Assembly: GCA_965112735.1 (NCBI GenBank)
Contig: OZ218951.1
Span: forward strand, 1,798,001 to 1,862,000
DNA: 64,000 bases
Origin: Phaeosaccion multiseriatum
Taxonomy: Eukaryota; Protista; Ochrophyta, other classes
Reading direction: 5' to 3'
Position 1 is the stretch's first letter. Each line of letters opens with the position of its first letter. Shown here piece by piece: positions 1-64,000 of this stretch. Position numbers and translations under genes: made by a program. Under the pieces are notes generated by a model. That model did not search any database and was not told the DNA's origin. It saw nothing but the letters and a program-made list of their open reading frames with translations.

Positions 1-607
1 TCTCCACCTCCTACTCCCCCGTCTCCTCCGCCTTCTCCTCCTCCCCTTCCCCCTCCTCCCGCTGCTGTCGATGCTCGCCCCCCCCGGCTTGCAGAGGTGT
101 GATATCCTCTCTTCAAGACGCAAGGGCTGAAGGCAGACAGGCATCCTCCAAGGCCATTGGGCAGCCACCCTCCACCGTCGCCCCTCCGGAGGTGCCGTAC
201 TTGCTGCTCCTCCTCGACTCGGAAACCCTCACTCTCCTCCTCGTGCTGTTCCTCATCCTGCTTCTGATCCTGTATCACCAATGGCTGCTGCTCTTTCCTC
301 TCCCATACGTCGACCGTCGCGAAGAGGCAAAAAGGCCGTCCTTCTGCCCCAGGAGCGAGAGAAGCAGCGGCAGCAGCAGCAGTTGGTGATACAGTAGGCA
401 TCGTTGCCACAGCGGCTCGTACCGCTCGACGAGCCCCCGCAGTGGCGCCATCCTTCTCCCCCCCTCTTGTGCTGATGCCACATGATTGTAAGAGGAGGTT
501 TTGCTCGCCACCGTGGTTCGTCGGAGGACTCCACGTGCCCCGACTAAAGGCAAAGGCAAGCTCACGAGGCAAAGGGAGGTCAACGCCTCCTCTCCCTCCT
601 CCTCCTC

Positions 608-657
<50 letters not shown>

Positions 658-3600
658 ACTGCAGCAGCTTCTGCTCCTAGAATCGCTGCTGGCGACGACC
701 AGCTGCTCTTTCTGGTCGGACCTGCGAGGAGGGCTGGAGAGTCAAGCAGTCGCTGGAACAGAAGCTCCTCTTGTTCGTCCTCTTGCCTTCTCCTTTGTGG
801 CCCATCGCCCCCCTTCCAGCTGCGGCAGGCGCTGTGCCCCTGACCTATGCAACGTTCCCCCTCTCGTTGTTGCCCGACCGCTACAGCCGCCGTCTTGCTG
901 CCTCGCTCCTCACAACCCCATCGTGTCGTTCTCTCCTGCCCTCCCCTCGCATCTCTTATCCTCTCCTCCTCCTGTTGCTGCTTGTGCTGTATCACCAACT
1001 GCTGCTGCGGCGGCGGCGGCGGCTGCTGTATCACCAACTGCTGCTCTCTCCCCATCCATAGCTCGAAGCGCACAGCGTTGGTGTGCAAGCACAGGAGCAG
1101 ATCGTGGGACAACACCCATCCCATGTCGAATCGCAGCTCGGAGCCGCTCACGCAAGAGAGATCCCAATAGAGCCCCTCCCCTCCATCTTCCCCCTCTCCC
1201 TCCTCCTCGGCATCCCCCCCCCCCTCTCCCTCCTCCTCCTCCTCCTCCTCCTCCTCCTCTCCCTGCCCCTCTTCGCCCCCCCCCTCCTCCCGCTGCTGCT
1301 GCCTTTGCTTCTGCTGCTCCGGGCCGAGTCGTGTTGCTGCCTTCGCCACCGTCGGACTCAAGTCACTAAGGTCCAACCCTCCGTCACCATGGCCCAGGAA
1401 GAAAGCGTAACGCAGCGACAACGCTGATGGCCAAAGGTGATGACCTCTTTGATCTCCCTGTCGGAGAGACTCCCTTTGCTTGTTTTCTCCTCCTCCTCCT
1501 CCTCCTCCTGCTCCTCCTCCTCCTCCTTCTCCTCCTCCTTCTCCTCCTCCACCACCACCACTACCACCGCCACTACCACCGCCACTTCCTCGCTCAGCAT
1601 CTTGCTGGTCGCCCTCGACATCTGCTGCCGTGTCACCAACTGCGGGCCATGGTGCTCCAGAAAGAAGACTGTGGCCAGCGTGAGCTTGAGCATCGTCGTC
1701 GCTGCCTTGCTGCTCAGGAAAGAGGGTGAGGCGCTTCAACTTCACCACAAGCGTCAGACGCTGCTTGTCCGCACTGCTGCCCCCTCTTGTACTCCTACTG
1801 CGACTACAAATGCTGCTGCGGCTGCTGCTGCTGCTGTCGCTGACGATGCTGAAGCGAGCCAAGATTTCGCCCACAACGCCGCCCCCCTCTGGACTCAGTA
1901 GCACCACCCTATGCTCGTCGAGCCTCCCCTTCCCCCTGACGAAGGCTTTGAGATACGCGGCCCCCTCCCCGAGCCTACGGCCACAGCCCAATACATTTCT
2001 GGCCTTGCTCCCCTCCTCCGAGGGCTCTAATTCAGGCTCTTTCTCCCCCTCCCCTTCCTCGTCCTCTTCCTGGTCCTCTTCCTCGTCCTCCTTCTCGTCC
2101 TCCTCGGCACCCTTTACCACCCCAGCCACCGCTGCTGCTGCTGCTGCTGCTGTTGCTGAGTCTACTTGCTGGGCTCCGGCCTTGTTGCTGATCTCTACCG
2201 CCTTTTTCTGCGGCGCCCAAATGGCCTCGTCGAGACAGCCAGTCGACGCTGATGCGCCCGGTCCTACCCCTGCTCCTACTCCTGCCCCCGCTCCCTGTCC
2301 TGTGCCATCATCTCTCTCTCCTTGCACTGTCCATGAGGATGATGATTCGTGACGATGATGATAGAGACGCTTCCTCAGAGCCTCCCTCCACCGCCCGAAA
2401 GCCTCCATGCCGAGCACCAGGCAGACGTTCTCTGCCGCTGTAACGCTCGAAACGGCACTTGAACTTGTCGGACTTGAGCTTTGTGCACCACGTTCAATGC
2501 TAACGACCACCATGGCTCTCTGTTGCACATGAGCTGTACGCACAAGCGGACTCGGCCGCTGCGCCCCCCAGAAGAAAGCAGCAGCGGTAGCAGAGGTACC
2601 TTCGCTTCTCTTGTCGGTAGGCATAGCACCTGCAGACGTCGCCATTGCCTCTACCGCAGCTGTTTCTGCTACTCCTCGGCTCAGCCTCCCCTGCTGTGCC
2701 TCTTCTGCCCCTCCTCCTCCTCCTCCTCCTCCTCGCACATTACCGTCTTGGGTTGCAGCACTGGTGGCCCCATCTCCCTGGACTTGAAAAGCCCCTCCTT
2801 CCTCCTCCTCCCCTCCCTCTACTCCACCTCCTTCACCTCCACCACCCGTCTCTCCCCCCGCGGCTGCCTCTGTGCATGCACCAATGCCAATGGAAATAGC
2901 ACTACTCGCACCCACACCGCCATCCCCACAGCAAGGCTCTAGCACCACGGCGAAACGGCAGGAGCGACCCAGCGCCTCGGCCATTGTGTTGGCTTGCGTG
3001 ACGAGGGGCAGGAGAGTGAGTACCTGTTGAGCAAGCGCAGCGTGGGCTGCCATCCCGGCCCACCGCCGCCTCGCCGCCTGCACCAAGCTGAACTCCTGCT
3101 GCAGTCTATGCTGTGCCGAGAGCTCCGCGACTTTCAGCAGCTGTTCGAGGTTACTTTCCCTCGTCCTCCTTCTTCTCGTCCTCTTACTACTATGGTCACC
3201 GTCGCCGCCGCTACGCTCACTGCTACTTCCATCACTACTGCTTTCGCCGCCACTGTGGCTCCAGGAGGGGTAGTGGTACCACGGTAAGAGCATTCGGCGT
3301 TCACGGGCAGCCTCCTGTTGTTCCTCCTCTCTCTCGTCTCTCCTTCGCTTTTGCTGCGTTCGTTGCTGACTTTCCTCCCTCCTCGCGCGTTCCATCTCCG
3401 CCTTCTTCTCCTCCTCCCACATCCGTCGCTCATTGCTGCTCCTCTCCTTTAGTAGCCTCACCTCTCTGTCCTGCGCCTGCCTCTCCTGCAGCAACTGCTC
3501 CACTTGCCTCTGCAACCTCTGCTCCTCCAAGCCCGCCAACCGTTCCTTCTCTAACCTGACCTTCTCCCTCTTCGCCGCCGCCCTTCTTTCACTCTTTGCC

Positions 3601-5917
3601 GCCTCTTCCATCTGCCGGAAGGTCTGAAGCATGGCCGCCTCCACTGCCTTGGCATCCGACTCTGCCAGTCTCTTACTCAACCTCTCCACCTCGTCCCGGA
3701 GAGAGCGAATGAGCTGTACGTTCGGGTCTTCGTTGATGTGGGCGTGAGTAGCGATGCGCTTGGCCCTTGTGGCGTAACGTAAGGTAGACATTGTCTCCTG
3801 CGCGGGTGGGGTCGGGGGGTTGTGTTTTTATGGCATCACAGTACATAATGTCAATGCACGCATGCCAATATGCATATGCAGCGATCATTCTATACGTGTA
3901 CTTGTTGCTCGCTCCTTACAGCAAACACAATTGTTGAAAGAGACCATCTCTATGGCCTACCATCCATCCACCCACCCATCCATCGCCCCCACCCACTCTT
4001 TCTCACCCACCCACTCACCTCTGCATGCAGCGTGCTGGGCGACACGGCAGCGACCATAACGGTACGAGCATTTCCGCCGAGAGACTCCTTGAGCAGCCAG
4101 GTCAGCACGGAGTCTCGGTAGGGTATGTGATGTAGGGAGTAGTGGGCAGTGGAAGAAGACGACGACGACGATGAGGAGGAAGACGAAGAAGACGACGAAG
4201 CTGCGTATGTTGATGCTGAAGATGAGGAGGAGAAGGAGGAGGAGGAGGGAAGCGAGGAGGAGAGGTCGGAGAGCGCTTTGATGACATTTCCCAGCGTCAG
4301 CAGCGACTTGTTAATGTTGCCCGACTCCCTTAGCCGTAGTCCCTCCGCGCCCGTCTTCTCCACTCGCTCGCTGCCAGCTAGGTCCACCAAACACAGCTTC
4401 GACACCCGGTCCGTGGCATTGGCGGCGTTGCCCGTCCTTGTGACGGTGGTCTGAGTGAAGGTGATCTGGAAGACGGCATGGCTGCGGCTGCTCTGATCGT
4501 TCATCAAGGTAGACCCGGTGGTTCTCCGCGCCATGCCTTTCCTAAGGGCTCGCTCCATGTCACGCCAGGACTTGACCTTTTTGCTCACGGCGCCGTCCAC
4601 ATAGGGCCCGAAGGTCGGGTGTTCGCGGACTCGTAAGGAAGCAGCAGTTCCTCCCTTGGCCTGGCTATTCCCGATGGTGGTGCTCATACCCTCCGCCCGC
4701 TGCTGCTGCAGGACCTCCCCGGCGCTCGGCTCCTTGCTGAGCAAGTCTATGACAGTTTCGTTGTAAATCTCATAGAAAATCACCCTCACCGAATAGGTTG
4801 TGGAGGTCATTATGTGTTGTGATGATGATGAGCCGCGATGGTCTCTTCTACCGGTCTCCTGTGTGCCGTCGTCCCCACTCCCATCCCCGTCCCCCTCCTT
4901 CTTGTTCGTCCTTGAGCTGGCTTCTCCCGTCTCTTCGCCCCCCTCTGCTGGTACTTCCTGTTGTTGTCGCGCATCCTCGCCTCGTGCGCTGCCGCCGCTG
5001 CCGCTGCTGCTTACCCGCTGCTGCCTCTGCGCCTGCTGCTGCTCTGCGCGTGCCTCCGCCTTTGCGATGGACCGCACGAGCGCTTTGCATATGCGAGGAA
5101 TGAGGCCTTCTTCACTGCCATTCACATGGTCATCGCCCGCTTTGCTGCCTCTTCGACTACCGCCGCTCGCAACGCTTCCCGGGGGGCCCAGCATGGTATG
5201 TGTCTTTCCAGAGCCTGTGGTTACGTGAGGGACGATTGAGGCACACCATGAGGCGACGACAGGATGCTTCTTTTCCTGCTTCGTATGCTCCTCCCGCTCA
5301 CTCACCTGTCTGCCCGTAGCAGAACACGCTGGTGTTGAAGCCCGCCCAACAGCTTCGCAAGACTCCTTTCCCAATGGTGGAGAAGATGGTGGCTTGAGTG
5401 GCGTGAGTTGGGTCCATTGCGGGGTCCGAGGCCGACCAAAATACCTGCACCCAGTCGTTCACGCACATGGTTAGTTTGTACAAGAGCGTGAGTGGAAACG
5501 CCTACGACTTCAGTGCTCCTATAGGGGGCGAGAAGGAGCCCAAGACAGCAGCCCCACTCACGTGATCGAAGGTCATCGTAGTCGATTCCGCCTCCTCCCT
5601 CGCCTTCTCCTCCTTCGTGAGGCCGGAGCTCTTCCATCCCCCTCGCTTCTGGCAGACGGAGATCTGGCACTTCCCCGTCTTCCGAAGACAGCGACCCACC
5701 AGCTCCTCCTGAGACAGCAGGGAGAGGGTCCAGGCAAAGGGAGCACAGACGATATGTTGAGGTGTGGACCCCCAATTAAATCTCCTCCCCTTAACATCCT
5801 CACCTCCGCAGTGTATGGCCTGACTCGAACGGCCACCTGCACCTTTTGCGTGTGATTTGATGTGTCTTTGTCACTCTTGGACATGATCCCATGCCGGTTT
5901 GAGGCCATATCTCTCAT
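1..5917 (-). CDS. Kinesin-3-like motor protein; multi-exon, 3' end beyond the left edge
   Basis: Motor motifs VQVAVRVRP, FCYGQTGSGKT (split by an intron), LRVREHP, NDQSSRSHAVF, LVDLAGSER, HIPYRDSVLTWLLKESLGGNARTVM. The next exon starts at 3797 with ETMSTLRYATRAKRIATHAHINEDP (kinesin-3-type neck). That frame was open at every point checked down to position 1 (long low-complexity tail). Start could be 5917, 5908 or 5884. Confidence 0.9.
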
Positions 5918-6275
5918 CTGGCCCCGTTTTCCACCAGCGGCGTAACCGAATCTCCGACGGCGACGAGGCAGAGAGACCAGAGAGGAACAGAGGGGCTATA
6001 GAAGAGAAGAGAGGAAAAGAAGCGGGAAGAGGCTTAGGCCACGCTGCATCTTGCCGCGTAGAAGAGCTCGGGGGAAGGAGAGGGCGATGGGGGTGCCCTG
6101 GCGCGGCCCCTGGTGATATGGCTCAGTGTCGGCCAAAAACAGTTAGTCCTCCTCAGAGTTTGCTATGGGGGCTTTGCCTGGGCAGGATGACGGGTGGAGA
6201 CAGAGGAGGGACGTAGTAGAGGGCGAGCAGGCGTAGTAGGATCTGTTGCAGGAGCCCCGCCCCGACCTTTGAAGG

Positions 6276-7721
6276 ATGGGGTCGGGGGCTTCCATCGCCC
6301 ACCAGCAAGCCAAGAAGGCTGCGGACAAGACGCTGAAGAACCGCCGCTACCTGAAGGGCAAGAAGCCCGAGAAGTACTTTGAAGACATCATCAAGGTCGA
6401 GATGGGCGACATTCTCCTTACCCTTCAAAGTGAGTGAGGGAGGGAGTACCTTCGGCGGGCATTGAACCCACAGGGCAGGAGCCCTTTCGCCCAACGTCCG
6501 CTGCAACCTCAGCCTTCTCTGTGCCTCAGCATCCCCGTAACACCCCCTCCCCTTTGTCCTTTGGCTTTGCACTGTGCTGGGGGATGCATCACCCCTACGT
6601 GGATGTGTATCACCATACTCATCGATAGTCTTGGACGAGGAGGCCTTCATAATATTCCAACAGTTCATCATCATCGACGCTGACAACAGCGGCGAAGTGT
6701 CGCTGGAAGAGTTCCACGAATACCTGCAGATCACGCAGTCCAAGTTCACAGAGAGAGTGTTCACCATGTTAGGTGAGCCACGCACCCGCCCACTCACCCA
6801 TCCACCTACTCACCCACCCACCCATCCACGCAAGCATCCACCACTTTCCCCCTCAATTGCAGAGCGCTCAGCTTATGTGTAACCCAATCCGTGTGCTCTC
6901 TTCCTGGCTACCGCATGCCTGTATGACTCTGTCTTACTCCTCTACTGTTCAGACATGGACGCAAGCGGTCTGCTGGACTTCAAGGAGTTCTGCGTGGGTG
7001 TGTGGTAAGTCAACGAACAGATGGGACCATTACCATCGTAAGAAGGAGCCGGGTAATATCAGCAGCTGGCATGTCCTTCCTCTCCCCTTCTTCGCCAACA
7101 CAACCAAAACCACCCACCATTCTCCGTTTCGTCCTCTCTCGCCCCCCCCCCCCCAACACACCACCACCACCACCCACCACTCTCCGTTCTGCCCTCTCTC
7201 CCCCACGCCTCTACTCCCTCCCCCCTCATCCCCCTTCTTTCCCCTAAGGAATTACTGCACATACGACACCAAGCTTGCTGCGAAGCTCATCTTTGACCTC
7301 TTCGATGTGGACAAGCTTGGAAAACTCACCATGGCGGAGTACGACTCGTTGCTGAGAATGATTGTAAGGGGGAGAGAGGGAGGGAGGGATAGGGAGACAG
7401 ACAGACATAAACCACACACATACACACACAAACACACACAAGGCCCTCTCTTGAGAATGATTGTAAGAGACAGGCACAGAGAGAGAGGCAGGCAAAGATG
7501 TAGGGAGAGGGAGAGAGAGACAAAGAGACGGAGGGAGATGGAGGGAGATGGAGAGGGAAGGAGATAGGGAGGGGGATGGGTAGAGGGAGAGAGAAGTGAT
7601 GTTCCTTCACAACTAGTGACCCTTCTGACAGCCCTGGGGCGCTAGTGCTCGATTTGTGAGGTAGATGAAAGCCCACGGACCTCGGGCTTGTTGTCCCTAC
7701 GTCAACGTTTGTCTAATGGGG

Positions 7722-7753
<32 letters not shown>

Positions 7754-9037
7754 ATTGTGGTTGTTGTTGTTGTTGGTGGTGGTCCTTGCTCAATACGACA
7801 ATATGTATATTTGTGTCCAGTACAATGTGGAAACCGCCGACCCTGAGCTCATGTCTATCTTGGCCATTCACGGCGATGACGAGGACGCCGAAGTGAGCTG
7901 GGCGGAGTTCTTACAGCTCACGGAAGAACACTATCAGATACTTCAGCCCGCCTTCGAGGTACAAAGGATTATGCGCAAGAAGCTTCTCAGCGTCAAGGTC
8001 AGTCAGTCAGTCAGTCAGTCAGTCAGTCAGTCAGTCAGCATTGTTTGTGACTGGGGCGGGGCATTGTTTGTGGTTTTTGTATTTTGAGTGTGTCGTTTAG
8101 TGAGCAGCGTGTGGGGTTGAGAGGGAACGGGGAGAGGGAGAGGGAGGGAGAGAGGGACAGAGGCGTGTAGAGTGACAGAGAGAAGCGAGGGAGAGAGAGA
8201 GAGAGCCAGGGAGAGGCAGAGGGGCGAGAGAGAGGGGGACATATGGAAAAAGAAATCCCTTACTTCCCTTCGCTCCCACACCCCGCAAGGCGTTCACACC
8301 CAATAAAACCTTACGTAATGACGCGAACACCGGCCTCCCTCCCTCTCCACGTACCTGTCCTACCTACCTACACACACACGCGCACACACACACGCACGCA
8401 CACACACATACACACACACACGTGTTGTTATGTCTGTCGCAGTATTGGGAGAAGAAGTCCAAGCTCCGACGAGAGATGTTCCAAGCCTACGACATGGGCG
8501 ACCTCCCTGCCTGGGAGGCCATTCAAGCCATCACCTCCATCAAGGCCAAGGAACGTGCCGACGAGTTGGAGCGACAGAAGGAGGAGGTGGAGGCAGCGCG
8601 GGCAGAGGAGGCTAAGCAGCTCATTGATGATGCACGCGCCCGCATGGAAGAGGATCAGAAGCGACGTGTGCATGTGTTGGAGGAGCTCAAGAGCTCGAAA
8701 TTGGATCTCGAGCTGCGCGAGGAAGAGGCGTGGGAGGCTCTCAGAGTGTGCAGGGAGGTGCGTGTACGTGTGTGAGTGTGTGGATGCGCATGCGTGGATA
8801 GTGGATGTTGTTGATGTTGAAGTTGAAGAGTTGAAAGCAGCGCCCCCATGACCCTTCTTTACCTCCTCTCTCCTCGCCTGCCGCTCCCCTCTTCTCCCTC
8901 TCGCACCCCCCTCCCACTCCTCCCTTGCACTCCCCAGGCACTGGACAAACCGTTCCTTGTGGATCAGCTCGAGGCCTTCGGGGAAGCGAAGGTGGCCATG
9001 TGGGAGGTACGAAAGCCAAGTGGGGGTCGGACTGCTG

Positions 9038-9080
<43 letters not shown>

Positions 9081-9807
9081 AATGCTTCGGCGTCTGCTGA
9101 ACGTCGCCTCCACCCCCACCCTTTCAACTGATCACACGACCGACCCCCTCCCCCCTTCTTAGCCACTACGACTCCCCACGCCTCCTTCCTCCACTGCCTG
9201 CCTTCCTCCACTACCTGCCTGCCTGCCTACCTGCTTGCCTGATGCCTTCCTGTCTACCTGCCTGCCTGCCTACCGGCCTGCCTTCCTTCCTCCACTGCCT
9301 GCATGCCTGCCTGGCTGCCTGTCTACTTGCCTGCCTCCTGCCTGCCTGTCTCCTTCTCTCTACTTCTCCCTTCACTCTCTTCCTCCACTTCCTCCCTTGA
9401 CTCCCTTTCTCCACTCCCTCCACTGCCTTCCTGCTGCCCCTTTGCCTCCCTCCACTGCCTCCATCCACTGCCTTCCTTCAGGCGTACGCGGATGCCACTG
9501 CCAAGTCCTGGGCCGCCGCAAAGGCTCGAGAGGAGAGAGACGTATCCGTGGCGGGGCAAGACGACGCCGTGCATAAGACTGAGGCATGGCTCAAGACCAA
9601 ACACGGCAGGCAGAAGTTCGAGAGCATGGTGCAGCAGCGGTACATGGTGATAATGCATAAGAGTCTGAGTGACGGTAGCGTACTGAGTCGGACGCTGTTG
9701 GCGGGCATGTTTGACGTTGCGGGGGGCAAGACGGCAAGCACGCCGGCCAAACTCGCCTTCAAGAAGCATCCCAATAAGGTGTGTAGGGGAGGGAGTGGGG
9801 ATACTAC

Positions 9808-9853
<46 letters not shown>

Positions 9854-10437
9854 GCCCCCTCACTTCCTCACTCACTGACTCTCACCCACTCACCCACTCA
9901 CCCACTCACTCACTCACTCACTCACTCACACACTCACCCACATCCTCCCTCCCCTCCTCCATTACCGCCTCTTGTCCATCCCCCTTTCCCTCCCTCTCTT
10001 CCCTTCCTCCTCCACAGAACATGGCCGAGCAGGCAAAGAAGGAAGCCAAAGAAGCGGTGCTAGAGCGTTACGCGGCGCAGGAGATTCGCAAGGTGAAGGA
10101 CAAATTCGAAAGCGAAGCAAAGGCTCGACAGAGAGATTTTGAGGCCCTCGCACGCGAGCTCGAAGACAAGCATCGACCCAAGGAGAGCAAGTGGGTGGTG
10201 TTGTGGGATGAGGACGAGCGGCAGAGCGTCATGATCAATAGAGAGACAGGGGAGCGGGCGGGTGCGAGTGATGAGATGCCGGCAGGGACGGCGGCGGAAG
10301 TGACTGCGGTGTGTGAGGAGTGCGACAATGTCATTCCGGAGGACGATGCGCGGTGCTTTGAGTGCAATACAGAGAGGAGTCGCAAGAATCTTGGCATATT
10401 CGAGGACCATCGAGAGCAGCAGCTCAACGCCTTGTGA
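6276..10437 (+). CDS. N-myristoylated multi-EF-hand Ca2+-binding protein with coiled coil and C-terminal CxxC...CxxC zinc ribbon
   Basis: ATG at 6276 gives MGSGAS. EF-hand loops DADNSGEVSLEE, DMDASGLLDFKE, DVDKLGKLTMAE, DDEDAEVSWAE. Charged helical exons at 8443-8757 and ~10020. C-terminus CEECDNVIPEDDARCFEC. GT-AG introns flank the coding blocks. Confidence 0.8.
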
Positions 10438-11681
10438 TGGTGATGATGAAGACGATGAGGATCTGCAGATCTACGGGTGTACGGGTCTACTTAGGCCCCT
10501 TTGGTAACGAGCAGAAGAGGGGAGGGGTGCGCCCTTCCCACCTCCGACACACACGACAGCAAGCGGTGGCGAAGCTGTGGCGTGGATGGCACTGGATGGG
10601 CAGGCCTGTCTCTTCTGTCCTCTCCATTGTGGGGTGGCGCCTTTGGACCTCCCGGAGACGCCGCCCACCATGCCTCGCGCGCAGAGCGATGCCCTCCCTG
10701 CCCTCTGCTGCCCTCTGCCCTCTGGACGGTGGCAGTGGATGGATATGATGTCCCGGGGTGACACAGGCACTTTGGACCCATACCGACCAGCTACACCTGT
10801 TCTCTCTGCTCTGGATGCGGCTCAACACAGGGGAGGACGAGAAAAGATATCATACACAGATGTCAAGCAGTATGTCAAGCAGCAAAGAGGGAGGGGATAA
10901 GCAGGCAGGAGCAGGGCCGAGAGAAAGCCTCTATGGTTTGTGAGTGTGACGTCCCGGTGTGCCAGCGTCGCCCCTCGGCGTCTTCACCGGGCCTCTCTCT
11001 CTCCCTTCCCCTTCGTGTCGCTCGCTTGCTTCAAGGGTGCACAGGGGCAGGACAAGGGTATGGGCCAGTAGGCCTGCCTCCACCACCCACCCGCGATAAG
11101 GGTATGGGCCAGTAGGCCTGCCTCCCCCACCCACCCCGCCTGGTGTACTGTGGATCGAATCCCTCATCCAGACCCCGTGCTAAGTACGTGTGCGAAGCGA
11201 TCACGAAGGACAGCACATGGGATACTCAGAGGGACGAACGCTGGAAGCGTAGCACACGGAGGAGGAGCAGCAATAGCAGCAGAGTGGCACCATCATCTCC
11301 ACTCAATCACGGTCGCAGTGCTTGCCGGTCTGACTGCCTTGAGCAGAGCACTGATGACCTCGTCAATATCTGACTTACTACAGCTCTAGTTAGAGAGCAG
11401 TCAGCGATTGTTCCCATTTTGGGGGGGGGGTTATCTTAACTATTACTTCGTAGTAATACAAATGCCATTTTTCCCGACGGAATGGAGCAAACAGATGAAC
11501 GAGTGGGAGGGGGTCTACGCGTAGCAATCGGTACGAGAGCCGCATACGCCCTCCTCTGCGCCCCTGCGCCACCAGCCACCGCCATCAGCCACTATACGAG
11601 ATGTGCGCCGCATCTCCGTCCGATCTCGATCAGGAGCTGGCGGCTCCGCCGTGAGAATGCCTCTCTCCAGTGCCCACTCAG

Positions 11682-13413
11682 TCAGTCAAGCACGTCCACC
11701 ATGCCCCCCAGTCTCTTTTGGAAGATGATGGAATTGATGGCGCCTCTGAGTTTGCGGCGTGCATTGAAGAGTCTGAGCTGCTGAAGGTTTATGTGGAGGT
11801 TCCGCTTGGCCAGGTCCACGTCTTTGGTGAGCAGCCACGGGTGTTTAACGGCCTCCGCCGCGGTGATGCGCTTCTTCGCGTCTACCGTTAGCAACCGGCG
11901 GATAAGGTGTTTTGCTTCGTTGCTTATACGCCTCCAGTACTCCACATGGAACTGAGCGAGCGAGCGAGCGAGAGAGTGAACGGAGTCGGGCAATCGCAAA
12001 AGAAAGAAGGTGGGGGGGGGGCATGGGAAGCGACAAGGTCAATAGATAAGTGCATCCTCCGCTCTGGCGAGGCTCTCCCCTCGCCCTTTGATAAAGGATC
12101 CTCTTACAGCGACCAACCCGCCGGCCTCTTAACTACTCACCTTGAACACCCCCGACTTGATCTTACGAAAGAGGTTCCTCTGGTCCTCGTCGTGGAAGGG
12201 CATGTACCCTCCTAACAGCACATAGATGATCACCCCTGTGGCCCACATGTCCACAGCTGTTCCGTAACTCTCACCCTTGATAACCTCTGGAGCGAGATAT
12301 AGTGGAGTACCACAGGGACGGCTCAGCTGTCCTTTCGCGACAGAGGAAGCGAATCCGAAGTCCCCAACCTTAATATTGGCATCGTCGCTCTCACTACTCA
12401 GCAGCAAGTTCTCGGGCTTGAGGTCCCGGTGGACGATGTCCTTCTCGTGGAGGTAACGGATCGCGTGCAAAAGGATTCGGCAGAGATCTCGGGCCTCCTT
12501 CTCGTTGTAGAAGGTCTTTTTCACGATGCGGTCGAAGAGCTCTCCTCCTTTCATGTACTCCTCCACCACGTAGATATACTGCAGGCAGGAGGGAAAAGCG
12601 AGGGTCCGAGCGTGGTTCAGAGCGACGTTCAGAGCGAGGGTCAGAGCGAAGGTCAGAGCGACGTTCAGAGCGAGGGTCAGAGCGAAGGTCAGAGCGACGC
12701 TCCGAGCGACGGTTCGCGCAACAGTCGGCAACTGGCTTAGGCCTTTCCCTCTTACCTCGGGATCTTCTCGATAGATCTGAAAGACACTCACGATGTTTGG
12801 GTGTTGAAGCCCGCGCATTACCTCGACTTCTGCTGAAGCAGCGGTGGACGCAACAATTTCATAAGGAGGTAGCGATAGAGAGAGAAAGAGACCAAAGTTT
12901 AGAGAGAGAGACCGAAGCTTTGAGATAGGCGGAACGAAGAGCGCGAGTCGCGTATCGCGGAGATAGCATGGACTGCAAGCGAACGTAGGCATATCAGCTA
13001 CACTTTAGAGACCGAGGGGGCACAAGGATTGCTTGTGCCCCTTCTTGAGGAGGCCCTTCACTTCTGTCAGGACCACAACGCGACTCTTCGCGACTCTTCG
13101 CACCTGAGAAGAGGTCTTTACTCTCGTCACCCGACGGCACCTCGCTCCTCTTGGTGCACTTGACGGCGTAATATTCTCCCGTCTCCTTCATCTTGGCCTT
13201 CCGTACTATGGTAAACGCCCCCTTCCCGATCTCGCTCCCCATCCAGTAGTGCCGATCAAACTCTTGACCTTCAAAGCCCAGCACCGTGGTCGGGTCCAGC
13301 CCGCCCTTCGCCTCCTCATCGAACGTGCTACTCCCCACGCTACTTCCACTACTATCAATGCTCGGACACTCATTGCAGGGAGAGCCACATAGCGTTGTAA
13401 AAGTCTGTCCCAT
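11682..13413 (-). CDS. Ca2+/calmodulin-dependent protein kinase-like, copy 1
   Basis: MGQTFTTLC start; IGKGAFTIV, YAVK, HRDLKPEN, DFG, APE, DMWATG; regulatory segment LRLFNARRKLRGAI. Multi-exon. Confidence 0.93.
12597..12712. repeat. Intronic 12-bp tandem minisatellite (CAGAGCGA + 4 variable nt)
   Basis: Units such as cagagcgacgtt, cagagcgagggt and cagagcgaaggt repeat about 9 times in an intron of CaMK copy 1. Confidence 0.85.
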
Positions 13414-13619
13414 TTTGTCGGTGAACTAGATCTTCCCCAAGACGGTGTGTACCTGCGGGGCGTGGACAGCGGCCGTGGACAGCGAGAGAGAGGAGGGAGA
13501 GAAAAAAGGGCGCTTATTGACTTACCCGCGTTCTGTATTCTAAGAGCACAGTTCGATCATCATGCCTAGATCGAACATGCGCAAAATGTCGAGGCTTGTG
13601 TGTCTGCCATACATATCCA

Positions 13620-15507
13620 ATGGGCCACACTGTTGCGACTCTGTGTGGCTCTCCCGACACGAAGAGTCCGAGGAATAGTGCCGGTGGCATGGACAGTAGC
13701 ACGGGCGATGAGCTGACGAATAGGAGGAGCGACCCGACCTCTCTCCTCGGCTTTGAGGGTCATGAGTTTGGTCGGTATTTCCAGATGGGGGCCGAGATCG
13801 GGAAGGGGGCTTTCTCGGTCGTGCGCAAGGCGAGAATGAAGGAGACTGGGGAGGACTACGCTGTCAAGTGCATCAGACGACGAGACTTGCCGTCGGGCGG
13901 CGATACGAATGACCTTCTCACAGGTGCGTCGACGTGAGCGAGTCGCATCAATGGTCAGACTTGCGCGCGCAGGCGAAACGGCGGCTTCGGCCTTCTGCTT
14001 GCCTAGTATGCCTGCCTTCTCTTCCTCAGTTGGCGCTACTCACTCTCATCATGCTGCTCCTCTTGACCTTTCAAACCTTCCTTGCGGCCTTGCCTTCAGG
14101 GATCGAGGCCTTACGTAGTGTATCGCATCCAAACATCGTGCGCGTCTATCAGCTCTACCGAGACGACCCTGAGGTAAGAGCAGGGCTGGTCTGTGAGACA
14201 CCATCGCTGACGGCTATCGCATCTATCTCTACCGATGAAAACTCTTCTCCCTCAGCAAGTGTTTGCCTTACTCATCTTCGCATAACAAAGGCAAAGCATT
14301 GTGACATCGCTCCCTCACTCTCGTGTCCGTCGGTCCCTCCTGCCCGCAGAACATTTATGTGGTGGAGGAGCTCATGAAGGGAGGAGACCTCTTCGAACGC
14401 ATCAAGAGAAAGTCCTTTTACAAAGAAGACGAGGCCAGAGATCTCTGCCGACTCCTCCTTCATGCCATATCCTACTGCCACCGAAAGGGTATGTCCGCGT
14501 GTGAGCCAGGGCATTGATGCTCCACTCTGATTCATGTACATCCTCCTTGAAGACTCTCTCACTTCCAATATTGTGGACCCATACACCTTCAGGTATTGTT
14601 CACCGTGACCTCAAGCCTGAGAATTTGCTGCTGAGCAGCGACAGTGACGACAGGTCGCTGAAGATCGGTGACTTCGGCTTCGCCCGCAGCTTGGATTGTG
14701 GCCCATTTACTGCTCCGTGCGGCAGCTATGGGTACCTTGCTCCGGGTGAGGTCCGTCAGGACACCGAGCGAGTCTGTGGTGTAGCACTCGCTCTAACCCC
14801 CTTTGGTTCTTTCGACATATCTACAGAGATAATCGAGGGTAAGCCGTACGGAGCAGCCGTGGACATGTGGGCCATTGGGGTCATCATGTACACTATCATA
14901 GGAGGGTATATGCCCTTCCACGATGAGAACGACGCTCGGGTACTATTGAGAATCAAATCGGGGCAGTTCAAGGTAAGGAAGGTGCCCACGCCAAGTGCCA
15001 AGCGAAGGAGGCCCTCACCTCTACTGCTCCTCCTCTCCACATCAACAAAAGTGCTGCCTCTAAGTCCCCTTTTACTACTTGTCATCTTGTTATCAAACCG
15101 CTTGACTTATCTCTTTGTTCTTCGCCTCACTCCCTTTTCCTCTCATGAACACGGCTGGATGCCATTCGCTCGTTCTCTCGCTCGCTCATCAGTTCCACGC
15201 CGAGTACTGGAGAGGCATTAGCAATGAAGCGAAGGATTTGATCCGCTCCCTGCTGACGGTGGACACGCGGAAGCGCATCACCGCCCAGCAGGCCGTTCTA
15301 CACCCGTGGCTGCGTAGCAAAGAGCGCAAACTGGACACTAGCCTGCACCATGTGCAGTCAGTCAGAGGCCTCAACAGCAGACGCATCTTGCGAGGAGCGA
15401 TACACTCCATCGTCTTTCAAGAGAGATTGGCTCGGGGTCTGGAGCAGGAGGGTGGGGAAGAGTCGCAGACATGCAAGCTGGCAGTGGAGAGGCCGCCATT
15501 CTACTAG
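13620..15507 (+). CDS. Ca2+/calmodulin-dependent protein kinase-like, copy 2 (diverged)
   Basis: MGHTVATLC start; IGKGAFSVV, YAVK, HRDLKPEN, DFG, APE (across an intron), DMWAIG; degenerate regulatory tail NSRRILRGAI. Confidence 0.92.
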
Positions 15508-15919
15508 AGATTCATTAGGCTAGCCACTGTTTGCGCAGGGCTCTAACCATATGCCTTTGCTTGCCCCCCCCCCCCCCCCTGGGTTTCTTTTCACCTATTT
15601 CTCCCCTTACGATCGTAGCACTCACCGGCCTACACCACCCCCTTGTAAATGTACATAATAACCGTAGCGTTCTTGATGGGCGAGCGACTCTCGGAGCTCT
15701 GGAGAGGTGGGCACAAAGGAAGGAGGGGTCGTGCTGAAGCGCCCTCCAAGACACAACTCACACGCTCTGTAGATACATGTTTCGTACATGTTAGATTTGA
15801 ACTAAATTGAGAGAGGGATTGGTTTAATCGAGGGGCATCATCACATCATTGCTGGGGTTAAAACTGTATTTATCCCAATGATCACATCCACCAACCCATC
15901 CTACTCAAAGCGAGTGCCC

Positions 15920-16848
15920 TCACTTGTCGCGGGGCGGGGCGAGGATGCGGAGCACCTCCTCTGTCTCCGCATCATGCTCGCACAGCGCGAGCAGCTCCCT
16001 CTGCAGCCCTTTGCGGGGCAGCAGCCGAGAGGAGCCCCGCAGCAGGGTCTGCACACGCGCCTGCAGCTGCTTACCCGCCTTCACAGCGGCGACGGCACAG
16101 CCAGTCGTACCACCGCCAGCCGTACCAGCCCTGCTCCTCCCTGATCCTGGCCCTGACCCTGACCCCCCACGTTCTGCCTGTTTTGCCTGGGCCTGATGGG
16201 CTCTCCCTCGCGCCACCGCTCCATCTGCAGCAGGAGCAGGAGGAGCAGTTGATGATACAGCCTCCAGCACGAGAGAGAAGGCTTTGTATCCCAACCAAAG
16301 CACTTCGGCGCGAGATAAGGCGCACTGGGCACCTACGGCACCCGCTCTTTGGGCAACCGTGTCTGCTACACCTGGTAGCTCGCTGGCTGCGGCTGTATCA
16401 CCAACTGCTGCTGCCGTTGCTGCGGCGGCGGCGAGGGCCTTTGTCCTCTTGTCCTGCCAGCGGCGTGTGCTCCTTTGGATCAGGCTGTATCCGTACTCCT
16501 GTTAACGAGGAGGGGGGGGGGGGCACAGAGGGCATGGGGAGGGAAGCAAGGCTCAGTCAAGGACAGGCACGTTCCTCACTCATGCTCGGCGGAGACCCAT
16601 TTCTAGACCCAATTCGGCCCACACGAGGCGCCATACATCAATTTCAATGGCTGCCGGTACGATCGACACAATTAGGGAAGGAGGGAGGGAGGGAGGGAGG
16701 GAGGGAGGGAGGGAGGGAGGAGGGAGACAGAGAGCGAGAGAGAGGAGAGAGAGAGGTTCAAGTGTATGGATATACACTCACCACTGCCTCTTGGATGCTT
16801 GTTGCGACCCAAGCGACATTTTCGCCAATGCCTCCTGGCGACCTGAGA

Positions 16849-16908
<60 letters not shown>

Positions 16909-17957
16909 ACAGCAGAAGCGTCGGCAAGACGAGACTAAGAGCCTGGCAAGGACGTATCTCGAGAAAGGGGAAAGCGATGAGAATCCCTCCCTCCCTCCGC
17001 TCTCAGCCCTCCCCGCCACCCTTGTGAGGGAGGCCATCAGTTTCAGTTTCAGGCCACCCACCTGTCCAAGAAGGCCACTGTCTTGGCCGCACAGAGCAGA
17101 AACATCTCCAAAACGTTTCGCCGTACAACGCTGAGACGGTTCAGACCGTTCAACCCTGGGCACAAGGGGGAGGTGCGGCTACGTGCACTGCTGCCGATGC
17201 CCCCCTCACCCCCCCCACCCTCCTCTCGTCCTCGGTCGACCCTCTCGCGCCGCCGTCGCTTGCTTCGAGGAGGAGCCCCTTCCTGCCGCCGCTGCTGCTG
17301 GTGCTGCGCTTGTCTCCCTCCTTCCCTCTTACCGTCCATAGCGGCGGCGGCGAACGGTAACGGCGAGACATCAACAGCAGCAGCACAACTCCGCCCCCCC
17401 CCCCCACTGCATGGTCCTGCTGCCCCAAGCCCGGCTCTGTATCCAGCATGAGAGCGTGGCAACAAGGAAGCAGAGCCCGCTTCATACTCGCTGCCATGGC
17501 CTGCCCCGAGCGCACGGCCGCCTCCACAGTCACCGTCTCCCCGGGGGGCTGCTTGCGGTACCGCTCGAAGTTCACCTTCACCTCACAAGAAGACGTGTCG
17601 ATGCGAAGCCCGCACCAGGGGAACGAAGAGCCCACGCAGCGCCGGAAGGTAGCGGTTGCCTTGCCGGTACTCTTCTCTCTGCCTTCACCACCATCTTCCT
17701 CCTCCCCCTCCTCCTGCCCCTGCTCATCCACTCTCAGATGGAAGTTGAGCAGCGTCTTAACGGGGTTAATGATGAGGCCGTAGGGCTCCGTGCGGCTGCG
17801 GTCGTGCATGACTCTCACGAAGCTCTCTGCGAGGCGCTTGTTCGTTGTGATGAAGAGGAAGTCATCGATGAGGCGTTTCAGTAGGAAGGGCGTCCCAGCG
17901 CCCTTGGCCTCCGCCAGCAGCTCTCCCAGCAGCTTGCGCTCCACCTTTCATTTGTGT

Positions 17958-17998
<41 letters not shown>

Positions 17999-20900
17999 GC
18001 GTGTTAGTTTGTGTGTGTGTGTGCGTGTGCGCGTTGAGAACACTCACTACTCGCTCACTCACTCAGTCTTTTTTCTTTTGTATATTGGTTAAGCAAATTT
18101 AGGACGTGTGGCAAAGCCAACACCTCCCGTCAAGCAGTCGAAACCCTAACCCTTGAAGCTAAGTGCTCACTCCTTTACCCACCCACCCACCCACTCACTC
18201 ACCATGCCGTAGTACCAGTTACAGAGCATCGCGGAGAGCACTGAGCCTTGGGGAATGCCCTTCGCCTTCGAAAACAACAAACAAGTGTGTGTGTGTGGGT
18301 GTGTGGGCGCGCGTGTGTGTGTGAGTGGGTGTGTGGGTGTGGGTGTGGGTGTGTGAGGCCAATGGGAAGGAAAGCAGAAGCAGAGGCATATGGGCAGCCA
18401 TACGGACAGGAAGACAGAGGCACATGAACAGGCATATGGACAGAAACATAGAGGCAAGGCCTGTGGACGGGACCGATAGACGCACCTGATGGAAGAACGC
18501 CGCCTTCCCCGGCCCGGCCCCGCTCGGAACCTGCACGACGTGCTGCAGCAAGTGGTGAGACATGAGCGATAGAGCCTCCTGTGAAGATATCACAGAGTGA
18601 ACCACACCTAAAAGGGTTGGGGTGTGAATGAGGGTGTGAGTGTGTGTGTGAGAGAGAGAGAGAGAGTGAGTGAGGGAGACGAAGGGAGAGTGAGAGAGAC
18701 AGTGATTGTGTGAGGAAGAAGGAGAGAGGGAGAGAGAAACAAGAGAGAAGGGAGGGACAAGAGGCCGGGGTCGCTCACGGAACGAGGGCAACATGACAGG
18801 ATGGGGTGACAGGGATTCATGAATGTATCAGGCAAACAAAGGCGGCAACACACCACGAAGGAAGGATGGGCGTATGAGCCTATCCTTCCTCCCTCCCTCC
18901 CTCCCTCCCCCCCCCCTCCCTCATGTTGCCTGCCGCACCGTCGCAGTAGATCGCCTCTGAGCCGCTCTGCGCCATCTTCTCCGCTCGAGAAGCGAATTGG
19001 CTCATGTCCCCCACAGGACACGCCTGATTGATGCCAGGAAGGAAGCGAGGTAGGGAGGGAGGGAGGGAGGGAGGGAGGGAGGAAGGAAGGAAGGAAGGAA
19101 GGAAGGAAGGAAGGAAGGAAGGAAGGAAGGAAGGAAGGAAGGAAGGAAGGAAGCGAGCAAGTTGAGCCCCATGCTCTTCGCCTGCAACGATGTTACTCGT
19201 TACTCTCATTCTCACGACCGAGTAAGCACTTTCACACACACGCACGCACCTCCTTTGTATAGTTGACTTGGACCTTCTTCTGAGAGCGGTAGGGGAAGAC
19301 GACGGCTTGCCGCTGGACGAGGTACTCCTAAGGCAAGGAGACATATAGAGCGACGAGGAGACGAGAGAGGAGGAAAGGCAGAGCAAGAGGAAGACAAGAA
19401 CAGTGAAACAGGGCCAGGGACAAAGACAGAGACGGAGAAACGAAACAGAGAAAGAGGCAGGCATAGAGTCAGAACCAGAGACACGAGCCCTCTCCTAACT
19501 CTCTCACCTCCTGTGTGAGCCCCTCCTGCAGGAGAGCGTTGAGGCGTGCCTGATCCACGCTGTCGTAGCAGTGCTTGATGTCCACACTCGCAAAGAAGAG
19601 CTCACCTCCCCATACCCCGTCCGAGGTGCATCCGTCTTCTGCCGCTGCAGCATTGCATGCTGAGTCGCTGGTTCCACTCACACCATCTTTCCCTTCATCT
19701 CCTCCCTGCACTTGTCCCCCAGAGGCAAGCTTCTCCTCCTCATCCTCTTGCTCTTGCTGCTGCTGATGGTGATGATGCTGCTGCTGCCCGTTCCCTCCCT
19801 CCTCCGCCTCTTCATTTCCCTTCAACTCCCTCTTTTGTTCCTCCTCCTGCTGCTGTTTCCGCTGCTGCTGCTGCTGCTGCTGCCTCCAAAGCGGACGCAG
19901 CTGGAAGCACACAAACGCCTTGAGCTTAACGAATATGTCATCCCTTCCAAACACTCCCGAGCCCACGAGCTCCGGCCTTCTCTGCGTTTCGAACCTCAAC
20001 ACACTCAGCAGCCCCGACAGGCGCATGTTCGTCGAAGGCAGCAGCCAGCCTTCCCGATTCCCGCCACCCCCACTGCCACCACCTCCACCACCACCGGCAC
20101 TTGTTGCATTGGAAGTGCAAGAGCTGACGGAGTTACTCCTCCTCCTCCTCTTGTTTGTGGCATTGGTATTGGCATTGGTATTGGCATTGGCACCCGTTGT
20201 TGCTCCACCGCCCGCACTCCCACTCGCACTTCCACTCCCACTCGTACTCGTGCGCGCACTCAAGCTGCTCGAGCGTCCCCGCAGCGTGCCGTGCCGAGGG
20301 GGAAGCCCAAGCCCCCCTCCTCCCACCCCTCCCTCTCTGCCACGCGCCGTCCCTCCTCCACCAAGGCTCAAGCTCCTCCTCCCGCCGAAGGAGGCCGCCG
20401 CGCCTCCTCCTGGTCCCTTTAGCAGCCCTTGCTGGTGCTGACTTGGGGTGCTGGCCCCTTTCCCGTCAGTCTTCGCAGAGCCCGGGCGCGGCGGGGTGCT
20501 GCTGCTCCTGCGCGGGTTGGTGACACCCGCTGCAGAATTGCCTGGCATGCTGCTACTGCTGCTGCTGCTGCTGCTACTAGTCCTCGTTCCAATGCCTCTT
20601 CCTCCCTTGACTTCTCTCCTCCTCTTGGAGAGATTCGTGATGGGGCGTGCCCCTGTGGCCTTGGGAATGAGCCGTATGCCGCCCACATCAAGCGGAGCTC
20701 CCTTGAAGATCGGCACGTGCTGCTGCATCACCACGTGCTGCTGCCGGTGCTGCTGCTGGAAGTCCTGCTGCCCTTCTGCCTCCCCCCCCCTTCCTCCGCC
20801 TCCTCCGCCTCCTCCTCCTGTCCCGCCCCTCACCGCTGCGAGTGAGTCAATGCGCTTGAACTGCCCGGAGCTGATGAGTCTCTCCAGAGCAGCGGTCCTG

Positions 20901-23900
20901 AAGAGCGCCCACACCGGCTTCCGGTAGAAGAACAGTCTGTGCGCCATGCCCTCGCACTCCGTCACGTAGAAGCAGCCCCTCACCAGCGGTACGACAAGAC
21001 CCTTGAACACCCACAGCACCACTCTCCTCATGACTCTGCATCGGTACAACGAGTCGCTCAGGGGGACGGTCGTCTTCGATCTCGACGTGCTGTGGCACCG
21101 CGCCCCTCCCCCCCCCTCTGTTCTGGTCGCAGCAGCAGCAGCAGCAGCAGTTGGTGATACACCAGCAGTAGCAGCAGTACCAGGGGCCCTATGTCCTGCG
21201 ACCTTGTCCTGCACCCTCTCCTTGCCCTTGAGCCATGACACCTCCCCGACTCGGAGCCCCTCCATGGCCTGCCTCAGATTCATCCGCTCGTGGCGTCTCA
21301 GCGTTAGAAAGTAGGCCACATGCTTGAGGAGCTGCCGAAGGTTTCTTTCACCGCCCAACAGCCCGACAGGGAGTACGCTTTGCAGCACGGCGCGAACAAA
21401 AGCGCACACCCCCTCGGGGCAGGACGACAGCTTCTGAAAGTCGGCCGCCGCCGCGGAGTCTGTGTCTATGTCCTCTTGCTCCTCCTCTTTCTTCTTGCTC
21501 GTGTTGTTGGTGCTCTTCTTCTTCTTCTCGCTTTCTCGTTCCTCTTGCTTCTCTTGCTTCTCCTCTCCCTCGTCCTTCTCATCCTTCGCCTCCTCCCTCT
21601 TCTCGTCGTCGTCTTCCCTCTCCTCGTCATCTTCCTTTTCCTCCTTCTCCTCCTCCTCCTCCTCCTCCTGCTGCTGCTGGTGCTGCTCCACATCCAGCAT
21701 ATTGTCATCCGGTTGGGTCATCTCGATATCGCTGTCTTCGATGTCGAATCCACCGCTTAAGGGGTCGTCGTCGTTATCGCTAAGCTCCAACTCGGTGTCA
21801 CTCGCGTGGGTCAACTCCTCGTCTTCCTCCTCCTCCCCTCTCTCCTCCTCCTGCGCGGCTACTCCTCGTCCCTCCTCGGCACCTGCCCCCCCAAGTCGGG
21901 CACTGTCATCCCTCCCCTCCCATCCACTGCCATCCAACCTCCTCTTGCCAGCGTCGGCCTCAACATGTCTACTTGCTCCGCACCCACCCGCCACACCCTC
22001 CACCTCGTCGCGAGCCTCTTCATGGCGCTGCTTGGATTGCGGCAGGGACAGGCAGAGGATTCCTGCGTCATCTGTGCCTCCTGTGGCCTTTGGGCTGAGG
22101 TCATCGCTGTAGAACCACTCGCCGCTAGCCTCCTCTTCGTCGGGAGAAGAAGAAGCGCTCTGCTTTCCATTTGCTCTTCCTCCTGCAGCCTCAGCCCAAT
22201 TCTCCTTCTCTTCAAGTTGGTCATCTGCCTCTCCTCCCTCGTCGTCGTCCTCTGTGTCTATGTACACATACTCCTCCTGCGAGAGATATCCTCCCTCCGA
22301 AAGATCCCAAGAGATCGAAGGGCAAGGCAAAGAGCGGGAGAGGGTCGGAGAAAGCACACTAGCCCCTCCTCCTCCTCCTCCTCCTCCTCCTCCTCCACCA
22401 CCACCACCACCACCACCACCACCACCACCTTCTCCGCCTACGGTTCTCAGCCCCTCTCGCAGCTCGTTCGTCCCTTTCCCGTCCCGTCGCCTGCTCTTCT
22501 GATCCCTCTTCTTCTGTTGCCTGTGCCGATGCCTCGTGGTTTTGTAGGCCTCTGGCAGAGGGCAATGCTTGTCCAACTTCACCCCGAAGCTGCACCGCTG
22601 CAAGCGGCGCAGCAGAGCCTCAAAGAGGGGAATTCCTTCCCCGGCCAAACGCTTCGGAATCCCCCCTCGGCTTCCTGCTCCTACACCTGCTTCTTCTTGT
22701 TCTTCTCCTCCTCCTCCTCCTCCTCCTCCTCTTGCCCCCCCTCCCATAAGCTGACTTTGCGCCAAGGATGTTCCCAGCACCTCTCTCATGAGCTTTATGG
22801 CCGTAGCGTGTAACAAGCGCTTCTTCTCTCCAGCACATTGTCTGACGCCTCCGTCTGCGTTCCAGTTTCTCGCTCTACTAGATGCTGCTGCTGCTGCTGC
22901 TGCTGTTGCTGCTTGCTCTCCCTGCCACTTCGCCGCAGGAGCGGAAAGTCCCTTCACCATACCGTAGAGGCTGCTGGCCCCTCCCCTCTCGAGCCCCGGT
23001 GCCTTGACGAAGCTATCCGCGTAGTACATTGCCCGGCGTGGCAGCCAAACACAAGACGGATTCACGTCACCGTCCCGCGCCCTGCCTAGGCTGGCGCTGG
23101 GAGAATCGGCAGAGGAGACCTTGCAGGCGGTAGGAGCACAGACGCCACCATTGACACCTCCTCCTGCTTGGCTCAGTACGGTGTGGCCGCTTCCGGTACT
23201 GCTGCTTCGCCTTGGGAGCACGCTGCTGCTGGTCCTACTCCTGCTACTGAGGAGACTGCCACACCTGGGCAAGATACCCTCGCGCCTGCGTGTGCCACCC
23301 CCCGTGGTTGCGGCAGCTACCGACTGCTCCACCGCTCCCTCTCCTTCTCCTTCTCCTCCTCCTCCTCTTGCTGTATCACCAACTGCTGTATCACCAACTG
23401 CTGCTGCTACTCGCTGTGGCTGTGACGGCTGCACACGCGGGTCTTCCTCCGCCCGTTCCGCAGCCCCACCCACCTGTTGTCCTCCCCCTCCTCCCCCTCC
23501 CCCGCCACCCATTCCCCAGAAGGTGAGGCTCCGCTGATGTCTGACCACATCAGGCAAGGGCGGCCCTGCCAGCTGCAAGTAGCAGGCGTTGGGCAGGCGC
23601 TGCAGGATGGTGTGGTGCAGGAGGAGGTGGAACATCAAGTCGTCGCCAATCCTCGACAGCAGCGTCGTCCACGGCCTTGTCTGCAGCTCGTTGAGAAGCG
23701 TGTTGGGGAACACACACTCCATGCCATGGGAACTCTGGGTGGGAGAGGGGGAGAGTGTGGGCACCGCAGCACAGCATAGGACAGGACAAACAAGGAAGAG
23801 AAGGACTTTGTTCGTTGGGCGTTGTCATTTCGGTTTGGGGATGCTTAGGAGGCGAAAAGAGTGGGTGTAAGCCTGAGTAAGCTGACAGCGCTTGCTTACT

Positions 23901-24084
23901 GCACGTCCCCGCAACACGTTTCTTTCGCCAGGCCGCCTGAGTAGTAGCATTGTGAGAACATACGTTGTCCGGCACTCACCAGCAATTGAAACTCCGTATT
24001 GGCACGCAGGATGCGGTAACCGAGAGATAGCACATTCTTCCCCGTAACCGCCGCCATGGACGTGACCTGTTGTTGTTGGTGTTG

Positions 24085-24157
<73 letters not shown>

Positions 24158-25245
24158 ATTGCCCGCTTCCCCCCGCCTCCTGATGCCAACCCCCCCCCTC
24201 CTCCTCCCCCCGCCCCTCGACATGGACCACCGCCCCCGCCTCCCGTAGCTCCTCCAGAGCCCACACTGTTGCTGCGTATTGCACTGGCAGCCTTGATGAG
24301 CACACCAATCACTCGGTGGATGATCTCACTCATGGAGCTCTGCTGCAGCAGCGAGGTGTTGACAGAGACTGGGGGAGGCGGGGCCGCCGGGAGAGGAGAG
24401 GGCGCGACGATGGTCTCGCGTAGGAGGGTCATGTAGTCGGCTTCATCGCTGTCCAGAACCAGCTGCTTGTGCTCGTGTGATGGAGCCTGCTGAACGATGT
24501 AAGGGTTTTGCACCACTCGTCCTCGAGGTGGCCGGGTAGAGGAGGACGATGAAGGTGATGACGAAGATGAAGGTGAGGATGAAGTGGTGCCACCACAAGG
24601 GTTGGATGCCGAGGCGGAGGCAGCGGCCCCAGTAGTGGCCGGCGAGCTCTTCGGCAAAGAAGAGCGACGAGCATGCTGCTGTTGGCCCTGTCGGACACGA
24701 GCCATCCACCCTTCCAGGCACTCGCCGAGGGACGACGTGGTGAGGAACAGCTCCTTCAGCATCCATTGCATATTGTCCTTCTTCCTCGCGCCATTGTTCA
24801 GGTAGTCGCTACGATTTCTGTCCAGACTACGCACGCTCCTCTGGTTGCTCCGTCCCTTGCTGCCACCGCGATTGGTTCCAACTGCCGCCTCCCCCCTCCC
24901 CGACTTCTGTCTCTGCTCCCCACTCTTGTTCTTCGATGGCGGCTTGGCATGCTTTCTCCGATGTTCTGAGGAACGAGGTACCTTCCCCTTTCCCTTTTCC
25001 TCGGTTCGTATGGCCCTGCCAAGGCCTCCTTGGCTAGCAGGAGCGGTAGGCGCCCTCCCATCATCACGCTCTCCCCCAGAACTAATGACAGCAGCACCCC
25101 GTTGTTGTGCATTCGGCTCTGACTCCTCCCCCGACTTCAGTAGTAGCCGTGCTCTCTTCTTGCCACCTCCCCCTCTGGCCGCTGCTGCTGGCGACGGAGT
25201 CCCATCCCAATCACCATTCCCCTCCCTCTCCCTCTTCCTTCCCAT
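15920..25245 (-). CDS. TERT: Telomerase reverse transcriptase; very large, multi-exon
   Basis: All TERT motifs in order: TEN (KNVLSLGY; FPNTL...WTTLLSRIGDDLMFHLL...YLQLAGPPL), CP (FGVKLDKHCP), QFP (VCAFVRAVLQSVLP...GGERN), T (FYVTE...FFYRKPVW), 1 (IRLIPK), 2 (RPITN), A (FASVDIKHCYDSV), B' (GIPQGSVLS), C (RLIDDFLFIT), D (YGLIINPVKT), E (FPWCGL), then CTE-like exons. Confidence 0.97.
18141..18153 (+). other. Two telomeric repeats (AAACCCTAACCCT; AGGGTTAGGGTTT on the TERT sense strand) inside a TERT intron
   Basis: Read directly. Lies in the intron 17945-18202, which separates the motif B' exon from the motif C exon. Function unknown. Confidence 0.75.
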
Positions 25246-25521
25246 CTCGTCTGAAAACCAAATTTAAACAAATTAGCTCCCTTTGGAAGGCGTAGAGTAC
25301 AGATTCTCATGATCTCATCTCTCCCAGATGATGGAGGCAATCCTGCTACCTCTCGCCCTCCTCCTTTCTTCCTGTTATAGTTGTTGAACACGAAAAGTGT
25401 GAAGCTCACGCGTTGGTGATCAAATCACAGTTGGATCCGACGTTAGGTTTTTTTTATTTTTTCCGCTCTCGCTCTCGCCCCTCTCTTCCCACCCACCCTC
25501 CTTCCCCATTCCCCCCTTGAA

Positions 25522-25971
25522 ATGATGAGAAGCGACTCTATTCCTCTTTATGACACGCTCATTTGCGATTCGGTTAGGAACGAACGGCGAAGCAAGCAGA
25601 GGCACGCCTTCTTTCCGTCGAGCCAGCACTCTCTCCCTTTGCGTCCGCGCAATGTCCCGATACCGTTGAGCTTGATAGAAGGTCTCAAGATCCAGAACTA
25701 TGCCGCAGTGGACGTAGACCAGCGGCAGCTAGAGCAGCAGTGGCAGCAGCAAGAGCAGCAGGCGAAGAAGCTGAGACGGAAACGGGAGCGAGCAGTCCGT
25801 CAGTTGCGGGCAGGCTTACCTCTACCAAGCTCCGATGCGAGTAAGCAGTTTCACACGTTCTTAGTAAATAAGACGGCCATGCTTCAAACCCAGAACTCTG
25901 CATCTTCCCACCGCACGAGAATAAAGGAGGGTAAGGCGGCTCTGGCTCTGCCGGGCGTCAGACTGCTGTGA
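25522..25971 (+). CDS. Hypothetical 149-aa protein, divergent from TERT
   Basis: Single ORF of non-repetitive, protein-like composition with a Q/R-rich coiled-coil centre. Starts ~280 bp from the TERT start. Family not recognised. Confidence 0.5.
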   Translation: MMRSDSIPLYDTLICDSVRNERRSKQRHAFFPSSQHSLPLRPRNVPIPLSLIEGLKIQNYAAVDVDQRQLEQQWQQQEQQAKKLRRKRERAVRQLRAGLPLPSSDASKQFHTFLVNKTAMLQTQNSASSHRTRIKEGKAALALPGVRLL

Positions 25972-26504
25972 ACGATAACGGCGTGAGCTCCAGCAAGGCG
26001 CAAGGCGGTAACGGCTGGTGCTACGCTGCCGTCGCCTTCAAGAGAGAGGGACTAGAGAATCTATCGACTTTCTATGATCAGAATGGACGCAGCTCATTTC
26101 TGGGCAGAGCACTACTAAGGCCCAAAAATGCCGCCTGATATCGGCCCCTGACATGCTTCTGAGGCGACCCTGCTTCCTGCTTCTGGCCGGCACCAGCCGG
26201 CCTGCTTCCTGCTTCTAGACTGGCCTGTCTCAGAAGCATGTCAGGGGCCGACTGACAGGTGGTTGGGAGGAAGCAGCACGATAAAGGAGGGTAGCAGAAG
26301 TATCTTCAGCAGCGGGATAGCAAGGAGAAAAAGCGTCCCATGAGTGTCTTCATTAGCTGGATGGCAAGAAGGAGAAGCTTCCCATGACATGGGCCTGTCA
26401 AGCTCACTTGAAGAACCCCTCAGACTTGACCCTCGCCTGTCCAGCAATCAGGAAGCACTCACGCCGTGCGAAAGAAGAAGCTCAATGTGGGAAACAGAGG
26501 AGCT

Positions 26505-26724
26505 GACTTGACGTGCACCCAGCACCTGCCAAACGGAGTCAGGAGTAGTGCCCTGATCGAGAAGGCAACAGCCCAAAAACAAGGAGACGGCAGTCGACGG
26601 CAGCAGGTGGGGGGGGCGGGGGAGGGGCGTTATGGGTGCAAATACGTCCAATGTAAGCTTTCGAGTGAAGAAAGAAGCCACGCCTTTCTTGTATCCTTCC
26701 TGTTGTCCTCGCCATCGTCCCTTC
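26505..26724 (+). repeat. Dispersed repeat, copy A (homologous to 33451-33680)
   Basis: Shared blocks gtgccctgatcgagaagg..., aacaaggagacggcag..., ggtgcaaatacgtcc.atgtaagctttcgagtgaagaaagaagccacg.ctttcttgtatccttcctgttgtcctcgccatcgt. Confidence 0.85.
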
Positions 26725-27299
26725 TGGGGAGGGTGGAATGCTGTTGGGAAGGGGGGAGATGGCGCGAAGAAGGGCGGGGTTATTGTCATGGTCTCATGGA
26801 CATGTTCAAGGCCATCGCGAAGCAAGAGTGTTTTCAACAATGAAGTGAAGGTGCGACAGGCTCATGCCAAACAGCAGCAGATGACATAGATTCAGGGCCA
26901 GAAAGAGCGGGTGGCCCAGCTGCAGTGAGCCCAGAGCAGGGGAGCGTGGAATCCGGCGAGCACGCCCAGCGGCCACTACTGGATAAGGAGAAAGATGTAC
27001 TGACCGACATAATAGACTGTTTGTACGTGTCTGCCACTACTGATGCTGTCGCAGCGGATGCCAACACCATCTTCGGGGTGTGCCAGAAGCTCGAGGACCA
27101 ACAGCGCCCCGGCCTCAAGGGACTAGCGAAGCCACGGTAGGAGTAATAAGGTTTAAGAAACGGAACATGTACATTTAAAATCCTCTGAATCTTCTTGTAT
27201 GCATGGCGACACTGTTGACAGGTGACGCGCTTCCCATCCTTGCTCGCCCCTGTCAGATGCGCTTCACCTTCGCACAAGGCACGCGCTCACACTCTAGCA

Positions 27300-28240
27300 T
27301 CACCAGTCCACTACTAACGTCGCCGGTGGGGGCGCACCAAAGCCCCCCTCCACCACGGCCTCTCTCCTCTCTCTCCGGCGGTCGAGGCCCTGCATGAACA
27401 CGGTCTCGTCATCCTGCTGCATGGCTGCGCCTCCAGAGATAGACGAGGCGTCTTTGTGAAACCGCATGACGCCTCCTTGTTGCTCACACCTGACCCCGTC
27501 TTCGGCGCGTGCTGCTCCCCCAGCTCCGTTACGCGAGCGGACGTTGGCAAAGTGGTGCTCGACGATGTGCTGAGCCAGCTTTCTCAACTTGTACTCTGGC
27601 CGGGTGAGGTAGTACCTGATAGGGATGGTGGAGAGAGGGGAGAAGGGGGAGGGAGCGGGTCTGGGAAGGCCAGAATCTCGCCTTCTGGGGGTGGAGGGCT
27701 TGGCGAGGCGGCAGGCGACGAGCACAATCTTTTCCCCTCTCTATCCCAGCCCACACCGGTAGTCCCGTCGACGGTTCACGCTATTACCTCCAACACGCCG
27801 TCGAGCCGTGGATGGTCATCTCAAGGTCGTGGTAGCACTCAAAGTAGGGGATGAAGCTCTTCCGCAATACTACCACTGGGTACCTCCCGTTGTTGTGCGC
27901 CAGCAGCACCTCCCACCACTCGTCAAGCCACTTCATGACCACGTGAAGGCGCTGAAGGGGTGACACCTCCGCTCCCTCTCGTACACCTTTTCGTCAAGTG
28001 CCTGGATGCAGGGGTCCTCGACTGTTCATGGTGTCGAAAAAGTTGTTGACGTGCAGGCAGTAATCCCTCATGGGTTGGAGCTGCCAAGTATGGATGTCGC
28101 GTCCGGCCCAACATAGGGTCCTTGCCCTGCCGTCTGGGCCCTCCGTCTTACAAAAGTTGTGGATGAGGCGAACCATTGTCATGCTTGCAGACCTGGGCAT
28201 TCAGTCGCACCTTCATCCACCGGAACACATTGAAACTGAC
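27300..28240 (-). mobile_element. Decayed P-element/THAP9-like DDE transposase fragment
   Basis: Collinear P-transposase-like motifs: MKVRLNAQVC (ATG 28216, followed by a 1-nt frameshift), VNNFFDTMNSR, KSFIPYFECYHDLEMTIHG and LRKLAQHIVEHHFANVRSRNG. These resemble the family motifs MKVxLAAQ, FDxxNS and QDxLENFFxxIRxRGG. Contains stops and frameshifts. Confidence 0.75.
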
Positions 28241-28258
28241 GCACCATACCGTACCATA

Positions 28259-30499
28259 TCACAGGTCGTCGAACAAGGAAGGCATGGCTTGGCCAATCTC
28301 CCAAAGCGCCACGCCAGCCATGCCCAACTCTTGGGCCAATGCCAGTCTGCGCCGCACAAAGAGCCGGGTAGGGTAGGTCATCACATGACCGGGCCACTGG
28401 AAGATGTGCTCACTGATGCCTGCTTCCTGCCACTTGATCTCCACCCCCAGTGATGATGGTGCTGACTGCTCGGACAATCGCTGCACCACGCCCTCGCCCG
28501 TGACTGCCTCTCCATTGTCGTAGCCGTACATGGGAAGTCCGAGGAGGAGCTTCTCGGGATGGACACGAAGATTTTGCACCGTATCCTTGGCCCACTGCAA
28601 GGGAGCTACGGGCACCCCGCCCCGGCCATGCGGGTAGTCATAAGTCATTAGCGAGTACCTGAGGAGACACAAAGGCGACGAGAGGTGGGATTTCGGGACG
28701 TGGAGAGTAGGGGGTCGAGAGGTTGGGGGGCGAAAGATTGTGAGCAGGCGTCACGCAGCTTCACAGGAACGCGTCCTTCAAGTCGTAGTACCGTAGCCGG
28801 CAGGGACGAGAGAGGGTGAGCGGAAAGCGTCGGCGAGATGTCCGATCGAATCGACTGCGGCCTTCCTTACCTGTCTGCGAATTTGTCAATGACTTGGAAG
28901 GCTTCGGACTCCAAGTCGATAGGAGCCGGTGGGAGGACCAGGATGAGAGATAAGTCTGCTCCGCCTGGCGTAGACGTCTGTGCCGCACAGAAGGAGAGGG
29001 TGGACATATGAGGATTAAGGTGGGAGAGTAACCAGAACCCTAACAAACATGTAAACAAACACGACAGACGAACAAAATGAGTAACAAGGAATTTCCCCTC
29101 CCGAGGGGTTCAGCATTACGTAAACGTACCTTGAGAATGAAGAGGAGCTGGGCCGCGAGCCGCCCCACAGGCACCTCCAGCACGAAACCGTCGTACCCCA
29201 CCGCCGCCGCCTCCTGCCCTAGAAGCTGTGCCATCATGTCCAGATCGGCATGTGTCAAGGGCCTGCTGGGCTCAATGACTACTCGAGGAACGATCCGTGG
29301 AACGTGTTCGGGCCCAGCAGAAGCAGAAGCAGAAGCGGCAGCAGTAGCAGCAGCAGCGGCCGCAATGCCCTGGTGATCACTGTCGTCGTCATCGTCGTCG
29401 TCATCATCCTCCTCCTCGTTGTCCCTGCCTTGCCCATTGCCAGAGCCTTCTTTGCATGACCCACCTTCAGCAGACGTGCACACCTCATCATCATCTGCAG
29501 CCACTTGCTTTTGGGGTCCAGCAGGAGGCCCAAACTTGACGTGCTCCAGCCACTCTTTGTCGACATCGTGACCACCGGTCAGTTCCATCATGCCTTCTGC
29601 TTCCTTCGTCCTGAGCTGGTACCAAACAGGACTGATCTGTTACTCGAACAAAGCATACGTGAGACAGGGGGCACGTCAGCAACATCGAAGAGGGCAGAGC
29701 AAGATGGAGCGAAGAATGAAAGCTACAAAGCACCGAGCTCTGTCCATACTTGCGCAAACTAACGGAGCTAAAACATCCTCCGTGCTCAATAACCCCCACC
29801 CCCCCCAACTCTCTCTCTCTCTCTTCATTGACATAGCCTCAATTCCCCATACACTACTCTTCCGCCCGGAGCCCCACTCACCCAGTCTATCTTGGCGCGG
29901 TACTCCTGCAGGGAGGAGAAGGGAGAGCATCATGATAGCAAAACAGAGTCAGTGGATATCGCAGTGCTTGGTTGCAGCGCCGAAAGGCTTCAAAAACACC
30001 GCCCCAGCAGTATCCTCCACAGGATAGGGGTGGCGACCTTGAGAAATTCGTCGCGCTACATGAGGCCACCACCAATCCCGCCGTGCGTTCGTTCTTCCCT
30101 CTATACCTTGGCATGATCGTATCCTTTTCCGTTCCATGGGGTGACATATGCGAGCGTCTCTCCTTTGCTGAAGACTGCAGAAGAGCTGTCCGAGGACGAC
30201 TTACCTCCCTCCCGGAGGATGGAAGCGGCATCGATATTGCGTAGAGCTGCCTCATCAACATTTTTATCCACTTTACCGAGTGCATGACCTTCCTCTCCAT
30301 CGTCTTCATCTTCATCCTCATTTACCCTGCCATAATTTTCCTTTTCTTTGCCTTCCTCGGCTCTCGCAGAAAGTGCCCTCCGGGCAGAGACAGTGGGAAA
30401 ACTGTCTAGGAGAAGCGCTAGAAGGAGGAGGAGGAAGGGTAAGACGACAAGGGAATAGGGGGCGGACCCCAACGCATGCCGCCGTCTGGAATAAGGCAT
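28259..30499 (-). CDS. CHID1: Chitinase domain-containing protein 1 (GH18-like, probably inactive)
   Basis: GETLAYVTPWNGKGYDHAK, TGGHDVDKEWL, DGFVLEV (degenerate GH18 motif), YSLMTYDY, PVAPLQW, KLLLGLPMYGYD, GVALWEIGQ. Hydrophobic N-terminal segment. Start codon uncertain (30499-30613). Confidence 0.9.
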
Positions 30500-30649
30500 A
30501 CGAAGCCGGGGGGGGGGGAGCCCAGATCCCAGTGGTGCAGATTCTAAGTGCATGTGTTGTGCTGGAGCGTCGTCCCTGTTGAGACTTTGAACTTGGGCGA
30601 TTTTCCGACGCATTTCTAAAAGCACCCGATTTTGGGAAGGGAGTGCGAC

Positions 30650-32963
30650 ATGGCGGGGGTGAAGCTGGGCCTCTGCTTTCTTCTGTGGTATGGTGAGTGA
30701 AGCTCAGCATCTGAGCATTTGCTCTATCACCGAGGGCCGATTCTTTGCGTCGAAGTTTGTTCTGTAGTTGCTCAAGGTGGAAGAAGCGGAGCATGAGCCG
30801 CTTGTCGCGTATAATTGCTCCGGCCCTGCGACACAGCAAAGTCCACCTCTCCCACCACTCGGTTTCTGTATGTCCACTTTCCAGGCTTCAACAAGACGTA
30901 CAACGTGTACAATGCTCAGCTGCTGAAGCTTCTCCCGCTCCCCTGGACCGTCACATGCCTCCACCTCGGCGTCGGCGTGCTGTGCGTTCTTCTGACATGG
31001 GTAAGCTGTGGCATCCGGCAACATTAGCGGAGGGTCGATGATGCCGTGTCAAATAGCCTGTCGCTGTGGCTGATTCTACTCTCGGCATGGCAACAGAACC
31101 AGGAGTAATCATGCATTCCCCCCCTTGCCCACCCCCTTTCCTCCACCGACCCCCCTCCTCCCCCTTGGTCCTTCTCCTCTTCTTTCTCCTCTACATCCGA
31201 GCAGCTCACCGGCCTGCGGCGCAAGCCGATGGTGACAGCTGCTCAGCAGCGCCAGATCTTCCCCATCGCTATCGTGCACGTCATCGGACACCTCTGTAAC
31301 GTCCTGCAACCCTTGCAGGGGCCCCTCTCCCCGGCGTGCCACCTCGTGCGCAGTTGCGAGGCCTACCTGACCGCCCTCCTGGGCTGGATCCTCATGGGTC
31401 ACCACACACACCTCGTGGTGCTCCTGTCGCTTGTACCCGTCACTGCGGGCGCCTACTTGGCAGCGACTTCGGCTCTCGACGACCTCTGGAGCAGCAGCAG
31501 TAGCAGCGGCAGCAGCAGCAGCAGCAGCAGCATGGGTTCCTCTGACTGGAGCAGCAGCTCTTGGCCCTTGTCGCCGCTGCCCCAGCCCTCCCCGCAGCTG
31601 ATGCTCTCTGTGGCGGCGACGGTGTGCTTCGTGCTGAGGGCCTTGTTTGCCGCTCGAGTCATGCGGACCAGCGACGACAGCATGCCTCGTGGAGAGGACC
31701 TCTATGCCATCATCACCACCCTATCCTTCGTCGCCTCCCTGCCCTTCGCGCTCATCATGGAGGTGAGGCCATCGCAAGCATGGAGCTTCTTGCGTGCCTA
31801 TTGATATTCTTAGTGCTTAGCTCATTTGAAACCTCATTGGAGGTTCTTTGCTGCGCCGTCTTTGACTATGGGAGGCTGGCATTTTCATCCCTGGCGAGGA
31901 GGGAGGCTAGAGAGAGACCTTAAAGAATCTCTTTCCGTCGTACCTCACTTGTGGGTGTGCTTGGGTATCTACCTCACTTGTGGGTGTGCTTGGGTACCTC
32001 CTCACTTGTGGGTGTGCTTGGGTATCTACCTCAATGTGCTTGGGTATCTACCTCACTTGTGGGTGTGCTTGGGTACCTATCTCACTCATGGAACACACAG
32101 TGATGGTTGTGTGGGGACTCCTCTGACGCTTCGCGATGATAAGTTGTGCACTCATGAACAGTCTCCATCTCTCCCTCTCCCCCCCCCACCCTCCCCACCA
32201 AAAGGGCACGGAACTTCCAAAGGCCTACGCAGCGGCCGTGAGCGGTGGCAATGGGTTATTAACGGGAGGAGGAGGAGCAGCAGGGGCGGAGGGAGGAGCT
32301 GGGGCGATGGTGGTGGGTGGGAGCGGAGGCGGTGGTGGGGGTGGCGGCAGCAGCAGTAGCCTCTTCGGTCTGGTGAAGTGCCTTGTAACGTGCGGTTTCA
32401 GCTTCTACCTCTACAACGAGGTGTCCCTCATTGTGCTTACGGTTACAAGCCCCATGACCAGGGCGGTTATGTCGAGCGTAAGGAGGGGTGTAGGCCTGCT
32501 GCTCTTCGCCATCTTGCTCGCCGATGTGCCGGCCACGGGGCAGGTACGACAGGGGGGGGGGGGAGGACGAGGAGGAGGAGAAGGAGTAGGAAGAGGAAGA
32601 GGAGGAAAAATATTTGTCTTTCATGAAGGCGTACATAGGGGGGGGGGGGGATTGTGAGCTGGGCTTCATGTGTAAGTCTTTTGGTGTACCACGTTGCGGA
32701 CTCCCTTTGCGCCGCTTTGGGCCTTACTTCGGCGGGGGGGTTTGTTCCCTTCTCTCGTTGTCTCGCACTCACACATCCGCGCTCATTTCTCCCTCTCCCT
32801 CTCCCCCCCCCCCCCCTTCATTCTTCATCCTCTCCCCCTCCCTCCCTCTCAGGCGCTGGGTGGGGTGCTGGCTGTGGTGGGATGGGTGTGCTTCATCACA
32901 GCCGAGCAGAGCTTCACGCTCATCAGAGAGAGGAAGGCGAAAGGCTCGGAGAAGTCGGACTGA
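30650..32963 (+). CDS. Triose-phosphate translocator / SLC35E-family transporter
   Basis: Spliced MAGVKLGLCFLLWYG|FNKTYNVYNAQLLKLLPLPWTVT; later LVRSCEAYLTA, FYLYNEVSLIVL, SPMTRAVMSSVRR. Multiple hydrophobic helices. Confidence 0.8.
31941..32087. repeat. Intronic ~29-bp tandem repeat (acctcacttgtgggtgtgcttgggtatct), about 5 copies
   Basis: Read directly in an intron of the TPT-family gene. Confidence 0.85.
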
Positions 32964-33450
32964 TCATTTTCGTTTTGTTAGCACGAAGTATTACTCAGAG
33001 AAAAAGAAGAGAAAACAATTATTATCAAAGAATGGCGATAGAAAACAGTTGAACTAGAGGGAGCATGTTGTGAATAAAGGTACCTTCTTCAGGCAAACAG
33101 CGAATGAGGGGGCTTGTGCGCGATCGACACTCACACACGCACACACATACAGAGAGAGAGAGAGGCAGAGCACTGCTCGTGGTCCCTACTCCCCCTTCTC
33201 CACCGAAGGGTACCCTGTAGCACACAAAAAAGGGTCGAAGAAGCGGGTCATACGATTGTCGCTCTCTTCTCTCTCCTCTCTCTCGTTCCTTTTGCTCCTC
33301 TGCCCACTACACACTACACTACTGTGGTATTTGGCTTTATTTTTGAATGACCACGGAGGCGATTTTGCCGTCTCCCTCGCCCTCCCCTATTTGCTTGAGG
33401 AGAAATTCGTCCGTTCTCGACTGCCTCAAACCCAGGAACTTTGCAGCCCC

Positions 33451-33680
33451 GACTTGACTCTTGCCAAAGGGGTACGCCAGGATGGTGCCCTGATCGAGAA
33501 GGTAACAGCACAAAAAACAAGGAGACGGCAGCAGACGGCAGCAGGTGGGGGCGGTGGTTGGGGGGGGCGTTGTGTGCATGCGTGTGCTTGGGTGCAAATA
33601 CGTCCGATGTAAGCTTTCGAGTGAAGAAAGAAGCCACGTCTTTCTTGTATCCTTCCTGTTGTCCTCGCCATCGTTCCTTC
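33451..33680 (+). repeat. Dispersed repeat, copy B (homologous to 26505-26724)
   Basis: Same shared blocks as copy A, same orientation, ~6.9 kb away. Confidence 0.85.
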
Positions 33681-34131
33681 TCCCCCCCCCTTCCTCACCT
33701 CGGGAATTTCCTCTCCTTTGAAGACCACTCCTATGTACTTGTCCAGGGGCACACACACGTGGGTTTCGGCTTGCCTGTGAGGAGAAAAGCGACGGCCGGG
33801 GGCCGCACGTTAGAAAGAGGGGGGTGTACGGTATCGAGGCTTGCCATGGACACCGAGAGAGAGCCCCAGAAAGGAGGCATTGCACCACACGCAAGCTCAG
33901 GGAAGGCTGTAGATCTGGCGGGGGTTGGCAAGACTGTTTAGCGCCTTGTCCTACACTGCACCATCCCCCTTACCCCCCCCCCGCACTTACTGGCTGTTCG
34001 TGCAGAACGTCAGGTGCCTAACATCGGACGGCTGTTTCGGTGGCCCGATGCAGCGGGGAGTAGCAGCAGGCCAAAGCGGACCATTTGAAGGTACAACAAG
34101 AGAGGGGAGCAAGGAGAAGTAAGGAAAGAAT

Positions 34132-34771
34132 TTATGTCTGTAAGACCTCTCGGGAGAATTCAGGTAGAAGCAAGTGGCAATGTCGAGGGGGCTGCACGTA
34201 CAGTGGGCCTAGCCAAGCCCCCAACCCCCAGCCCCCCCTCTCGCTACTGTAGCAGCTCACCTGCTGGAAAAGGTAGAAGATGAGGCCCAGACAAAGCACT
34301 AAGATGGGAATACCTCCCTGAGATGCCAGAGCAAAAAAGAGGAGAAGGGGATGAGATACAATGATAGGCACTCGGCCCAGCAGACTGTGATGACAATGCG
34401 AGCCGAAGAACCCAACGTAGACACGAAAGGCAGGAGAGAAGATGGTTGTGTGTCAGCTTTACCTTAACGTTAGTGACATCGGCACTGGTGCCTGTCTTCG
34501 TCGTGGTCGTCTCATCACCCACTTTCTTCGCTGCATACATGACGACTCGCCCTGCTGCTGCGTCATATCCAATCGCGCTCGTGGCGCGTTGCTGTCGTCG
34601 TCCTTCCGTCTGTAATACACTCATCCTACTAATCCTCCTACCATTGCTCTCGAGCCCCCCAGGCCAGCCCCGTGCGCCAGTTTGGAGCGTCCTGGTCTCG
34701 ATGTGAAAGGCCCAGCAGGAGCAGAGGCTGGATGAGGCGAAAAAGGCCAGCAGCAGAGGGAAAGAACGCAT
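34132..34771 (-). CDS. Small, probably plastid-targeted membrane protein
   Basis: MRSFPLLLAFFASSSLCSCWA-F resembles a signal peptide followed by Phe (ASAFAP-type), then an Arg/Ser-rich transit-like region. A later exon encodes a TM helix GGIPILVLCLGLIFYLFQQ. 3' exon uncertain. Confidence 0.6.
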
Positions 34772-35588
34772 TATTAACGGAGAGCGAAGGGAAGGGAAAG
34801 AAGGGGAGAGAGAGAGTGTTAAGATACACCAGTTGGCTATGGCGCGTCGACAGCTGTATTCTCTTACTTTTTTACTTTTTTACTTTTTTATTTTTTTACA
34901 GCTGCTTTTTTATTTTTTTTACTTTGCCACTTCGTACAGTATGCGGTCGCGAATTAGCGGCCCCGGGGAACTACAACCCATCTTATCATGGGCAACCGAT
35001 CCCATGTCGGATAACGGATCGCGGGTAAATGTATGTCTTCAGAACCCACCCACCGCCAAACGTTGCCGAGTTGCACACGTCACACACATCACCATCACAG
35101 CACAAGTGTAAGCCGGCCCCAAGTCCAGTTGGTTTTTCGGCCCCCCAGCAAGTGGGAGGCGAAGGTTTGGAAAAGCGCCTGAGCTGACAGTCCAAATGTA
35201 CAGGGGGGTTGTTCCATGGCGAAGGGCGCCAAGTGGTACTGTAACGGGTGGGATCAAAATAAATACAACCCCCCTCCCGCCCTTCCCCCTGCGCACCTCC
35301 AGGGACCCCATCGCAGCGCTGAAGCTTCCATCTGTTCCGCCTTGGCCCCCGCCGCGACGAGTGCCTTGTGCCTTTCATGCGGCCACCCACCCACCCACCC
35401 ACCCGCCCGCCCAGTTGGTCTGGTTGGAAGGAGGGATCTGCCAGCGCCATGTCCACCAACAGGGCCTTGCCTACCCCAGCCACGCCGACCTTAACGGACG
35501 TGGATCCAGCCAGAGGAGCGCCAAAAAAGGCAACGAGTAAGATCTCTCCCACGCCTCCACGGCCCACGACCCACAAAAGATCGCACGC

Positions 35589-35626
<38 letters not shown>

Positions 35627-35823
35627 GTCAGTAAGGCCCTTCAACGAGTCCAAGTCAATCGTGATGCGCATCGGCCCGGATGGGCAAAGAAAACTGTGCG
35701 ACTCCCGCCGTGGCACGAGCTGCCCATCCCGTGCGATCGATCTATCGATCGGAGGGGGGACTGGACTCCCTTGCCCAACTCACTCACGCACCTACGTGCC
35801 CACTAAGATGCACATGACGTACA

Positions 35824-36762
35824 CTAGCTCTTGGTCTCGCTGGTTGCAGCAAGTAAGCCCGCCGCCTTGTCGAGGATCCACGCCACGTGCGGTAGAGAGC
35901 GGTTGATAAGGCTCTTGCCCGGTCCGCTCGCGGCATTCTCCCTGAGCTTGGGGGGAGTCAGCCCCCGCCACAGGTAGGACACCACACAGCGAATGTAGTC
36001 CAACAGGGCCAAGTCATAGTGCTCCTTCAGCTTCTCCCACTCGTACGCAGCGATACCGCGCTCCCGCAGGCCTCGGTTGAGCTCGCGGTGGTAGTGCCGC
36101 AGCAGGACTTGCTCAGCGTCCTCATGCAACAGGGCGTGTGCCTGCAGAGACGTGCACATTGCATAGGCCACGTCTTGCACGCCCACACCAAACCCGCACC
36201 ACTGCAGGTCGATGAAGCGGACCGCATCAGCAGCAGCAGCAGCAGTAGTAGCAGTTACAGGAGCAGCAGTAGAAGTAGTAGTGGGACTTGGCATGTGCTC
36301 GGCATCGTCATTGCCCCCTCCCATGAAGGCCTCCTTCTCTCTCCCTCCTTCTCCTTCTCCTCCTCCCCCTCCCCCTCCTCCTCCTCCTCCTCCTCCTCCT
36401 TCGAGCAAGTGCAGCTGTGCGTGGAAGAACATGTTCCATTGCTTGCAGTCTCCGTGCACGAGACAGCGCGGTACGCTGCCCTCTCTCCCCGTCATGAGCG
36501 CATCTCTCTGCTCCGCTCCCGCAGCCAACCGACTCGCCACCCGCTGCACCTCAGGACGGGCAAACAAGTCGGGCAGCTCCTCTTGAAAGGCCTCCATAAA
36601 GGCGTTGTAAGTGGTCTCAATCTCGAGCATGTCTCTCGGTTCCCTCTTGCGCATTTCCCAAAAGGTGCCCTGCTGATGCACGCTGCGCGCAAAGTCAGTC
36701 GGCACATCTGCCAGGCGATCCGCGCATAGGTCAGAGGTCACTTCTTCTGATGCTGCAAAGGG

Positions 36763-36801
<39 letters not shown>

Positions 36802-37656
36802 CGAGGAGGAGGAGGAGGAGGAGGAGGAGGAGGAGGAGGACTGAGTCCCAGTCCAGTAGTGGGAGTGCATTCTCGCCAGCGCTGACATGACTGCCTTGCC
36901 TTGCGTGAGAGACAGGGCCCCAATCTGCACCCACTCTCCCTCGGCCGTGAGGTCCTCCAAGACACACATGAAGCTCGACTGTAGTAGCACCGCCTTGTGC
37001 AGCTCTTCCTCGGCCTCTGTAGCCACGACCGCTGCCGCTGCTGTCTCTCCTCCCGTACCACTACCATTGCTTCGCTTCCGACGCTCCACCAGCCGACTCA
37101 GGTCTTCGCTGAGCGTGCTCTGGCTGTGTACCCAATAGCAGCGCGGTACGACTGCCTCGAGCTCCGCGCTGAGGTGCTTGTAGGCGGCGGCTTCTGCTCT
37201 GTAGCCCTCAATGGCAGACACCCACGACGCCAGGGACCGTGGGACCAAGTCACGGCAAAAAATCTTCTTCACGTAGACGGAAGTCGCATCAGTAGCAGGA
37301 GCGGTGGCGGTGGTACTGATGCTGAGTGCAAGATTCGTGGAAGTTGTCTGCACGGCTCCGCTTCCCGCCTTGTTCCTGTTTTGATGCTCCTTCTCTTCTG
37401 CCTGCCGTGCCTTTGCGCTCCTGCTGCTGCTGCTCTCTCCATTCAGCAAGAGCCTGAAGGTGGTTGAGTGTCTTCCAAAAATAACGGACGACGCATCTAC
37501 CTCCCAATGCACCACTCGCCTCCGCAACACACCCGTGAGCCATGCATCTGTAAAGGCGTGTCCATCGGGCCTAGAAGCGAGTGTGATGGGTTGGGGAGGA
37601 GGAGGAGGAGGAGTAGAAGGAACAGCAGCACCAGGTAATGCCTTCATATTCAACAC
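35824..37656 (-). CDS. Ecdysteroid-kinase-like / choline kinase-like (APH-fold) phosphotransferase; single exon
   Basis: YVKK, VPRCYW, VLEDL, ALARMHS, Brenner motif LVHGDCKQWNMFF, FIDLQWCGFG...QDVAY, LLRHYH. Confidence 0.85.
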
Positions 37657-38209
37657 CCCGCTGACAGCTGATGCTTGTATATTATACAGCTGGAGGGGAG
37701 AGGAAAGATGGAATTGGAAGGGGGGGGATACTTTATTGACTTAATAGGAATCACCTAAGAAACTGAAAGTGTGAAAGTGTGTGTGTGTGTGTGTGTGTGT
37801 GTAGGTGTCGCTGTGTCTCCGGGGCCCGCGAGGGGCGGGGGATATATGTATGGAAGTTGGTACGGGAGCGTCGCCATCTGTTAACTCTGCACAAAATTTG
37901 GATTTTGGCGGCAGCCAGCGCTCTCAGCGCTCTTGCCGTGAGCAGGACGATGCCATAAGGTGATGCGACGCTGTCGAATCCTTGGGCCGCAGCAGCAGCT
38001 GGTGAAGAGGGGTGAAGAGGCAGCAGCTGATTGAGGGCACGAGTCCTGCCGTGCTCAAACCAGAGCTCTCCAGGCTGGAACGGCGAACAGCTGAGTATCT
38101 CTTCGAATCTCTGTCTCAGTGCTGCTTCTTGCGGTATTGGCGTCACCCAAGCATCCACCCTTTCAAAGACTCACGAAAAAATATGTGCCCAAACTATTGT
38201 ACTTCATTT

Positions 38210-38807
38210 CTATTTCTTCAGCCAGGAGCCTACAACCGCCGCGTAGTCACGGATGGTCCAATCAGTCACTAGCCCTGCGAAAGATAGCATGGCAAGGCAC
38301 AAGAAACAAAGCGGTGTGAGTGGGAGAAAAAAAGAAAAAAGGAAGAGGAGTTGCCATCTCATCTCATTTTATCCCCGCTCCTGACACCCAGCCCACGGCC
38401 CTCGGACACTTGCCTGCCGCGTTGTAAGGGTCACTTTTGACAAACGCTTCTGCGCTTTCTTTGGTATCGAAGAAGACCGCCGCGCTATCCGTTGGCTCCA
38501 TGTATGCTCCCCCCAACAATACACTTCCCTCCTCACTCCCTTTCTTCAGCAACTCCAGGTGGGCTTCCCGATGAGGCCCTCTCTTCTCAAGCATCCCATC
38601 CACATAGGCGTACTGAAGCACATAGACGCGCAGTGGGCCTCCGCCCGTGGGAGCCGCGGACATCATAGTGCGTGATTGTTGGCCCCTGGACGCGTTGGCC
38701 AATCTTCGGACAACCGGAGACCCCTGCAGGAGCAAGCCTTGGAAGCGACAGAGAGACATAACCGCAACGATGCACACCAGCAAAAGTCCCAAACTAGGTC
38801 CAGACAT
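38210..38807 (-). CDS. YciI-family protein with organellar-type leader; two exons joined by a GC-AG intron
   Basis: YVLQYAYVDGMLEKRGPHREAHL, LLGGA, AEAFVKSDPYNAAG|LVTDWTIRDYAAVVGSWLKK*. Confidence 0.88.
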
Positions 38808-38976
38808 GAGCGAAGAGGGAGAGAAGAGAGCACTGAAGATGAGAGAGGGAAGAGGGCGTCCTTCGCTATCTGTGAAGTCTTCTGAAGGACCACATTGTCA
38901 ACCCTGTTTTTTCTCTCCCTATAATTCTCTTTCTCTCTCTCTCCCTTTGTAGCTACAAGAGCTACTCGCAACGAGC

Positions 38977-40358
38977 ATGACGGGATGGGCTCAGCTCATC
39001 TCGCTTGCATGTTTCGGGCTCTTTTTTGCGCTCTTGTCGCGCAAGATGATGACACATAGACACATGTTTGCGCCTCGCTATGGTCGCCGCCACCGCCTCT
39101 GTGGGCTTCTGTTCTTCTTTTGGCTATTGCGGGGCTTCTTCGGCTTGTTGATGTTGACAGTGGATCGCCATACGCAGCAAGGCTCGTCGCATCGAGTCGA
39201 AAACCTCCAGGAAGAGCCAGGCTGGCTTCTATACGATGTTGTTCTGGGCGTCTTGGGCGTTGCGTTGACGCTCTTTGCCGCTTTTGACTTCCGGTACGCC
39301 CACCGACTTGTGGTGAATACGGCATCAGGTCTGTACTCGCCCCCCCGTCAATGTCCACGCTGGTCTGCTCTGCTTCTGCCCCTCTCATCCTCTCTCTCTC
39401 ACTCTCTCTCTCTCTGTCGCCCCCCCGTCAATGTCCACGCTGGTCTGCTCTGCTTCTCCCCCTCTCATCCTCTCTCTCTCACTCTCTCTCTCTATCTTTC
39501 TTTCTTTCTTGCCTGCCTTGTGGCGCTGAGGGCCCAGGAGCGTTGGAGCAGACTGCCACGGTAACCTTCTCCGAGATGATGGAGCACAGCTTCTACCAGG
39601 GCCTCAACCTCGTGCAGGCTCTCTTCCTTCACGCCCTCGCACACCTCGACCAGCGCGATCGTAACCGTCATGACCGTCATGGGGGTGATGTTGATGCTGA
39701 CGTTGTTGCTGCAGAGTTCTCTCTGCTACTCCGAGTGAGTCTGGTGTCACTTGTGACCGCCCCTTGGCTATGGCGGAGCTACTTCCCCGTGAATAGCTTC
39801 AGTGACAATTACAGCAAACCGGGAACCACCCCTACTTCCCTCATCGGCGTGCTCTATCGACTCAAGAAGTACCAATACCTCCTCTACAAGCACGTTTTGC
39901 TTCACGGGCTGAACATTAGCGCCGCTCTGGGTGTCTTGGTGCACTCGGACCCGAATCTCGGCCTCTTCCCCCACGATCAGGGCGGCGCCCCCGGGGAAGT
40001 AGGAGAGGGGGGTGGTAGGAGCAGCAGCAACAACAGAGGTCTTCGTAGTAGCCTGGTGCACAGCGGGGACTTTCGCCTCTATTGGATGGGACTAAACTGT
40101 GCCTACGTTATGGAGTTCTTCCTCCAAACGCTGGTCAAGAGGGGCTACTTGGCCCAGCGGCAAATGCTTTGGATGAACCAACTCGTCATGTTTGCCAGCA
40201 CCCTCGCCGCGGTGCAGCTGCTGCTGCTGCGGCGAGACGAAATGCGCTGGGGTGCATGCCTCGTCTCCCTCCTGCTCAATCTCTTGCACCGGCGCCACGA
40301 TTTCTTCAACACCATGCTCACGCTCACTGTCACCGTCGCGGGGGCGCTGCTGGTGTAG
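38977..40358 (+). CDS. Multi-pass membrane protein of unknown function; two exons
   Basis: Several hydrophobic helices and conserved-looking blocks EHSFYQGLNLVQ, FPVNSFSDNY, KKYQYLLYKHVLLHGLN, YVMEFFLQTLVKR. Intron ~39329-39537. Confidence 0.75.
39338..39493. repeat. Intronic ~80-bp direct duplication
   Basis: tcgccccccgtcaatgtccacgctggtctgctctgcttct.cccctctcatcc... occurs twice in tandem. Confidence 0.85.
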
Positions 40359-40984
40359 GTGTCAGGTCTGAGTACCCCGGACTGAGGCAAGCCCAGGAAG
40401 TCTAAGCAATATGAGCAGTCACCCAAGAGGGGCACATGAGGTTTTCCATAAAATACCAATCGACTCGTGAACTCGCTCTGTCTCGATTAAGCTTCCCCTT
40501 AGGCCGTGGACCACTTCTGACGGTCCCGAAAAGGCATTTTTTTGTCTTGCCTATCCCATTCGTTACGTACGCATAAACCATATGGGTAGAAGCACATGGA
40601 CAACAACATAGGTAAATTAAGAAACGCCACACCCGCACAAAGAAAACGCCACACACATACACACACAATCTGTGGCTGACAGCAGCAGCTCCGCGAGAGT
40701 CTCCCCTCCCCCTCGACGAGGCACAGAGGGCGACGCGCAGCAATCGGGTACGCGGGCCGCACACACAAACACACACAAGGCACAGTCCCTTCCTCCTCGA
40801 CGAGGCACAGGGGCCTACGCGTAGCAATCGGGCACGAGAGCTGCACACACACACAAGGTGCTCTGTGCGCCCCTCTGCTCTGCTGCACGCGCTCCTCAGC
40901 CCCGCGGCGCCACACCATCCACTACGGGCAAAGGACCGCCCGCTGTCCTATCTCAACCCGCGGCTACCGGGACCCAATGCTCAC

Positions 40985-42816
40985 TCAGCTCATCAAGTCC
41001 ACCATGCCCCCCAGTCTCTTTTGGAAGATGATGGAATTGATGGCCCCTCTGAGTTTGCGGCGTGCATTGAAGAGTCTGAGCTGCTGAAGGTTCTTGTCGA
41101 GGTTCCGCTTGGCCAGGTCCACTTCTTTGCTGAGCAGCCACGGGTGCACGACGGCCTCAGCCGCGGTGATGCGTTTCGTTGTGTCTACGTTGAGCATGCG
41201 ACGGATCAGGTCCTTAGCCTCATTGCTAGTCCCTTTCCAGTACTCCGCGTGGAACTGAGCGAACGGGAAGACAGGTCAAATCAAGGGCCTTGATGATGAG
41301 AGGTAGTCAGAGGGGAAACACAACACTTGGGCAGCACTTCGTAAGGCAAAGGGAAGAGAGGTCAGGAGAGGTCAACCAAAGGCTTGGATGATAAGTAGTA
41401 GTGTACAAAACACAAAAAAGAAGCAGTTGATGGGTCAAGACTTGGAGGCTCTCAACTCACTTTGAACGACCCGCTCTTGATCTTCCTGAAGAGCCTTCGT
41501 TGGTTCTCGTCATGAAAAGGCGGATACCCGCCCAGGAGGATGTAAAGGATGACACCTATTGACCACAGGTCCACCGATTTGCCGTAAGGCTCACCCTTTA
41601 TAATCTCCGGAGCCACATATCCCGGCGTGCCACACTGCGTGGTTAGGAGTCCGCTGTCCAGGCTCCTGGCGAACCCGAAATCGGCCAGCTGATGGGGTAG
41701 AGATGCAGAGGGCACCAGCGCAGGTTAGAGTGTGCTACACCACCGACTCTGTGTTGTGTGTGGGTGGAGCTTTCACCTTGCTCGAAAGAGCTTGTCCAAA
41801 AGGTACTCTCTCAGGCAAAGAACTTCTGTGCACTGTCTGTATCAACGAGACATGCGACGACCCTGCTACTAGATGGCACACACCTTTATTGTGGCATCGT
41901 CGCTCTCGCTCGTCATGAGCAAGTTCTCGGGCTTGAGATCGCGATGTACAATATTCTTGTCGTGACAGTATTTGATCGAATCGAGGAGAATCCGGCAGAG
42001 GTCTCGGGCCTCCTTCTCGTTGTAGAAGGACTTTTGCACGATGCGGTCAAAGAGCTCTCCGCCTTTCATAAACTCCTCCACCACGTAGAAGTACTGCAGG
42101 CAGGCAGGAAGGGACAGAGGGAGGGACACGCGAGTGAGTGAGTTGAGATAGAGACGGTGCGGGGTTTCGGCAGGCAGGCAGGTAGGCAGGTAGTCCCTCC
42201 ACCATTGGGGAGGGGGCAGGGAGTTACCCAAGCACCGCTGTCCTTCGCCCAGGGGGCATCACTTGCTCCTCCTGTGCAGCTACACACCACAAGCTCTCTT
42301 CCCTCACCTCTGGGTCGTCCTTATAAAGCTGGAAAATGTTGATGATGTTTGGATGCTTGAGTGAGCGCAAGATTGAAACCTCTGCAGCAGCGTGGAGTCC
42401 CGAGCAAGAGGGGAGAAGGGAGTAATGAGGACGGAGGGACGGGGCAAAAGAAGACAGAGGGCGGGCATTTACCACCAGTGCTCCTTGCCTTTCTACTGTC
42501 TGCTCCCCCTCACTTCCTTACCTGTGAACAAATCCGCCTCATCATCTGGTGGCAAGTTGGCCCTCTTCATACACTTCACGGCATACTGCTTCTCAGTCTT
42601 GTTAAACTTTGCTTCCCTAACAGTCGAGTAAGCCCCCTTTCCGATCTCTGGGCCAAGCTTATAGTGTTCATTGAATTTTGCCCCTTCGAAGCCCAGGACT
42701 GCCCCTGGATCCGACACTCCCACTATAAGCCCCTCTGGCCCCCGGGACGGTGCAGGCTCGGTGTCATCAACTGCCGAGTCCGACCAGCAGAGCAGCGCAG
42801 ACAGAGATTGGCCCAT
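40985..42816 (-). CDS. Ca2+/calmodulin-dependent protein kinase-like, copy 3 (most canonical)
   Basis: MGQSLSALLC start; IGKGAYSTV, HRDLKPEN, LADFGFA, LTTQCGTPGYVAPE, DLWSIG, LRLFNARRKLRGAI. Confidence 0.95.
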
Positions 42817-43249
42817 CCCTCCCTCGCACGAAGGTTGCAAGTGCCGTGTTGCGGCCGAGGGTGGTGCGAGTGTCTACCAACCCACGCCACCCCCCCCCCC
42901 TATCTGCGGAGGAGCTCTTACTGAAACTTAGGTCTCCTCCTCCCGCCGGCGCTGCTGCTGCGGCGGCGACGGCGGCGGCTGCTGCTGCTGGCTGCTGCTG
43001 TTGCTGCTGCTGATCGCTGCTGCTACTGCTGCTGCCGCTGCAACTCTCTCTTTTTTCTTTTCTCTTCTCTCTCTCTCTCTCTCTCTCTCTCCTCTCTTCT
43101 ATGAGGATTTGCCTTTCCCTTCACTCAGTACAGAAGAGATCCTTTCCTCTCCTATTCGAACCGATCACGGCGGAGTGGCTAGATGAAGATGAAAGGCCCC
43201 CCGGGAAAATACTTGTTACTTTTACCTCTGCCCAGGCGACTCCACCAAG

Positions 43250-46220
43250 ATGGCTGCCCTCTCGGCAGCAGCAGGAGGAGGAGGGGGTGAGCCTAGCGAG
43301 AGCTACAGCAGAAAGGCAAGCCACGCGGGATCGTGGTACAGTAGCAGCGGCAGGAAACTTAACGCCGAGCTCGACGGTGAGTAAAATATAGTCCTCGGTA
43401 TCCCTCTCTATCCTCCAAAGAGAGATGAGAGGGCGCTCTTCTCACGGCTCTCTCATCATCTCATCGTGTCTCCCTCTCTATCCTCCAAAGAGAGATGACA
43501 GGGCGCTCTTCTCACGGCTCTCTCATCATCTCATCGTGTCTCCCTCTCTATCCTCCAAAGAGAGATGAGAGGGCGCTCTTCTTACGGCGCGCCCTCTCTT
43601 ACTCCCCCCCTTGCTCTTTCGAAGGCTGGCTTAAGGCTGCTGCCGATGGTGCTGCCGGTGGGCATGGTGGTGGGCCTGTGAAGGCCGTCATCGCTCCCCA
43701 TGCCGGCTTCAGCTACTCAGGCCCCACTGCAGCCTTTGCGTACACCCATATGGATCCTGCTAAGGTCATGGCTTGAGAGATGAGAGAGACGGGGAGGTGC
43801 GCTGGGCCATAGGAGATGAGAGGGAGGAAGAGGAGAAGCACACTAACGTCTCTTGCTCCCCCCTCCTTGCCCTGACTCTGCAGATCAAGCGCGTGGTGGT
43901 ACTGGGGCCTAGCCACCATGTGCACTTGCCCGGCTGCGCAGTATCAAAGGCCCTGTTCCTTCAGACCCCGGTCGGGGACATTGAAACAGACCAAGAAACC
44001 ACAGATGAGGTCAGTAGTCAGTAGTCGGCAGAGGTAAAAGTCAACGTCAGGCGTGGCATACAATCGACTGATGTCGCTTTTCCTGAACCTGGCCCGATGC
44101 CCGATCTGGCCCGCCCCGGTGTGCATCTGCCGTTCGACGTGTGTGTGGGCACTCTCTTGGAACACCAGCTGCTGCAGTCGGGCCAGTTTGAGGTGATGAC
44201 CCCCGACATGGACGAGGACGAGCACTCCATTGAGATGCACCTGCCCTACGTTGCCAAGGTCATGCGAGGGCGGGCCTTCAAGGTAGGTAGGGAGAGCAGG
44301 CGTTTGTTCTTCAATTTGCTTTCCTACTGAGCACTACTCGCACGAGCACGCAGAGCACCTGGCAGTGGTACATGGTACATGTATGTATTGATAGAGTGAG
44401 TAGACTGTGTGCGTTTTGTTTGGTACTTGCGCCGCTTCCTCCCGACGCCCCCCCTTGTCACCTTCCAGAGTATGCTCTTGGTATCGAGCTTGAGGGGCCC
44501 TTAGCAGGGTATGCTCACACCGGAGGGGCGCCGACTTCATTATCGCCCTCTCCCTCCTACCCTTCTCTCTCTCGCTCTTACCTCGCTGCTGCTGCTGCTA
44601 CCCCTCCCCCCCCCTCCAGGCCGTGACCATCATGGTGGGCTCCACCAGCCCCGTGCAGGAAGAGGCATATGGCAAGCTCCTAGCCCCCCTGCTAAGAGAC
44701 CCCCACACCTTCTTCGTCGTCAGGTACTGTACAGGAAGGAGGGGCGAATGGGCGGGCGCCAGTTTAGGTGTGTCTGCACCGAGTAGGGCATACACACTAA
44801 GGGATTGTCGGCCACAATAGCTGGGGCTAGAAGCGAAATTCCCATTATTGCTCCGCAAAGACGAGTTGTGCGGTTCGGGTGTCTTCTGTCACGCTCTCTC
44901 TCTCTCTTTGTGTGTGGGGGGGGGGGGAGCGTACCCCTCGTTTCCAGAGTGCTGCTCTCACCAATACATGCATTCGTATTCTCACTCTCTCTCTCTCTCC
45001 GTGTGTGTGTGTGTGTCTGTCAATCTCTCCTTCCACAGCTCCGACTTTTGCCACTGGGGCAGGCGCTTCCGCTACACGCCACACGACCCCAAGCGAGGCA
45101 GCATTTCTGAGTACGTTGAGTGGCTGGACAGACAGGTAGGAGGGATGGCAGCATATGGCACAGTGTTGTGGCTAGGGAAGCAGAAGCCTATGTAGCTTAA
45201 GAGGAACCGAACGATGTATCGATGGATGAATATGCATGTGCGTGTTGTAGACGGGCCTTTCTCTCTAGTGACCAACCCCCCCTCCCCCTTTCCTCTTGAA
45301 CCGATGTACTCATCCGTCCTGTATGGACTGATTGGGGCCACTCCTCTTTGCAGGGCATGGCGCTGATCGAGGCGCAAGACATCAAAGGTTATTACGCCTA
45401 CTTGGACAACTTGAAGGTGAGAAGTTTGTATCATCAAATATCGAGTTTGATTCCACTTGACTTCACGGCACTAGTTGCTTGCACTCCTCTGCCCTTCCTC
45501 TTCGACTCTCCTGCGTGGTGGGGAGGATGTTTTGGTGTTTTTAGTGTGTACTTGCTTGCACTCCTTTGTTCTTCCTCTTCGACGCTACTGCTTGATGGAG
45601 AAGACGGGCTTGTGTGGTACTTTACTGACCCTCTGGTCGACCCTCTTCCCAACGCCATCCATCTCTCCCTTAACGATGCCCACAGAATACCATCTGCGGC
45701 AGACACCCCATCGGTGTGCTCCTGCAGGCGATGAAGGTCTGTGCGTCGACGGGCTTCCCCCTCCAGGCAGCCTTTGTACGGTACGCGCAGAGCAGTCAGG
45801 CCACGGATATGCAGGTATGCCCGTGAGATGAGAGAGAGAGATACAAGGGCGGGAGGGAGGTGACAGAGGAACTGAGCAAGTTGAAACAGAGACAAGCCTA
45901 GAAACCGAGCAAGCGAAGGAAGGAAGGAAGGAAGGAAGGAAGGAAGGAAGGAAGGAAGGAAGGAAGGAAGGAGGGGAGTGCAGAAGCACACGGCGAGAGA
46001 GGGCATGGCGGAGGGACCTTGGGAGAGGCCAGGAGGGAGGACACAGGACATAAATTCGCATGCACATGACATTGTCACGTATGTTTTCCCTTCTCCCCTT
46101 GTCTCTCTTCCGTCTCTTCCTCCCCCCCCCACCCCACCACCACCGCCGCCGCCGCCACAGGACTCTTCGGTGAGTTATGCGAGTGCTCTGGTCTCGACCT
46201 CCTCAGCCGCACAGACCTGA
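43250..46220 (+). CDS. MEMO1: Protein MEMO1
   Basis: RKASHAGSWY, KAVIAPHAGFSYSGPTAA, VVLGPSHH, DEDEHSIEMHLPY, SSDFCHWGRRFRY, NTICGRHPIGVLL, YAQS, DSSVSYAS. Confidence 0.96.
43401..43590. repeat. 70-bp tandem repeat, ~2.7 copies, in MEMO1 intron 1
   Basis: Unit tccctctctatcctccaaagagagatgagagggcgctcttctcacggctctctcatcatctcatcgtgtc starts at 43401, 43471 and 43541. Confidence 0.92.
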
Positions 46221-46926
46221 GCAGCAGGAGAAAGGAGCAGCAGCAGAGGGGGGGGGAGGAGGAGGACCTGAGCTGAGGAAGGAGCGAAGGCCTTTTTCTC
46301 TCTCGGCCTGGACCACAGGAGAGGAGGCCCGAGGATATCCCCGCGGGACTGACTCCCGCCGAGGCTCTTTCTGCGAAAACGTTTGTAAACAGAATGGGAC
46401 TGTATATACCAAGAGAGAGAATGGAGGGAATGATGTATTGCCACCCAAGCCACCGCGAAGGGGAGGGTGAAGGGCGAAGGGGGGGTCCTGGCTCCGTGCA
46501 GTTGAGTCTTGGTGGATGGGGGCCTACCGACTGACCTCACTCAGAGCTTTGGGAGGAGAAACATCCGCCCTGAACGTCGGATGGGGCTTCCTTCCTTCCT
46601 TTCTTCCTACCTTCCAGAGCTGTAAGTAGGTCGCTCGGGAGTTGAGCTAACAGGGAGGACCAGGGTAATGTTAATGATGTACACATATAAGATACAGGCA
46701 AAAGCACTTCTTCCTGGGGGAGAACCACTCCTCGAGCCCATGGACAACTGGAATAGACTTCAGCACCAAGCCGATTCCGGAGGCAGCGTTTCCCATGATG
46801 GATGTGGATAAATTCTACCCTCCTTTTTCCCTTACTCCTTTTAGTATAATAAAGAGAGAGGAGAGAGACTGCGTGTGTTAGGTTCCATTTAGGCTAGCGG
46901 AATCACCCAAGACTCAGTGTATGTAT

Positions 46927-47104
<178 letters not shown>

Positions 47105-47482
47105 TATGTGTGTAGGGCCGTAAGAAAAGAAGAAAGAGGGGAAAAATTGGGGAGGGAATGGGGAGGTGGGTTGGTTCGTCAATCCATCTGTGACTCCCCT
47201 CTTTTCTCTTCTCCTCTTTGTTTCTCTTCTCCTCATCCCTGGTTTCCTGTGGGTGGACGTTGTGTGCAGCAGCACCAGCGTTTAGCAGCATGAGTAGCAG
47301 CAGCAGCAGAAATAGTAGTTGAAGCAGCAGCAGCAGCGCAGAAGTAGTTGCACCAGCAAAAGCCCGAAGAGAACTTAAACAAATCCCCCAAGGAGACGAT
47401 CGCCCAAAGCAAATATTGGTCTAATATTAGGTTTGGGGGGTTATAAGAGTTAGCCAGGAGTGGAACGGATCCACTGCGCCAG

Positions 47483-48388
47483 ATGTTGACGCACATCCTC
47501 TTTGTGTGTACGAGCAACACCTGCAGGAGCCCCATGGCGGGTAAGAGGTGCTATTTCTTCCTCCCCTCTACTTGTGTTGCGTCTTTCCTCTAATCCTACC
47601 ACGGATCTCTCCACCGCAGAGGCGTTGGCTTGTCACAGCCTGAAGGGGCGGGAAGGTTTTACAGTCTCCTCACGAGGTAAGCATAACTCCTTCCTTCCTT
47701 TTCCTTGCGGCACTCCCATTGGAGTGTGTGCCTTGCTCACAACAAGTGCACGCACCACACTCCCCAACAGCATTGACAGATGACTACGAACCCCCCAACT
47801 CCCCTGCCAATCCCCATGGGGTGGAGGCTTTGCGGAGTCTGTGCGGGTTGGACACGTCGACGCACCGCTCAGCATTGCTCACTTGCGAGGAGATTGATGG
47901 GGCAGCCAAGATATACACCATGACATCGGCACAACGGGAAATTGTCCTTCGCATGGGTGAGTCTGGGACAGGAAGAGCGCCGGGTGTAGTGTAGCTTAGT
48001 AACGGATGGGAGGCATGAGCAGGAGAGAAGGCCAAGCCTTCCCCGGTTTCTGCCCACAACCGTCAGCCCCCCCCCCTTCCCGCCCTTGTTCACCGCCTTT
48101 CCCGCAGGTAGAAGGCGGAGAAGCAGCAGCAGCCGCAGCAGCAGCAGCAGCAGTGAAAGTGGCGGCGGTAGCAGCTGCCACAGCTCTGAGGAGGAGCTAG
48201 CGAAGAAGGTGCTGCTTCTATCCCCTAGTGGAGAAGACATATCAGATCCCTGGCGGAAATCTGCTTCCGTTTACAATGCCTGCGCGAAGCAGATCCGAGA
48301 CGCCGTCAGCTTTGTCCTGGATAGGGACTTTCCATTGGAGCAGGAGGCAGCGCGGGCCATCCCTGCTGCAGACGATGAAAAGCAATGA
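47483..48388 (+). CDS. Low-molecular-weight phosphatase (LMW-PTP/ArsC fold), YwlE-like
   Basis: P-loop ILFVCTSNTCRSPMA|E, VSSRA, HRS, IYTMT, DISDPW...VYNACAKQI. Four exons. An upstream exon cannot be excluded. Confidence 0.88.
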
Positions 48389-49288
48389 CGGACGCCTCGG
48401 GGAACGAGTAACGCTTGACAAGAGGAGAGAGGAAGAGACGGAACAAAACTGAGCCCCAAAGCCATGCCTGCACCCCAATAGCTTTGACGTTTGAGCGTGT
48501 TGGCATCACGTCAAGGCTGCTTCTCAGAGGGGGTGGGGGCGTGAGACACATGCTCTACGTCAGCCAGTCAGTCGGAGCCACTACACCGGAGACTGAGACT
48601 GTCGATCGGAGCCCTTACACCAGAGAGGTACGTAAGTAGTACAATGTTTGTCTTATTTCTTGCCGTGTGTTATATTCTATTGCCTGTGGCGGCGGTGATA
48701 TATTCCCGAATCTCTTTGCCCTGGGCGTGTTATGTACATGTTTGTGCAAGTGGACGTGTATGTGCCTTGTTCGTCCTCTGATTCTCTGCTCTGGTCTTGT
48801 CTCTATCTCCCGCCCTTTCCTTTTTGCCACTGTTCTGTCCAATCCCTTCGTGTCACCCTCCAGCTGGGAAGATCAGCGACAGCTGTAGTCGATGACAAGG
48901 GATCCAATAGAACCACAGCAAAGGGAAGGAGGGGCGACAGAGCCATCAATTCGTCCTGGAGTGGAATTGAACTCTGGTGCCACTGCTCGTCTCAAGAATA
49001 GGGTGCTGTGGCAGCTCTATCCTACTCACCTACCTATCTATCTATCTACCTACCTACATGCCTTTGTGCCTCTCCTTTGTGGGAGGAAGCTTTGGGCGGG
49101 CCCGGGCGACGCCGGTTGTGGGATGGAGCCCATCCACTGCCTCGCAGCCCATCTATTGCCATCTATTTCGCAAGTCCGGCCTCGGGGCCAAACTGGTATC
49201 TTCCCCTCGGTAAGCCGCACCGCACCGTAGAGGGAGGGGGGGGTTGGGTGTTGTGTGTGTGACATACCCCAATGCGGTGGTCAGTCGA

Positions 49289-52200
49289 TCACAGAATGGT
49301 GCTACCGAGGCCAGAGGCGCAGAGAGCCATCGCCATCTCCAAGGTTCTCTGTTTGGCTTCGGGTGTCTGTGCCAGGCTAGGATTCACCTGTGTAGGACAG
49401 CGGAGGAGGAGGAGGATGGGAGGAAAGGAGGAGGAGGAGGAGGAGGAGGAGGAGTGAGGGGGGTCAGATAGAAAAGGGGCGGGAGAGGGTGAGCAGCAGC
49501 AGCAAGTGTCCTTTTCGTATGTGAACGGAATCACTCTCTCAATACACAGCTTCTTACCCCCACTACAGTGGTACCCACTCCACTCCCACACACACACACA
49601 CACATCTTCTCTCCCCTCCCATGACGCAGTCGCGCACTCCCTCACTCACTTGCGCACTCCCTCACTCCCTCATGCACTCATTCACTCCCTCAATCCCTCA
49701 TGCAACTCCCAAACCCTCACCCACTCACCTCCACAAGGTCCATGGAGCCGAGCAGTCCCGTCTCTGCCGCTGCCTCCACCACAAACTCGGCCTCGCGGTA
49801 AGTGAGCCCGCCCCTCACCATGGTGCCTTTTTGGGGGGGGGGGGGGATGGCAGTGGATGAGGGTCAGCGGTTAGGAGCATGTTGCACATCTAGGGGGAAG
49901 GCGGGCGTGCAGGGGAGTGCAATACCCAACACAACCATACACACACACAGTCACGGCTGCTGAGGAGAGAGCACAAATCTTCCTTAAGCTTGCAGAGCTC
50001 ACACCAGATGAAGGCGACTGACCGACCCCCTTCCACCCCCCCTCCTTCCCTCCCCCCCTTCCTTTCTTCCGTCCGCGTCCTTCCTTCTCCCCTCCGCTGC
50101 TTCGTCCCTCCCTTCCTCCTGCCCTTTCTTCCTCCACATCTTACCAGTAGCGGGTGCCCATCTGGGGTCGAGAGCGTCAATATCGAAGGACAGGTGCAGC
50201 GGCCGAGAGCCCGCGGTCAGGTGTGCGAGGGCGTCAGACACACACGGCCCGATGCCTCTCCGATCGACGTCTACAGGGAAGGTTTCCGGGGCGGGAGGAA
50301 AGGGAGGGGTTGAGACGGCAGACTGGAGCTTGCTTGTCGGTAGTAGGAGAGGTAGGTGAGAGGCGACCGACCAAGACTGGAAGGCGGCATTCCTTTGCTC
50401 TCGAGGGTCACGGACAGACAGACAGACAGACATAGAGGCAGGCAGGCAGGCATACGGACTCAGGGACCGACCGACCTTGCATCGTGCTCACGAACATTCC
50501 CATCTGCACCGGCAAGAAAAGGAGGGGGAGAGGAGCAAGGAAGGAGTTGGGGCGGAGGGCAGCAAGTCCAAAACCAAGAACACAGTGAGAATCTCCACCC
50601 GCGTGTGTGGAGATAGAGAGAGCAAAGCCCGCATGGGTAATTTTTCGACCACCGCATTGACTGACTACACTACCACGATAGCGCTACTAGAATAGTGCCG
50701 ACCGACCTCTTTGGACATCTTACGGAGCAGCCTCTTCTCTGAAGGGTCGAGGTCTCGCAGTCCAATGTAGGCGATTTGCGAGGGCTGCAGGGTTGGGTAC
50801 ACCGCCGAGGGCTGAACGCCCCCGACCTCTGCCTTCTCCTCCAGCCACTCCAGGCCCTTCTCCGGCAGGAAAGAAGGGGCAGGAAGAAGCAGGGGAAGGC
50901 GGTATACGTGGTGGTGACGTGTGATGATGAGGAGAGTGGCGACGGGTGATGATGATGAGTTGCGTGTCGGGTGTCGGTAAACATTGGTATGGTACAGCGC
51001 CAGCAAGAGCAGACTAGTGCTGGAGCAGAGCAGAGAGAGCATACAAGCAGGGCAGAGCAGAGCCGCAGACAGATTGACCGCCCCCTTCAGCTCTTCCCCT
51101 CCACTCCCCTCTCATCCCTCCCTCACCTGGATAGTAGCCGGATCACAGAGGCGCATGAGAAGGCCCAGGGGCATGCCGTGCATGTTGCCGCTGGGGGAGG
51201 AGGCTGGAGTGTTGATATCGGCATGCGCGTCCACCCAGAGCACGCCGGTGTCGCTGCGAGTGGCGAGCAGGCCTGGGGCATCGAATCGAGGAGCAGAAAC
51301 AAGACAAGAGGAAGGAGAGGAGTTCAGTAAATCAATACAGTAATTGGAAGTGCTCGTTTCTCGAAGCTTCGTTCCTTTCGAAGGGCATGAAAGGTGCAAC
51401 GACCATCGCAGGGGTGAACCGGCGAACAGGGCGAACGGGTAGCTGAGTACCCGTGGCCCTCATGGTTGACTACCTAGCAAGCAGCTCACGCACGCACGCA
51501 CGCACGCACGCAACACGCAAGCACCTGCCAATGTTCCGATGGCGATGCTGTGGTCTCCGCCGATGGTGAGAACGAATCTGCCTGCGGCAGCGGCTCTGTA
51601 GGATGGCAATCAGCGGGCGCGAATGGGTGCGTGTGTACATGCGAGAGGGGCCCCCGCCCCGCCCGCCCCTTGGCCCGTAAACGTCAACTCAAACTTACTT
51701 GTGGACAGTGGTCGCGAGCGTGTGGTTCCCTGCCCCCACCGAGAGCGACTGCAGAGCCTTGCCTTCCTGCATCTTGGTGGGGTCGGAGGCTGTCCCTACT
51801 CCGGTCGAGTAGGACATGGGAATATCTCCCTGGAGGTTTAGATCGGGTGGGTTAGGGGTGGAGGGAGAGAGGAGGCAGGGAAGGAGTACGGCCGTCAAAA
51901 GGCTTGGTGCACTGCATGCACCACGCACACTCACACCCACACACGCACCATATTCTCCAGCCTCCAGCCGAGCTTCATGACCACGTCGTGAAGGCCGGCG
52001 TCGCGCATCAGCTGAGGCGCCTGCTCCACCCCGGCCACCGGTTGGCCGTATTGCATGGGGGCGCCGATCTGCGGAGCGAGACGTGAGCGCGGGGCAAAGG
52101 GTTGGAGCGAGGAGAGGAGCTTGCACTTGACGATCGATGGTACAACAGGTGTGGAGGAAGGCTGAGGCTGTTGCCTCTGGCTGCTCGTGGCTCGGTGCCC

Positions 52201-52542
52201 CCCACTCACCAGAGCGACTGTTCTCGATGGGCAAAGGAAGCTGGGCATTGGCGGCAGATCGTCGAGAAGCACGTCGTCGAGCTGAGCCAGGACGCCCCGC
52301 ACGGGGCTGTTGGCCTTTCTGCTGCTCCTGCTGCTGCTGCTGCTGCTGGTCGTGGTGGTGCTCAAACTTCTCCTAGATGCACCGCCAACCCGCGCCGGTG
52401 AGAGCTTCCGTGTGGGTACAGTTTCCAGCAGAGCGGAGCTCAGGCGTCTTCTGTTGCTCCGACCGGCGCAACTCGCTAACGCTGTTCTCGCGCTTCCTCC
52501 ACAGGAAGAGACGGCTCTGAAGGAAATAAAAGCGGACGACAT
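49289..52542 (-). CDS. Arginase with mitochondrial-type presequence
   Basis: [75 protein letters not shown]|VNP. Arg/Ser-rich N-terminus [11 protein letters not shown]. Confidence 0.96.
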
Positions 52543-53002
52543 CGTCAGTACCACCTCCCGCTCTCCCTCTCCTCTGTTGGAGTAGGCGTTTATACTATCG
52601 TGGCGTCGGAGAAGGACAAAAAAGGAGAAGAAAAGAGAAAAGTAAAAATGATGTGGAAGGGTAAGTTGATGATCCATTCACAGATGGCCGAATTTTCTTC
52701 TTCTTTTCCTTCTTTTTTCTTTCTCTTTTTTTTCTCTTCGTCTCTTCTAATTTTGTGTGTGAGCACTGTGTTTGGCAGACGCCCCATGGCGTAATTACTT
52801 AATTAATTTTAAATACTGCCCCACACCTTCCCTATTCTCCCCCCCCCCTCCCAACAATTAACGTACAGAAAGCCCAAAAAATGGACGAGGTATTTGACAG
52901 CGCCTCCCCATCACCCCACCCAACCCACGCTGGCACGAATCACCACCACCACCACCACCACCACCACCAACCCCACCACCCTTGTCGCCTCACCCATCCT
53001 CT

Positions 53003-53303
53003 CTAGTAGCGCCCCTGATGTTCTTCCGAGAGTCCGGGCAGCCAGCCGCTATTGTACATGGGTGGGGCCATCCCTGCCGCTGTCGCCGCGGCTGCTGGTG
53101 GCGCTTGGTGGTACACTCCTGGCCTCCACGAGCCTGCGGGGGGGGCAGCAACGCCCTCGCCGTGCATGAGAAGCGAGTGCATCGTCTCTGAGGGGCCGCC
53201 ATGGAAAAACGACGGCATCTGCCCGCCTGCGGTTGGTGGGTAGTGCTGCTGCGGGTGCTGGTGCGGGTGGAGCTGGTGCTGTGGTTGTTGATGATAATGA
53301 TGG

Positions 53304-53368
<65 letters not shown>

Positions 53369-56300
53369 ATGGTGGTGGTGGAGTTGCTGCTGATGGTGGT
53401 GGTGATGCCGGCCCTGCTGCTGCATGAGCATCTGCTGCTCATGCTGCCGCTGCTGCTGTTGCTGCTGCTGCTGTACAAGCTGCCGCTGCTCTCCCATCTG
53501 CCTGGGCTCCACGCGTGCCCTCTTGTTGCGTGTTTGGGCCAGCACGGGGGTGTTGCCCATGGATGATTGGTGCCGAAGGCGGGAATTTGGATGATAGTCG
53601 ATGGGGGTCGTACCTCTGTCGCCTGCTCCTGCCGCTACTGCTTCTGATGCTGCTGATGCCGATGCTGCTGCTGCTGCTGACGCTGCTGCTGATGCTGCTG
53701 CGTTGCTGCTCGGTGTGAACATCCCAGCGCTGCTCTTGGTCTGGCGAGTGCCCTTGCCTACGCCCTGTTCTGATCCTCCTTCACCAGCGCCGGCGCCCCC
53801 TTTCCCCGAGCCGTGGGGGAAGGCAGCCGTAGAGAGCTTGTACACCCCCGACGACTCCCTCACCCGCATCCGCTTCCGACATGCTCTATTGACGGCTGAG
53901 AATGGATCCTCCGGAGTGCCGAGGGTGCTCGTTCCGAAGATAAAAGTGGGTCGAACCGCCCGGCCGAGAGGTCCGGAGTGGGGCAGCATTTGTGACGAGA
54001 AGCGATCGCCTCTGTACCCCATACACCCCCCCAGTGGTAAGTCATTGGGCACAACCTTGACGCTGATGTTGTTCAAGATACGATGCGTGGTGCTGCCCGG
54101 TGGAGGCAGAGGCGCCACCAGCTCCTGTCGCGCCGGATCGCTCCTACTATTGCTGCCACTGCCCCCGCTGCCACCGCTGTTATCGTTGACGCCCCCACTG
54201 CCCACTCCTCTCTTGCCCGGGGAAGAGTGTTGCTGCAGGTCTCCTCTTCCGCGGAGATTGACCACTCTTCGAGCGTCTTCCACAGTCTGGATTGAGTCCA
54301 CGACCTTTTGCTGCTTGGATACGTTGCGCATGTCCAGAATAAAGTCTTTGGCCGCGTACAGATAAACCTGCACAGTGGATAAGTTGTGGGGGAGGGAGAG
54401 GGGGAGGGGGGCGCTACTTTGGTTGGAGACAAACGGACCTTCCTTTTCATCTCAGCAGAGGCGCCGGAGCAACACTCGGCCCGAAGGGGCACAAGAGGGA
54501 CAACAGTGAGAGCACTTTCGGAAGCATCAAGAAAGAGGGAACACGACAAAACGACAAACACGGTAGGTAGTTAATGCCCCCTCTCACCTTGTTGTAAAAG
54601 CTGATGATGTCTCCCGTAGCCCCGTTCCCCATTCGTATGCTCTTGGTCACGGCATTTTTGCGGACAGAGGTTGGCGGCAGCAGGCTCTGATAGAGGCCCA
54701 CGGGCTCCACCAGTGGGGAGGGCGGCTCCGGTAGGCTCTCATGCAGGTTGGTTCGGTTCTCCTCGAGCAAGTCACTGTAGGCCTTGATGACGCTCTTCAT
54801 GGCGATGCCTGCGTACACTTTGTTGATGCGGCAGATGCTGTACGCGCTGCAGATGATGATCTGCCGGTAGGAGGGGAGGGGAGGGACGGAGAGGGGGTGA
54901 GAGAAGGAGAGAGACAGGAAAAAAATAAATACATCGAAACCGGGGTAATCAATACCCCTTTGCTCCTCCATACAGCACTCTTGCTGCCGCCTCCCTTCTG
55001 CATGGACTAGAAAGCGAACTACGTCCTCACTCACTCACCTGGTCCAAATGTCTCCCCTCCAGCATGCCGTAGTGCTTTGTGATGCAGTGAAGCACCACCG
55101 TCCAGACCTGATTCCCCGCCGACGGGGCCCACTTGAGCTGCTTCAGACACATCCTGTTGATCATGTCTGCGCAATAGAGCACCAACTTCCGCGTGAAGAG
55201 CTCCAGGAAGGTGGAGTGCGGGCCCTTCTTCCTGCCGCCCATGTCTTCGCTCTTCTCCGCTTTGACCACGACTTTCCCCTCCATTTGCTGCTGCTGCCCC
55301 CCCTCCTCACCAGTCTGCGGCTGCCCGTTCTCCTCGTCAGCGCCCCCTTGCCCTTGCCCTTGCCCCTGCCCCTGCCCCTCGGAGGCATTGGCGGCGGCGA
55401 GTGCAGCCATCCAGCCCGACCCACCGTACATCGCCTCATGCTCGAGCGCCGCCGTCGGCCAATCATAGCTCGCCGCAGCGGCACCCTCTGCCTTTCTGTC
55501 CCCACCACGAGCAGCGCCTCTATCACCACTACTATCAGCTTCAGCGTCAGCAGTAGGAGCAGGAGCAGGGGCTCGACTCCCATCGGCCTCAGTGATTAGG
55601 GAGATGAGCGTCGAGCGAGGCTTGCTCCACACGAGGTTAGACACCAGCTCGGCTTGCACTCTCTGCATGTGCTCACTCAACAGGTGGGGCAGGCAGGGGC
55701 AGCACAGGGTGAAGTGGTCCACGACACGCATCATGTCAACGGGGTCCAGCTCCAACGCATCGAGCACCCAGGACAGGGAGTACTCGTCTCCCGTGCGCAC
55801 TGTAGCCAGTACAGCAGGGGCCGGGCAACCATTCAGAGCCTCCGCTTCTGGTGCTCCGTTCAATGACGCCAATCCTCCTGCTACTGCCGCTGCCGCTGCG
55901 GATGCTGCTTTTACGCCGTTTGCTTCGATGGGCCCACGTTGTCCTCCTTTCAGTCCTGTGGCCAGAGCAGACGCGGCGCTTGTAGCTTCTTGCTCCTCCG
56001 CTACAGCTGCGGCCTTCAAAGCCTGCGACTCCAGCACCACCTCGAGACTGCATGCCATGAGCGCCGGGAGCAGATTCCCTTGCTTGAGTAAAGCCGAGTT
56101 GCCTCCCTTTCCTTTCCGCCCCTTCGCCTCGAGAATCAGAACCGTCCGTAGCGTCAGCACCACGAGAGAGGTGGCGGTGGTGGCACACAAACGAAGCGCC
56201 GCCCCCTTCGAAGCTTCGACGGTGCCGTTGCCCTGACCTTCGGCGCTGTGCGATAGGACCAGACCAGACAAGCTCTCCAATTGCCCTTTGACAGCCTCGG

Positions 56301-58470
56301 GATTCACACCCGTACACAGGTCCACGACTTGGCGCATGCACCAGTCCAGCGCACTCGTCGGGAGCGCATTCACCTTGTCCACCCATTCCGCTTCTTGCAT
56401 CGACCCGTGGCCGAACGGGTCCAGCAGAGGATTATCCGATGCCGACGCCTCTGCTGCCTCTGTCTCTGCAACTGTTGCTGCCGCACCTCCTGCCACTCCT
56501 CCCTCAGCCCTTGTTTCGAACACAATTTCAAAAACGTCGTCATCATTCAACCCGCCCATCCTTCCCTTCTTTGTGGTCAGAGGCTCCCTCTCGCACCCCT
56601 CTTCTTTTCTCTGCTCCGCGCCTTCTGCTACACTTTCCCCACATTCCCCCGCCTCCTCCTCCTCCTGCTGCTGCTGCTGCCGCTGCCGCTGCCGCTCCCT
56701 CCAGAACCAGAGGCCCGCGTCGATGTGAGTGATCTCATTGAGTTGCGATTCGTACAAGTCCTTGAGAGAGTCGAGGTTCTTCTTCATCAGCTGCTTGCTC
56801 TCCTCCAGCTTCCCCCTCATGCCCCCTTCTTCCTCCCCCCCCCCCCCTTCCCCGACCTCGTTGGGCGTAAGCAGGCCCTTTGCGAAGAGCCCCTGCAGCA
56901 TGTGGTATACCTTGCCCAGCACGGCAGACGCCACCTCCTCCGGGACCTTGGCGGTCGTAGCGACGCTCTGAGTCCAAGCCAAGGGGATGCGCAGCCCCGC
57001 CGAGGCCTCGCTACCTGCTGCTACTGTTGCTCCTGCTCCGGACTTCGCCACGCCTTCCGTGCCTCCTCCCTGCCCAGCACTTAATGCGGTCGAAGGAGCA
57101 TCCGTAGCAGCGGCAACGGAAGAGGCTTCAGCGGAAGATGCAGTCGCTGCCGCCGCTGCCGCAGCCGCAGGATGTGGTGGTACGTCGACTCCTCCTCCTC
57201 CGCGGATCATTCCCAGCGCAAAGACTGTCTCGAACTCAATAGTACCCATCGCCCCCGATCCCCCTTCTGCCCCTCTGGCATCCTCCCCCGCTGCTGTGAG
57301 CAACGCCATCGCGGTGCTGCCCCTGCCTGAGCTCACTGCGCTGCCCGGGGGAGGGTCGGCCCCGCCGCACAGACAGGGAGAGATGACGAGCGCCGCCACC
57401 AGGGCACTGATGCTCGAGGTCACTTTCACGACAGAGTTTGGGCTGCTGCTGCTGCTCGTGCTGCTGCTGCGGCTGCGGGTGCCCGTTCCCCCGCCCGCTC
57501 CATCTTCAATGGCGTGTTGGCGCTGCTGCGAACGTGTGAAGAGCAGCATGAGGTACCACCCTACTTCACTTGCCATACTTCGGTACTCTGCTTCTTCCGC
57601 TGCCGCTGCTGCTGCTGCTTTCGGCTCTGACTCATGCTCTTTCAGCTGCTGCTGTCGCTGTAGTCGCAGAGCCCGCAACTGGAGGGAGCACACGCGTTGG
57701 AAGAGCCCCTCCCACATACCCGACAGGCACGTGCCCATCACAAGCTGCGACTTTAACGCAAGTGCAGCTGCATTGGTGTACTCCACACTTGGGGTCGAAG
57801 GAAGTGACGACACGGTGGGCTGAGCCTGCAAGACGGTGGCGAAAGTCGGTATGGTCTTGAGAAAGCCTTTGATGCCCACATCCGTGGCTCCAAGGAGGGC
57901 ATTCAAACTCCGCCGCACACTTTCACGAGAGATTCCGTCGCTGCTTCTGCTGCTGCTATCTACTAGCTGCATAAATACGGCGGCCGCTACGGACAGTCTC
58001 TGGCAGTAGCTCGCCTCCTGGGCGGGGGAAGCCTGATGGTAAGAAAGAAGGGGAGCAAGTCTTCCGCGTGAGTGCAAGTGTGGGACGGCACTAGATTGAA
58101 AGAAGAATTCATTGCCCTAGAGCGACACGCCATCAAGAGGCTTCCGGGAAGGTCAAGAGGGGGATAAGGCGGGGGGGGGGGGGGGGTTGGGGAGACAAAC
58201 CAAGTTCACAGGCAAGCAAAGCCGTCCCCTCTCTACACCAACCTTTTGATACTGCTTCTGCTTCCGGGAGTCTCCCACTTCCGGTTGTCGTTGATGCCGC
58301 CACTGCCCTGGCTGACGCCGCAGCTGCATCCGGCCCGCCGCTGCCAAGACCCTCAACTTGGCTCGTGCTCCCTCCAGCTCCGCGGGTTTCAAGTCCAGGG
58401 CCGCGCTGGCTGCTTTCAAGACTAGCTCCCGCACATCCTCCTCCTCGTCGTCCCCTCCATTCTTCTCCAT
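53003..58470 (-). CDS. RBR: Retinoblastoma-related pocket protein
   Basis: Pocket A: LMACSLEVVL and HFTLCCPCLPHLLSEHMQRVQAELVSNLVWS. Pocket B: GRHLDQ|IIICSAYSICRI and DIISFYNK|VYL. C-terminal S/TP sites and a polyQ/H tract. Confidence 0.88.
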
Positions 58471-58584
58471 GTCAGATGGAAGCCACACCACTAACGAGAG
58501 GGGAAGGGAGGGGATGAGGAAGTAAGTTTCTTGGCAAGGCCAGTGTGAGAATGCTTTCCGGGAGGCCACGAATAGGGCGGCGGG

Positions 58585-58592
58585 GCGGGAAT
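58585..58592 (-). promoter_or_regulatory. Possible E2F-type site (ATTCCCGC) upstream of the RB-like gene
   Basis: Matches WTTSSCSS ~115 bp upstream of the inferred ATG. A short motif in GC-rich DNA, so it may be chance. Confidence 0.25.
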
Positions 58593-58864
58593 CTCAGAGT
58601 CTTTCGGTGCTGATCTCTCACGGCTATGTTAGGAAGCAGGGGGGCAACCTCTCTCTGTCATACTCGTTGCATCCCCTTTCTGGCGGGATGCAATGAAGTA
58701 TCTCCACCCCGGGGAGGTACGTAAGGACACGTAAGCAAACGGACGCCATCTGTGGTCGAAGCCGGATTACAACTGCTCTTCCTTTTCACTATTCGCCTTT
58801 TCTGCTTTTCACTTTTCAAGGACTCTCGTGCAATAAGAGGATAGGAAACACAGATGATAATAAT

Positions 58865-59805
58865 ATGCGGGGCTGGAAAGCGCTCCTCGGCTTCTTCCTC
58901 GTGGGGACGCAGCAGCAGCTTGCCTCCGCTCAGCTTCTCTGGACCTCTCTGGGCCGCTATCCCGGCGCCGACGATGCTCGGGTCAATGGCACAATAGTGT
59001 TCAGCAATGCCTTTAACGAGTTGACACCAGTGGGAGGGGTGAGGATGGGGGGAACTATTGTAGGGCTGGAGGCCAGCGCGACGGGCGGCATTCACGTGCA
59101 TGAAGGTAAAGGCGGAGGTCCAAAGTCCTCTTTATTTTATTTTTTTATTTGGTTCTAACGCCATTTAATGTTATTCGCCCTCGGGACCTCCCTCCTCCGC
59201 AGGCTTCACGTGCTCCGACGCAGAAGAGGTCGGGGGGCACTACTACACGGACGACATTGGCTTTGACCCTTGGGAAACCACCACTTGGGCCTCCGATGAG
59301 AATGGAGTGGCCTCCCTCGGAGTCTACGTCCCTTTCTACACGTTGAGTGAAGCATTCCCCATTGCGGGACGGGCCGTAGTCGTGCATAACTCCGACGGGG
59401 ATCGAGTGGCCTGCGGGCTGCTTGCCGTGACCAGTGGGGAGGTGATTGAGCTGGGACGGTACCCGGGATACTCAGCGTCGGGCTTCAACACCAGCGGCAC
59501 CCTCGTCGTGGAGGAGACGGACAGCGGAGTCAGCATCACCGGTACGGTGGGCGGCGTTGATGAGAGCTCTATGGGCGGACTGCACGTGCACTCAGGCTGG
59601 ACATGTGACGACGCCTCGGGGGTGGGGGGGCATTACTGGGAGACTGGGGAGGACCCCTGGACCGACGAGTGGACCTCGGACGAGAATGGCGCAGCCTTGG
59701 TGTCTCTCAGTCAGGAAAGCTTCTCTCTGCATGACAGCCTGCCCGTGTCCGGTCGGGCCTTTGTGGTGCACGCTGCTAACGGCTCAAGGTGAGTGGACAC
59801 CGCTC

Positions 59806-59841
<36 letters not shown>

Positions 59842-62659
59842 GTGTTGGTGGTGGTGGTGGTGGTGGTGGTGGTGGCGGTGGTAAATGGCCCATGATTGCC
59901 GTTCTGCCGCGTGCCCATTCCGCTTGGTTCTGTGGCGCAGCTGCAGAGCTCACCCCCTGTCTTTATATTCACCAATACCTCTCTCTCCCATATCGCCTGG
60001 CTCCTCATCACGCTTGCTCTTTCTTGCCGTGTACGTCCCTCCAACGACCCGCTCACCAACACACACAGGACGGCATGTGGCATTGTCGGCTCCGGCAAGA
60101 CTGCCTGGACCTCGCTGGGCCTCTATCCCGACGCGGAAGACGCTGGAGTCAACGGCACTGTCGTGTTCACCCTTGCCAACGCCACTGTGGACGAAGGCGG
60201 GGTGATAATGGGTGGAACCCTTGTAGGGCTTGAGGCCGGTGCGACGGGCGGCATTCACGTGCATGAAGGTATGGCGAGTGTCCCTGTGTGGATACCGAAG
60301 AGTGTTGCTGGTTTGGAGCGGCGATACTTTTTAGAGATACCATGATACACTCACTCATTCGCCCTCCCCTCTGTCCTGGCTCCTCCTCCCTCCTCCGCAG
60401 GCTTTACGTGCTCCGACGCAGAAGAGGTCGGGGGGCACTACTACACGGACGACATTGGCTTTGACCCTTGGGAAACCACCACTTGGGCCTCCGATGAGAA
60501 TGGAGTGGCCTCCCTCGGAGTCTACGTCCCTTTCTACACGTTGAGTGAAGCATTCCCCATTGCGGGACGGGCCGTAGTCGTGCACAACTCCGACGGGGAT
60601 CGAGTGGCCTGCGGGCTGCTTGCCGTGACCAGTGGGGAGGTGATTGAGCTGGGACGGTACCCGGGATACTCAGCGTCGGGCTTCAACACCAGCGGCACCC
60701 TCGTCGTGGAGGAGACGGACAGCGGAGTCAGCATCACCGGTACGGTGGGCGGCGTTGATGAGAGCTCTATGGGCGGACTGCACGTGCACTCAGGCTGGAC
60801 ATGTGACGACGCCTCGGGTGTGGGGGGGCATTACTGGGAGACTGGGGAGGACCCCTGGACCGACGAGTGGACCTCGGACGACAATGGCGCAGCCTTGGTG
60901 TCTCTCAGTCAGGAAGATTTCTCTCTGCGTGACAGCCTGCCCGTGTCCGGTCGGGCCTTTGTGGTGCACGCTGCTAACGGCTCAAGGTGAGTGGACACTG
61001 CCGCTTTGCTGCTGCTGGTGTTGGTGTTGGTGGTGTTGGTGGTGGTGGTGAACGAGGACTCGTGATTGCCACGGAACCGGCCCTTGCTGCTGGCTACGTA
61101 TTCACCGATGTGCATCTGTATCTATGTGGTGCCGCCTGGCTTCTCATGACGCTCACCTGTTCTCTCTCTCTCAATCTCTTCCCCCCGCCTCTCTCCCCCT
61201 CTCTCTCCGTCTCTCTCCACTTCCTCACCATGACCCTCACTCGCTCTCAATGACGTCCCCCATAGGATGGCATGTGGCATTATCGGCTCCGGCAAGACTG
61301 CCTGGACCTCGCTGGGCCTCTATCCCGATGCGGAAGACGCTGGAGTCAATGGCACTGTCGTGTTCACCCTTGCCGACAACGCCACTGTGGACGAAGGCGG
61401 GGTGATAATGGGTGGAACCCTTGTAGGGCTGGAGGCCAGCACGACGGGCGGCATTCACGTGCATGAAGGTATGGCGAGAGCCCAAATGTTCCGTGGTTGT
61501 TAACGCTGTTCTAATGCCATGATACCCCTACTCATTCGCCCTCCCCTCTGTCCTGGCTCCTCCTCCCTCCTCCGCAGGCTTCACGTGCTCCGACGCAGAA
61601 GGGGTCGGGGGGCACTACTACACGGACGACATTGGCTTTGACCCTTGGGAAACCACCACTTGGGCCTCCGATGAGAATGGAGTGGCCTCCCTCGGAGTCT
61701 ACGTCCCTTTCTACACGTTGAGTGAAGCATTCCCCATCGCGGGCCGGGCCGTAGTCGTGCACAACTCCGACGGGGATCGAGTGGCCTGCGGGCTGCTTGC
61801 CGTGACCAGTGGGGAGGTGATTGAGCTGGGACGGTACCCGGGATACTCAGCGTCGGGCTTCAACACCAGTGGCACCCTCGTTGTGGAGGAGACGGACAGC
61901 GGAGTCAGCATCACCGGTACGGTGGGCGGCGTTGATGAGAGCTCTATGGGCGGACTGCACGTGCACTCAGGCTGGACATGTGACGACGCCTCGGGTGTGG
62001 GGGGGTATTACTGGGAGACTGGGGAGGACCCCTGGACCGACGAGTGGACCTCGGACGACAATGGCGCAGCCTTGGTGTCTCTCAGTCAGGAAGGCTTCTC
62101 TCTGCATGACAGCCTGCCCGTGTCCGGTCGGGCCTTTGTGGTGCACGCTGCTAACGGCTCAAGGTGAGTGGACACCGCTCTTGCTGCTGCTGTTGGTGTT
62201 GGTGTTGTTGTTGGTGTTGGTGGTGGTGGTGGTGGTGGTGGTGGTGGTGGTGGTCAATGAGGACTCGTGATTGCGGCTAAGCCGCACGCCCAGTAAGCTT
62301 CCTCCAGGACGAAGTCGCGGCTATCGGTGTTCCAATGGCCCCTCACTACGTTCATGCGCGCACACACGCGCACTCACACGCATGCACACACGCACACACG
62401 CACACACGCACACGCACACACGCACACGCATACGCGCGCACACACACACAGGACCGCATGTGGCATTGTGTCTTCACAGGTATCCATGAGCAAAGCTGCC
62501 TCAGTAGGGACCTCTGCAGATGGGGATGCTCCAGAGTCCGATCCGGTGGATGAGGCAGGCGAGAACAGCGCTGTTGCTCAAGGAGGAAGCTGCCATCGTG
62601 GCTGGCTTGGCGGGGTCTGGAGCTTCCTGGCGGGTGCACTGGTGCTCATGTTGTGGTAG
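58865..62659 (+). CDS. Secreted, probably GPI- or TM-anchored protein with six Cu/Zn-SOD-fold (Cu-only type) domains
   Basis: Signal peptide MRGWKALLGFFLVGTQQQLASA. Six repeats of G(I/L)HVH-x-G-x-TC...GGHY...GRA(V/F)VVH...G.R.ACG. Hydrophobic C-terminus WLGGVWSFLAGALVLMLW*. Confidence 0.88.
59040..62270 (+). repeat. Near-identical ~1.19-kb tandem triplication (two SOD domains plus two introns per unit)
   Basis: Equivalent 161-aa ORFs at 59307, 60505 and 61682 differ at only a few residues. Intron ends are also similar between units. Confidence 0.95.
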
Positions 62660-63168
62660 GGTATAATGGCGGTGCGTTGGTGGGTGGGTGGGTGGGTGGG
62701 TGCGTGTTGATGCGTTCAATAGAATTGACTTGACCCAAGTGAGGCCGTGCAGAGGACGAAGGGTCGCTGAGGTAGGCTTCTGCTGGTCGCCTCCCTTCCC
62801 TCGAGGTTATGCGCGTATGGCCCCCTACAGGGGGGGTAAAGCCCTGCTTGCCGGTCCGCTCTTGGAAGAGAATCAATCACTGATTTTGGAGACTTACATA
62901 GATCTTGTACTCACATTAGAAAAATATACATACGATAGAAGAGAAGAGAAAGCCGAGAGAAGAGAGAAGAGAAGACAAGAGAAACGAGTGCTGCTGAGCT
63001 TGCAGCACTTGGAATCGAGCCCAAGCGGGACAAGACTAATAGACACCCCCATCAACAATCAACAATCCAAAACAATAAGACACAACCCTTACCCAAGAAC
63101 CCAAGAGCAAAGAATCATGCAAATTGTCGCCATCCTTGACCGCTTCTTCACGTCCACGCATTCCTCTC

Positions 63169-64000
63169 TCAGTCCTCGCAGTCACAGGGGTGGCCATTCG
63201 CGTGCACCCACTGCTTCATCTCCTCGAAGGTCACATTCCTCCCTGCCTCCCACGCACCCACTTTGAGCAGCACCTCAGGGCAAGAGAGTGCGCCCCATGG
63301 ACACACAACGCTCTCCGATCGCAGCCACTGCAAGACCGTCAGGCTCTTCGCGGCCTCGACCGCAACCTCACAGACCATTTCGTCCCAGTCGCACAGGTCA
63401 CGAGCGTTTGCGTGCAGCCAGCGCAGCACCTCCAAGTGCCCCCTCGTCGAGGCCCACATCGCCCCCCATCGCCACTCGCTGTCTCCCTCTGCCGCCTCCA
63501 GCTCAGGCCTGACCCTGGGGTGAGTCAGAAGCATCTGCAGCACATTGACATGTCCCTCTTGGGCAGCCCACACCCACACACTCGCATCGAATGGGGCGTT
63601 CGCCTCATCCAACAGCAGCCACGTGAGCATGTCCACGTCCCCTCTCTGTGCGGCCTCGCCACAAGTCGTCTCGTTCCACGGGCAGGGGCCTCTGTCCGGC
63701 AGATTTCCCGATCGGAGCCACTTGAGAATGCTCAGGCCGTGTTTGGCGTTTCGGGCAGCAGCTGCGCACACGTCCTCATCCCATGCACAGCCGTTGCGAT
63801 GGAGGACCTCGCAGGCGCTCACGTCCCCCCACCAAGCTGCAGCTCTGAACGTGTCGACGGTCAATGGACAGCCCTGCGTGATGGCCCAGTTGAGGCACGC
63901 CACAGATCCCAGTACGCTTCGACGAAGAGCCGTCTCCAACCCAGGATATGCGGCGCTGTACACTCGCCTCCAATCCTTGCTGACGGCAGCGACGAAGACG
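63169..64000 (-). CDS. Ankyrin-repeat protein (CPWDE-type repeats); 5' end beyond the right edge
   Basis: Repeats CAWDEDVCAAAA...LKWLR, CPWNETTCGEAAQRGDVDMLTWL, AAQEGHVNVLQML, GHLEVLRWLH, CDWDEMVCEVA. No introns in the visible part. Confidence 0.85.
   Translation of the reverse strand, partial: VFVAAVSKDWRRVYSAAYPGLETALRRSVLGSVACLNWAITQGCPLTVDTFRAAAWWGDVSACEVLHRNGCAWDEDVCAAAARNAKHGLSILKWLRSGNLPDRGPCPWNETTCGEAAQRGDVDMLTWLLLDEANAPFDASVWVWAAQEGHVNVLQMLLTHPRVRPELEAAEGDSEWRWGAMWASTRGHLEVLRWLHANARDLCDWDEMVCEVAVEAAKSLTVLQWLRSESVVCPWGALSCPEVLLKVGAWEAGRNVTFEEMKQWVHANGHPCDCED

Follow-up and report, generated by a model that had tools for sequence, protein, structure and literature searches.

A predicted cell-surface protein with six copper-only-type superoxide dismutase domains in the alga Phaeosaccion multiseriatum

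In Cu/Zn superoxide dismutase (SOD), the reference residues as numbered in SOD1 are the copper ligands His46, His48, His63 and His120, the disulfide Cys57-Cys146 and Arg143, the arginine being required for catalysis and not for copper binding. According to current reviews, copper-only SODs with an open site are restricted to fungi and oomycetes, and their tandem form, the CSRPs, to animals together with the unicellular relatives of animals (PMC13017621, 2026; PMC12217663, 2025); CSRPs are described as confined to the opisthokonts (PMC13017621, PMC12217663, PMC7730656). Candida albicans SOD5 and an oyster CSRP, which have the same deletions as the protein described here, are active extracellular SODs (PMC13017621, PMC12217663). 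Here we describe a gene for six tandem domains of this type from Phaeosaccion multiseriatum, whose genome gave at least 54 matches to LHC genes, in agreement with the original prediction that the host is probably an alga.

Gene structure and the three repeated units

The gene was found in a window of 64,000 nucleotides (contig OZ218951.1, positions 1,798,001 to 1,862,000) as a single gene of seven exons on the forward strand (Table 1). All six introns are of the GT..AG type, and the summed exons (2610 nt) form a frame that is open throughout, with one stop at the end and a product of 869 aa. Both types of splice junction were found exactly in metatranscriptome contigs of a close relative, which is 93-96% identical and is not this strain. 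Between this expressed relative and the gene there were 17 synonymous differences and 1 conservative non-synonymous difference (binomial p about 1e-7), a comparison of sequences by which purifying selection on the gene is shown.

Table 1. Position of the gene and its parts in the window
Feature	Position	Strand	Basis or comment
Entire coding region, six-domain SOD-repeat gene	58865..62659	+	open frame over GT..AG introns
Exon 1: signal peptide and N-terminal half of domain 1 to HVHE-G	58865..59105	+	
Predicted signal peptide, aa 1-22, ASA/Q cleavage motif	58865..58930	+	heuristic; similar N-termini in relatives
Intron 1, type 1, phase 1, interrupts HVHEG/FTC	59106..59202	+	RNA contig with spliced junction of same type (61466+2 -> 59201+2)
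Exon 2, 586 nt: C-terminal two thirds of domain 1, then domain 2 to ..ANGS-R	59203..59788	+	Sod_Cu 47.1 bits
Domain 2 (B type) without last strand, piece folded with AlphaFold2	59430..59789	+	pLDDT 94, pTM 0.85
Intron 2, phase 2 (type 2), with abundant (TGC)n/(TGG)n microsatellite	59789..60068	+	RNA contig with spliced junction of same type (60984+2 -> 60067+2)
Exon 3: final strand of domain 2, then N-terminal half of domain 3	60069..60268	+	
Exon 4, 586 nt: remainder of domain 3, then domain 4; 98.6% identity with exon 2	60401..60986	+	
Exon 5: final strand of domain 4, then N-terminal half of domain 5	61266..61468	+	
Exon 6, 586 nt: remainder of domain 5, then domain 6; 98.3% identity with exons 2 and 4	61578..62163	+	
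TAT codon (Tyr749) in place of bridging-His codon CAT, domain 6	62006..62008	+	genome sequence; short-read contigs merge the three copies
Exon 7: final strand of domain 6, acidic Ser/Ala/Asp-rich stalk (aa 808-846), small-residue site GGS, hydrophobic tail (aa 847-869), stop	62452..62659	+	

The large exons of the three units are near-identical (98.3-98.6%) and the introns are quite different. In the reading that we prefer, the three two-domain units are kept homogenised by gene conversion limited to the large exon, which makes the gene a clean case of concerted evolution within one gene. An assembly artefact or a decaying tandem duplicate, in which the triplication or the open frame would not be real, was considered as a rival, since the three large exons collapse into one short-read contig and the number of repeats is hard to assemble. 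However, the depth of the collapsed contig was 2.5-3.0x that of its unique flanks in three runs, and the introns differ strongly between the three units, which misassembly would not produce; on these two grounds misassembly was rejected. A pseudogene was likewise rejected, as the frame is intact and the gene under selection. The canonical splice sites and the six-domain relatives, collinear across about 790 aa, also speak against an artefact of either kind, which we regard as hardly credible.

Fold, copper site and the lost zinc site

The database, family, structure and fold searches were made with single-exon translations, and the joined 869-aa model served locally for checking the frame, delimiting the domains and comparison with retrieved proteins. 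All three large exons scored above the gathering cut-off of the Pfam family Sod_Cu (PF00080; 28.9 bits), with 47.1, 46.9 and 42.0 bits for exons 2, 4 and 6, and a word search with exon 2 gave 5 short matches only. The AlphaFold2 model of the domain 2 piece, which was folded without its last strand and second Cys as no domain is confined to one exon, had a pLDDT of 94 and a pTM of 0.85 and took the fold of the eight-stranded SOD Greek-key barrel, superimposing on human SOD1 with Z 14.5 and an rmsd of 2.1 Å over 110 of 120 residues. When 48,161 chains were searched with this fold, all 15 matches with Z of at least 8 belonged to the SOD family and the next fold followed at Z 5.7; within this search SOD1 reached Z 13.3 at 28% identity, and SOD5 Z 11.1 at 20%. 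SOD5 was absent from the 28 phmmer matches and from the best 60 profile matches in the PDB. Taken together, the Pfam scores, the fold match at Z 14.5 and the excess of synonymous differences exclude a chance resemblance.

The protein consists of six abutting Sod_Cu domains in the order (A,B)x3, bounded at aa 25-154, 155-282, 283-416, 417-544, 545-679 and 680-807 and joined by linkers of about 3-6 residues (..ACGLLAV-TSG-EVIELG.., ..ACGIV-GSGKTA-WTSLG..), after which come the acidic stalk and the C-terminal hydrophobic tail. In domain 1 the active-site residues are His77 and His79 (HVH), Cys84, His93 (GGHY), His142 (VVH), Arg148 and Cys151, and the matching set in domain 2 is His208/210, Cys215, His224, His270, Arg276 and Cys279. 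Counted over the whole protein at the level of sequence, 23 of the 24 copper-ligand His, all 12 Cys and all six Arg are intact, and since the mature protein contains 25 His and 12 Cys only, nearly every His and Cys is accounted for. The disulfide pair and the catalytic Arg that had been predicted for each domain are thus present in all six. The copper ligands had also been claimed for each domain, and this holds for domains 1-5 and, as to the HxH pair, for all six, but not for the bridging His of domain 6, where the motif reads GGYYW with Tyr in its place. With this substitution domain 6 is probably weakened or inactive, and the lost ligand counts against an enzymatic role.

The original prediction that the Zn-binding HxGD segment and the electrostatic loop are lacking was borne out. 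The domains have no His in the stretch that leads from the bridging His to strand 5, so that the Zn ligands His71 and His80 are missing, as is a full-length loop IV; the bridging His and the conserved Gly are 22 residues apart in domains of type A and 19 in those of type B, compared to 30 in SOD1. The Zn-ligand loop is accordingly 8-11 residues shorter than that of SOD1, and the HMMER alignment puts both His-bearing segments in deletions. The last copper His and the Arg are 6 residues apart (VVHNSDGDR, VVHAANGSR), against 23 in human SOD1, which leaves the electrostatic loop 17 residues shorter, with no extended loop VII over the copper. By sequence the domains are thus of the copper-only kind: the copper site is intact, the Zn site is missing and the electrostatic loop is abbreviated. 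They are also more reduced than SOD5, as had been suggested, each being about 128-135 aa long with loop IV shortened as well.

An Asp of the SOD5 type was originally reported as not to be found, and here the prediction needs to be corrected. An invariant DPW motif contains an Asp that 439 of 450 related domains have retained and that lies 7-9 residues after the bridging His and 39-40 residues ahead of the last copper His. In SOD1, Asp83 and His120 are 37 apart; in the oyster CSRP the Asp that remains of the Zn site has a spacing of 39 (Asp-342/His-381) (PMC12217663). By its spacing, the DPW Asp is probably the supposedly missing Zn-site Asp, even if HMMER aligns it elsewhere in loop IV. No conserved Glu stands three residues before it, so that nothing conserved corresponds to the Glu of the SOD5 pair E110/D113, and both SOD5 and the CSRPs have a far longer loop IV. 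The second shell of the active site therefore differs, which could affect copper retention or pH dependence and has to be counted against an enzymatic role.

Predicted surface location and possible function

Judged by eye and hydropathy, the N-terminus (MRGWK-ALLGFFLVG-TQQQLASA/Q) reads as a secretory signal and the C-terminus (...AQGGSCHRGW-LGGVWSFLAGALVLMLW, then the stop) a membrane or GPI-type anchor, in line with the signal peptide and GPI-like tail first proposed. The relatives all have a signal peptide, together with the same kind of tail or a transmembrane helix with a cytosolic tail, and the protein contains 11 N-X-S/T sequons. Of the GPI transamidase, the subunits Gpi16 and PIG-U were found in the genome; Gaa1 was undetected there, which is not proof of its absence. 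A plastid-targeted protein was considered and rejected, as there is no Phe at +1 after the signal cleavage site.

The reading that in our opinion fits best, and that we hold to be probable from sequence, model and analogy, is an extracellular copper-only SOD working like SOD5 or the animal CSRPs. The product would be a secreted glycoprotein on the outer face of the plasma membrane, held by a GPI anchor or by a C-terminal helix without a tail and exposing six tandem domains of the copper-only type at the cell surface. Each domain is predicted to combine the SOD Greek-key barrel with a four-His copper site, a disulfide and the catalytic Arg, and the loss of the Zn-site His and the electrostatic lid would leave the copper exposed to solvent, a feature of SOD5 in fungi and of the CSRPs in animals. 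The apo-protein may acquire its copper outside the cell, with the DPW Asp assuming the His-orienting role of the Zn-site Asp. Extracellular superoxide is made by phytoplankton (PMC6697786, PMC7035516), and the genome gave at least seven matches to NOX/ferric-reductase-type NAD-binding domains. Superoxide of such a self-made NOX-type source, or of photochemical origin, could then be converted to O2 and H2O2 at the surface.

The ectodomain is strongly acidic (117 Asp/Glu versus 22 Lys/Arg), which would attract Cu2+ and not superoxide and therefore counts against an enzyme. It speaks for surface copper handling, in which six open four-His sites on an acidic scaffold would capture, buffer or pass on copper for uptake or detoxification, SOD activity being incidental. 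The open sites of copper-only SODs bind copper weakly and load extracellularly (PMC13017621), and multivalency, with six sites here and up to 23 domains in relatives, suits capacity better than catalysis. On the other hand, the catalytic Arg (or Lys) has been retained in 420 of the 450 related domains, and so has the disulfide shaping the active-site channel, neither of which is needed for mere copper binding; moreover, every experimentally tested protein with the same site design is a fast SOD (PMC13017621, PMC12217663). We consider copper handling as the main function unlikely. A protein that has no use for metal and serves structure, adhesion or recognition on a SOD barrel, like oyster dominin and the copper-less CSRPs of arthropods and tardigrades, seems very improbable. 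Inactive SOD-fold proteins do exist (PMC13017621) and domain 6 has lost one ligand, but the other ligands of the protein are intact, the four His are together in 94% of the related domains, and nearly all differences to the expressed relative are synonymous.

Protist family, origin and comparison with known SODs

The protein had been taken as the invention of one alga, and this view does not hold. With E<=1e-10 as the limit there were at least 566 matching cluster representatives, whose sources include pelagophytes, dinoflagellates, haptophytes, prasinophytes and Rhizaria, and the family members have a common architecture and the invariant DPW motif. The set of 450 related domains includes 421 with all four His; one of the two Cys is present in 438 and the other in 433, and Arg or Lys in 420 as given above. 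Six-domain relatives are collinear with the protein at 43-47% identity, and a paralog of the same family (G000:C2:1929072-1932754; 39-55% identity per exon) is found on the same strand of the contig, about 67-70 kb downstream. True family members include the uncharacterised proteins JL722_8828 and JL722_619 of Aureococcus, CYMTET_43449 of Cymbomonas, MMETSP0661 CAMPEP_0204533988 of Alexandrium margalefii and A0A7S2WT74 of Mucochytrium, which in the databases are named 'hypothetical protein' or 'SOD copper/zinc binding domain-containing protein'. In our literature search no paper was found that describes DPW-type protist repeat proteins.

An origin of this family independent of the fungal and animal copper-only SODs is plausible, and the evidence at hand, which is indirect, leans towards it. 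A shared origin, in which the loss of the Zn site and of the electrostatic loop would be common to both through a pre-opisthokont ancestor or horizontal transfer, appears doubtful to us. In its favour, the two deletions, the tandem architecture with very short linkers and the predicted layout of signal peptide plus anchor are all as in CSRPs (PMC13017621), and the spacing of the conserved Asp to the last His, 39-40 residues, is CSRP-like. A DPW-type protein is also filed under the choanoflagellate Bicosta minor; however, its nearest relatives are green-algal, and a search from it returned protist proteins only and no animal protein. Against a shared origin stand also the greater closeness of the domain to SOD1 than to SOD5 in the fold search, the absence of SOD5 from the phmmer and best profile matches, and a loop IV that is 8-11 residues shorter here and long in SOD5 and CSRPs.

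We propose, tentatively and with less than even confidence, that the DPW-type proteins are pan-protist, membrane-anchored copper-only SODs that arose from Cu/Zn SOD independently of SOD5 and the CSRPs and act as an enzymatic sink or regulator of superoxide at the phytoplankton cell surface, a role in which they would so far have gone unrecognised. If this were true, marine superoxide and H2O2 fluxes and the redox cycling of Fe and Cu would be tied to copper supply. Phytoplankton release extracellular superoxide in large quantity, and the family would offer marine biogeochemistry a concrete candidate, as a copper-dependent surface dismutase would set the lifetime of superoxide and the resulting H2O2, and would make the control of superoxide dependent on copper availability. 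The design of the gene recurs in its paralog and in hundreds of relatives, so that algae and other protists from no fewer than five major lineages have it, a spread pointing either to an origin of copper-only SODs well before the opisthokonts or to striking convergence. In addition, the invariant DPW motif together with the very short loop IV can be seen as a natural experiment on the minimal Zn-site remnant for a copper-only SOD.

Several systems are close to the Phaeosaccion protein. The uncharacterised protist proteins have DPW-type domains in 2-23 repeats, a signal peptide and a C-terminal anchor, and in the Alexandrium-labelled proteins the six domains run collinear to those of Phaeosaccion at about 43% identity, although domain number and anchor type vary in the family. 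The animal CSRPs, such as that of Crassostrea, are similar in their tandem SOD barrels (4-12 in animals, six here) with very short linkers, in missing the Zn-ligand His and the extended electrostatic loop, in keeping the disulfide and the copper site in most repeats while some repeats are degenerate, and, as predicted for the Phaeosaccion protein, in a signal peptide with GPI anchoring or secretion. They differ in that the Phaeosaccion protein is algal and so outside the opisthokonts, that its bridging His and Asp are 7-9 residues apart and not 26 as in oyster (His-316 to Asp-342), that it has the invariant DPW motif in place of a conserved Glu partner, and that gene conversion keeps its repeats 98% identical, compared with a similarity of 38-56% among the repeats of a single oyster molecule.

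Candida albicans SOD5 (PDB 4N3T) has the same fold (Z 11.1, rmsd 2.9 Å, 112 residues aligned), the four-His copper site, the disulfide and the Arg, and is likewise without a Zn site, with an abbreviated electrostatic loop and with an open copper site; it is extracellular with a GPI-type anchor, as is predicted for the Phaeosaccion protein. In contrast, SOD5 has one domain only, of about 25 kDa, and a full-length loop IV carrying E110/D113; the identity is only 20%, and the Phaeosaccion domain is nearer to SOD1 in sequence and structure. SOD1 is the best match in both respects, its metal-deficient chains giving Z 14.5 and 27-30% identity, and EC-SOD reaches a TM of 0.80 to the domain 2 model. 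The copper ligands, the disulfide and Arg143 are common to canonical Cu/Zn SOD and the Phaeosaccion protein, which differs from it in the deletion of the segments with the Zn ligands, in the shorter loop VII, by which Glu132, Glu133, Lys136 and Thr137 are lost, and in being multidomain and, as predicted, tethered to the membrane.

Gene model and protein layout

Translation of the open pieces between 58700 and 62800 gave a SOD-repeat gene of seven exons on the forward strand, in which all six introns are GT..AG and the script-joined exons (2610 nt) encode 869 aa with one stop, the terminal one. The six SOD domains, each 128-135 aa and none contained in one exon, are joined by linkers of merely ~3-6 residues and followed by an acidic Ser/Ala/Asp stalk and the C-terminal tail ...AQGGS-CHRGW-LGGVWSFLAGALVLMLW. 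The N-terminus is signal-peptide-like (MRGWK, ALLGFFLVG, TQQQLASA/Q). Judged by eye and hydropathy, the two ends fit the signal peptide and the GPI-like tail of the original prediction. The protein has 11 N-X-S/T sequons, and its ectodomain holds 117 Asp/Glu versus 22 Lys/Arg, 12 Cys (exactly six pairs) and 25 His, 23 of them copper ligands and 2 others. Of the GPI transamidase, the genome encodes Gpi16/PIG-T and PIG-U, and a profile search of it gave no match to Gaa1 (PF04114).

The RB-like ORF with retinoblastoma pocket domains (RB_A and RB_B) carries very long low-complexity inserts rich in Ala/Gly/Gln and, lying on the opposite strand, ends ~800 bp upstream of the SOD-repeat gene, and an ankyrin-repeat ORF (Ank_2 E 9.5e-15) lies directly downstream. 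These flanking genes are unrelated to the SOD-repeat gene.

Coordinates of the features (window positions unless prefixed; G000, this genome; C2, C8, C12 and C16, its contigs, C2 being that of the window)
Feature	Position	Strand	Basis or content
Exon 1	58865-59105	+	open-frame translation
Exon 2	59203-59788	+	open-frame translation
Exon 3	60069-60268	+	open-frame translation
Exon 4	60401-60986	+	open-frame translation
Exon 5	61266-61468	+	open-frame translation
Exon 6	61578-62163	+	open-frame translation
Exon 7	62452-62659	+	open-frame translation
Type-2 introns	59789-60068, 60987-61265, 62164-62451		
Folded piece of domain 2	59430-59789		domain minus last strand
RB-like ORF	55027-58077	-	RB_A, RB_B
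Ankyrin-repeat ORF	63169-63963	-	Ank_2
Second family member	C2:1929072-1932754		
SOD1-like gene	G000:C12:1725315-1725900 (locus L001 ~940-1860)	+	at least 4 exons
Gpi16/PIG-T and PIG-U	G000:C16:556799-558469; C8:1259754-1260227; C2:1078943-1081051		

Fold and metal site of the domains

Database, family, structure and fold comparisons were all run on pieces from single exons. All three large exons (3/3) passed the Sod_Cu HMM search that had been suggested as a check, with 47.1, 46.9 and 42.0 bits (Pfam cut-off 28.9). Domain 2 without its last strand, folded from an alignment of 132 related domains, gave a model with pLDDT 94 and pTM 0.85, for which the top Foldseek matches were Cu/Zn SODs only (TM up to 0.80) and which re-aligned with human SOD1 at Z 14.5 and rmsd 2.1 A over 110/120 residues. 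An unbiased comparison against 48,161 chains gave Z 13.3 for SOD1 (28% identity) and Z 11.1 for Candida SOD5 (4N3T; 20% identity). All 15 matches at Z>=8 were of the SOD family, the next fold reaching Z 5.7, so the Greek-key SOD fold on which the original prediction had been staked is found in the model. In the re-alignment, the best matches were metal-deficient SOD chains with loops IV and VII disordered, which is consistent with a domain lacking those loops.

The A-type domains (1, 3, 5) read GGIHVHEGFTC...GGHYY...DPWETTTW...GRAVVVHNSDGDRVACG and the B-type domains (2, 4, 6) GGLHVHSGWTC...GGHYW...EDPWTDEW...GRAFVVHAANGSRTACG. It had been claimed that each domain keeps the Cu ligands, the disulfide Cys pair and the catalytic Arg. 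This is true of 6/6 domains for the HxH pair, the last His, the two Cys and the Arg, but the bridging His is lost from domain 6 (GGYYW, due to TAT at 62006-62008). This base is read from the assembly; contigs of short reads merge the three copies. According to residue counts and alignments to bovine and human SOD1, the loop past the bridging His is devoid of His and, relative to SOD1, shorter by 8 residues in A and 11 in B domains, and the last Cu His is 6 residues from the Arg versus 23 in SOD1. Thus the Zn-site His ligands and the electrostatic loop are absent, as originally proposed.

Among 450 near-complete domains cut from fetched family proteins, all four His are kept in 421, the first and second Cys in 438 and 433, the Arg in 371 (a further 49 have Lys), and the Asp and Trp of an Asp-Pro-Trp (DPW) motif in the shortened loop IV in 439 and 436. 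The DPW Asp is a candidate for the SOD5-type Asp that could not be found earlier. It precedes the last Cu His by 40 residues in A and 39 in B domains, close to the spacing in oyster CSRP, the animal tandem Cu-only SOD repeat protein (39, Asp-342/His-381; PMC12217663), and in SOD1 (37, Asp83/His120). In Cu-only SODs, the Zn-site-remnant Asp orients a Cu-ligand His (PMC13017621). Based on the spacing we think that the DPW Asp is probably this remnant, though HMMER pairs it with an earlier loop IV Asp. Compared with the E110/D113 pair of SOD5, the Asp is at 39-40 residues from the last His and the Glu has no conserved counterpart in the family.

Repeat units and the protist family

The three exons of 586 nt share 98.3-98.6% identity and show 3-6 synonymous differences, while the introns between the units are 51-79% identical and exon 1 has just 75% identity to exons 3 and 5. 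In a sliding comparison, identity climbs over a few tens of bases at the large-exon borders, from 45-68% to 97-100%. The type-2 introns are 51-65% identical to one another and filled with differing microsatellites ((TGC)n, (TGG)n and (CA)n-like runs), whereas the exons on either side have 98% identity. The near-identity of the units is best explained by gene conversion restricted to the large exon. In the domain tree the three A copies form one tight cluster and the three B copies another. The A type groups with the odd-numbered and the B type with the even-numbered domains of relatives, indicating that the A-B pair is old and the six-domain layout common to relatives. The introns are also covered in three DNA-like runs whose sequence is identical to the window, and in these runs the large exons collapse into one contig with a depth of 2.5-3.0x the flanks, consistent with three copies.

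The RNA evidence comes from one metatranscriptome run, in which contigs match the exons at 93-96% identity. Two such contigs span introns (61466(+2) to 59201(+2) and 60984(+2) to 60067(+2)), and, repeat ambiguity allowed for, their junctions are exactly both types of the model, HVHE-G/G-FTC and NGS-R/TACG. Of 18 differences from the window, 17 are synonymous and one is Ser to Thr (third-position excess, p ~1e-7). Therefore, the copy of a close relative is transcribed, spliced and under purifying selection.

An exhaustive search of cluster representatives with exon 2 matched 1283 at E<=1e-3, 566 at E<=1e-10 and 141 at E<=1e-30, most with several matched stretches (up to 23). The gene is thus not an invention particular to this alga, and the family is spread over many protists: Aureococcus (three proteins), Cymbomonas, Emiliania, Prorocentrum, Symbiodinium, transcriptomes labelled Alexandrium margalefii and Yihiella, Mataza (Rhizaria), Mucochytrium (labyrinthulid), Namystynia (diplonemid) and Bicosta (choanoflagellate), with many further members in Tara and JGI ocean assemblies. 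The closest full-length relatives (P0158, P0001, P0156, P0161, P0157) have six domains collinear over ~790 aa at 43-47% identity. Relatives have a signal peptide and either a terminal hydrophobic tail, as here, or a TM helix with a cytosolic tail of 27-60 residues. A second member lies ~67-70 kb downstream in the same genome (39-55% identity).

The Bicosta minor protein (P0198, EukProt) is of the DPW type, its N-terminal 270 residues resemble a mistranslated low-complexity stretch, and its nearest relatives are proteins of the green alga Cymbomonas, not animal CSRPs. It may be a prey or contaminant sequence, or a genuine opisthokont member. In the ESM Atlas, a phage (Uroviricota) cluster of 65 proteins (~547 aa) combines Sod_Cu with DUF6267 (TM 0.79 to the domain model).

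The only remaining Sod_Cu match in the genome, on contig 12, keeps the equivalents of His46, His48, His71 and Asp83 and lacks three metal ligands, the bridging His being Ile (SAGGIFNPF), His80 Met (RMVGDLGN) and His120 Lys (IVVKAGEDDLG). Judged by these replacements, it appears to be CCS-domain-II-like or a degenerate SOD, and not an active Cu/Zn enzyme. The Sod_Cu search of the genome, the count of which is a lower bound, yielded no canonical Cu/Zn SOD.

Putative function and known systems

SOD5 and oyster CSRP, with exactly these losses, are efficient extracellular SODs loaded with Cu outside the cell (PMC13017621, PMC12217663), and phytoplankton produce extracellular superoxide (PMC6697786, PMC7035516). 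By analogy, the SOD-repeat protein would be a surface-tethered copper-only SOD controlling superoxide at the cell surface. NOX/ferric-reductase-type domains are also encoded in the genome and, like the GPI transamidase subunits, serve as context alone. The catalytic Arg, retained family-wide, argues for catalysis over mere Cu binding. The extremely acidic ectodomain and the multivalent domain array leave surface copper capture or buffering as the main rival.

Reviews to 2026 know Cu-only SODs only from fungi and oomycetes, and CSRPs only from animals and Capsaspora (PMC13017621, PMC12217663). A cross-kingdom survey including diatoms has CSRPs in animals only (PMC7730656), and an algal review names fungi and oomycetes alone for Cu-only SODs (PMC8873139). 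No description of algal or protist Cu-only SOD repeats was found in the literature searched, and all family members are annotated as hypothetical or auto-named. The SOD-repeat protein belongs to the Sod_Cu superfamily and not to the bimetallic Cu/Zn SODs. It probably works like CSRP or SOD5. It has six domains instead of the single one of SOD5, which is not the nearest in sequence to its domains, and it has the architecture of CSRP, a layout of perhaps independent origin. It belongs to an undescribed protist family that has a loop design of its own.
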